The notes: a model not told the origin generated them from the sequence alone. Counted from the stretch's first letter, positions 1 to 64,000 are shown. The stretch: 64,000 nucleotides of DNA from Trichosphaerium sp. ATCC 40318 (GCA_038496445.1 JALMLS010000507.1:682001-746000), one strand, 5' to 3'. Program-made: numbers and translations.

Positions 1-526
1 AAACGATTGGTCAAATATAGCGTGTAGTTATATTATTTGAATGTTAACTAATATTGGTGAATCACGTGCACCGTGTTGTTTCGAGTTTTATCGTGGCGAA
101 CTACTATATGCCCGCAACTTTCGGTACGAGATGCGTCGTGTGTTACCATAAGTACTGTAGAGTGATGATAATCACTTTCATGGTAGGTTAGGACAACATG
201 TTGACTACAAAAAAAGAAGAAGGAGAGCGGACACTGTGTATGGTGAAGAAGTACCACGATAAAGTACTACACAACTTGGAGAGGTATGGATGCGCATTAT
301 GATAGGAAGTAGATATGCATTGAATATACGTATAACCCATACAAACCCATATAACCCGAAGAGTTTTTGAGTTCGCAGTTTTTTGTGAATTTTTTGAAAA
401 AAAGAGGTAGCAAGTGTTCCCAAGTTTGACTTGCAGTTAAGTTACTACGAGGGTTACTAAATAAAATAATCATATTGACGTCACAACAAGTCAGACAAAA
501 ACTCTAATAAACCCCAACTAGTGACA

Positions 527-1590
527 ATGTCATTATTCCAAGACTTCTTTAGTTCACAGACAATGTATAAAAAAGATACATTAGCGTCATACAAGCTATC
601 ACGTACACTTGGAGATGGAAACAGCGCTAAAATAATTTCTGCCAAGACAAGCAGTAAAGAGAAAGTGGCTCTAAAGGCATTTAAAAAGGGACACCCTGAA
701 GAGTTTGTTCTCCGTGAGCTTCAAATACTACAACGTTTGGAACACCGAAACTTGCTCCGATTACACTCTTGTTTCTTACATCGAGGTACCACGCCTTGTT
801 TCTGAGCGAAATAGACTCTATTTCCCTACTTTCCTCTATTTCTCAACGCGTGGAGGTTTTTTCTTACTCTAGTTTGCCTCAGGGTCGCCTATTCTTGTAT
901 TAGAGAGATGTCATAGTGACGTTATGTCATTAATTGAACGGCGCGTGCGTCTACCTGAACCTCTTGTCAAAAATATCATTCTACAAGTTCTACACGGATT
1001 GGTTATTATGCATTCATCTGGTATGATACATCACGATATTAAGCCCGAGAACATTCTTATTGGTTATGATGGTTATATAAAGCTAGCTGATTTTGGTCTT
1101 TCTCTTACTTTTGGAGAAGCACAGGCAGGCGAAGCAGATAACCTAAGAGGCACTTTAGAGGTAAATTAACATTAAAGAAACCCACGAGATTTCGTAATTC
1201 TGACGATTCTTGACTAATAATTACCCGTAGTATTGTGCTCCCGAAGCGTTTGGTTCCGATAATTGTGAGAGGGATGGAAAATACGATGTGTGGGGTGTTG
1301 GTCTCGTATTGTATAACCTGCTTACAAGGTCACATCCACAACAACAAAGGAGTATACCAGAGATGGTATCGATAAGTAAAGGAAAGAAATTATCTCTTCC
1401 CAAGAAAGTTAAAACAGAACAATATAAATTCTTACGAAGTTTACTTACACCTTCACCGGAGCTAAGGCCTTCAGCATCAGAATGTTTATCATCACCTTGG
1501 CTTAAAAATATACCAGTACAGCAGCTAGATGACCTAGTTATTGGGAGCACTATCTCTTCAAACATTGTAAAGCGCTATTTTTGTAAATAA
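527..1590 (+). CDS. Ser/Thr protein kinase (3 exons)
   Basis: LGDGNSAKI glycine loop, VALK, HHDIKPEN, DFG, GTLE|YCAPE, DVWGVG, RPSASECLSSPW. Introns 786-881 and 1161-1230 (GT-AG) join the three ORF fragments in frame. Confidence 0.9.
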
Positions 1591-2180
1591 ATGTAAAATA
1601 AAATTATTGATGACGAACCGTTATTTTGGTTTTTGTCACGTGATGAAAATGTATGCATAAAGGCACTTACTTTTATATTCCGCTTATTTGCGAGAGCGTT
1701 CCCAATCAAGCGAGTAAGGCATTACCTGCCGTGTGAATTGTAGGTTAGTTTCTATAGCGTGCAGAGATATATGCATGTATGACCACGCAGAAAGGTGGGG
1801 AAGTGATACTAGTCTGTGCTTCGGCACAATTATTTCGCAATTTTTAATAACCCGATTACCCCGTTCTCTTTGATTGTTACTTACCCAAGAGATTGCTGTG
1901 ACTGTGCCTCATTGATACACTGGAGATTTGACCTCTGTTTAAAATGGCGAACATTTTTACATAGTTAGCGAGAATCAATGATAAGGGAGATAGTAATAAG
2001 CTGTACTAATGCGTCATTTCGGTGCTGTTCTTTTAAAGTACTAGGTAGTAACTTCACATACAAATGTATTGTCACATCCTTAACTAGCGCTAGCGAAACA
2101 TAGTAATAGCTATAGTAACTAAAATCGTCATACTTCGTTTATTGTGGTGTCATACACCAAATCAACTTTGTTTTTCTTAG

Positions 2181-2868
2181 CTCTCCCAACAGAAAATCAT
2201 TGCTGGTTACACACAAGTCTTATGAAGTTATTGTCGGCTTTATTGTACAATAGGTACTCTTTGGTACGTGCCACATATGTATACAACCTAGCTAGTATGT
2301 GTTGATTTCCTTAACATGTCATGTTCATATTTTTTCTAGAGCTACACAGTGCACATGTACGAGTCCAAAGCTTTTAGTAACTGCCTTTTAGACTTTAAAG
2401 TACCCAAGCAAGTACGTTTAGAGTGCCCTCGAATAATCTTATTATACCTAGGGACTACTAAAGGCTAAATATGAAGATTGTATTTTTAAAAACGTCCCTT
2501 TAGTCACGTTGTTCCGTGCCTGCGCTGGAAAAGGTAATAACTTTGCACAAGTTTATGCGTATCTTTAAAAATACTCTAATACGCTTATAATAATAGGGGT
2601 GACATCAACGTGGAACCAATTCGACGAGGAGGTTGAGGAGCTAAAAGTAATTGCCAGTGTGTTAGCTGATATTTCAAAAAACAAAACCGTCGTGCTTCAG
2701 GCTCAAGGGAAGAAGACTGAGACTATTGCTATTACACCAAATCTAGAGATTAATATTAGCGACAAGCCAACAAAACAATGTTCTTTCGAATACTGTGGGG
2801 TGTCAAAAAGGAGACATAGTAAGCGTACATCAAGAAAAATGACACTGGGTTTTTTAACAAACAATTAA
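2181..2868 (+). CDS. Hypothetical multi-exon protein, 5' end not resolved
   Basis: Several short exons bounded by GT-AG join in frame into the ORF ending at 2868. No family recognised. Confidence 0.4.
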
Positions 2869-2999
2869 TACCAAAAAAAAAATACGAAAAAGTTTTTAGT
2901 GTTTTTTCTTTTTCTCTTTGAGCGCGTTGACGTATTTTTACCTCAACTTGCACGTGCTTATACGCAAAATCAAATACAGAATAATTCAGTTGTAATAAA

Positions 3000-4137
3000 A
3001 CCCATTGAAAGCCATTGAAACGTAGTTCTCTTCGAAACTCTTTTGTCTTTTTTCCGTTTTTTTTGAATATTAAAGTAAAAAGCAGTTGGAAAAAAAAGTT
3101 AAAAAACGCACGTGTCTGCCATGATTTCGGACTATTATTTTTAGCGATGAGTCACTTTCAGTGATCTGAAAGAAAGATAAAAGAAGGCCAATTACCTTCC
3201 CTGTATCGGATCTTATTTATGAGAGCGATGGTTATACTACAAACCAAATTTGCTTCTTGCAATACATAAATACACTTTTTTTAGTAAATAGAGTTTGCTT
3301 GAGCTGTAGTTTGCGTTAAAAGAACTGTCGTACAAGTCCATGCGTCGATAATCAAATAGCAACATTAGTATTCATTAATGGCCTCATAAAATTGTGTTGA
3401 CGCACGCCATTAGTGTATAGCCCAGCAATCTATCCTTGATTTGACCCGGATTGAAAATCAAAAAAAGTGTCAAGAAAACAAAAATCACATGTTCGCTTAG
3501 GTCACATTCTATTCAGGATTGAAGACATCTTGACGCATGCCATTAGTCGTCTTCAGCCGGAACAATAGAGTATATGTCACAGAATGACAATAGCAGCAAA
3601 AGTAGCAACTGGTGAGTCTTGTTACAATCTAAACCTAACAGATTGTGGCTGTGTACTGGTATATACATATTGTAATTAAAGTGAGTGCGGGTGTCAAAGT
3701 GGTTGGCGTTGGGCGTGGTTTTGGGTAAAAATGGTTTTGGATTTGGTGGTCAAAGTATTGGTACGCCACTTTTTTCTAGTTGGTACATTTTTTTGGTGCG
3801 TAAAAAACATCTACGTGTAACCAAAAAACAAAACGTATAAGTCTCAACGTGCGACAAATCTATCGTTAGCTCAAACTGACTCTTTACTTTGGGTAAAAAA
3901 GCAAAGAACCGAATCAGACTCAGACAACTGTTGTCGTGCAATTTTTTTTTTGGCTTTTTGCGTCTTTTTCGCTTTATTAATAGCCGCTTTTGTTTGTTCA
4001 TTCTTTATCCGGATCCGACCTTCTTTTGATCTGAATGTGATGTGAATGATTGTATTCACAATGTAAAGGTGCCTAATAGCTCTACAGCAGGACAAAACAT
4101 ATTCAGCAATTCGTTTATCACGTGTTGCTATGCACAT
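3000..4137 (-). CDS. Possible hypothetical gene with a Lys-rich exon; structure unresolved
   Basis: ORF 3871-4137 has a basic stretch (KAAINKAKKTQKAKKKIAR) and splice-like sites follow, but I could not build a consistent frame. Confidence 0.25.
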
Positions 4138-4192
4138 TCAACACGTTTCTAATGCATAATTTTTTTCTATTGTACGCCTTCGTTGCTGGCAT

Positions 4193-5484
4193 ATGAACGC
4201 ACTGAGGACGCCTAAGGGCGTTGCGGGGCTAGTGTTTTCATTCGCTTATGTGGTTGTACATTTGCTATGGGAAATAGCTGTACGGGTTAACACAGTACTG
4301 AAATACGCCAGAATGATGCTTTCCAACTATTATAGCAAGAAAGCTGCAATAAAACATATCAAAGCATGTCTACGTGAAGTAGACAACATACCATCGCATG
4401 TGGTGATAGTAGCAAAGAGTGCGTTGAAAATTCTCACAACTCATCCAGTCATCAACTCTAAATTGTTTATGCCAATTCCCATACGCGTGGGTAGTATTTC
4501 TAACGCCTTTTTAATAGATAATCCCAGAAACCTTCAAAAATTAGGCAATTTAGCCACATGGTGTATAGCTGCCCGCGTAGAGATTATAACTGTATATATT
4601 TGTCCAAGTACGACTGCTTAAACGCTCCTAAACTAAAAAAAACTGACTCTTGTACATAGATGCTAAAAACGACGCTCCAGATGTAAATTATTGGCGTGCT
4701 TTGCATTGGGAAATTAACCGAGCTGTAAATGAATCAGAAGCAAACTTTATAGTCGATGATTTTACAAACACAAAAAATGAAGACAAGCTATCCTTCACAG
4801 TGCGTAACATGGATACTGGTAGACATGTTACATTTTTATTTGGTCTCAAAGAAGGAAGGTACGTCATGGAGTTAACATAGAATATGTGGCAGGTGTCATA
4901 CCATTTCAGTAACATGTTGAAAATCCTCAGTGTCAAAAAGTTTGACATTCCAAATTTTGACATGTGTCAACTTTATTTTTTTGGGGTGCTTCTTACGCCA
5001 TCCTTATTCTCTGGACTATGATAATTATCTATTGTGTCTATTAAATAATTTACTAAAATGTTATGTAGATTGGGTTTTATCGAAAAGATGCAACAGAATG
5101 AATTCAACACTGAAATTCTAGAAAAAGGCTATACCGAAGGATTCAAACATATCATCTCTAAATACAATGACGTTGATCCAGAACCAAGATTAATGATAAA
5201 GACAGATAGATCTAATATCATGACTGGATTTAACCCCCAACTAATACGATATACACAAATTGCGTACGACTTATTTTAAGATCTAAAACTGGACACGTTT
5301 TTTGAACTGTTTTTTTTTTGGAACAAACAAGTTTTTCTGATGTTTTGTCCGAACTTGTTAGTTCAACTCCTTGTTTTTTCTGACAACTGTTTAAAATAGA
5401 GAAGTACCTCTTGATCTAGGTGTTGAGAAGTTCGTAGAGTGTATTATAACATACTCAAAATGCAAGCAAAGATACGGTAAATAG
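4193..5484 (+). CDS. NUS1: Dehydrodolichyl diphosphate synthase subunit NUS1/NgBR-like
   Basis: N-terminal hydrophobic segment, IPSHVVI, LATWCIAARVEIITVY, DPEPRLMI..GFNPQLIRYTQI and the diagnostic C-terminal YSKCKQRYGK* (RxG). Confidence 0.85.
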
Positions 5485-5994
5485 AGAAAAAAGTGTCAAA
5501 AGTCAAATAAATTGTTGGTCTTCGAAAAATGCATTTTTTCTGATAGTACGTAAAATTACTCAGAACTCATTTCTGATAAGGCTTTATGTACAATTAAATT
5601 CTCTTGTTGATACGGCGTCATATTACGCACAGTGAAGCAAAAACTACAAGTTTTTAAGTGTACTTCTCACCAAAATACAGAAAATCATATTCCTACGCGT
5701 AAACAGGTGCTTTGGTGCTGAAAAATAGAGATATTCCGTTCTCGTACTATAGTTCACTTAAAAATGCTTTCTCGAGCATTCACGCTCAATAAAACCGCAA
5801 ACGCTATTATTTCGACTAGAAAACAAGAATTAAAGAGAAGAAAGAAATAAAAACAAGCGAGTTTTCGCAGTTCTCACCATTAATTTCCATTTATTCTCAA
5901 TTAGGACAATTTTGACTCAGCCTTACTTCGAAACAAATTACAGTAACCAACGAGTAAAGGAGTAAGTAAGGAGCACGATTAAGGTAACATTTGC

Positions 5995-6480
5995 ATGAGT
6001 GAGAACCAAAATATGGGCTTTTCGTGCTCTTTGGAAGGAGAAGGGTGTAGAATGTATGTAGGATCACTATCTGACGTATCAGCGTGTCAGATCTATGTTG
6101 GACGAATGCCAAGTGTATCAAACGATGAGCCCCGTCAACAACAACTGCGTTGGGAGAACCAAAACGCTGTGAACCAAGTACAAAGGAATTCGACAAAGCC
6201 AAGAAACAAACCGCAAAGAAAACAAAAAACAAACTCGACACCCGTTAATCAACCCGTTAATCAACCCCGACAAGAGCCCAAAAAGCAAACATCGCCTCCT
6301 ATTGTTCAGTATAACAGCGTCATAGATAAAAAGAATGATCTTAATCCAAACATAGAACCAGCAATCTTCCCGGAAGCTGAGTTTTGCTCTGAGATGGGTG
6401 ATTTGCTTCATGATCACTCTCATAGCCATGATACGTATTCTCATTACTTGACTGATGAAGCTGGATGGAACTATGATTGA
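5995..6480 (+). CDS. Hypothetical N/Q/P-rich protein
   Basis: 161-aa uninterrupted ORF with low-complexity content; no family recognised. Confidence 0.5.
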   Translation: MSENQNMGFSCSLEGEGCRMYVGSLSDVSACQIYVGRMPSVSNDEPRQQQLRWENQNAVNQVQRNSTKPRNKPQRKQKTNSTPVNQPVNQPRQEPKKQTSPPIVQYNSVIDKKNDLNPNIEPAIFPEAEFCSEMGDLLHDHSHSHDTYSHYLTDEAGWNYD

Positions 6481-7071
6481 CAGACTCCCCATATCCCGCT
6501 CTGTACTAACAAATAAGCGCGGTTAGAACCTTTGTATATAAAATTGTAGAGTACAAATAAGAAAATGCAAAACAAAACAGACTCCGTCGAAGAGGCCATC
6601 TTGTGTATAGATAAAACCAAGTACGTGTACTGTTAATTTCTGGGGTGTACTAATCCAGTTCGTAGTTTTTGTCTGTCGATTATGACAGACACGTAAGTAA
6701 ACTTATATTATTATTGTAAAACCAAGAAAAGTAAAAAAAAACCTCAAGCGATATTGATGGCGCTTGTATATTATAAATAAAACCATTGATATATATAAAG
6801 AGTAAATAGATACCATTTGTTAATTTGCTAGTGTTAGAACTGGTTGGAGAGAAAGGTACGACCAATAAGTGTACGCTTTTAAAAGAAATTGTTTTCAAAT
6901 TTTTAGCTTTTTTTATTGGATTTGTGCTAGTTGCAACTACGCCTTACGTTCCGCTCGGCGGACTATTTTTTACCTCTACATTTATGTTTTCTCAATTTTC
7001 TAACAAATAATGAGTTGGTTTATTTTAGTGTAAAAGTTCTTACATTTATTTTTTTTTATTTTCACGTGCAT

Positions 7072-8366
7072 TTATCTCCACTTACACTTTAAGGCACTCC
7101 TCTGCTTTTTGAGTACCTTGTGGAACTGCATGAAATCTATATCGGGTACGTGACAAACAGCTAGTTCTTTTACATTCTCGCAAAAATTGACCTCATCACT
7201 AACAAACCGTACAGAGCATTTCGAATAATTTTCACCTTGTAAAATATTTCAGTGAAAAGAAAGTGTAGTGGACTTTAATTGCAGTTCAATCCGTACTGTC
7301 TCCTTGTCGAAACAATTTTGCGGTTCCTTTGCAGCTAGTCGCATTGAGACCTTCTTTTATGTATTTACCAAGGGCAACATCATCAAACGGTATCTCATGG
7401 CATGTTTTGGCAAAGTAAGCCCAACCGTCATCTACAATTTTCTGAAATTGGCGTAAGTTTGTGTCAGAATCACTTATTGTCTATCGCACTTTTAAGAGGG
7501 CTCTGCTCAAGAAGATACCCGAACCACCCTCGCAATATTCTATGAGTGTTTTATCTGTTGAATTAGGATGTATCGTGTGCGTCCATGTCTTATTATCATG
7601 CCAACTTACAAACATTTGATTACCTTAAAAAAGTAAGATCGGTGCAACAGAGCTCCGGTTTTCACTGATGTACCAAGAAAATTCAACTCTGAGGGATCGT
7701 AATTACTTAGCAGTGATATTAGGTTATCTCTAAAGGGATACGAGTCATCCACAAGTCGTCCATACCAAGACTTTCCAGGATATTGATGAAATAAATGCTC
7801 AAAAAGAAACATAGTTTTACAACATAATCCACCAAACTTATCACTACCACAAAACCCATCGTCTGAGCCAGTATTGTTAAACATATAACGAGTGTCAAGA
7901 GATTGATATACATCATCATGAAGGTCATCTGGAGCATCACTTTAGTCATTCAGTGTCGAAAGAAGTAACAAACAGTAACATGCCTATAAAAGTTAACAGG
8001 CGCAGTTTTCCATTCACCAAGCCATGTCGCTCTTATGTAATTTAACCTTGGTTTCAACCTTTCCAAAATGAGCGACACTGAGAAATCACGTGCGTAAATG
8101 TTTTTGAAATCTTACCGAGCACTTACTAACACACCTATAGCTATATTCGATTCCGCCACTTTGACGCCATCCTGCGATCTTGGGTTGTACTGTAGAGAAG
8201 CTAAGGTCGTTCCAACACTAATGTGTCAATAAAACCCAAGAATTCTGGAAAAAAAACCTTACGCTTCGTTTGAGGGCAAATACGCTATGAACAACCAAAC
8301 TAACATCAAAAAAGTTAAAACTATTCCAACTAAAATTCCCCTTATTTTGAATAGACTCTGCTCCAT
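7072..8366 (-). CDS. GT31 (Fringe/core-1 beta-1,3-galactosyltransferase-like) type II membrane glycosyltransferase
   Basis: Spliced model: N-terminal TM (ILVGIVLTFLMLVWLFIAY), IRATWL..FYSD, WYGRLVDDSY, YCEGGSGIFLSRALL, PFDDVALG. Confidence 0.8.
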
Positions 8367-8620
8367 CTGTATGCTTTTACAAATGGTTTGGTACGTAGTA
8401 CAATCGATTTTGGACTTGGCGAGCGTTTCTTTGCTTATTTTTTCTTCTATCAGTTATCTTATGTCCCCACGGGGTTCTACACACCACGTACGCACAGTTA
8501 TGGTTTTGATTTTGAAAAGCAATGACTACAAATATCACGTGATTGACCTTTTTTTTGGGTTTTATTTGTACAGTTTTAGTTTTTCTTTTCTGTGAAGATG
8601 GTTCTTCAAATGTACATGTA

Positions 8621-11439
8621 TCAAAAGTCGTCATCCCTTCGCCGACTGCGTCTTTTGTTCTTACTTCTTGAAAAAGCACAGATTAGAAAAAGCAAGAAAG
8701 AAAACAAACAACTGTAGAAGGAGGCACTTACTTTTCTCTCCTTCTTTGTCTTTGTTCAGGAGACCGTCTTCCTTTTGATGCAATTGCCATCAAGTCTCTT
8801 AGATCTTCAAGATCAGGAGAAGGTTCCATAGACGCTAGTCGCTCTTGAATACGAGCAACTATATGATCTCGTATTTTCTCAGCATTCTCTATATCGTCAT
8901 ACTCTGAAAAGCGACCTCTGTTCAACTTGTTCAGTGATATCGAAAAAAAAAATACAAAAGAAAAAAAGGTTAAATGGAGAGTTATGACGTACGCTAGCCA
9001 GAGGTACAAGTCAGTAATCTTATACTGTGTTTCCATTAGTTTAATATCATGTGATGCTTCGTCTATTCTTCTTTTTGTAAAAGGAAACATGACATAGTCT
9101 TGGTGCATGTGAGTTTTGGCGAACTAAAGCAAATATTATTAAAACAAGCACCAACATTTGTTGCAAAAGCATACCTTCCATAGCCATGTAGTCTGCTCTT
9201 TATCATCTGATGCTATTGGAGACATTGAGTACGTAAGCCTATCTTCTGTTGTCATATCTAGTTCATCCACAACTGAAGCAATTGCCTAGTTGTTTTTAGA
9301 CTTTTTGGTGGTTTCTTAAAACAATAAAATGGATTGAAATACGTACAACCATTTCTTCTGTTTCGCACATAAAATACATTCCATCAAGCTTTGCTCCTTC
9401 TATGTACATTTCCATTATTTCTGAAAAGCTCAACTGATACCTATTGAGAACAGGAGCAAGAACTACTTAGTGTTAGAAAACCTAAAGCACATAACACATA
9501 CCTGCAAAATGCTCCGCTAGAGGAAGCAATCCAGCTGTCTATTTCGGCTTTCAGTTAGTAATTGTAGTAAACAAAACAAGGTTTAGTTCTGCGCTAGCCA
9601 AAACAATTGATGTTCACGTGAAGACTGTAAAGTAACAGAAATGTCAACTAAAATTAGCATACCTTAATTTGAGGTAACTCATACTTTAGTGCCAAGTCTA
9701 TAAGCTCAATTTTGTTCTTACGAAAACATGTCACAGCTCCATTCTCATATTGAGTACCATACCGACCTATAGGCCAAAGAATGAGTTTAATCTTTGTAAA
9801 AATGTGAAAATTGTTTTTTGCTCATACCAGCTCTACCAGCAATTTGCTTGATTTCTGTGTAATACAGAGGTCGAACTCTTTCACCATCAAACTTTTCAAG
9901 CGATGAAAAAATAACCCTTCTTATATTTAAGTTCAAGCCCATACCGATTGCATCAGTAGCAACCATGACCTGACAACCAATAAGCACTTTTTTTTTCAAA
10001 CAAAACACAACGTATAATCAAAACAGATTCGTACATCATACCCACTTTCTGGGTCATTAAATCGCTTGGCTTGTTCAGCTCTAGCTTCAGGAGGTAAACT
10101 ACCATATCTAATATACATATTAGTACTGTAGAGTTCACTCAAAAAAGTGTCACGTGTACACTATACAACACAACATATTTGTCCTCTTTTCTATCTGGTT
10201 CTTCAAATAGAATACTTGTTTACGAGAAAATGCAATGACACAGTCACCTGGTTTAACATTTGAAATATCATGACGAAGAGGTGGTTCAACAGTAAGAGAA
10301 GAAAGCCTCTTATACTCATTAATCTCTGTTAGATGATCACCTTTGTGCAAAGCTTAGCTTGAACTACTTTTAAACAAAAAAAAAGTGATTTTTGAATAGT
10401 TCTTGACTTACCTGTTCGCTTACAAAGATCTCTTATAAGCTTGACACCTGAAGCATCACCAGCTATACTACATATTAATATATTGTAATCACATAGCGTT
10501 TAGTAAGTACCTAAGTGAAGTTCAAACGCTTGTAGACCAAGGAAGGCTCTAGTCCATGCCCATCCTCTATCAGGCGAACCTAAACTGCGTTAGCTCTTTC
10601 TACAACACTTTGTGTATCGTTCATTGCGTGCCTATAAGTTGAAACTCATCTATTAGTGCTACATCATATGCACGTTGCAAGTCAGTCATTTCAACAGTAC
10701 AAGATGTATGCTGTGCATTGTCAACTTTTATTACTTGTTGACCTATAACACGTTAGTACAACTAGTATCGTTGATAACTACGAACCTGTCACTAGATTAC
10801 ATGGAACTCCAGAAGCATTTATTTTCTCAGATACCTTAGTGACACATGTCAGTGATTGACATATCAAGAATTGAATGTCTAACAAACCTCGTGTGCCAGA
10901 AGCCTTAGTGGAGCACAATACACGCCACTAGTAGCTTTTTTCAGTCTTTCTAGTGAGTTGTACGTCTTTCCAGAGTTGGTTGGTCCTTAGTGCGAGAGTG
11001 AGCAAAAACTTGTAGTCAAGAGTGAAAGTTTTAGTCGTTAACCATTGCAGAGTCACTACTTGCTACGTACCTACGTGTAGGAATATTTTACGCTTAATCC
11101 AACGTGCATCTGGATACCACAGATGTGGCTTATTTAAAATTAGATCCAACGGCTTTAAATACGCGGGTTTATACCTTTTTGATATCATTCATGTGTTTTA
11201 CACTTTCTGGGTCATGTTCTTCTGTCTCTTGCTCGCCTACAATATCTATTGCTTCTTCAAACGCTTCTTCTCTTGTTATATTTTCGTTTCCTACATGTAT
11301 TATGCTCATAACATATTTTGTGCTTCATACGCTTGAATCTATCCGTAGAAGAGGAGTAATGATGAATTGTAGGCGTATTGTAGTGTGTAATACGAGGTTT
11401 ATGCCAAATGTACTTGGTTGATCGCAAACGCGCTAACAT
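8621..11439 (-). CDS. SUV3: Mitochondrial ATP-dependent RNA helicase SUV3
   Basis: Mitochondrial-type N-terminus, [78 protein letters not shown]. Confidence 0.95.
10580..10631 (-). other. GC-AG intron in SUV3
   Basis: Needed for DEFQLIG|SPDRGWAW; read-through hits TGA before any GT. Confidence 0.85.
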
Positions 11440-11556
11440 TGCCTTACTGTGTTACCACGAGCGCATGCACACCGTTCTAGACGCGCAATGTGCTGTGTGA
11501 AGTCACAGGAATAACCACGACTGCAACACAATTTTGAGTGTCAGAAACAGCACCAC

Positions 11557-12549
11557 ATGATCAAGTCCATGCCGGCTGGCACCCGAAAGAAGCTAAAGCG
11601 CTCATTGAAGCTATTTGAAAATGGTAACTTGCATGGATCAGTAAATACACTACTAACGCTCACCAAGACATGTTCTCGCTATGTAACGGCATAAGAAGTG
11701 CATTTCTTATCGATTATGGTTCCATTCAGTATGAGGACTTACAATACCTGGTAACGCGCTCATTTAACCTAATACCAAGCATTTTAATGAACTGTTTAGA
11801 CAGAAATAAACTCTGACATTGCCCCACTCCAAATAGACTCCTTCCTATTCGTTATATCGAAAAAACGCGTAACGGCGATGAAAAAAGCGTTTTCGAGCGA
11901 AGTAGGTACAAGAGTTTTTGTAGATGTTTCCAAGGCACTAAATGAACCAAGAGTACGCCAATACAATTAAAAACAACATGTTAAAACAACAAGGTGGCGT
12001 CCAAGGAACAACTTGAGTTTATAGTCAATCAACTGCGTATGGCTATGTCTAAAATATCCTTTGAGGATTTATACGCACTAGACGCCGATTTAGGCAAGTA
12101 GACTTACTTTTTTGTATCAACAAATTGTTGATTGTGCAACTTTAGGTATTTTCAGTATTACGCTTGCAGGGCTTCTACTCGAGTACCCTGTAATATATTT
12201 TCATAGTGCAATTCTTAAAGATAATTGGCGGCGGCTTCCAGAACATACATGGGGTAACTGTCTTGCGAGGCAAGCACTGCAAGTGTTCAAAATGTTCATA
12301 ATTGAAAAGTACGGAAGGAAAACTTGACTTACATAGTGGTCTGGCTTTCTAACAAGTTCTTTTTGTAGTCAACGGATAGAAGGGTTAGAAAAGAATGTTA
12401 CGAGTTATTCAGTACCTTCAAAGCTTATGAGTGATTGCAGTAAGGCAATAAATGATATGAGAACTCGTCTTGAAAAGAGGACAAATGGTAAATATTTGAC
12501 ATTAAAAGTAAATGAAAGTGTAATTACACTTGATCATGTATTACTTTGA
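11557..12549 (+). CDS. DUF4504 / UPF0739 (C1orf74-like) protein
   Basis: GIRSAFLIDY, TLAGLLLEYPVIYF, GNCLARQAL, SYSVP and C-terminal ITLDHVLL match the family pattern. Confidence 0.7.
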
Positions 12550-12866
12550 ATACAAATCTGCGCGCACTGGTATTATTGATGGATTGATAATACGTAAAGA
12601 GGCATTGTACAATAAAACAATTAATTTAAAATGATGGAGCATGAGCATTGCATCAATCAAGCCTCTTTGATGTCATTTAGACTATTTGACCCACAGGATA
12701 GAGGTTGTTCCAAAGTTAATCAGATAAGATGTTTCGAATTCATCAGCCATTTCCCAACAATTAATTTTCACTCATTGATGTAATTTAGCCGAATTGAATA
12801 GCCATTTGTGTTGATTGACATTTAATTCAGCGAAACACTAAACAGCATTTATTGCACAACCACTAG

Positions 12867-13624
12867 ATGGCAGAAAGCTCAGGCGAAAGCCTCTCTGATG
12901 AGGAAGCACTTTTAGACGCTGAATTAGATGATGTACGCCTCTTTAAACCGTTTGCGCTTACTGTGATTTACACCTCCTGTAGTTATATGGTAAACCTTCT
13001 AACGACCAACAGAGGGTGTTTGTAGAATCAGGCGACAAAAATAACACGATCAATTTCTACGAGCACTCAGAGAAGCCATATGGCGTTTTCAGCAATTTTT
13101 CAAGGCATCCAATTACTCTGAAAGGTAAATCGTGGCCAACATCAGAGCATTACTTCCAAGCACAAAAATTCGTTGGAACGTTTCATGAAGAAGAGATAAG
13201 AAAGGCTCCTACACCTAACAATGCAGCCAAATGGGGTAGGCAACGTAGTAGACCTTTACGAAGCGATTGGAGCAAGGTATAAACATGTCAAAGCGGATTT
13301 AGTAGTGACATTCTTCTGTAAAGGTTAAAGTGAACATTATGTTGCAAGCCCTTGTTGCTAAGTTTGTTCCTCCTGGTGAACCACGTGATGTCCTTTTAAG
13401 TACAAAGAATGCTAGATTAGTTGAGCATACACCACGAGACAGTGAGTGGGGTGATGGCGGTAACGGTAAAGGAAACAACAAGCTAGGTAATACTCTAATT
13501 ACAGTTTCTTACTAAGTACATTCTCAACTTTTGACCGCCACTAGGTATGTGCCTTATGACTGTACGAGATGCTATCAAGAACAACACGGTAGATAAGTTA
13601 TTAGAAAAAATACAAGTAGACTAG
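12867..13624 (+). CDS. NADAR (YbiA/DUF1768) family N-glycosidase
   Basis: YGVFSNF..WPTSEHYFQAQKF, AAKWGR, LRSDW, LLST..LVEHTPRDSEWGDGGNGKGNNKLG. Confidence 0.92.
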
Positions 13625-13756
13625 AACACGAACAACACTTTCGAAACCAACTGACTTTAAACAACCATTGTAAAAAAAAAAAAAGGTTTTTTTGTGATAC
13701 AGACGCTGTTTATTTTTTGTGTTATTTGAATGTTTACATGTGTGGGTCCTTTTGAA

Positions 13757-16084
13757 TCACATAGAGAGTTTTGATGGACCTGAAAAGGCCTCTTGTTTAT
13801 CATTGATCTTCATGGATTCTTGGGCTACATCATATAAACCAACGTAACTACGGTAAAAAATCTCAAATGGACCAGCCTCCCTGTGAAAAAACAGTCAGGT
13901 CAATGAAATTAAGAACAGAGGAAAAATAAAGCCACTACAAGCTCATTTTCAAAAATCACGTGCCTGTACTCAATGCCATGATCAGCAGCGAACTTCTTTA
14001 CAATAGGAACAAGCTCAGAGTAACGGAAACGTGGCATTTTAGGGAATAAGTGGTGTTCAAGTTGGAACTATTAAGTCATAAGTAACTTTCCAATACACAA
14101 GTAGCCACAATAGTTATACGAAGATTACTGTCCATAAAACAAGAAAAATATTGCTAGGTATAACACGTACTTGCATACCACCCCAAATCCATCCAAAGAA
14201 AGGGTCGATACGTACATCCCTTGTAGTTAAAAATTGTTGCTCAACAAATTCTTTACCATGATCATGAATGAACTCTTCAGCAGTATGGGTTACAGTAACA
14301 ATGACAGCAACCATCCATCCACTCAATAAAATAGCTAAACCAACGAATCAGCACAAAGAGAAATTGATAAAAGAAAGCTCGTGACAAGTACAAAAAAGTA
14401 TTTGTTAAACTCAGTTGGGATTTCATAATCAATAAAAAAGTCATTGGAAACCTGTGTTATTCTATCATCGCTTATTGTAAATATTTGCCATTAATCAACA
14501 ACAGCAAAAAAAAAAAAAAAAAAGAAGAGAAATACCTCGTAAAAAAAAGGAGGTTCCTCCGGCAGAAACAACTTACGGGGTTCGTGAAAACTTTTAAAAA
14601 AAAAAGTGACCTCACAGAACCCGTGAAGAGAAAAAAAAGATGACACGTACAAGCAATAGCAACAGGGAGTGGAAGACATCCTAGCCAGATATAATTTGGC
14701 AAAAGGACAAAAAATACATTGATCCAGCGACCTTCATTTATAGCCATATGCATAGATTGTACTCTCCAAGATACATACAAGAAACTGTACAGAACCAAGT
14801 AATACAAGTGTTGAAACTGAGAAAAGTAAGAACGGTAAACACGTAGGTTGGTTGGGGCAGTACGACCCGACCAAAACCAAAAAGCAAAAAACTTGACACA
14901 ATGTGTCAATGAGAAAAGAAATGGATCATTTTGCGCTAAATAGGTAAAAACGGTGCGTACCCTTGTGTGATAGTATTTGACTGATCCCTCGGAAACAAAC
15001 AAGAAAAGAAATGGTGAAATATCAATATCAGGATCAACACCAACATGATTAGTCATAGCATGATGGGTATTATGTTTATTAGACCCTAACCACAAACAGA
15101 TAAGTTTTTAAACACAGAAATAACTTCGAAAGACGTACACCATCTTCTATCAACACCAATTGACCATCCACCCCAACAAGTCCCTAAAATGGAGTGAAGC
15201 TTTCCACGAGCGTGAATGTGATCATGCCTAAAAAATCACAGATGAATAAAAATTTGTGTGACGTAAAAAAATCTTTCTTCTGAGGTTTTTTTATTTTTTT
15301 TTAGCGTTTTCTTCACTCCAAAAGGATTATTACGTACGCTACAAACCCACTTCTTGTCATAGCCAATGAGAGAATTATTGTAGCAATAATAGGCCTCGTG
15401 TAGCTCAACATAGTGCCGAGAACAAGCAAAAAAATTAGAGGCAAAAGTGATTGCGCCTCCTTGACCCAGTTGTCTTTGTACCAACCATCCTGTTTTAGCT
15501 TATTTCTAGCGAGAATGTCAATGATATTTGAGGGAAATCAAAAAAAAAAATAAGATCAAAAAAGGTAAGGTTGCCCGTAATAAGTGCGTAAATGTCTACA
15601 AAAACCTATAGGGCATAAAATCTTACGATCGCGTAAGGTCAAAACGCAAGTCCCTTGAAATAAATTGAAATGTGACAAATGGCACTGAGCGCCACGTATT
15701 ACTTTTTGAACGACAAAGATTGCGCGAACGTAATAATACATGGGAACCTTAAAGGTTTTTCTGGTGAACACTTCACCCATTCGTACCGTAATTTATCAAA
15801 GTCAGTCGTTAGGGCGCTGATTTTGCGTGGGGTAGTGGCTGGTGTGCTTTTTTGTTGTCGAAGTAACTTTTCTGCTTCTCCAGAGTGAATAGCGTTAAAA
15901 GCGCTTGTAATGTCCAAGCCATTGCTCTTCTCGAGTATTGCTCTTCCACCTAAATCAAACATGAGGAACAGAACGAAAACACAATGTTCCAACCTGGATG
16001 CACGTCTGCGAACTCAGTAGCATCATACCACTTATTTCTGATACGGAAAGTAATTTTACGCGGCGCTTCAGTTGAATCTGCCAT
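13757..16084 (-). CDS. Cytochrome b5-fused front-end fatty acid desaturase (Delta5/6/8 type)
   Basis: YDATEFADVHPGG (HPGG heme motif) and the three His boxes HDHIH, HNTHH and QLEHHLFP. Confidence 0.92.
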
Positions 16085-16395
16085 CTAAGAGCGCTATTAG
16101 TACGGGAAAGTGCTTTTTTACGCGCTGGATACTCTGTCTTGCAAATGTAATTGTTTCCATTTGCAAAAACTGGTTTATGGAATGAAACCAGCAATTAGGT
16201 ATCATTCGTAAACGGATCCGTACTGGCGTTTCTTACCTTTACCTAAACTTTTCAAACAACCTCTGTTATTTAAAAGTTGATTACTCCGCTTATTTAGCGA
16301 GGTGTGGTCGTGTTACGGTATTCCGTACTACAGAAATGACTTAATTAAACAATTTTGTACTAAGTCTGATCACTATCAACCAGGCGTTTGCAACT

Positions 16396-18176
16396 ATGGC
16401 CGACGTGATTAATGTGCCATTTAACATTGTAAAGTGCTCGCCAAAAGGAGACGTTATTGCGTTTACTTGTGGCAATAGCGTGTTAGTGTATGACGTAGCG
16501 TCAGGACAGCAAAAACAAGCACAAAGTGTGCATTTGAAAAATCATATCATTAGAACCTTAAACTTTGACGCCAATGCGTCGCATTTGGTTACGGGGGCGA
16601 CGACAAGCATGTTTGCGTGTATAAAATTGAAAGTGCCAATGTCAACTGTTTGAGTCACAGGTATGTCACTGCATGTTGTATACGAGACATTGACGTAGAA
16701 TTAGCCTTGCTGCTGGTGGCAAAAAAGTATCTCGCGTATTATTCATTGGAGACAACATTGTATATTCAGACAAGTTTGGAGGGGTATTCTCTGTAGCGAT
16801 TGGCGATCTTGCTGATAAACAGAAACACAAATTACTATTAGCGCACGTCTCTGCTCTATTTGATGTCGTACGTTTCATTCTAGCCAACTATGATTACCAT
16901 TATGCTTTTTTAACGTATCTTTCTCATTCTTTCGTTGTAATACGAATGCGGCTCACTACCTTACTAGAAATTGAGCCACCCATCAAAGTCTGGCAAAAGA
17001 TTCATTCTGACAACTGACAGAGATGAAAAATTGCGCGTTACGCATTACCCTTTCACTCATGAGATTCAATCGTTCTGTCTACACCACGAAAAGTATCCAA
17101 CAAGTTGTATTTTAACATGTTTTTTTGAAAGCAATTTCTCATTTTCTTCCTTCACTGCTTTAAAGTATGGTTACTCGTGTTATTACTGGCCCTAAAGATA
17201 AACCAGAAATAGCTGTAACTGGTGGTGGTGATGGTCAGATTTGTTTATGGAATATAATGGACGTACGTTCAAGTTAAATGATTGAACGATCCACAGAGTC
17301 AATTGTATTTTTTTTTCCCCTTCACCCCTATTCCGCGCATGTGAAGCAGGTTTTCGTTACTCATACTCTAAAAAACCCCTGTATATTTTATTGAAGCCTA
17401 ACACAAGAATATTGAACGCAATTGACATCCTCATCCAGGATTGAATTAGGAATCTTTTTGTTGTTGCAAAAAATCAAAGTCTTTTGTTTAGTTCCAGCTT
17501 TCATTGTTGTTCGTTGTTTTAATACTGATATACAGGGAAAATTGCTTGCTGCTAGGAATGTTATTGAATTCACAAGCGCTGATAGGATGGCCACAGTATG
17601 GAGTTTTGACTTGATTCTTTTTATCAAGTTGATTTTTTTCCTAGTCCAAGTGTATTGTTATAGATTTGGCTTACAATGTTGCTACCAACCACGTACTTTG
17701 TCTTATTGAAGGGTAAGCATCAAGTAGTAATCGTATACTCTTTATATCTAACACAATACCTTGTAGTCTTGATTTACTTGTCTTCTCTTTGGACGGCCTG
17801 GAGTTCGTAAACAAAGTCCAGCTTGAAGAGATTCCTCTTTCGTTCGACTTGGATTGTAACGGTTAGTTTGAGAAAATCCATTCGATCACGTGTGCTTAAC
17901 AAAATATCTATTTAGGAACATTGTGGGTTGTAGGAGGTACAAAGAAACTGTTGAGTAGTTACAAGTATGACACAGCTTCTGGAACCTATGTTCCTTCAAA
18001 TAGTAAGCTTCAAGATTTGATTAATAGCGGACAACGAATGACTGGTACCTTTAACTCTCTCTTGATGAGCACTCGCTTATAGTTTTTCCTTAGTGTCAAA
18101 GGAAGACTCTAAATACTTGGAAGGATTAAGACTAGGAGTTATGTTGAAGGACTTGACTAAAAATAAACCAATGTAA
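16396..18176 (+). CDS. WDR4: tRNA m7G46 methyltransferase non-catalytic WD40 subunit WDR4/TRM82; apparent 1-nt deletion at 16593-16597
   Basis: SDKFGGVFS, LLAHVSAL, FILTTDRDEKLRVTHYPFTHEIQSFCLHH, TGGGDGQICLWN. The frame needs one more G in GGGGG to read TGGDDKHVCVY. Confidence 0.88.
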
Positions 18177-19298
18177 AAAAAAATTAAATTTCGTGTCGTG
18201 CTAAATGTACAGTCTTTCTTATCTTTGGTGTCCCTTTTGTTGAAACATAAGGTAGGTACAAAAAAATTGCTACACCTTTTTTTTGAACTGCAACTCAATA
18301 AAAGTTGTATTGCTCTCCTTTTAGGGCTGTCACTCAACTTCTTCTAATATGCAATTCTTCGCGATGTCCACTATTAAACGGGGTGACAAAGACTAATAGA
18401 GACTGACATTAGGCACAGTCCCACGAGAAGTCATGGCAGAAGTAGACCTTGTAGACGCCGTTTTGTGTTCAATTGATACGTTGTACATTATTTGTGGTGC
18501 CTGTGATAGTTTGAAAACCGTTTTGTACCTGTCAAGTACAAACATAACCATTTCAACTACAATACAGCGCTACTTCTTTTAAAACAAACTTCATTGGGGC
18601 CCTAAAAGCAGTTAGCCGGTCAATATATTAACGTCTTCTTTATGGCAAATCGTGTTTTATTTTGCTTCATACATTGAGTACAATGCGTCAAACTGTTCAA
18701 CCTGTCTAACTTTTTTTTTTGTAGGCAATGTTCTTTTTTCATAAGTATCGTCAAGACAAGCTCGTTTTTTTAATTAAATGTGCACAGGCACCTATCATGT
18801 TTGAGGGAGATAAATACAGTGTTAAAACAGGCCACAAATGTACTGTACCCACAGAAAGAAAACCTCCTTTTACTCGGCTGCATTCAATTATTGTTGAACA
18901 TTTGCCACGTGGTAATGGCACACTGTATGGTTATTTTAGGCTTGTGGTAATATTACTTAAAATTGGACGACTACAAGCGTAGCTTGATTACTCGTGATAT
19001 AGTTATAGTGGTAACTACCAAGGTAATGATAGGTATTGACTTTAAAACTGGAAAAACCAAATGGAAAACAAGAATTGGTATGAATAGTCCTGAGGTGTCT
19101 TGTTCTTCTGTGTATTAATCATTTTGAATCAGGATGGTTATTTCCTAATCGAACACTATATTGTCTAAGTCTATCTAAAGGTACATGCCAAATTACATGA
19201 AAGTGAAATGAGAAATTGTTTCTGCCAAGAACGAAATTGTTTTGTTTGTGCATTTTTCTTTTATTTTTTTTTTTGATTTGTTTTTTCTCTTTTCTTTT

Positions 19299-22200
19299 CT
19301 ACATTACAACACACGTGCAAGAGCATTTTGCTTCAACATGTATACGACTATTAATCCTTGAAGGAATCTTAGGTCTAAAATCGCTGTGTACAATAAAGTT
19401 ACAAGAGTCAGGTTCAGCTCCATCAAATCCAATTGTAACACAATAACTAGTGATATAAGATTAGGCAACAATCAACATGCAGCAAGAAAAAACTGAGTCA
19501 AAGTCTTTTGTACCTCTCACAACCTTCAATGCTTTTAACAAAAGCATCCGCCTTGGCTTCATCGTACTGTAATAACATTGATTCTCCGAGACCTCTTACA
19601 AGAGGTCTTGCAAGGCTTCCTGCAGGTACAGGTACAGGAGGAAGAGTTGTAGGTGAAGCCATTGTGGGTGATGCTGTGACTGGCATACCAACTGGTGTAA
19701 CGATAAGAGGCTGTGGAGGTTGAGTACTTGGCGTCATAGTTGGCGCTATTGTTGGCTCAGCAGTAGGAGCAACAGTTGGTGAAGGGGTAGGTTGCACCGT
19801 AGGTGATATTGTAGGAGGTATGGTCGGTGCACTTGTAGGCATACTTGTAGGTGATATCGTTGGTTCGTCTGTAGGTGAATTTGTTGGTGCAGTAGTTGAT
19901 TCAACAGTTGGTGAATTTGTAGGTTGTATTGTTGGAGCGTCTGTTGGAGGAAGTGTAGGTTGTTGTGTTGGTGATACTGTTGGCGGTGCAGTAGGAATTT
20001 GTGTTGGTGATTCTGAAGGTTGTGTAGTGGGTGTCACAGTAGGAGTGTCAGTTGGTGGGTCTGTAGCTGGTTCCGTTGGAGCATCTACACTGAATCAGTA
20101 CGGTAGGTAACTGGTTAACGTGCCTGTAGGTGTGTCAGTTGGTGCAACAGTTGGTGGATCGGTAGGTGGGTTCGATGGTGTTTCTGTTGGAGATACGGTT
20201 GGAGTGAATGTTGGTGAAGCTGTTGGAGCTTCCGTGGGGGACGGAGTTGGCGAGTCTGTAGGTGCGTTTGTTGGCTCAGTGGGTGCAACAGTTGGTGATT
20301 CAGTAGGTGCATCAGTTGGAGTGGTCGTGGGCGCATCCGTTGGTGCATCAGTTGGAGCATCAGTTGGAGGGTCTGTAGGTGGGTCAGTTGGTGCATCAGT
20401 TGGCGCTTCAGTTGGTGGATCCGTTGGTGCATCAGTTGGAGCTTCAGTTGGCGCGTCCGTTGGAGTGGTTGTGGGCGCGTCCGTTGGTGTATCAGTTGGA
20501 GACTCAGTCGGTGCATCCGTTGGTGCATCAGTTGGAGGTTCAGTGGGTGCCATTGTTGGTGATACTGTAGGCAATAGTGTGGGTGCAACAGTAGGTACAG
20601 GTTCTTGAAAGGTAATTGATAGCTCTGGTCTTCCAGTGAATGATTGCATAGAGTCAAACCGTGTCGCTGTGTCAACTCTTTTTTTGAAATTAGATTGTTT
20701 GAAAAACCATTGAACCTAAATTAGATTCACGTACTCTTCTTCTACGCCTAGTATTATCCATCCAAAATTCATCTGCGGAGACGACACCATATCCTGTATA
20801 TCAATGACAAGTTGATTTGATGAAATAAACACTGAATGATGTCAGTAAAACACAGATTCTTCAGAAATTTTTAAGATAAATAAATACCTGTTTGGTCAGT
20901 TGCATTTGCAAAGAAAGTTGCTGTAATGCTTGGTTCGAAATCACCTCCTTCTGTATTCCAAAACTCAGAAGGAAAGTCCGTATGTATCCATGTAGAATCT
21001 CCATTTTGTGCAGGTGCCCCAAATTCTCCAGGAGGGGTTGCAAAAGTTGCACCTTGATCTATTCGGAACACAAAAGCTTAGCATTCGAATTCAAAGATTG
21101 CTAACTTACTCCAGTCCGATATTAATCGATGAATGAAATGTGTATGAGGATCAAATATCCTTACTACATGTAACCTCAACTCAGCGCTAAGAACTGTAGA
21201 TCCTGTATTGAGAGATGATAGATCGAATTGAAGTAGTGCTCTACGAATAGGATTTGGATTTGTGTCAATTCTACCTTGTAGCAAAGTAAGTCAAAATCAA
21301 CACGTGTTCGATAAAGTTTCTTGTACCTGAATATAACGAGATACCCATTCCATCAGTAAAATCACCTTCGTTGTAGATAGTAGCATCCTAAAACATGGTT
21401 AAGATTGTAGCTATCAGTGAGTTATGACTTACTCTGCCTTGAGTGAATGTCAGCATCTCAACTCCAGGAGGTAGAGGAGCGTTGGTAGGCGAATCAGTTG
21501 GTGTTTCTGTAGGAGCTTCAGTTGGGGCATCAGTTGGGGCATCAGTAGGTGTTTCTGTTGGCGACAAAGTAGGCACAATAGGTGCCATAGACGGTGTTGA
21601 TAACAACTGGCAAGAAGGGAATGCTGCAGAGAATTGATAACCCAAAGCTAAGAAATGTGAGATCACGTGATTGAAGTAAGAACAAATTATTTTGACTGGT
21701 ACCATGTAGTACAGTAACGTCTGCTATGCTATAAGAGCTTCTAACACCCAAAGAAGCAAAAGGAATTACAAGCGCTTCTGGATGCTCAGTTGGATCCAAG
21801 TGTGAAACACTTCCTGTATCATCGAATACCGACGGCGTATATACGACTGGAATCTTCTGTCCAACGCTGGTGCACATCCTTGTACCTGGTGTATCCACAA
21901 TAACAGCTCCTTGAGACCCTCTATGAGCAAAATAAGCTAAAGAGAGTTCGACAACATTTGTTTTCAATCACAATAGCCGTACTGCAATACATCTATTGAT
22001 AGTCCAGGTTCAAAGTTTCCCATAGAATCAAAAATACGTTGGCCAGTATCAGCAACACTCAAAAGAGCATCGTACGATGTTTTAAAAGTCTATAAGACAA
22101 TAAGGGCTTGGCAGGAAAAATTGAGATTTTGTTTAGTTTTTTTCGTACTGATGTTCCAGTTGATATAGTGCGCGAAGTGAATCCGAGGCCATGGTGAACC

Positions 22201-23244
22201 TCATGTACTATTATTGAAAAAAAGTCATAAGCATCAGGAGGGGGATCATCTTCTCCATAATGCCAATCTAAACGTGGTGAATACCTTTGAAAAAGAACTT
22301 CAAAAAAGAAAAGGTTTTTTGAGTGCAAAAAGAAGTAGCCTTGTTTTTTCGTTCACTCTATTTTATCAAGTGTTCTCGAAAGGATATTTTCCAGTTTATA
22401 TTTCAAATGACTTTAAGATAAATCTTGTGTATTTGAACATACTTATTTGCTCGTAGAAATTAACACGCATTGCAATATCAGCACTTATAGTCGTTAAGCT
22501 ACCATTAAGATATTTCATCTCTGCAAACGTCTGTTGAATAGTGTTCGGTTCATCAAAAAATGCAGCACCAGCTACAGCCAAGTATGGAATATTATCATCA
22601 AATAGTGACGTTGTAAATTCAACAGCAAGGCACACTAAAAAGTTTAAAAAACTCAAAACTAATATACAATAAAGCGTACCTGGCCTGTCTGGTCTAACCA
22701 TAGCGTTTCCTACGTATGTTAGAGCCCTATCGACGGCTGCTATTGCCTTAAGAGATTTAGTAATATGTTGGTTTTCAATACTCAGTGACATAAATCACGT
22801 GACTCGTAAAACGAAAATGATTCAAAAGCGCCTTTATCAAAAAAAAAAGCAAAGATATTCCCATTCGAAGTAACATATCGTACCATTGTTCCATTAGGTC
22901 CCGGATCGTCAAAGCCTACACCAGACATATCTATCTGATCCCTGAAAGTTACGCCCCAAATAATAGCATTTGTTGACACCTATGTGCGAAATGAGTAATA
23001 GTACACGCGTTTACCAAGTACAATAAGCATCTGGTCTGCATCCATGGCGGCTATACGTTTCTCGGGCATATCTTCTGTATTTTTGCAGTCGCATCCAAGC
23101 GCTGGAATAGAATAACAGTAACACATACGCTCCGCATCTGTTTATGAAAAATTATTCTTTCGAATATTAAATTTGTTATGTTTTGTTCTCCTTACACACT
23201 TCGCAAGCGACTGTTATACAAACCAAGGCTAATATAAAACGCAT
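19299..23244 (-). CDS. Secreted protein A: HEXXH zinc-metalloprotease-like domain + DNRLRE-like domain + Pro/Thr mucin stalks + Cys-rich C-terminus
   Basis: Signal peptide MRFILALVCITVACEV; WGVTFRDQ..GVGFDDP; DFFSIIVHEVHHGLGF (HEVHH at 22191-22205); GSVSHLD; RRALLQFDLSSL..SAELRLH..GGDF..NFGWII..RPELSITF; PT repeats; ends AKCSCTCVVM*. Confidence 0.75.
19730..20600 (-). repeat. Coding 12-bp-unit tandem repeat (PTxA/PTxS), two blocks split by an intron
   Basis: Repeated gttggtgcatca-like units encoding PTDA/PTEA/PTES. Confidence 0.9.
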
Positions 23245-23802
23245 AAAGTTTAGTGCCACCCAGCGCCTATCTTGTCTTAAAATATACCGCAGCGGGGTTT
23301 ACGACTGTTGACTATCTCAATGGTATCTCGGGATTGCCACTTTTTTAATAAGTAACTTCAAGAAAATGGTTAGCAACACGTGCGTTTTAGAACTTAGATT
23401 AATGCCTTAATTTAGCTTTACAAATAGAAGTACCTATTTGCAGAATTCTCTTTCTCTACAAGGCTCGTCATGAAGCAGAAAAAGAGGAAGTAAAACCCTG
23501 TTTGCTGTTGGCTACCACTAACCTTGCAGGGACTTAATCTTTCATTGAAGCGCGAACAAATAGAACCCTTGTGGTTTAATATCATTCATTGCTACTTTGT
23601 ATCAGAATATTATTGATAGCAGATACGACTAATGCTCAGCAGATGTTCACATGTGACTTTAATTTACTGTTTCAACAATTCTGAAAGTGTAAAAGAAAAG
23701 ACGCATGCCTATACAAGATTTGTAGTATTTCTTTTATGTGGTTTATCACCTTTACATTTTTTTTTTTACCTTCTTATTTTTCTATCATTTTGAGGTTTTT
23801 TT

Positions 23803-26800
23803 TTAAAACGGTAAGCAACAACAAGTACACTTCGCTATTGCCTGGATTTTATCTTTTCTACTAAATTCTGGCTTCCCACATGTCTTTCCACGATAAAGCA
23901 ACTTGCAATGGCTTACAGTTACTTCACCAAAAAATGATAGAGCAGTACAACACCTAAAATAGGAAAATAAACATACGCACGTGGCAATAAATAGCAAAAA
24001 CGCACTTTTCACAGTCTTGTTGCGCTTTGGCCTCCAGTTGAGGAGCAATTACGCTTAGCGTGCCAAATCCTTTTGCCTGACCATGAACTATTGGTCCAAC
24101 ACATACTGGGCAAGGCATTGTTGGCGCTACAGTAGTTGGAGGTTCTGTAGTTGGAGGTTCTGTGGTTGGAGGCTCAGTAGTTGGAGGCTCAGTAGTTGGT
24201 GGTTCCGTAGTTGGAGGTTCTGTAGTTGGCGGCTCTGTGGTAGGTGGTTCTGTCGTTGGAGGTTCCGTAGTTGGAGGTTCTGTAGTAGGTGGTTCTGTAG
24301 TAGGTGGCTCTGTAGTTGGAGGTGCCGTAGTTGGAGGTTCTGTCGTTGGAGGTTCTGTAGTTGGCGGCTCAGTGGTTGGTGGTTCTGTAGTTGGTGGAAC
24401 TGTAGTGGGCGGCTCAGTTGTAGGTGCCTCAGTCGTAGGAGGCATTGTTGTAGGTGGCTCCGTTGTAGGAGGTGTTGTTGTTGGTGGTTCTGTAGTAGGT
24501 GGAGCTGTAGTTGGAGGTTCAGTGGTTGGTGGTTCTGTAGTTGGAGGGCTTGTTGTTGGGACGACCGTGGTTGGTGGTTCCGTTGTTGGGGCTTCTGTTG
24601 TGGGTGGTTCAGTTGTTGGCTCTACTGTAGGTGTGGCAATAGTCGGAGCCTCAGTAGTTGGAACCTCAGAGGTAGGAGCCAAAGTAGTAGGAGCATTTGT
24701 GGTTGGAGCTCGGGTGGTCGGCTCAGCGGTCGGAACTTCTGGTGTGGGTTGAGTTGGTGGTTGAGGTGCTTCGGTTGGAGCCTCTGTAGTAGGCGGTGTT
24801 GTAGTTGGCTCCATTGTAGGAGGTGTAGTTGTTGGTGGTTCAGTAGTAGGCGGTGTTGTAGGTGGTGTTATTGTTGGCGGTTCAGTAGTTGGAGCAATTG
24901 TTGGCACAGCTACGGTGGGTTGTGCTGTTGGAACATTTGTTGTTGGAGGTAAAGTTGTTGGTAGCATTGGTACAAAAGGTGCCGTTGGCGTTTGTGTAAC
25001 AACACAAAGATTAATATTAATATCTCCTCTTTCACCTGGTACGTTTTAGAACAAAAAAAACCATAGGTAGCATAAAATATTTACCCAAGCCTGTATTTGT
25101 GAACATTGCTGGGAAAGCTGGGTTGGAAGGTTGTTGTAAAACTGACCATCTATAATAGAGAGTTAGAGTTTATTTAGGTTAAATTAAAAAGCATTATACC
25201 TGAACCATGTGGCCAATCCAAAGTCGAGATTTTTTCCACTTGCTGCAGTAAAGTTAGACGAGTTGTTTATTTTTTGTTTTTATCTCGTGCTTACCTCCTT
25301 GTCCGACTTGTACTTCATGTCTTCCAGAACCATCTATTTCAAGTGATTGCAATTCAATAACCATGCCCTATTTTCAATGTTATATTTTATAAGTGAACTA
25401 ATGAGTTGTACTGACCGACAGTGGAGTTCCAGGTGGTGCAATCAACAAACCTGAACATTTAAGAAAAATCAACGAATGTTAATGTCTTACCTGATAATGA
25501 AAGTGCAACAGGGCTATCCACACGGAAATATCTCCATGTTGCGATATCGATAGGTCCAATAGGAAGATAAGCACGTGGCGTTAACTCTCTAAGAAAAAAA
25601 TGAGAAACAAGAAAATCAATAGCAACTGTGGACAGTTGTTTAAAAACATACAGTTTAGGACTACCGGTTATTTCCCAATATCTAAAAGTTACTACAACTT
25701 CTAGCACCCACGGATCGTTTGAATTATCAGCTACGGGCTTTATAACACCACGAAGATTGCCTGTTTTAATACTGTTAAAATAGCTCATTTAACGAGGGTT
25801 TTTTTCTAAAATACCGGTTGTTAGGCCATCCTCAACACCTAGGGTAAACGTTGCTGGAGGGTCTTCAATAAATTCCCAATATTGTCTATCGATAATTGCT
25901 CCTTAAAAAGAAATTAAGCTCAGAAAAAAAAATCAATATGTGTCATTACCTAATATATTCAATTCGGCCCATGACTCGAACCAAAATGAGAATGGTACAT
26001 TACACCCATAAATACAAAATTCATTCGCAACTGCAGTAGATGCAAACTATATACAGCTGTTAGACGAAAGTCAACAGAAGTTGAAATAAAAAAAACGCAC
26101 GTATGTTTGATTAAATTCCAATGCAGCGGGATTAACGCACATTTGACGCTTTGGATCGAGATCGAGTTGAGAACTTGAGCAAATGGAGATGTCATCTCCA
26201 AAGCTATATCCAAGCGCTTGTTTTGATTAGCTGAAGCGTAACAAATGAGACTGAGTACCAACCTTGTAAAACAGCCATATCTGCATCGTCGTAACTTCTA
26301 GATGTTGATTGCCAACTTAGCGCTGATGTTGGATGAGCTTCTATATCAAGATGCGATAAGCTTCCACCAGGTATAAAACCGGAAGGAGAGAATACAGTTA
26401 CAAGAGGACATTGACTTCCCAGTACAAATGTATCAAACATAACATCTCCTTCGTCCCTATACTTTGGTGAATTTCTTGAAAAGCGGAAATAATTACCTCA
26501 AAGCTCCCGGTTGTACCAATAACTCGCCTTGACCACTATCAAAGAGTAAGGTATGCGTGTATTTAGTGTTATTTTATGTACTTGAAAATAGGTTGTTGAG
26601 ATGGACCAAATAGGAACCTTGATTCAAACATTGTTCGTGTATCCTACTTTTGGTTAATTCCAAAAAAAAATGATGAAAACAATTAAATTACAAACAACTA
26701 ACCTGCGACAGTCGTGAAGTACCGTCTACTTTTGTCATTGAAGACACACCCAAACAATTTGTAAATTCCTTGAGCATTGTAGAAAAGAAATCAATTCCTT

Positions 26801-27866
26801 CAGAGTCCGATGGTGCATCCCCAAAGTACCAACCTTTTTTACAATGTCAAAAAAACATTTCAATCTTTTTTAACAAGCGCACTATTGTCAGCTGCAAAAT
26901 TTACTTTCAATCGCATATCTGCTGCAAAAGGCACATCATCTCCACTATATTTTAATTCTGCAAAACTGCTCTGAATTGATTTTTCTCTATTGAAATACGC
27001 TGGTGCACATGAAGCTGTATAAGAAGTTCCTATATTATTTTCTGAAGTCATCACTTCAACGCGATAGGTAACTAAGAATAGCTATTGGTATAACACCTTA
27101 AACATATAAAAATGTAAAAGAACCTGGATCCGATCTCTCCATCATATTTCCAATATAAGTCAATACATTAGCAACTTGTTCTTGAGCCTACAATTCATTA
27201 TAAAATCAAAACATCATTTACAAAAAAAGCTTACTCTTTCGCCGATTTGTGGATCATCAAATCCAATACTATTACTCTCCATGACATCACGATACATTAC
27301 ATTCCAAACAATGGCACGCGTTTGAATCTGAGACGAGTTAAAAAAATTCGCGCGTCATCACGACCCAAATAAATGCAAGCCGACAATCACAAAAATAAAA
27401 AGAGTCGTTACGTAAACGAGAGAGTAAAGTGATAACAAACAAGCAAAAAAAAAGAATCCAGAAATAATTTAACAAAACCACGTGATAAAATATCCCAAGC
27501 GCAAGATTTTGTTTGTGAACACATGTATTAGAGTATTAATAAACGTACAATGTCTTGGCCCCACGCATCTAGCCCCTTTTTTGCGCGAAAACGAGGTACA
27601 TGAGTCGGTATAGTACATCCAAGTGAAGGTTCGGAGTAGCAATAGCAGAAGCCAGGATGAGACTCTTCTATGTTTATTTGGTGTTAAGGTTTTGAAAAAA
27701 ACGAAAAAGATGAAACAAGTGTTTTTTTGCGCTTTAATCCTTCTGCCTTGTAGCGAAGACAAAGATAAAAGTATTGCTAAGTTAGTATATAAATCTGTTT
27801 ACCAGCACGTGAGGCACTTATAACCAGCAGTGCGAGCGAAAGTAAGTGCGTTAAAACCAATCGCAT
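23803..27866 (-). CDS. Secreted protein B, tandem paralog of protein A with a degenerate protease motif, a different central domain and a PPTTE mucin stalk
   Basis: Signal peptide MRLVLTHLLSLALLVISASRA; FCYCYSEPSLG (cf. MCYCYSIPALGC); WNVMYRDV..IGFDDP; DFFSTMLKEFTNCLG; GGSLSHLD; ends AKCTCCCLPF*. Confidence 0.72.
24125..24965 (-). repeat. Coding 15-bp-unit tandem repeat (PPTTE)n
   Basis: Many degenerate tgtagttggaggttc units, most homogeneous at about 24130-24560. Confidence 0.92.
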
Positions 27867-28582
27867 CAGCCAACGCAAGTTTCCAGCTTTTCCAGCTTCT
27901 GTGGGTATAAGCAACGAAACTCGCGTATGTGACTTAACATGACAAGTTTTTATCGAAGATTAGCAGCATCATACATTGGATATGGTTTGCGCGTTGAAAT
28001 AGTTTCCAACTTTATGTAACTGCTGGTTTATTGAAAAAATCAATTGCAGTTTTTCTTTGCATGTGAATGTGGTACTAAACTTGTAAACAAGCTGGCTTTG
28101 TGCCGAAAAGACATTTCGATGGTTTATCACGTGACTGACTGTAATACACTCGTCAGTAATCTTTTTTCGTACCTACCGCTATTGTACAGCGTTATTGGTA
28201 GTAACTCGCGTATTTCCAGTATTGCGTATAGTTTTAGCTTTCGAATTGACACTTGATGTTCAAATACGTTGATATACTATGCCCATAGCATCAATGATAC
28301 AGAAAACGCGTCAAGACGTTTTAAAACAATAAATTATGGTTTTTGGGAAAGTAAAAGGTAAAAGAATCCACACCGCGTTTATAGCGTAAAATAAGCGTAT
28401 ACGAGACTTGGAGACCTACTTCAGCAGTTTCAAGCGGTTTTTTTTGTAAGTGGTACAAGTACATGCATTGTACGCTCGCACAGGACAAGGATGAGGTAGA
28501 TAGGCCACAAAAAAGTACATCAAATGTCATGTATTAAGTGAGATGTAAACAAGAATCGCGTACCTGTTACATCTAACGCTAA

Positions 28583-31500
28583 ATGACTGACACTGTTCTT
28601 ATTATTGGCTCAGGGGGTCGCGAAAGCTGCCTTGCTCATTCCCTGGCCAAAAGTAGCCAAATAGGCCGTTTGGTGGTTAGCCCAGTGCGTAGCATGTCAA
28701 CCTTTCAATCGTTCTGAATTGCGACAGGGAAATGGCGGTATTCCATCAATTCGATTACAAAATGGCTCCTACGCTGAGAACTTGGTGCTAAAAGAGTTTA
28801 CAGACATAATTACGTTTTGTACAACCCAAAAAGTGTCTCTTGTAGTTGTCGGACCAGAAGTACCTCTAGCGAACGGATTGGCTGGTGCGTTGATGCCAGA
28901 ACATCAATCAATAGGCTGTTGGTACAAATACGCCTAACACTTTGTAGATTCTCTCGAATCATCTGGAATACTATGCTGTGGGCCATCTAAAGCCGCTGCA
29001 GAAATTGAGAGCTCAAAAGCGTTTGCCAAAGACTTCATGACGCGCCATTCAATACCCACAGCTGCGTACAAGGTATTTACTAAAGCAAAAGAAGCAAAGA
29101 AGTACATTGATGACGTAGATCATGATGGTAAAGTGTTCATTTAATTGTTTTTTTCGAAACATCTTTATTTCGTTTTAACTCCTTTTTTAGTTGTTGTAAA
29201 AGCTTCTGGTCTTGCTGCAGGTAAAGGAGTACTCATGCCAAAAACGAAGGAGGAAGCAAAAGAAGCTGTATCCACAATAATGGAGGAAGAACAATTCGGC
29301 AATGCTGGTTCAGAAATAGTTATTGAGGAGTTGATGGAAGGTCCAGAAGCTTCGTTTTTCGTCTTTACTGTAAGAGAGTTCATACAAGATTTTACGGTTG
29401 ACCTAACTTATATTAAAGGATGGTACAAATTATATTCCTATGCCAGCTGCTCAAGACCATAAACGTATTGGTGAAGGTGATAAAGGGCTTAACACAGGCA
29501 AGAAGTTTTCTCTTTTTTTTCTTCTTTTTTTTTGTTTTCCAACGCCAAATTTTTGACTTTTATTTAGGTGGTATGGGTGCTTATGCTCCAGCACCAATCG
29601 TAACAGATGAAATTCGGGATGAAGTTATATCCAAGATTATTGAGCCAACCATCAATGGGATGAAAAAGGAAGGAAAACCATTCAAAGGATTCTTATTCGC
29701 TGGATTAATGTTGACAAAACAAGGTCCAAAGGTAATTGAGTTCAATTGCCGATTTGGTGACCCAGAGACTCAAGTTGTATTACCTCTGCTTGATAGTGAT
29801 TTATACACTATCGTACTTGCATGCGCAAAAGGAACGGTAAAGGCAGTGCCTCCTGTACAATGGAAAAAAGGTACAATCAAAGACCAGTTCTTTTCAATTT
29901 TTTTACGCTTTTCTGGCTGTCCACTTATACTTAACACTCTACGCAGGGTATGCCGCAACTGTTGTTATGGCATCCGGTGGATATCCAACAAAATATGAGA
30001 AGGGTAAAGTAATACAAGGAGTAGAAACAGCAGCAATGTTGAAAGACACATTTGTTTTCCACGCTGGAACTAAAAAAGATTCATCTGATCAACTTTTGAC
30101 AAACGGTGGTCGTGTATTAGCTGTATCAGCATTTGCTGATACACTACCTGGAGCTATCGGAAAGGCATATGTTGGCGTAGAGAAGATATCTTTTGAAAAA
30201 GCAGTTTTTCGCGGAGATATTGCTTCTCGTGCATTAGATTCTGTTAATATTGTTGTAATGGGTTCTACACGTGGAACAGACCTTCAAGCTATTATAGGTA
30301 TGTTCGTTAGTATTATTGCAATACAATTAAATCAAGTATTAAAGATGCAATTGAACAAAAGAGAGTGAAAGCAAATGTGAAATTAGTCATTTCGAATATC
30401 GAAGATGCATACATCCTGGAGCGTGGTATGTACTTTATACACCTTATAAATTAGAAAAGTTTACTAAAAGTATACTACTAGCTAAGAAACATGGGTTACA
30501 AAGCAAGTATATCAAATCAAACGGAAGAAAAAGAGCAAACTTTGAAAAAGATGTTATTGCAGCTATAAAAGAGCAAGGTGATATTGATATGATCTTTTTA
30601 ATTGGTTTCATGCGTGTCCTTACACCATTATTTACAAATACATTTTCAAACCGAATCATCGTACGTCTATCCAGAAGAAAACCTAAATCTTTATTCGATT
30701 GCCAACTTGTGAAATTCAAGTGCTTCTTAACTTATGTTTTGTTTCTAGAACGTACATCCAAGTTTGTTACCTGATTTTGCAGGTGGTATGGACCTTGATG
30801 TCCATCAAGTAGTTTTAGACTCAAAACGTAAAGTCACTGGATGTACAATACATCTTGTTGATGATAACGTTGATGGAGGACAAATCTTAATACAAAAAAA
30901 ATGTAATATTGATGAAAACGAGACAAAAGAAACACTGAAAGCAAAAGTCCAAGCATTGGAGGGTGAAGCTTTTATTACTGCTATAAGAAGATATCAGCAC
31001 AACCGGTTACTTCCTCAAACGTATAAACAAACAGGTGTCGACATTGAGAAAGGTACAAGAAGAAGAAAAAGTGTTTCGTTATTTTTTTGTGATTTTCAAT
31101 GGCGACGTACTTACGAATGGTTTTCACAATAGGTGATAAACTCGTTGATAAAATTAAACCTATGGCCGCTTCCACTAAGAGGCTAGGTGGCATGGGTGGT
31201 ATTGGAGGGTATGTTTTTCAACAGAAGGAATTAAGAGAGGTTGACAGTATGTTGTAGATTTGGCGGTCTTTTTGATCTCAAAGCAGCCGGATACGAAGAT
31301 CCTATTTTGGTTTCAGGAACAGATGGAGTTGGCACAAAACTACTCCTCGCTATTGAAGCCAATAAACACGATACTATTGGTATTGACCTTGTTGCAATGA
31401 GCGTCAATGATATCATCGTACAAGGTAATTTTCTTCAGCAACCAATTTCGTAAAACAAGTTTAAATACTAATTTTCTTTTCGAAGGTGCTGAACCTTTGT

Positions 31501-32371
31501 TTTTCCTCGACTACTTTGCTACAGGACATCTTGAGATGGATGTTGCTGCTAAGGTTGTTGCAAGCGTAGCAGATGGTTGTAAAAAAGCTGGTTGCGCTTT
31601 ACTTGGTGGTGAGACTGCTGAGATGCCTGATATGTATCCAGATGGTCATTACGATCTAGCAGGTTTTGCTGGTAAGAACAAAAAACGAGACAAAATTGTT
31701 TGCTAAGAGTCTTGTAGTTGGAGCTGTTGATAGATCCAAGATGCTTCCTAAGAAGGATGATATGGTGAGTGGTGATGTATTGATTGGACTTCCTTCTTCT
31801 GGTATCCACTCAAATGGATATTCACTCGTCAGAAGAGTAATCAGCAATTGCACATTAAGCCTGTCTGATCCACCTCCATTTAAGTCTTCAAAAGCCACTT
31901 TTGGTGAAGTTCTTTTGGAACCTACTAAAGTATATATGAAAGCTCTTTTACCACTTGTAAAAGCTGGACTATTGAAAGGTCTATCTCATATTACAGGAGG
32001 TGGTATTCCTGGAAACTTATCACGTAAGTAGACAAACGAAACCAATCTAGTTTTTGTTCTTCAAAACTGACCTTTTGTGGCTAGGTGCACTACCAGATTC
32101 TCTAGCAGCTGTTGTAGATATGGAAAAATGGGAAGTACCTGAGATATTCAAGTGGTTAGTATCATTCGGTTGTTTATCTAACGTCCATGACGTTTTGAAT
32201 ACATTCAACAGTGGTATTGGTATGGTTTTAATAGTTGATTCATCAAAAGTCTCTCAAGTGACGTCTCTCCTTGATGAGTCTAATGAAGAATATCATGTGA
32301 TTGGTAAACTTGTAGAGAAAGGTAAACATACACCAAAGGTTCTTGTAGAGAACACTCATGTTCTGTACTAA
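28583..32371 (+). CDS. Trifunctional purine biosynthesis enzyme, order GARS(PurD)-GART(PurN)-AIRS(PurM)
   Basis: PurD: [60 protein letters not shown]. PurN: [32 protein letters not shown]. PurM: [51 protein letters not shown]. Confidence 0.95.
29498..29567 (+). other. GC-AG intron in the PurD domain
   Basis: Needed to rebuild the invariant NTGGMGAY motif (ACA G|gcaaga...tttag|GT GGT ATG). Confidence 0.85.
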
Positions 32372-32591
32372 TAAAAGCACTCCATTTTTTTCAACACCGA
32401 CGGAAAAACTGAGCAAGATCTGTCCATGTTTCCAACGAAAACGATAAATAGTAAATACTAGGGAAGTAGAAATACTACATCAACCTCCATAATCAATCAA
32501 CATCGAACATGGTAACGGTTTTAAAACCAAGATATCATTAAACAAAGTCAACTTAGTTCAAATGTATGTCATCTAATTTTAGCCACTTGCA

Positions 32592-33734
32592 ATGACAAGC
32601 ACAGAAGGAAGAAAAACACCTTTGTGCGTTTTAGTACAGAAACAGCTCTTTTGTTCTCTAATCGTTTACTACGTGTATTAGTGCACAAACTAGCATTTTA
32701 GAACTACCTACAGAGATTTTAGCAGGAATTCTAAGTCTGACGACATTATCGCGATTTCCTGCTTGCCAAACATGTCATCGCTTTGCTTTTATCATTCGCG
32801 CCGTTATTGGATACTCTAAGATAACGATTAAGACAGAAGCGCAAGCAAAATCGGTTGCAAAACACAACGGGATCCTCAAACATACAGAAATCGTCTTACA
32901 CAACTGTATTTCAGTAGAAGATGAAGGCATCATCAAAGCTCTGAAAGGTGCACATGCGATCGATCTCAGTCATTGCGAGAACATTACTGCTGAAGCCTTC
33001 AAAGCAATTGCTGGAGTTCATACCATTAGTCTTTATGGTGCTTCTATTACAGATGAATGCATCAAAGCATTAGCTGGTGTTTATTCGATTGACCTATCAG
33101 AAACAAAGGTAACAGATGAAGGTATTAAGGTGCTTGCTGGAGTTCATACCATTAATCTTACAAGTACGTTGGTGACAGATGAAGGTGTCAAAGCACTTGC
33201 TGGGGTTCATAAAATAGTACTTGATGACACTGCTGTAACTGATAAAGGCATCAAGGCACTTAAAGGCGTACATACCATCTCTCTCAATAACACCAAGGTC
33301 AGTGATGAAGGGTTAAAAGCACTTATTGGCGTACACTACATTGAACTTTGTGGATGTGACTGGTTTCGTGTTGAAGGAATTATAGCTCTCAGAGGTGTTC
33401 ACACAATTACACTTACTGAACCAAGAGATGAATGGCTTATTTATCTTGAAAATGTACATACCATTCATATTGATTCACAGTATACAACAGATGAAGGAAT
33501 CCAAGTATTATCAAAAGTTAAAGGCCTGAGTTTATGGGGAGCTGATGTTACAGATTCAGGTTTAAAGAACTTTACAAATCTTGAATCTCTTGAACTTTCT
33601 GATTGTCAGTCTATGACAAACGATTGCTTGAGCATTTAGTATCTTTGAAAAGTATTGAAGTTTGTCAGAAGTCCCAGATCACCAAAGAAGCTTGTGAATC
33701 AATTGGTATCAAGTATACACAATCTCATTATTAA
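32592..33734 (+). CDS. F-box + 21-residue LRR protein; apparent 1-nt deletion near 33628 (literal frame stops at 33639)
   Basis: ILELPTEILAGILSL F-box after one short 5' intron, then about 11 repeats of GVHTIxLxxTxVTDEGIKAL in a single ~1-kb exon. Confidence 0.8.
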
Positions 33735-34259
33735 TATAGCTGTAAAGCTAACGCTATCTAGTATAATAAAATGTATGCGTTTAAATCTACTTATACCTTA
33801 ATGAGTCTGCGGAAATCACGTGTAACAGAACGTTGTTAACTATGTACTAACTAGTTTATTATCATACACGAGATCTCTCGTAGCACATTCTTTGTTATTG
33901 CATTCTGAAACGTTAAACGGCACACGAAAGATGAGAATACGTGTAAGAGACGTGGTCTTAGTTGCAAGATAACAGCGTAATTTATTAGTTCGTGACATAC
34001 GTTATTACATTCCGAGAATACATTTTGTGTATTTCGTCAAAGTTCACAGTGAAGTCTTGGTGGAAATGTTGGTACTGAATATGGTAAGTCAGTGATGTTT
34101 CACGTTTACATTAACTTGGTATACTCGAGTTCTCACTAAGCTCGTGCTCTTAGTAGCTCGAAGATGGTTAGTTGAATTCGTCGTGAGAGCGCCAAACCTG
34201 CGAAATTTCTCAACTTAAGCTAAGGAGTTTCTTATTGTTCTATTTTTAAAGATACACAA

Positions 34260-35940
34260 ATGGCAGACAATAAGGAAGCTGAGCGTAGAGAAAAACATAA
34301 AGCAGTTGGAAAACACTTTGCTGAGTATCCCTCATTCAACAACGCCAAGAAGAAGGTAGTTAGGAGCGTTCTGAAGCAAGAAGGGGCAGAAGAGGTGACA
34401 TGGTACTAAAATACTACTTAGAGGTTTTAGAACTAACGTAAGTGCTCTAGGATAGCGTTGGAGAAAGTCCACGGTTGTAATTTTACCTTCTTGTGTGATG
34501 AGTCTCTTCACGTTGTTTGCGCGCGTAGAAACGCTGTTCTAGACCCTGCGGAGACATTTTTTTCGTGGCAGACCGTGCGCATTTGTTTTAGCTTCTCTAG
34601 ATCTACTTACAAGTGTCTCAGATATATAAATCTCATGTTGACGGTGTAAAATCGATTATGAAGGAAGTACAGAGCGAAAGGGAAGTAAAAGCGCTATCTA
34701 TTATTGGAGAGTTCTTTGGTGGTGCTTACCCACACCCTGACGTAGAAGACACAGGAATACAACCCCTTCAGAAGGTTTGTGAATCCTTTAAATATTTTTC
34801 AATGAACGTTTTATTTTTGTACACAATGCTCCGTTTATAGATTTTTTTAATCAAAGTTAGGGTGTGTACTACTCAGCACAGCTTGGATTCTATGCATTTG
34901 ATATTAAACTAACTCTTCCAGATGACACTACTTGTTGGATGGTACGTCTTTTTAAGCAGCCTGTATTATTTTCGGATGCTTTTTTTGACTTATTTTGTAG
35001 GATTATGATAAGGCAATGGCCCTTTTTAAGAAATATGGTTTCTTTTATGCTGAGCCACTTGTGTCTGGTACACTTGATGAATGCTTCGAGTTTGATATTA
35101 AGGTGAGTACTCGAGAATAAGCATTTGATTAAAATATTGACATTTTAATCACAGATAAACAGTACAATCCCTAAAAAACTGGGACTTCCTAAGCTCACTA
35201 TACAAAACCAGATCGAAGGTGTTGTTGTAAAGTCTATTCAGAACTTCGGCGTATGTTGTGCTATTGTAGCTGTAAATTGTCTGTACATTAACAAGTTTTC
35301 TTAGATGAACAGGAAAGGTACTAAGGTTCGTTGTATCTACAAGAGAAAGAATGCGTACGTCTAACTTTTTTTTTGTTTTGTGCCATTAGAGTCATGAAAA
35401 ATCTTTTGGATTGTATCCTTTTTATTACTTGGGTAAAAAACAACTCAAAGACCGACTTCAATGTTGTCAAAATTGTAACGAAGGTCAACATGTTGCAAAA
35501 AAAGAATGACTTTGATAAACTTTTTTGTTGATCTATTTTTAGGAAATTTGCAGAAGTAAACCCGAAGATGACTACAAAGTACGAAAAGAAGGTAAAAGAG
35601 GTATCAGAAGCAATATCAAGATCTTATGAAGAACTTGATAGATATATTAACGAGAACAGACTTGATAATCTCCAGGTACAACTAAGTTCTTAACAAACAA
35701 AAAAAAAACCAAAGTTTACATTATTTTAATAATCGTTTTGCTTAGTCAAAGATTGGACCTGTTACGAATGACAACAAAGTTAAAGCAGGGGAGCTACTAA
35801 GAGATGATGCAATAAAGGATTTCGTTATTGATAACGAGGACATGTGGGCAATTATTCCGGAAGAAAAACAAGCTATTATTAGAAAGAATACTCTATCTAA
35901 AGTGAACGCATTCATTACTGGTTATCTAGCAAAACAATAA
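34260..35940 (+). CDS. Rnl2-family ATP-dependent RNA ligase (T4 Rnl2 / kinetoplastid REL-like)
   Basis: Motif I EKVHGCNF, III GEFFGGAYPHPDV, IIIa FYAFDI, IV IEGVVVK, V YKRKN..FAE and C-domain YINENRLDNLQSKIG, spread over about 9 exons. Confidence 0.9.
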
Positions 35941-36257
35941 ACAATGTCTTGTACTATCATTGCACTAGTTTAATTAAAGTGTGTCTTGTACTGAGTGGAT
36001 GCTCTGTTAACCTAGTGGCTGACTGTACGTGCACAAGAAGGGCAGGGATTTTGGGATTTTTTTACTTTTAGTTGAGAATCTTGCAATCGATCGCTTTTGT
36101 CACTTGGTGCTTCCGCTTTAGTTCTACAACTCCACATGTTACATACACAATTATTTATTCTTGTACATGACCACGTGTTTCCACAAAAACCCGCTAAATA
36201 AAGAGATGTTATGTTTGCTCCCTATGTTGGTTTTTTTTCTCTGAAAAGAAGTCGGAG

Positions 36258-37290
36258 TTAGTCCCACTTAGCATTCCTTGGTAAGTAATCATTTTCACTG
36301 TTATCATTACAAAAGTAGAGAAATGAGAATCCAATACTAACACAACAATGCCTATGAAGAAAAAAAAGAAGTTAACACCGTGGAAGACAAGAAACGAAAA
36401 AACACTCAAAAAAAAATGGTACAAAGGAGAAAAAAAAAGAGAAAATTAGGATGCCTTTCAGGCGCAACCCGTACCACAAATTGTGCCAAAATCTGTTTAT
36501 CTTATACTGTGAGATAAGTACATAATCATTCTTATCATCAAGCCCTTGAATAAAGCACACCAAACCCAAGAAAAACCAAAACAAACCATAGTATATTTGC
36601 TTATTATATTTAGGCATCTGTAATGTAAAAAGGTAACTTCCAACAAAAAGAATACCAGCAGGTACTATTGGCAGTATTGTATAAGTGACATCCCATGGAC
36701 TGTATTCTTGACACCATAAGCAAAACCACATGAGAACCCATCTAGGTATAGTCAGTGATCGAGCGTCGAGAGATCATTTGGAGAGCGAATTTCTTCACGT
36801 TCAAAATTTTGCAACAAAAACGGAACTTTCGAGAAGTGAAGTGGGTTTTTGACGTAGTTGTCGCAGTACCGTATTGACCATATTGTTTGCTTGTCTCTAA
36901 AGTTGGATAGATGAATAAGAAGCCATTGCATAGACACAACGGCCGCTATATTGTCTAAGCGATGCCACTGACCATCATTCATGCCTAACTGAGCGTGAGA
37001 CGTTATAATTCTGATTGTAAACGCTTTTTAAGCGAGAAGAGTTTTTTTCTGTTCAAAACGCATGTACCTAGCATTCTAGCCTCTGGTACATTACGCTTTC
37101 GCCCCACGTTCAATATTTCAGTAATATGGTACATAAGCGATATAACACCAGCGAGTGAAGAAGTAAATATCTCGTACGCTCCCTTTTTAAGCCCTACGTT
37201 GTACCAGACTATTACTGGTCCAAGGAAAAACGTAATATTTGTAAGGACCGTGTAGGCCATGTCTACTTGCTGTGCTACGCTTAGCGCCAT
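36258..37290 (-). CDS. TMEM8/PGAP6/myomaker-like (CREST superfamily) multipass membrane protein
   Basis: TVLTN, SLMYH, WHRLDNI, GLDDKNDY, RFWHNLWH and about 7 hydrophobic segments. Confidence 0.8.
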
Positions 37291-37627
37291 CACGGTTACA
37301 AGCTTTACGTAGTAAACACTAATAACGACTATAATTGAGTTGACTGCGCTATTTTGAGTTTCAGATTAACCTCAACGAACTAGAAATGTTGAATACCGCG
37401 AGCATGCTAACACGTGTTGAAGCAATCAGGATCTTAATATAAACTACAAACAATTGAAATGAGTACATTTTTGGAACTATAAGGATAGCTTTTTATTTAA
37501 AGTGCTAAGCGCAGTGTTTTCGATGCAACCGGGAGATTGATCAGGTTTAAACTCTAGAGTGTTTCTAAGCCTCTATGAATAGTGCACCTGAAAATCGAAG
37601 ACGAAGTGAACCTTTTTACATTTTTGT

Positions 37628-40600
37628 TTACAAATTAAAATACTTTGGGACATGTGATCCAAACGACTTTTGTACAACTTTTGTTATCTCTTTCTTACTT
37701 ATTTCTGATAAATCAGTCTTCGCAGCAAGGGCTATATGAAAACCAACACAAGTGCTCCTAATAGAGTTGTTTTAAACAGATAAAAACCAAAAAAAAAGTA
37801 CACCTAAAAATAAAATCCAAACAAACAGTACCTAAACAACGGAATTATTCCCGACAATCTTGCTCTGTCAATCACTTTAGCTTGTTCGCCCAACCAAGGT
37901 AATAGTAGGAACCTTACACGATCACCAGGCCTTCTTTTTGAAGAAATTGGGATAAAATCAGTGCCAACAATCCTAAAAAGAAAAAAGTCATTTTAACACA
38001 TTGCCAAATTCTTTCTAACCGTATAGCAATCAGAACGATACTACTCTCTGTACAATACGCATGGAGGCTTTTCATACTATTAGGCGACTTTCCAAGCTAT
38101 TAGAAATGCGTTAGGGAACAGTAAATATTGATGATCGTGTACCAGTGTTAAGGCTCCTTTAGTGTAAGAAAAAGCGAAAATATTTGTATCGTTGTCTTCA
38201 TCTACAAGTTCTTTCCAAGCTTCTTTAACTTGTCTAAAATCCACTACATGAAGGAAAGGCTTTTTATTCCCCTGCAGGCAACGTTAAAAATATTGTTTGG
38301 GAGCACAAAAATAAGAAGATTATAAGAACCTTTGCTGCTTGTTGGACATTCATTTGATTCTTACTTGTAATGTCTTTTCTTGCTTGTTTTGTTTTTTCTT
38401 GGTATTGTTTACTATCATTATCACCAAGATACATCCTTCTTCGCTCTAAGTAATGGTGAGTGAATGCAATATTTAAATATGTCTATTAAAACCTCGTGTT
38501 TCTTGAAGCTTTTGGTTTTTGAGCTTGGTTGATTTTTTCATTTCGACAGCTTTTTCTTCATCTTTGATAACATGTGCATCTACGTCATAGTATTCTTTGG
38601 GGAATAAAACATCTATTTCTTCATCATCTTCTTCATTAGAAATATATGATAAAGTGTGAGAAGGTTGGTCATCCGTGCTATCTGAAGACTCAGTAATGTA
38701 AGCAAAGTTCTTGTCTCTTTGTTCAGCTTGAAAAAAATTTGTTAGTTTTTGTATTACAAGTCTTTTAACATTGTACATTCACTGCTCGTGTCCGATAAAT
38801 CATCCAGGAGATTTTCCTTCAAGACGCCAGGATTTGAGTAGTTGCTTGCTAAATAACTTTTTGAGCTTACTTTGTGATGTGTAAGCACGTACTTTCACTA
38901 ACACGTAAATTTTCTTTGAAATATGGCGGTTGTAACTTTGTTCCTGTTTTAGCCATAGATTCATTAGCTACATATGCTCTTTTATGTTGTTTCTTCGTCA
39001 TGTGAGCGCGTTTTTTATTAGGAAGGGCGCGTGGTCTGAAAACCAAGTCAACAGGAAGACATTCATTGGTAACTTAAAATGAAAGTTAGACATAGAATAA
39101 AAGTGAAGATTATGTACCGGCAGGGTATATATCAGGAAACAATTTATGCTTTATCTTTGCAATAGATAACTCTTTAACGCTGGCAATCTTTCTGCCGTCC
39201 ATTATGATGTTAATTAAGCTAGGTATCTCTAAACAACTATTTAATAAAAAACTAGTTTTTTATGAAACTAAAGGTACACTCACCTCTCATAATATATGCA
39301 AGTCCAGACTTGTCTAAATAATCCATTGCATTTTTCTCATCGAATACAAGTGTTTCAAAGTACTTCAAATCCTTCAGAACAAGAATAGGCCTCGCTCCTA
39401 TTTTACAAGAATAAGCCTTTTTTTTCTCACAATTTTCGTGTTTTAGGTTAATGTACCAAGACGAATCTTGCCAATGTGTCTAATGTTAGGTCTTGTAGCC
39501 GCAATGTACTCAAGAAATTTTGTTTTGAAGCCTCTGAGATTTGAGAGTTCTATAAACTCTGTTTCTGGATACACTTCATCGAAAGGTAACTTAGAAATGA
39601 GTTCATGTGGCTTCAATGAACACTCTGTTGAAGTACTTGTTGCCAACTTAATATGTTTCAAAGCTAAAAATACAATAAGTTGTGGTGTAAATAGTTTAGT
39701 CACGTGCTTTTGCATTGGAATATTGACAAAACTGTAGATAGCGGTAATTCACTTATATCTTCTAAATCAATATGCTCTAAAGTTGTTGTTTGTCGCAGCA
39801 ATGGTTCAATAGAATCGCCACCTAGTTTATTAAATTTAATTCGAAGATACTTGAGATGCTTAAGCTCGACTAATGGTACTGTAAATTGTCTACAACAAAC
39901 GTAAGATTCAAACAGTATCGCAGTGAATATGTACACTCTAAAGTTAGGACCTATCATGAGCGTAAGGTGTTTGATATTACTGCAATACTTAATGAAATGA
40001 CTTAAGTTACATTCTGCATTAACATTGCTAAAATCTAGTTTAGTCAAACTCTCACGCCATACACAAGATTTCATAGTTTCTTCTGAGAAAATGTCTTGGT
40101 TTTCTCCTTTTCTATAAAGAAACGTAAATAAGTGTTAATATGGGCACAGGACTTGACTTACAAACGAAATTGTGCAATCGCAAGTATCTTTAACTTTGGA
40201 AACATTGTACACAATTTGTTCATATCGTCAACGGTTTTACGTGCACTTGTAGTCTTGAACGAAGTCAGATTTACAAGATGGTCAATGGACTTTAGGATCT
40301 ATAACACGTTTAGAAAAAAACCAACTGGAGAATCCTCAACAAAACAGGTTCATAAAGTATTGACAAAGCAACGTACCTCACTCATCATCAGAGCACCTTC
40401 ACACGAAAAGGAAGTGCATGTGCTAGGCAAACAAGAAAATAAAGGTTCAGCACACCCTACTTTGTACAGTCCGGTTATGTTGAACTCTTCCAAATGAGGC
40501 TAAAGTAGCTAAGTAATAACTTAGGATGAAACCGAGCTAAACTTACAGGAAATATATCACTACAATCTGGAATATTTTTCAAGCTGTTTCTACCCAAATA

Positions 40601-43600
40601 CACGCCTACCACATTTATCATTAGTAATAATACGGGACGATTTTATTTCTTACCCAACTTTGTGAGGTTAGTGCACTGTCCAAGTAGGTGTAAATTTGGA
40701 TCGTCTAAATCTCTGTAAAGAGTTAGCAATGGTCATTTTAATTCTCACGTGCTTGAACCGACAACCAAAGCTAACTAGGTTTGGCAGCGTTTTATCAATA
40801 ACTGCTTTAGTGACCTTGTCAATATCTGGTATAGTAATTTGTTGAATGTTCAAACTCGTTAAGCTTTTAATTGCAAGCAGAGCTTCAAACGGCATCCCTG
40901 GGTTTTTTTTAAGTGAGTATTTTGTGTAAGTACTTGTGACATACATGGCGAGTTCTTAAACTCAAGTGTTTGTAAATTGGGTAAGAGAGTACTAAGCTTT
41001 GGTGTTATGAGATTTTCTCGATTATTAGCGCTTATAATACCACCACAAGGTCGTCGTTTTATTGAAGTAATTCCTTCAAGGCTAAATTATTTTTAGTTCG
41101 AGGAAGTTATATTTGTATAATCTCTTCTCGTACTATGGTTTTAACTTTTTTTGCAACAAGGGAACATGGTGTTGCGCCATAGATACAATTGTGAGATATT
41201 CCAGTTCTCTAAGATAAGAAGGTCAGCGCGTAGGTTACTTCAGTAAAAATAGATACCCATAATGAGGCTGCACATCAAACAACAATCTTAGCATATCATC
41301 AACAGCTGTTTCGTCAATTTGAAGTGCCTAGCAAGTTGTAAGTTATTAGTAACTGATATCAGTGTACATGGACTTACCTTTTCTATGTACCATGCGCATT
41401 TTTCTTGAAGTACTTCTAAAATACCTATCTCTCCATATTTTGGCCAACAACTTCCCATCAATGCATAGTTAACAGTTCGGAATGATGCAAATATTTGCTT
41501 GATTAAAGCCATTATCGCCATTACGTTACCCTTATCAACTTTCTTTGCAGCACGAGGTATTGAAACTAAAGATAACAGTGTTATTTTTCTTACTTACACT
41601 TAATAAGCACGTGCCCAGTAATATAGGATCATTATTTGAAAAGGATGTACGCATAGTACTCATGTGCATTTCAATGCGTTTTACATACCTTAAGGAAAAC
41701 ATTAATTTTTAATATACACGCTCATTAAATCTTACTCCAGGTGAGCAAATGCGTGAGTTATTAAAGTGTCATCAAGTCTGAAAGCTTGCTCAAAACGTTC
41801 TTTGGATTTCTAGACCAGTAAGAAAATAATACGAAAAAATGAGTTCTCCTCGTACCACGATTTTTGAACGCTTAGCAAGTATATAAGCGCTTATGTATAT
41901 CAAATAAGCATTATTAGGTTCTATTTGAAGCCCTAACTGTATATAGTACTCTGCTTTATTTAAGCTAAACTCAAATTAAGATACATTATCAGTTTTCTAT
42001 ACTTACTATTCTTTGACTTGCTCTGTTTTAGATCCACTGCACGATAAAAAGTAGCACTCAGCTTGAATTATGGGTTATAAGGACTTCTATACTTATTTTC
42101 CGTACCTAACTTAGCATAGAGTCGTTCATCACTTTTCAAAAGCGTAATAGCTTGTTCCAATTTCTCTCTAAAACAATGTCAATACTTGAGAAGATGTTTT
42201 TGGATAAAGTCCTACGCTGCCATTTTCAAAGGTTGATAGTACAACGATATAGAAAAGTCATCTGTGTATACTAGTGATTTTGCTTTCTCAATCAGGACGA
42301 ACGCTTGAGATATAGAGAGATAAGGAATAGCTTTAATGCGATACGGCAATTCAACAATATCAAAATTTTGAATAACAGGAACTATTCAACAGAAGTTAGC
42401 AACTGCACAATGCGTTTGTTCTAGATTAACGTACTTGATTGCATTTGAGATGATTCATGCTCTCTTCTAGCTAATTGATCGCGATCTTTTGGTAACAAAG
42501 AATGCACTCTACGGCTTATTTTCATACCTAAGTACAGCATTATTCTTTGTTCTCTTTCCTTATGTACATTACCTAAAATTGCTTCCAAACGCATAAAAAG
42601 CAAACGTATAATAACGTCTGACAACAAACTCCAACTCGCCTCTCTTTGCTGATAAGTAAGTATACTGCCTGAAAAAAACCAGTTAAATAACGGCCAGCAA
42701 AGAGCAGTTCTTACCAAGTGGTAATGTTGGTCTGCTATCGAATTTCTCAATGATCAAGTTCTTTACATCAACATTCCTAAATGGATATTACAAAGAGTCT
42801 TAAGAGTCTATTAGTTCATACCAAAATCTTGAGAATAGGAATCTGTCTGTAGCAAATACAGTAGCATTAAAGTAATCCGCTATGAGTTGCTTATCGTTAA
42901 CCTCTGATCTGTCTTGCATGGAGCTTAATTGAGACCGTAGAATGATGTTGATATTGTCTTTTATCACTCTAAACATTCGTAAATACTAGTGTTCACAGGA
43001 TAAGTTCAACTATGTGCAATTACCTTGCTGCCATTTCTGTTAGAATAACCCTCTTATGTCTGTCGAAAGTTGCGTGGTGATAAATAACACCCAGATGTCT
43101 TATATTTAATCCTACAATAGTGTAAGTCATATTTTGTTATTCATTAAAACATCACCTTGGCCATGCATCGCGTCAACTATTTTGGCAGCAAAGTCTATTT
43201 CTTCCATTGATTTCTCATATTTTGGCCAATCAAAATCAAAGGGACAAAGTAATTTATAACCAGACTCATTCTCAGATGGGTATATTTTGTCTAAGTTCTC
43301 AATTAAACGAGGAACTTGCTTTTTCTGTAAATAAAAACATGCTTCTAAATAAGTCTTGTTAGCAAGGGTACAAGTGTTGTTTCTTTGATTACCTCGTATG
43401 TTTTCTGCGTGTACTTTTTTCAACGGTTCACTAGCATTCCAAAGAGAAAAGGCATCAGAGTTTAGAGGCTTTTGGTTATTCGCTACAGCTTCCAGCCTCA
43501 TCAAGCGAAAATAGATTTGCCTTGGGACACTATGTTGAATAATGTAAGCAGTTTGTTATATAATTGATAGTGCTGAACGTACCCTACAGGTGCTTCACAT

Positions 43601-45124
43601 GGAAGAATGCGTGCAAAGTCTAATATGTAGTATCGATGGTCTTCCCCTTTATGGCCCTCAATATCACCAGGACCATAAATAATCTTATCTGATACTTTAT
43701 GCTTACACAGATTCATTGCTTTACAAACACGTTCCCAATGTCTATGGTAACACATTAGTTTATAAACCATAAATCAGCTAACGACTTACGAAGAGAATAC
43801 TGGGTCGGAGTTAAAAACGTTTCTTCCTCCATCCGATGAACCTAAGAAGAAGGTTATTTCTATGCTGAACAATGAACTGCTTACCATATATAAGAGTACT
43901 CTTGTTTATCGGCAACAAAGCAACTACAGAAATGTCAAAATGACTCATTACACGTGTTATGTAGTACCAGCTATTAATCTGAAGCCACGATAGTCAATAA
44001 CTTGCATGAGCGGTACATGTAAAGGAACTTTAGTTTTCTTAATAAACTGATAAATAGCAATCAAGCCCTAACCAAAGTTAATAACCGTCCGGTATTAAAA
44101 GTTGAACCTTCAGCTCGTGGCCGCCTGACTTCATAGCTTTCTCTTCAGATGGTTTATCGCGACCGTACATCCAAGCTGAAATAGATTTTATATACGTGTC
44201 ATGGACAAACTAACATGTGATTGAGCGTATTTTAATGTATTAATACTTGAGTACCTTGAATAAAATGCCTTTAACAATATACCTAGTAAAGAAATACTGT
44301 TAACAACATCACACAGCATGTAACGTTCACTTACTTATCACCACCGGCAATACCACCAATATTAACCGGTTTTATTGTCTTGTGAGTAACAGGAATATAC
44401 TTTTCTTGGAAGAATTAGCTCAAAAATTCAAAGGTAAATAATTTTTATGCTTACCTCTTATTATTATTTTACCATAAATACCTGCAGTATTCTCAAAGTC
44501 ACTTGCAAGTTCAGTGATACTAGCATACTTTTTCAAGGAGTCTGGTTGATCACTTAGTCTCTGAAACTCTAAACAACATGTAAGATGTAAAAAAACTTTC
44601 TGTTTGAATAAACTAGCTCTACCTTCGTTCCAGTTTCTATGATGGCCCTGTGTAGGACTCACTGGGCTCGAAGAACCTCCACAAGAAGAAGAATTGCTAG
44701 AATCAGAACTCACAGCTTGATAAACGAGAGGAGCGTAGTTGCCTTTTTGGCACGTGAGTCAGGACAAAATATAGCACCGAAGCGTTAAATGACTTTGAAG
44801 CAAAAAGAAGATAGTTTAGGTAACGTTCAGTGCATTGGAGTTAAAGTTTCATGTGAAAAACGTCAAGAATTCGCTAACCTGCGTCACTACTACCGGAGCT
44901 TCTATTTAGACTGTATATTGTTCTTTTTGGTGTAAGTAATAAAGCAGCAAAAAAAAAATTTGCGTACCCGTCAACATCAGGCTCAGCATATCGCTGTTTA
45001 TTGTCATAGTACGCTTCACTAAGAAAATTAATGACACTTTACGCTATTTAAATGCGTACGTGTGAAGTTCGTTTCCATCCGTACCAATGTAAGTGCCATT
45101 ACTTGCATCAGCAGGCTCAGCCAT
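37628..45124 (-). CDS. Large Clu-domain protein: Clu - TPR-like - LRR - acidic linker - C-terminal ADF-H (coactosin-like) domain
   Basis: Clu: WNEEFQ, GGIAGGDKY, AMKSGGHELKG, VPLMQVIDYRGFRL, YGSSDGG, GPGDIEGHKGEDHRYYILDFAR, PLNSDAFS. LRR-like segments at 39200-41100. ADF-H: VKEAWKELVDEDNDTNIFAFSY, RVRFLLLPWLGEQAKVIDRAR. I checked the junction at 39000-39120 and it is in frame; not every other junction was checked. Confidence 0.75.
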
Positions 45125-45237
45125 GTTCAAAGTAACGGTTTGTAGATGAGGCAAAAAACAAGGACTTAAAGAATGTACACTAAGTCAGTAATGACACGCG
45201 ACAATGACTCAAAAAAACAGTTTTATTTACTTTAGAA

Positions 45238-47591
45238 TTACTGTATATCTGATATTGACCCTTTAGTCTCACGGTATGGCCATGCTTCTTTGCGTTTTGT
45301 ATTAGCACGGCTTGATACCAAAAAGAAGGCAATCCAGAACAAGATAAAGAAACCTGAACATTAGGTTAATAAATAACACTCAAAAAATAGGACAGGTACC
45401 TCCTGCCAACGCTGATACGATTATATTATTGATAAGGAAACTAGGAGGAATCCAAACAATGCCTATACCACCCGAGCATGTATAGAATACGCTATCTTTG
45501 GCGACAGTGATCGTGGTGCCGTTGAGTGGAATACAAGCTATTCCAAAGTCAATTTTAATATGTTGAAAAGAAAAAAACTTGTAATTGATTACCATGGTCA
45601 GTGTCAACTTCTTTTGCTAATATTTCCTTGCTGTCGTTCAAGGAAATAGCACGTAGCGTAGTACCACTGAAGAAATAAATACTAGCAGCACCATCAATGA
45701 CTACTGTGCTAGTAACTTCTACTTCCTTTGTCCAAATTTCACTTCCTTTTGGTGTCATGTACTTTGTCATTTTAGTTTCTTTCCAAATAAAGTAGTGCGT
45801 ACTGTAATGTCGTGTTTACTCGCCACTACAATTCCCTTTCCAGGTTGAGTAGCTAACAAAAATGCGTCAGTAATACCAGGTATTGTCTATATAACGTACA
45901 AATATCTGTAATTATGTGTTTAAATGTTTTAGTTGTCAAACTCTTTGGGTCTAAGTCCAACGATGCAAAATGCAAATCTTTACTATCGTCTTCAGCCTAT
46001 TCATACGATAAGTATTCTTTGAAATACATACAAATGTACGTACAAATATTAATTGCTTTTCAATAGCATCCACAGATAGCATATCGCACGGCTTGTCAAC
46101 CTTAACACAGTGTTAAATACTAATAAACTAATTTAGTACGTACTTGACCAATAAGACTGCCATTAAACATAACATACAATCCCTCACCTTCTAGGTAATA
46201 TGAGCCAATTGACTTATTTTAAATCGTTTTGAACCCAGACGTACCTTCATGTGCGCAAATATACGTGTATGTACCATTCTCGTGTGGAGCACTTGCCATA
46301 ATAACTTTAGTATCAGAGGCATTTGCAACTGTATAAAAATCGAGTGTTGTATTAGACAACTCAACACCATTTGTAGCATTAAGCACAGCCAAGTTCATTT
46401 TAGAGTCTCGGTGAGCTACGAATTAATCAGCAACTCCGTCAAGAGAAAGACCAAACAAAAAAAGTGGAAAAGTTTGATCATTTGGTTTTTTTTTTTGAAC
46501 GTACCTAGCACTTCCAAAGTATCCTTTGTTGCTAATAAAGAGTAAACACTACAGTTTTTGCATAGTGTCACAGGATCCTTTTTAGGAAATTCCTTCATGC
46601 TACGGCCAATAGTAGCGTTGAGAGACCAAAGCAACTAGAAATACAATATTAATACTTATTTCAAAAAAAATGTGTTCCACTAGAAGTGACAAGAGCCAAA
46701 AGCGATTTAAACAGGCATAAAAAGGCGTACACCATTATTGTTTTGCTCGGCAAGTATAAGTATTGGTGTGTTGTAAGAACCACCTGATCTACGCTGTGAT
46801 GTTAGATTGAGAACTGCAATCGTGTTTAATCGCTACCTAGCGTAACCCAATGCCCAGTTTACTACATGACCTATTTTTTTGTGAGCATTAATTTGAGAAC
46901 GATCAAATAATCGTACCAAGGTTGTTTCTTGTCCAACGCTTGGAACCAGTGCGTTTGTACGACCAAAAAGTATCACCACAATTACCAAAAGCGCTATTGC
47001 CACCATCAACGAGTATGGCGTTGTTTGTTGAGCATTCTTGATCCTTTATCTCGCTGACAAGCTACTACCTTTTAATTCAGCCCAAAACGCGTATAGTACC
47101 TTGAATTCAGCTTCAGAATCAGGACCAACGTGTAGTGAAGTGCCAGTGCGTTGTTTGTCGTGCTTTGCTGTCTGCCATTCAAATGACGCTGAAATATCCA
47201 CCAACGGAGCAGCTGTAGGGGCAGTTGTTGCTGCAGTTGGCGCAGCTTTACTAGGAGTCATAGTGGGTGTCACTGGCGCTGCTGTTGTAGGCGTAGCGGT
47301 CGGTGTAGTAGGCGCTGCTGTTGTAGGCGTTGCGGTGGGTGTAGTAGGCGCTGCAGTTGGCGCAGCTTTACTAGGAGTCATAGTGGGTGTCACTGGTGCT
47401 ACTGTTGTAGGCGTAGCGGTCGGTGTAGTAGGCGCTGCTGTTGTAGGCGTTGCGGTCGGTGTAGTAGGCGCTGCTGTTGTTGGTGAACCCGTTGGAGAGT
47501 CAGTCGTACTCTCTGGAGTTTGGGCTGGCGATATGCACGCGCACAGCGCCATTAGCGCAAGTAGAACACAAGTATTTATTAAAACACGCAT
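45238..47591 (-). CDS. Type I membrane protein: signal peptide, T/A/P mucin region, PQQ/BamB-like beta-propeller, C-terminal TM
   Basis: MRVLINTCVLLALMALCAC; WQTAKHDKQRTG (typical start of PQQ-like propellers); TM NIIVSALAGGFFILFWIAFFLV followed by a basic tail. Confidence 0.7.
47230..47480 (-). repeat. Two near-identical 120-bp coding direct repeats made of 33-bp PTATPTTAAPT-type subunits
   Basis: gctgcagttggcgcagctttactaggagtcatagtgggtgtcactgg... occurs at about 47230 and 47350. Confidence 0.85.
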
Positions 47592-48002
47592 AACGTGCGT
47601 CAGGTCTAATTTTTGAGCGTAATATTACATTTTTAATGAAAATCGCCAAACGAATTCCTCTGCCTAGTATTTTTACTCTTTACACTTTAGCTTTCGCTTG
47701 ATGATTCAAAAGATGAACTAGAACTATCAACATCACCTGTGACAGCATTTGTTGCTTCAGGCACGTGTTGTTTCATTTCCTTTGACTCACGTTTCTGAAA
47801 TTTAATTTAGCTCGTTATTTTTTTTAAACGGCCGTCAACGTACTGGCTTTCTATGTCTCCCCCTTCTCCTCCGGAACCATGCGACAGGAATAGCAACAAT
47901 TAAATAAATAAGCGCGATTAGCCCTGCTACAAGCGCTAAGATCCGTACAACTACTACACTTGTAACATTAGTACAAAAATACAGCACGTGTTCATTTTGT
48001 AC

Positions 48003-51000
48003 ATGGTTCTTCAGCGGGTTCCTGCAAGTTTTAAGCTACATAATGACCCTTCATACCAACGTACGCTTAGAGTGGTGTTCATTTAGATGGATTTGACGCA
48101 GTTTTTGTTTCCCAGTTAATTGTAGAAGTTTGATTACAGAATTGGGAGTCTCGTTAATTCCATGGTGTTATTGAACAGGTCAAGGACGCATGAAAAAGAA
48201 GACTACTCGAAAGAGGTGAGGGTTAATGTTTACCCGCAATTTTAGTATTGAACAAAATGTAGAAAGCGCTCTGTGGCAGCTTGCAAGACATGCCGGGAGC
48301 GTCATGTAAAGTGCGATGGCGGCAATCCATGTGGTATTCCAAAAATTTTTGGGTGTTTTAAGTTTTAGAGCGCTGTATGACTCTTCGAATAGGTCGCTGT
48401 AAGAAAAGAAACCTAAAATGCGTTTTTTCAACGCCAAGGAAACGAGGGCCACAAAAAGGTAAATTACATTACATAACAGGATTCACACAGCGCCTTTCAC
48501 GCCGAATCTCTTGTTTACAGCTGGTTCAACAAACACATTGTAAAATATCGTTAGGGCATTTAGAATCTGTCACTGGCGAAATGAAGACCCTACAACAAGC
48601 GCTACGCACGAAAGATGATGAATTAAGTCGTTGGAAAGCTTTGTACCAAGAGAGAGTCGCTGCACAATCCGTACGCATATTTGATTCGCTACGAATACCA
48701 CGTAGCTCTTTTTTACCTTAGCATAGGTTAAATAAATTTTAGATATGTGACTCAACAGGCTTACACTTACAACTCAGCGCATCCTTGGCAACGTACCTAT
48801 CGAATTATAACAATTTTTATGGCCAAATTACTGTACGAACGGACATTTAATTTCAGCGTTGTTTTCAGAACGCTTGTGGCCTCATTGTTTGTTTAGAGTA
48901 TCTTTCCTTGCCATGATTCGAACCAATTTTTGTCATTGTTGTCAAATAGAATGGGTATGGTTATAGCTGATGGGATTAACGGTTTTACCAATCAGTCTAA
49001 AATACATTCAACAGCTTTTTGGTTCAACTCTTTTAACTGACCCCAAATTAGAATCTTCTAACCCAGCAGTGATGACTACAGCAGCAACAGTTTGCTTAGG
49101 TGCTATTCTTGCTTGTACGTCGTCGTTGTGGTCATATCACTGGGTCTAACTAGAAAATAAATAGGGAATCCTCATCATGGTGAGTTTTTTAAAAATGTTG
49201 CTTCACAAATGCTACGCATGTCTTTTGATGAATGTCATCCACAAGTTGCAGCATGTACGTCTTATATATAGTGATAATACTCTTACTCATTATTTTTATC
49301 GATTAGCAATGTGTTTATTGGGTACATACTATCAAGCAAAAGGACAATTAAGCAAATCAAGGCATTACCTTGGGTTAGCTCATTGTACGTATAGGTTTTG
49401 GTCCGTCGCGCTTAATTTCTATTAAAAGCAACTTGTCAACTACTTGTTACGGATAAACATATTGGAGAAACAGAGCCTGATACATTACAATTATTAACAA
49501 TGATGCAGTTATCAATCAAAGTAATATCTGCAGAATTTTCACCTACGAAGTGCGTGTCAATTACACTGTCCTCCTAATAATTCGCCCGTGTAGAGAAGTT
49601 GTGCAAAAACTATTTAATGATATTCTTCCTACCTTGTACACTTTGAAATCACTATACCCAAACAGACAATCGTTAATTATATTGACAGTTTTGGCTAAAT
49701 TGCACTATGTAAGCCTCGAAACAATTGGGATGTTTTTGCTTATGTTATGTTTTAGTTTCAATTGGAGATGAGTAAAGCAGTTCTCATAGACGCTAATGGA
49801 GCATGTACAATAGTACGGTTTTGAAAAAAAATCACGTGATTGTGCTTATGCTAACACGTTTTTTTCTGTAGCAACAAGAGAAGTATGTTAAAGTTTTACA
49901 AGGATTGGAAGATTTGGAATCACTTCTAGATTCTCTTCCAGAGCGTGCTAAGCATGTTGTTTCTTGTTTCAGAATAATGCTTGGTGTAATGAAAGCGTCA
50001 ACTCACTTTAGCTGCGCAAACCTTACGCTGGCAATACAAGTACGTCAATCACGGCAAAGCGTCTCTACCAACCAACAAGTGAACTCACTTTTCTTGATGT
50101 AATCTAAAATTGTTTACGACATCAAGTGGTTCATTGTGAACGCAAAATTTGATCTTTGTGCTGAATACTTACGCCTTTGTTAGGTTGCTAATGAGTCTCT
50201 AAACCTTATTCGAAGTGATGAAGAGCTTGAAAGAATGGCTGCTGCTCATTTACCTGTCGCTGTATCTTTACTACATGATGCATGTTATCTAGCTATCCGA
50301 GGCAATCATCTTGGCTTATTCCACAAAGTACGTCCTTTGTACAGAATGACGAAGTGTTAATGGGCTTTAGACGATTACACACGTGTCAAAACTTGCTTGT
50401 GGTTGGCCACCTGGTGTTCCTGTGGCTTTGGGTCTTATACAACAAGCCAACGACTCCAACATGGATTATGATGAAGCAATCATTGGTGATATTTTAACAA
50501 AGTTAGGGAACACTCCAGTTTGTCTTAAAAAAGACCTAATAGTAGGATGGATGCTTTTAGGCAACTGTACAACTTACGTTTCATGTATTAAAAAGTACGT
50601 ACACATGTCACACTGATATGAGTGTACTAAACCATGCTTAAAGTTTAGAAAAACAAAAGGAAGAACCATCACTCCTTGCACCACTTTCAGTGCCTAATAT
50701 GACAGTGCCTGCTGAAGTCGATCAAACTAAAACGCAGAGTGTTAATTGTAGTAACACTAAACAACCTGTTGAAGTACATAGTCCAAGCAGTAGGGCACCT
50801 TCTAGTCCGTCTATTCAACTGGAAGATTTTGCAGCACAATTTTTAACACCACCTCAACAATCACCATTAAGTAATCATAATACGCTTGATGATAATCTCA
50901 AGAATCATCAATTTTTAAATTCAGAGGAGCAAGTGCTTCATCAACTTGATTTACCTGATCATGCCTTATTGACACCACAAGGTACACGACTTGAAAAAAA

Positions 51001-51107
51001 AACTATGATCAAGTTACTTAATCTATTTAGGTGGGGATCTACCGAATTTATTTGAGTATACAGGCCTGGGTGATGATACACAGGATAAATTCGGGTTCAC
51101 TCTTTGA
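48003..51107 (+). CDS. Zn(II)2Cys6 (GAL4-type) transcription factor
   Basis: Spliced ACKTCRERHVKCDGGNPCGRCKKRNLKCVFSTPRKRGP, coiled coil, helical middle region, acidic/Q-rich C-terminus. The start codon is approximate. Confidence 0.85.
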
Positions 51108-51213
51108 ATTTTTTGTATTACTTCGGGCGGACTGACTGCTACGGGCTAAACTTTTTTTTCGGACGGTCAAAATTAACTTGTATTATAAAATCTGTTGTAC
51201 ATAATTGTGATGT

Positions 51214-54200
51214 TTACATACTTATTTCAGCGAGTACAATTTGTTCCATAGATTTTTTAAGAAAACCATAGGTGCACACGTCTGGAGTTTTGTTTGACGT
51301 GTGACCTCGTCTTATGCTATTCGAGAAAAATATGAGAAAAAGTTTCGAAGGCAAAAGACATACCGTGCAAAAACTGCGACTGGCGCGAAGAGATCAATAG
51401 GACTGCACAATCTAGCTATTATTTTATAATTCCCTTTCAGATTTTGTTGATTATTTGATGGTAGTATGTACTCTTGAGGGCCATAGCCTTTGATTTTTGG
51501 GTGAACTTTAAGTTTAAAAAAACAAGTGGTATATTTTGGGGTTTTTACGTACCTTTGCAATCTGTCGACATTAAACCGCCCATCCTTGTTCTGTTATTAA
51601 AAGAGTAACAATCTTCTCCTGAAGGTTCTATGACATGAAGTTCAATATTCGCTGTAGGGCTATTCCACACAAGCACAACTCTAAAAAAAAACTTAATCTG
51701 GCGCTCGCTCACAAGTTTTTACCTCAGAAAGTGGTCTATTGATTGACCAAGAGTGATCACCTTAGCTGGAGCATAGCCCCTCAGTTTAGTTTCTAGATCC
51801 CGCTTGAATTTGTCTACATTTTTCATGTTGACTCGTTTTATAACCTCAAACAAGTCATTCAATGCTACAAGTTGGATTTGGTGTCTCTGAAATCTATTTT
51901 CCCATCTTGTCTTTAGGACTTCAAGCAGCGCTTCAAACTGTTTTGATGGACTGTCCTGATACGCTGTTGCTAATTCCCTAGACGTTGAATGAGATAAAAT
52001 TAAGTAAATTCTGCACCAATGTGAAAGCGGTTCTTCGGGCAGAAGCTCCAACACTTTAGTAACAATCTTGCAACACCTAGTACTTAGTGTAAGCAGCTAA
52101 AACAATAAACCTTGCTCGCACAATTTTTGTACTTGATCCTTAAATCCTTCTTGGTTGCTAAACAGTACTTGAGATACCCAAGCGCATAATCTGAACTGCT
52201 GAGGATCTGGTGAGGTCGACATCTCCAATAACTGCGAGAGAATTCGCAAACCTATCATTTCTTTACCAACAGAAATACACTCCTTTGTAGCAGCCTTAAA
52301 TCCTGTTAGCTATGGCAATGTAAACTGTTTAAGTACCAGTACGCCCTCAGCGGTATCACATGTAGCTAATAAATCGTCCAAATTAAAAGCTAAACGAAAG
52401 CCTGGGGTTGCGATATCATCCGGCTCTACTTCCATAGGTGTTGGTGCGAGAATTTTCTTGTTTTCTTCTCGCCCTCTAGATGGAATACTTGCTCCTTCTA
52501 TAGAAACGTAAACATACAAACCTTTTTGTAGTGTTCTTACCAAACCCGTATAGAAATATTGGCCTCTGCAACTTCTTTAATCCTGCTACAACATCCTGAA
52601 CAGATACTGTTCTTCGTTTGCTATGTACTGTGTACAAAATAGTATTTCTTAGAACATTCTCCAAAAACAGTTTCAGTACGCATCGTGCCTCTGAGCAAAT
52701 AGCCCAATGCATACGTTTTACGCCAGCACGTCTAGCTAAACGCTTTATACAAGGTTTAGATATACCTACGAGCGCGTGTTAGCTAGCTAAAAAAGCAAAT
52801 CCAGAGCTACCATGTAAATTGTCTCGTAGTATTTTTCTATGTCTCTTTGCACCACCTTTTCCAAGACCTTTTCCAAGTCGCTTGACAGTGGTGTTTATAC
52901 CAGAAAGAGGTTTGGCGCTTTTACTTGAAACTACTTTGCGAGGCCCGAAAATTCCTGCACGTGCTGCTTTTGATGACACAGTTTTACGAGGGTTGGGTGT
53001 AGATATATTTGTTGCCTCTGGTCGCATATTAATATCGCTGGAATGAACTCTTGGTGTAATTTTATCCCAAGCTGAAGGTGTAGGACCAATATCTACTTCC
53101 ATTTGATCGAATTCCAAGTTCTATTGCGGCAGGTGAATACAACAATGAAGTAACCTTGAGTACCTTTTCCCCATTCTGCTGCAACTCTGTATACTTCATT
53201 GGTACTGTCGGCAAGTTGCTCATTTGATCATGGAGCGAGTCAGGTTCTAGGCTTGAAGGCTTTATTGTGTAATACTTATTGTACTCATCTTTTTGTTTGA
53301 AGTCATGGTGTAGAACCTTGTAGAGTATTTATATGAATGTATCTTTAGAAAAACAAACACGCACGTGATCGTTGACTTGTAGATTGGGTGATGTTAAACA
53401 GTTTATTCTTTTCTCAATAAGATTACTGACGTATTGTTTATAACTGCGTTCTTCTTGTTCTTTTGTACCCACTTTTGATGCCATAACATTTAAAAACGCT
53501 TGTCTATCGCAAGTACTTAGCAAAAAAGCATTGGCAAAAGGTGTAAACAAGCTAAAATCGCTCATTTTCAACTATAACTGTTTTGATGTACCGTAGTTGG
53601 GGCCGCGATTTTGGTGGTTCTATATTATGTTGTATATATGAACCAAGTGTACGCAATATAATCATAGAAGTTTGAGAAGTGACAAGCCCATATTTCTTTC
53701 CAAGTGATTCGACTTTGTCAAATTGATGGGATATTTCATAATTGTCAATTTGTTGCTTAGCCCACGTTCTACGAACCAAACCTTCGATGCTGCATTTTCT
53801 GTTTGTCATCCCATGTACGGTATAAACATGATTTATTGTTGTTTCATTCATGTTGTAATACGGATATATGGTATGAACATGTCTCATGTCTTTAACTTTG
53901 CCGGAGATTAAAACGAATGGAGATTGCATTACTTCGCTGTTGTGTGGAGCAACTAGTAAGTTATCGTTAATACAATTTTTAAGGTAATTTGTATACGCAC
54001 ATTCAGTGATGCCACTATCATAATCTGCTCTAACGAATCTCCAACGATTTTCGGGAAGAAGGATTTCACATGCTATTTCAAAATAATTCTTCGAGGTGTT
54101 CCACAAGTCGTAGAATTGGCCTCCACTACTCGTTGATAATCGCTTCAAAATTAGGCTGTTGTATCTCTCACTCCCGGTTATGCAATGAATAGGGCACGCT

Positions 54201-55540
54201 ATATTGTCTGGATAGTAAGAGTCCGGACCGAGAGTGTTAATGCCATCTGAAAAAAGCAGAACAAAGTCGTATTCACTATTTTGTAACACGGGTTCAACAG
54301 AGCTAATATCAGTTGCTCCGTAGCATCTTATATCCCTAACGTGCTAAAACACATTAAGACGGCCGTATATAGTACAAGAATTGTGTACGAAGATTATCTG
54401 ATCAATATCAGCGGAAGAAAAGGTACGTTTGTCCGACAATGTAAGTGAAAACGAAAAAACATCAACTATACAGACTGAGTCCATTATCGTTAGTAGCGAC
54501 CTGAGTGCTATTGTTTCCCTATCACACTATTATTGAGTATTTAAACATACGTTCTTACCGGTGTATAATATCTGAGGAACGAGATTTAGACGCATCCCAG
54601 AGTATTGCAATTTTCTTAAATGAAACATTTTCCTTTTTTTCATGACAATGGTAGTCACACACATAGTCGTACAAGCAAAAATAACTATACCTAGAACCTT
54701 TTTCAACTACAGTTTCATACATGATATCAAATAGATAACTCCCAAGAGTCATATTCACTGCGATGATACCGTCCATGCAAAATGGTAATACCCAATGACC
54801 ATCCAGAACAGCTGTAATACAATCTTTCCTGTCTGACCCTGAAAATGAAAATGCCGGTAGTTTAAGTATGCGCCCTTTATCTGCTCCAATTGTTACTGTT
54901 TGTTTTTTCCCTATTAATACGCGACCAGAAAGCGTAAAACTTTCCAGTTCTTTTTGTGTGTAGATTGGTAATAAGAGGCATAAATCGGAATAATCTAAGA
55001 AAATGTAAATGCGGGTTTAGAATCTTTGTAAGCGCACTTCTTGGCGTAAAGCCTCCTGACACGGTCAATTGGATTTTCTTCCTTGCTCCAGGGAGTATTT
55101 GGTTTATTTTGGCTCTAAACACATTGCCCACTACTACCTCAGCAATGGCAGTGTCACTTTTTTGGAACTGGTCTGTGTTCGCTGAAAAAGTTGAACGAGC
55201 TTTTTTCTTGCTTACAACAGTTCCTTCTACGAGTATCCCATCATACTCCACAGCGTACCCAGATACGTACGAATCTAGTTAACCGTTAAAAAGCGCCATA
55301 ACAAAGATGGTTGTACTTGGAGCAAGGGTGAACTCAAATGAAGCTGTTTGAACGGTTTCAGGTAGTTTGTTGTTAAATTCAAAGGTATAGGTTGTTTCTA
55401 ACGTAGCAGTGAGAAAATGTGGTTATAAAATGCGTTCACACACGTGCTAAAAAGTGGTCTATTTGGAAGTTAATAGCCAACGACACAAGAGGTAATGTCG
55501 CTTTTGTAATGGCATCTACAAGTACTATACGAGCTTCCAT
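51214..55540 (-). CDS. VIT - vWA - histone H3-tail-like/H4 insert - TPR-like - YfaP(DUF2135) fusion protein
   Basis: VIT: QTTYTFEFNN..FEFTLAPNSYVSGYAVEYDG.LVEGTVVSKKKAR..GNVFRAKI. vWA: ILWDASKSR, YGATD, LLFSDGINTLG. Then YGLVTSQTSMIIL..HNIEPP, the H4 domain, LRILSQLLE/VLELLPEEPLS, and DUF2135: RVVLVWNSPTANIELHVIEPSGEDCY..GYGPQEY. Confidence 0.8.
52541..52880 (-). other. Histone H4 domain embedded in the 51214-55540 gene (split by intron 52766-52810)
   Basis: KGLGKGGAKRHRKILRDNLHG|ISKPCIKRLARRAGVKRMHWAICSEARCVLKLFLENVLRNTILYTVHSKRRTVSVQDVVAGLKKLQRPIFLYGF aligns along nearly all of canonical H4 from residue 8 on. Confidence 0.95.
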
Positions 55541-55750
55541 TGCATAACTTGGCTTGAACGTCAATATTGTTGAAACGCAACGACCATTTTGATTGGTAAC
55601 TCCGAGATAATAACCGTTGACGTTTGATCAAAATACAACATATTTTGAAAGACGGCGAAAATTGATTGTTTTCAACATACAGATATAGCTGAAAAGCAGC
55701 TCTTTTAAAAGGCCTAATACTTGCTGTTTCGCGCTAGTGTCCAAACAAGG

Positions 55751-58700
55751 ATGAAGGCAAGGAAGCTCTCAACGAAGAAGAGTAGACGTGATGTCAGCGT
55801 TAAAGGTATTATTACACTTTATGCAAGATTTAGACTAGTTTTTTTGCTGTACTAGCTTGCACAGCTGTTAAATACATATTTAAATTCCTTACATGCGAAT
55901 ACTAATTCTTCTAGCAAACAAAAGTAGTAAAGGTACCCAGTTTGGAGCACACGACGAACGCGAAGCACTGGCTCGCGTGCTGACACATTCTAAACTCGGT
56001 TATGTAAATTCTAATGCTATATAGCGAGTGGTGGTAAAATAAGCGTTTCATCGCAAGCGGTACCATCTGAACATGAGATAAATCAATTGTTCAGCAACTT
56101 GTTGGTACGAAAACAAAACTGCACGTTAAAGCGAAACAATACTAACAACGTTAACTCAAGGACAAACTCAATATTACCAAAGCGTCTCAAAGACAGGACA
56201 TGTTTCGTAATTTCTCTACAGCCAAAAAATGGTGCGAAGAACAACACAGCATTTCAACGAGCATGCATATACGCTGTGAACACATTTTCGTTACATAAAG
56301 TCGCGTTAACGAGTGCCTAATTGTCGTAAAAGGGAATTTATTCAAAATTTCAAAGATAAAGAGGAATCAGGCACTACTATGGTAGCTAACTCTGCTTCAA
56401 GCCAAATAGACGCTCTACAAAGTATGATTATTATAGTTTTACTCCAATTACAGCGACTGACGTGTTTTTGTAGAGAAGGTAACCGTCAAGTTACTTCATA
56501 AGTTAGCTGTTTCGCTCAAAACAGAGCCAGTGTCTTTTGTTGAGGAGTTTATAAGTACGTTAAGTGTCATTGTATCTGTTAACGCGTTTTTTTAAAGAGC
56601 AGGCTGGTATTGAGTTTATAACTAGTCTCTTCGATACACTGTTAGAGCAGTGCAATGCACTAAAAGAGCAAAATGTGTACGCGAATTAGATTATTTAAAT
56701 TTAAACTTAATGGACGCAGTAAGAGGATGACAGTTACCTACGGTGCTGGTGATGATATGCCTGGTAAATTAAATGCTGTGGTTGTTGCTCTAGATGGCTT
56801 AATGAGGTTTAACGTGCGTAACGGTTTTCGTGTTTTTTCCTGTACCTTTGAGCTTATGTTTGAATGTAGTCATCTTTGGAGCGCCTAGTACAGTCAGAAA
56901 ACTTTATTTATCACTTGGCAGAGAGTTTGGACTTTATGGTAGAGCAGAGTAGAGGAATTGTGCTGAAGTTAATGGCAGTTATCGCACTTATCAACAAAGC
57001 TTGCTATAGGTTGGAACGAATATGATCTTATGCTCTTACAAATTTCAATAGGGCTGTTTTAGAGTGCCTCAGTGATCAAACAAGGTTGCTTCTAACACTT
57101 CTCATGCAAGGCAGCATGGAATCTAAAGTACTATTTAGAAATTAATCCGAAAACATTTGCTCAGTATCTAAACAATATTTAGGCACATACCATGAAGTGT
57201 ATTAACGTACTGAGTCTTTCAAAAGCGTATGCTTGTCCAGAGCAGAAATATATGCGCGGTTTGTTGTTACAACAAGGGCTAACAGAAGTTGTCATTGTAA
57301 GCATTTAAAATATCCACGTTATTGCTTTTATTCTAAAGACTGCTTTAGGAAATCAAGAAGGGTACAATGTCTGATGAACTTGAACGTCAAGTGGATATCT
57401 TCGAGCTCCTTATGAGGCGCAGAGGAACTAATATTAAGATACAACAGCCAGATATTACAGGCACGATGTTTCATCATATATTTTCACCTTTCTGACCTTT
57501 CATCAGGAAAACCTTTGCAACTGATCGGTATTCTAAAGCAACTGAAGGGTTCTCCACTAGAAAATATCTTTGGTCGCTTCTTGAGGAGTTTACAGTTTGT
57601 ATGCGAAAATGATAACGTAGATGGTGCGTAATTTATTACCAAGTCGCAAGACTATTACTGACACATGTTGCAGCTATCCGTGCAGTAATAGAAAGTGCTT
57701 TGGAGAAGTTTGAGAAAGATGAAGTCGTACCACCTCTTGCTATTAAAACAGAGCTGTTATCTCCTGAGGAAAGTGAATCAGAGACAGAAATAGAAGGCAA
57801 TATTAATTCATCACGTGATTACTTTGTAGTGAACGAGATTCAACAAGTACGAGAGTAGTTATTTAATCACATGACGCCGTATTGACCTTTTTCAAAGGAC
57901 ACACTTCAAAGTAAGGTTGTTGAAACTAATTCACCTGGGTGCTTTGCAAAAGCAGGTTCAAATGAAATTTGGTGTGGAACACTTAGTGGGTTTATTCAAC
58001 GTTGGGAATACAAGGTACGGGATTTTTTAGCCAACAGTCCTTCAGACTTGAATACTGACTTGTTAAATAGACAAAGCGTTTTATTAAGGCATTTAAAGGC
58101 CATGAATCATCTGTTGTTTGTATCCTAGATAGTGGATCCAATGTATGGTCTGGTGATTTGGATGGGCGTTTGGTATTAGTTCTACTTTTGCGATTTATCT
58201 CTTACCGTTTATTAGGTGTTGTGGAATGCTGAAGTACTTTACACATTTGTAAATAATATTCTTGCTAACACTGTTCAAATAGAAACACAAGCCTGTACAA
58301 AAATTTAAGAATTATCACAGTGCTGCTATTACAAGCATTTTATCTGTTCAAGGTAGTATCTGGACATCAGATGCCAGAGGACAGATTAACATTTGGGAAA
58401 AAGTACACTAGCTTTTTTTGAACCTGTTACCTTTGAGACAAACAAATACTTGCGTTACTCATCTAAGACATTTTTTAGACTGGCCAAGATTATTCAAAAG
58501 CACATACTATAAAATTTAAAGATGATACAGCAAGCTCCCTCTGTACTGTCGCAGAAGGAAAGTTGTGGGTCGGAGGATTTGGTAAAATATATGTTGTTTC
58601 TAGTGAAACACGTGAAACTGTGCATATCATTGAAGATGCTCACCCTGGACGCGTATGTAGTATTTTAATTAAATGACTTATTAATAATATACTTTAGATA

Positions 58701-61700
58701 TCGAGCATGGAGCTCGTGAATAACCAAGTCTGGACAACTGGTCAGGATTGCATTAAAATCTGGGATGCTAAAACAATGTCTATTACATACAGCATACGAG
58801 TTCGTGATCTCCAACCATCCGGTTCGAATACGCCTGGCCGTAGGACAATCATTTCCTCTCAGTTCATACACAGTGAAGGCCACATTTGGTGTGGTACCTC
58901 TGACAATAGAATCTTTGTTTGGGATCCTAAGGTACGAGTGTTTAAGCCTTTTTGTTAGTACTAACCTACCTCAAGAACCGACAAATCTTGCAAGAGCTTG
59001 AAACAAACTCAGAAGTTATTTGCATGCTTGCACTTGCCGACGGAACGTGAGTAACAAATTATACAAATCAGTGCTTCTTGTACTTATTAACAAGCATAGT
59101 GTTGCGGCTGGATGTAAAGATAAGACTGTTTATTGGTACAAATATAATAGAGTACAAGATGACTCAAAGACAAAAGAGAAAATTCAGAACACCAGACGTG
59201 AACTTGCTGGTACATTTTCAAAATATCGTGTTTGCTGTGATGATAACGCTTAGCTTAGATAAAACAACAACTATTGCAAATGTGCTTTCTGTAGCGCCTG
59301 CAAGCCCAGGTGCAGGAGGCTTACCGCCTCCACCACCTCCGCCACCACCTCCACCTGGTAAGGCAAGAGGTCTAGGGCCGCCCCCTCCACCAGGAATGCC
59401 TGGTAAAAAGGCCAAGCCTGTACGTTTGAGTCTGTACTCTGAATGCTGTTATTTACTAAATTGCGAAAGGCTGCGCGTAATTTAATGAATAATTTGGATT
59501 GGGTAAAGTTAAATGATCAAAAACTTGATGGCACTATTTGGTCCAAGTTTAAGGTAAAACCTGAAGAGGATGAGTATGCTGTAAAGGAAGAGGAAGAAGA
59601 AAAATCAGAAAAACCTGAAGATCTCTTCGAAATAGATGAATTGCGGAAACTTTTCACTCGTCAGAAAGTAGTACATGAAGGTGTTAGTAGGTTGAAGAAG
59701 AGACAACGTGCTATAGAAAAGACAAAGAACATCTTGCCAGTGAAAAGAGCTAATGATATTTGTACGTCAAACTGATTGTGGCTTACTTCATTTCAACTAA
59801 ACCACGTGCTCTAGGTATTATTTTCTTGTCGAGGTTTAATCGTAAAGAAATGTCTAATGATGATGTCATCACTGCAATCCGTGAGATGGACGATGACAAG
59901 TTCACTATAGAGGACTTACAATATTTATTGGACTATTGTCCAAGTCAACCAGAACGAGCGCTTCTAAAGCCTTTTATAAAGAATCCAGATCCACAACTAG
60001 GAAAAGCAGAGCAGTACTTTTTAAAGGTAATCAGCTTAATGCACTTTGTATTTATTTCTATTTAGCTCATGGATGTGGACCATCTAGAAGATCGTTTAGC
60101 CAGTTGGCATGTCCGTAGGACATTCTACACTGTTATTAATACAACTGGCAAAGTACTCATTACTACTATTTTACTTTGTCTAATGTATAAAACCTAGCGT
60201 GTCAAGGTTCTTTCAAAAGCTTGTGATCAAGTTAAGGAGTCTGCCTCATTGAAAAAGATGCTAGAAATTATTTTGGCATTGGGTAATGTTCTTAATGAGA
60301 ACACGACAAAGGGAAAAGCCCAAGGTTTCAAACTGGGATCTATTATGAAGGTTAGTCTGGTTTTTTTTTAATACCATATTTAACTCACCTCTACTAGCTG
60401 CTAGATTGTCGTATGGCTGGATCTAGACAAAAGACTTTAATGAACTTTCTCGCAGAGACAGTTTACAATAAACATAAATCTCTTCTTGACGTAGCCAAGG
60501 AGTTAAACACAATCCCTGATGCTTCTCACAGTAAGAACAAGTTACTCGTTTTCATCAAACTCATTTTAACCTAGAAAACTTAACTCTCATTTCTGGAGAG
60601 CTTGGAAAACTCAGAGTTGGCCTGCAAAAGGTTAAATCATTCATTGCTGTAGACAATGATATTCCAGCGGAAGATGTTTTCAAGACAGTTCTTACTGTAT
60701 CCCTTTTGTCATTCTTTTTTCTCATTTTGTTTGCAATATTTTTATCCTTAACTTTCAGGACTTTCACCAAGAAGCTACTCAGCTTCTAGAGTCATCAATG
60801 AGGGACTTGAAACTCCTTCAAGAATCGTACGTTACACAAATTAAAAAGAGTTTTAGGTTAAACTAACCGCCACATTTAAAGGTATTCGCGAGTCCTAAAC
60901 TATTTTGGAGAAGCACCATCAACGCAATCTGATGACTTCTTCGGAATTGTATCTACCTTCTTGCAGCAGTTCAAAGTACGTTTGTTTTTGTAGTACTGAT
61001 TGCCATCAAACTAACATTTGATCTTCAAGAAAGCTGTAATTATCATCCCTAAACCAGTTGTAAAGAAAGCGCCAGCCCAACGCGCAACATCAGTACGCTC
61101 GTGTATTCTTTACTATTCTCTTATAATCGTTTAGAACACAGGCAAGGTGACCAGGGTTAATACAAGCAAGAATGCAACGTTAAAGGCCAAAAAGTTAAAA
61201 ACAGAGAATCTCAACGATGAAGATACCGCAGCTTTACTTTTGGACTTGGCACTTTGTAAAGACGAAGAATTCCAAATTGAAGAAGAAGGTACGCCAAAAA
61301 ACAAGTTTTGTAAAAACCCAATCAATCTTGTTAATTCCTTGTAGCAACACCACGTACCAAAAAGAAACGAAAAAAGAAGTCTGGTAGAACTCCTACATCA
61401 CCAAAAAGTCCTGAAACTCCGGAAGAAGAAGCAGCACCTGCTCCTGCTCCTGCGCCGGTAGTGAGCGCATCTACTGCAGGTGAGCACCTTTTATAACTTT
61501 ACGAAGTTTTACTCACTTGTTTTTCGCAGGTGGTATTGATTTAGCACTTCTGGAAGCTTTTGAAGCTGGTGACTTGGATCACTACCTCTTTGAGGAAGGC
61601 GATGAAACCGCAGATGATCCAGAGGCGGTTGAAGAACGTCAAGAACTCAAAAAAATCATATCTAAAAGAGGTGGTTTAACTGCTTCTCCAAAGAAATCTA

Positions 61701-62447
61701 CTAAGGTATGTACACTCCTTAGTTTACACTATAGATTAACGGCAATAGGGTGGATTGGATGATTCGGATATGGATGAAGAAGAAAAAGCAGCGCTTGCAA
61801 TGCTTGGCTCTACACTACAAACCAGTAGCTCAATCGCTGATTTGAAACCTGGAACGAACTACAAAACGCTAAGAAAACGAGTCGGTACCAAGTTGAATAT
61901 AATGAAGGAAGTTTGGGAAGAAGATAAGTTTTGGGAGCAACGTGAAAGAAGTTCAACTGTTTCACGTGCGTTTTCTTACACCTATATGATTACTAGTCGT
62001 TTACCCAGTGTAACTCTCTTAACAGGGTTCAAGAAGAAGTCTCCAAAGGCAGAGCCTGTTTCTCCTCCAAAAAGCGCTAGGAAGCCTCCTACGGCTTCGG
62101 AAGTGCATAAAAAACAAGCCAAGAAGAAAGCACAAAACAAACAACGACGTAGGACAGTTGCTATAGGCGTACGCTTTTAAGGTTTTTTACTACTTAGTGG
62201 TCACTAAATCTCTGTTGTAAAGACATTCAAAGATGGAGTTCCAGGTATACCGAAGGCACAATCATCGTTCAAGCCAAAAAGCAAGTCAAGACGAAGGTCA
62301 GGTAGAGGATCAACACGCTCGTCTAAACGATCGTCTGCAAGAGCCAAAAAGAAAGACAAGGAAGGTGGAACACTGAGGACAAAGAAGAGTAAACGTTCAA
62401 AGCGTGACTCTGAAGAAGAAAGAGCTATGCAAACTACGAAGTTGTAA
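55751..62447 (+). CDS. Formin with N-terminal GBD/FH3-like region, internal WD40 repeats, FH1, FH2 and a long charged C-terminal tail
   Basis: WD40-like exons (IWCGTLSGFIQRW, VWSGDLDG, VWTTGQDCIKIWD); poly-Pro FH1 at 59320-59400; FH2 LDWVKL..GTIW, LGKAEQYF, LEIILALGNVLN..GKAQGFKLGSIMKL, TLMNFL, YFGE..FFGIVSTF. Confidence 0.88.
60697..60758 (+). other. U12-type (minor) GT-AG intron in the formin FH2 region
   Basis: Donor GTATCCCTTTT, branch TCCTTAAC just before the CAG acceptor; removal gives in-frame DVFKTVLT|DFHQEA. Confidence 0.8.
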
Positions 62448-62658
62448 AACAGCTCTTTTTTAGTTCCTTGCCGCCTTATGAAATGTTTTACTTTGGTTGT
62501 TGTTCTTAAATAAACCTTGTACAGAAAATACTGCTCACATTACATCATTTAAATATATAGCTATTGAGCGCGTCGTGCACAAAGGAGACAAAGGTGTGAG
62601 TGTGAGTCAAAGAAATTTGATTTGATTTCGCCTAAATTTAACAACAACCCGTTTGGCG

Positions 62659-63838
62659 ATGAGTCTGATCCAGCTAAAAATATCAATTATTGGCGGTACT
62701 TACTCTATATTACGTCTACTTCTTACGTTTCCTTTGTAGATGGCGCAGTTGGGAAAGCACGTGTCCACTTTTTTTTTATTATTTATTTAATCACGTGTTT
62801 TAACGAAGAATTAGACGTGCTTGGCTACTGTACTAAGCGGAATGGATTTTAGCGGTAAATAATAAAAAGAAAAACCTTTAAAATAACTAAACTCTTGCTG
62901 ATATACTAGGATTTAGGTGACTACATGTGCGTAGTTTTGTTGGGCGTTTATTATCTTACTTTTTGAATAAAAGACCTACGGAATTTGATCACTACTCAGT
63001 GTTAGAGTGTATTGATGGCTACTATGTACAAGTAACGCTAACAGACACAGTACGCAAAGTGTTCATGCTTTATTTGTTGAACCTGGGATTAATTTTAGCC
63101 TGGACAATCAGAAGTATTGGCTAACTACAGACCAAAAGCATACGAAGACACAAACGTTTTCTTGATTTGGTACGAACATCAAAAATCCATAAACAAAAAT
63201 TGGCTTCTTAATCTATGACCCTTAGTTTCTCTCTGCTTAATAATGTATCATTGGAAAATGCTGCTGATATGTACGTTATAATTCACGTGTCTCCGAGTTT
63301 GATTAGTGCTAATGGAAACAAATAAAAGATGGTACAAAGGAGTGAAAAAAAAGATGGCTGATGTACCTATTCTTCTTGTTGGTACACAAAAAGACCTTTA
63401 TGATAAGAAAGAGTTCAAGGATACTGCAAGTTTTAGACCAGTATCAAGAGAACAGATAGTAAACATGAAAGCAAAAATAAATGCGAGGGAATTCAGTACG
63501 CAAAAAAGATCTGATCACGTGAAAGACAAAGTTGTATTTTTTTTTCTCACTTTTAAATTTAGTTGAAGTGAGCTCTCTTACTGGCACTGGCATGAAAGAG
63601 TTGTTAGAGAAAGCGTGTAAGCTTGGACTAGAATCACATTTCGAAAGTTTGAGAATTCTGCGTAGTGGGTATGAACAAGCAATTTTTTTTTGTTGAAGTC
63701 TCATCTACTTATACACTTAGGCAAAAAAATCGTCGTCTTGAGTTTATAAGGTCCAACAGCAAAAAGAAAGGGGCTAAACCAAAAACAAGGAGGAGTAAAT
63801 CATCCAGGCCAAGGGCTTCCACATCGAGCAAAACTTAA
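62659..63838 (+). CDS. Atypical Rho/Rac-family small GTPase
   Basis: Spliced LKISIIGDGAVGKTCL, PTEFDHY, TDTPGQ, YRPKAYEDTNVFLI, VPILLVGTQKDL, VEVSSLTGTGMKELLE; many micro-exons; basic C-terminal tail. Confidence 0.85.
62757..62814 (+). other. GC-AG intron in the Rho GTPase P-loop
   Basis: AAA|gcacgt...ttag|ACG restores GAVGK|TC. Confidence 0.8.
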
Positions 63839-64000
63839 GATTCCGTAGTTTGTTCATGGTAATGTACCTCTACATACACAATTGGTAGTAAAAAACAAGG
63901 TTGGTTTTACAAAGGTATTTCACGTTGTCGTTTACACTCATGCCTGACGCGTGATATTAAAATTAATGTACACGTGCTTGAATACATAAAAAAGTTCTAC

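Follow-up and report, generated by a model that had tools for sequence, protein, structure and literature searches.

Two H3-tail-like units and a diverged H4 in the variable slot of a VIT-vWA-TPR-DUF2135 protein from Trichosphaerium

Short stretches that copy a part of a histone tail have been described in proteins that are not histones. Examples are viral motifs of the ARSK/ARKS type and automethylated motifs of methyltransferases (reviews PMC6028506, PMC11703355). NLR immune receptors carry integrated decoy domains, which are pieces of host proteins targeted by pathogens (PMC4246468, PMC5067614). By analogy, short-motif histone mimicry and integrated decoys are the nearest concepts for the locus analysed here, in which two H3-tail-like units and an H4 copy (together, the cassette) lie in the middle of a VIT-vWA-TPR-DUF2135 protein. 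Like the known mimics, the cassette is a non-histone stretch that copies a part of the H3 tail with modifiable lysines and arginines. Unlike them, it copies H3 16-26, with K18 and K23, and not the ARKS sites; it is a tandem copy, host-encoded, fused to a whole H4 and known from sequence alone; and its scaffold also gathers pieces of unrelated proteins. The cassette-bearing family resembles the NLR decoys in that pieces of host proteins are fused into another family and differ among paralogs. It differs from them in being built on VIT-vWA-TPR-DUF2135 and not on a STAND NTPase, and a signalling domain was not recognised in it. The pieces themselves are short, often disordered and arranged in tandem arrays, unlike NLR decoys, and any immune role of theirs is purely conjectural.

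Dictyostelium Vwa1 and human VWA5A are intracellular VIT/vWFA proteins. Vwa1 is reported to work with an F-box/RING protein and to be autoinhibited, and bacterial sequences group with those of some protists in clade B1 of the same study; unlike for the present host protein, inserted pieces of host proteins are not described in its abstract and evolution section (PMC10539598). Vwa1 is the nearest studied relative of the VIT-vWA chassis, and it shares with VWA5A and the host protein a cytoplasmic VIT and vWA architecture, present in amoebae. The bait region of alpha-2-macroglobulin-type traps is, like the cassette, an exposed variable stretch midway in a large multidomain protein, but the host protein has no macroglobulin or thioester domain. 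DUF2135 is common to the host protein and to E. coli yfaP, which sits in the yfaS alpha-2-macroglobulin operon; the link is one of bacterial gene neighbourhood only. A search of the literature on fusions of histones with VIT/vWA, on DUF2135 and on YfaP returned no description of the present arrangement, and a full-text literature search for DUF2135 returned no paper.

The window, a 64,000-nt stretch of DNA from Trichosphaerium sp. ATCC 40318, is part of contig C10 of a 70-Mb assembly of 642 contigs. All searches were performed exon by exon, and the joined protein served to set coordinates and to run the exon-wise profile search. The gene model (Table 1) starts with an ATG at position 55540, ends with a stop codon at 51216-51214 and contains no internal stop across 1185 codons. 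Of its 17 GT..AG introns, eleven, which measure 39-65 nt, are backed by spliced RNA contigs from the public runs X1 and X2 that align to the gene at 99% identity or more; the remaining six introns are predicted only. One spliced contig links the 3' end of the H4-fold exon 11 to exon 12. The interval 52685-53950, which includes the motif exon 10, has no RNA contig in runs X1 and X2, while its neighbours are covered, and we infer that exon 10 is transcribed. The frame of exon 10 continues from exon 9 across an intron of 43 nt (53163-53121, predicted) and runs on into exon 11 across the 45-nt intron within H4, which has a CTAAC motif and lies outside the RNA contig coverage. RNA contigs were placed on this gene alone, and its paralogs were judged by long intact open reading frames. 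A pseudogene is ruled out by the intact frame and the spliced transcripts. No signal peptide is evident in the host protein.

Table 1. Positions, within the window, of the gene and of the elements of its protein
Feature	Position	Strand	Remarks
Whole coding region, VIT-vWA-[cassette]-TPR-DUF2135 gene	51214..55540	-	Model with 18 exons, 1185 codons
Exon 3, VIT domain	55038..55274	-	Pfam VIT E 2.8e-8; profile positions 85-151, E 1e-16
Exons 4-7, vWA and next domain	53592..54994	-	Profile positions 234-558, E 1e-9 to 9e-26
Variable slot, exons 8-12	52343..53551	-	Exons 9-12 are the inserted cassette, absent from the family profile
Exon 10, linker, two H3-like units and H4 tail	52811..53120	-	Open frame NLEFDQ...DNLHG
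H3-like unit 1, PRKTVSSKAAR, like H3 P16-R26	52959..52991	-	Translation, alignment, shuffles
H3-like unit 2, PRKVVSSKSAK	52911..52943	-	8/11 residues as in unit 1
H4 tail LGKGLGKGGAKRHRKILRDNLHG	52811..52877	-	LGKG twice, perfect 12-nt tandem duplication at 52877-52854
Predicted 45-nt GT..AG intron within H4, ..NLHG / ISKP..	52766..52810	-	Colinearity with H4 restored
Exon 11, diverged H4 fold (ISKPCIKRLARRAGVKR...LYGF)	52541..52765	-	51% identity to canonical H4
Exons 13-15, TPR-like region	51723..52294	-	Profile positions 744-861; introns RNA-confirmed
Exons 16-17, DUF2135 (YfaP-like)	51364..51680	-	Profile positions 876-941; exon 16 E 1e-13

Judged by its predicted domains, the host protein has the tested features of the VIT-vWA-TPR-DUF2135 family. 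Specifically, its VIT domain scores above the Pfam cut-off, and a 263-aa vWA piece has 744 relatives in a library of 1.84 billion proteins (best E 4.7e-19); no ortholog was found in that library, the best relative being 31-33% identical. The relatives are composed of VIT, vWA, a variable middle region, TPR and DUF2135, and 33 of 49 relatives match DUF2135 in Pfam. For the host gene, Pfam VWA gives no match to the exon pieces, and Pfam DUF2135 gives none to the split exon alone. Exon-wise hmmsearch with a family profile built from 49 relatives places exons 3-7 at profile positions 85-558 and exons 13-17, which encode the TPR and DUF2135 regions, at positions 744-941. In between, exon 8 has a weak match, exons 9 and 10 have no real match (E >1) and exons 11 and 12 have none. 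Because exons 9-12 (53316-52343) lack a counterpart in the profile, the H3-like units and H4 constitute a lineage-specific insertion in the variable slot of the family, which in the relatives measures 146-439 aa and mostly about 170-215 aa.

Exon 10 encodes ...ISTPNPRKTVSSKAARAGIFGPRKVVSSKSAKPLSGINTTVKRLGKGLGKGGAKRHRKILRDNLHG, which is followed by the intron and the diverged H4 fold, and translation of 52779-53117 on the minus strand reads ...DINMRPEATNISTPNPRKTVSSKAARAGIFGPRKVVSSKSAKPLSGINTTVKRLGKGLGKGGAKRHRKILRDNLHG. The initial annotation reported two H3-tail-like motifs just before an H4, and the translation reproduces ISTPNPRKTVSSKAARAG, IFGPRKVVSSKSAKP and LSGINTTVKRLGKGLGKGGAKRHRKILRDNLHG in this order. 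It further ascribed PRK and xKAAR to both motifs, with an alanine at the position of K27. This is correct for unit 1, while unit 2 reads KSAK in place of KAAR and has a proline at the position of K27. H3 K4, K9, K14 and K27 are all missing from the units. The two units form a real internal repeat, with a self-alignment score of 41, whereas the scores of 1500 shuffles that preserve composition average 20.5 and go no higher than 38. Because the two units escape Tandem Repeats Finder at the DNA level, and because their DNA is identical at only 19 of 33 positions across the core, either the duplication is old or the units were captured separately.

An H4 is marked by the tail GKGLGKGGAKRHRK and, after it, the H4 histone fold. 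The units are followed by such a tail and then by an H4 fold, for which the frame resumes after the intron with ISKPCIKRLARRAGVKRMHWAICSEARCVLKLFLENVLRNTILYTVHSKRRTVSVQDVVAGLKKLQRPIFLYGF. The embedded tail is 65% identical to the canonical H4 genes over 26 aa, and the fold aligns with the three canonical H4 genes of the genome at E 2e-18 (identity in Table 1); no further copy of the diverged fold was found elsewhere in the genome. On the strength of these alignments, the embedded H4 is a genuine H4 copy within a larger protein, and because Pfam histone-fold families match it weakly, below their cut-offs, we call it diverged and non-canonical. The position of K5 is occupied by an arginine. The lysine that had been read as a retained K8 lies in a perfect 12-nt tandem copy of the K12 unit (LGKG followed by LGKG).

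The canonical H3 tail of the genome reads ...GGKAPRKSHAAKAARKHTP, and an intron-bearing H3.3-like variant on contig C32 has the tail ...GGKAPRKSIASKAARKS. Unit 1 is identical to residues 16-26 of this variant (PRKSIASKAAR) at 8 of 11 positions and similar at all 11, and identical to the canonical and universal H3 tails at 7 of 11. Residues 16-26 are the only part of the H3 tail that the units match; residues 1-15 and those from 27 onward are unrecognisable, and a search for residues 1-15 upstream of unit 1 gave no convincing alignment. An H3 fold is absent after the units, where the H4 tail and fold are found instead. Because it has neither an H3 fold nor residues 1-15, the element is not an H3 gene and is at most a captured tail segment. 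Capture of a first exon of H3 was also considered, with an H3 tail on contig C7 ending at an exon boundary; the DNA does not bear out this boundary.

Could a disordered linker rich in K, S, A and R, internally duplicated, resemble H3 16-26 by coincidence? We consider this unlikely. The match spans only 11 residues, and when the 80-aa linker was compared with whole tails by Smith-Waterman alignment, 373 of 20000 shuffles reached the observed score for the canonical H3 tail and 296 of 20000 for universal H3 (p ~0.015-0.02). For the H3.3-like tail, in contrast, 7 of 20000 shuffles did so (p ~4e-4). Because of these two levels of significance, the H3-like motif on its own appears moderately significant and is suggestive, short of decisive. 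In the comparison with shuffled controls that the initial annotation had proposed, the likeness is stronger against the H3.3-like tail and weaker against the canonical and universal tails. With the 11-mer H3 16-26 fixed as the reference, a post hoc choice, 0-1 of 50000 shuffles attained the score.

Among 153 natural relatives, compared as whole proteins of about 900 aa each, 7-11 attain the score against canonical or universal H3, as coincidence would allow, and one attains the score against the H3.3-like tail, namely P0242, whose slot contains a genuine H3 tail. In the 70-Mb genome, the DNA pattern for PRKxxxxKAAR has 10 matches and the reversed control has none. The 10 matches are four canonical H3 genes, the C32 variant, an open frame with an H3 tail on contig C7, the present motif and three matches that look coincidental and so lend some weight to chance. 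The initial annotation proposed looking for the pattern in VIT/vWA homologs; it occurs in none of the top 150 relatives. A word search with the motif exon returned 103 matches, all of them ordinary H4 proteins recognised by their H4 tail and none of them with the H3-like part, and the ESM Atlas gave no usable match to this exon. Against coincidence, all four variable positions of the motif are conservative replacements, the motif directly adjoins a genuine H4, and the same slot demonstrably holds H3 pieces in the paralog on contig C224 and in the distant relative P0242.

Paralogs and distant relatives hold pieces of other conserved proteins in this slot, often tandemly amplified and within long intact open reading frames; paralog slots were read within 1.5 kb of the search matches. 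In the C224 paralog, the equivalent slot of a VIT-vWA-TPR-DUF2135 protein contains an H2B fold (Pfam E 1.4e-9) as well as AKRHRRIL preceded by eight GKGLG units, and an unambiguous piece of H3 33-56 that reads GIRKPHRFRPG, an intron and SVALREIRRSRRSAY, with SVALREIRR after the intron. This intron falls within the same glycine codon, and at the same phase, as the intron of two canonical H3 genes of the genome, so that fragments of real H3 genes have entered the slot at the DNA level. The C5 paralog has a SKIP/SNW piece (Pfam E 1.6e-14) and KKSRWD..TP repeats. Read by eye, the C87 paralog has RS and RGG runs, and the C142, C416 and C317 paralogs have an EF-hand-like stretch and a piece like the hypusine loop of eIF5A. 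The relative P0159 has an actin N-terminus of about 60 residues (Pfam positions 2-62, E 1.5e-10), and P0254 has two tandem eIF5A N-domains, one supported by the Pfam score of its cluster-mate P0104 and the other recognised by eye. The slot of P0242, a protist protein from EukProt, contains SGKGLG, an RGG run and an H3 2-16 tail, RTRQTARRSTGGKAP. No histone fold was found among the top 150 relatives by regular expressions and phmmer, the short H3 tail of P0242 being caught by Smith-Waterman alignment alone, and when the H3-bearing slot of P0242 was itself used for a region search, P0242 alone was returned.

In this context, which raises the odds, the two units probably descend from H3 16-26. 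Our best explanation, which we hold with moderate confidence, is that these H3-derived duplicated units and the H4 form a histone cassette displayed as bait. Specifically, the two motifs would be a tandemly duplicated and diverged copy of H3 16-26, which together with the diverged H4 tail and fold would form a histone-derived cassette inserted into the VIT-vWA-TPR-DUF2135 protein at its variable middle slot. In this genome and in distant relatives, the slot has repeatedly acquired short pieces of abundant conserved proteins, often amplified, namely H2B, the H4 tail, H3, SNW, RS/RGG stretches, the actin N-terminus and the hypusine loop of eIF5A. The cassette would then be a pseudo-substrate or bait displayed on a scaffold. 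An enzyme or pathogen effector acting on the H3 K18/K23 or the H4 K12-K20 region, by binding, modification or cleavage, would engage the copy, and the copy would soak it up or report it. H3 16-26 takes in the known A21-K23 clipping zone, acetylation sites at K18 and K23, and methylation sites at R17 and R26; these are compatible with a bait, yet they are not evidence for one. A bait or decoy function of the cassette is put forward tentatively, as a candidate. The interpretation of the initial annotation is partly supported: selected mimicry, rather than accidental capture of one gene, has in its favour the family pattern of slot pieces, in which capture is no single accident, the H3 likeness beyond shuffles and the in-frame H4, and the substrate sink for acetyl- or methyltransferases that it gave as an example would be a putative function.

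The units may instead derive from H3 without mimicking a substrate, either as a nuclear import or retention signal or as a neutral leftover of exon shuffling, which we regard as distinctly unlikely. Histone tails of yeast and animals are import signals recognised by karyopherins. The units retain the spaced lysines and arginines, the best-known regulatory sites are those that are missing, and several paralog slots have nuclear-type basic or RS/RGG stretches, all of which would suit this explanation. However, specific units are tandemly amplified, and recurrently so (H3 16-26 and LGKG twice each in this gene, and GKGLG eight times in C224), and the non-nuclear actin and eIF5A loop pieces in the slots of relatives fit a simple import signal poorly. 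Decay of a relic is further opposed by the intact 1185-codon frame, which is transcribed and spliced where RNA contigs cover it.

A histone-binding module, in which the H4 fold would pair with H3 and capture or escort free H3 as a chaperone or trap, with the H3-like units as accessories, is quite improbable: when the embedded H4-fold exon is modelled together with the H3 fold of the same genome, the predicted complex does score 0.67, compared with 0.00 for the best of three controls, but the prediction may echo the model's memory of solved H3-H4 structures and denotes likeness, not binding, the fold is just 51% identical to the otherwise nearly invariant H4, and paralogs contain tails that lack folds as well as non-histone pieces. 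The three prediction runs share at least 94% of contacts, with a partner pLDDT of at least 77; when the method was calibrated, 51 of 78 solved complexes attained the mark, as did 2 of 108 mismatched pairs.

Extended to the whole family, the bait reading is bolder and rather doubtful. In this protist and its relatives, the VIT-vWA-TPR-DUF2135 proteins might constitute an undescribed class of bait-array sensors or decoys, in which each paralog would display, in amplified form, exactly those segments of conserved host proteins that intracellular pathogens modify or cut. The present protein would display two copies of the H3 K18-K23 region alongside the H4 K12-K20 tail.

If the H3-like units serve as a linker only, the locus still shows one protein family taking up short segments from unrelated genes unusually often. 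If the cassette is a functional mimic, it would be a host-encoded, genome-fixed record of which histone segments are worth copying and amplifying on a separate scaffold. Together with the paralogs, it would then point to a novel means by which unicellular eukaryotes buffer or detect enzymes and effectors directed at conserved proteins, and effector-triggered immunity would become testable beyond plants and animals.

Histone copies embedded in or fused to other genes retain usual eukaryotic tail residues from which the canonical histone genes of the same genome deviate. Specifically, we compared the tails of the canonical H3 and H4 genes (L005, L007-L009 and L002) with those of the embedded H4 of the window gene (window 52811-52850), of L049 in the C224 paralog, and of L050, an open frame on C7. 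The tail regions of the canonical H3 (PRKSHAAKAARKHTP) and the canonical H4 (RHRKVIRDSIQG) both deviate from the usual eukaryotic sequences, whereas the embedded and fused copies retain the usual residues, as in RHRKILRDN of the embedded H4 and in the H3 tail of L050. The copies may have been captured early, or the canonical tails may have changed later.

The tail of the embedded H4 also contains a perfect tandem duplication, so the lysine aligned with H4 K8 arose recently, by copying of the K12 unit. The three canonical H4 genes of the genome all lack an intron. Some database H4 open frames (P0079 and P0015) read through an intron between ..NIQG and ITKP.., and the site of this intron is the same as that of the predicted embedded-H4 intron. 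The 48-nt intron of the window gene is read through by six-frame translation, which runs across it to give a single stretch of 263 aa.

Coordinates of the features in the window and elsewhere in the assembly (G000)
Feature	Location	Strand	Details
Intron, 48 nt	window 53953-54000		RNA-confirmed; itself open and in phase
Embedded-H4 intron	window 52766-52810		
Perfect 12-nt tandem duplication	window 52854-52877		encodes LGKG/LGKG within the embedded H4 tail
L050, H3-tail open frame and downstream exons	G000:C7:220518-223549	+	1455-1566 and 2387-2997
Chassis paralog (L017, L031, L049)	G000:C224:24673-30708	minus	
L030, chassis paralog	G000:C5:293474-297190	minus	1032-1259 and 249-734

The C224 paralog contains an H2B fold, eight GKGLG units with AKRHRRIL, and H3 33-56. 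The H3 piece retains the intron of canonical H3, at an identical codon and in an identical phase.

The slots of the other paralogs hold different pieces. The slot of L030 contains a piece of a SKIP/SNW domain (Pfam E 1.6e-14), followed by three KKSRWD..TP-type repeats, which have no Pfam match and, read by eye, resemble the repeats at the N-terminus of SF3B1. In L033 (C87), the slot contains long runs of RS and RGG, and in L041, L044 and L047 (on C142, C416 and C317, respectively) the slots contain an EF-hand-like stretch and a piece, identified by eye, that is like the eIF5A hypusine loop (..RRSRPGKHGPAK..). The loci L041, L044 and L047 all lie on small contigs and are almost identical to one another; they may represent haplotigs or a recent duplication.

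The L050 open frame on C7 starts with a complete H3 tail, after which the sequence departs from H3 and no histone fold follows. Exons about 0.9 kb downstream, on the same strand, match Pfam DUF4062 and NPHP3-type domains and are the N-terminus of a STAND-type protein. If the H3 tail and these exons are spliced together, the genome would contain, in L050, an H3-tail fusion of a second type.
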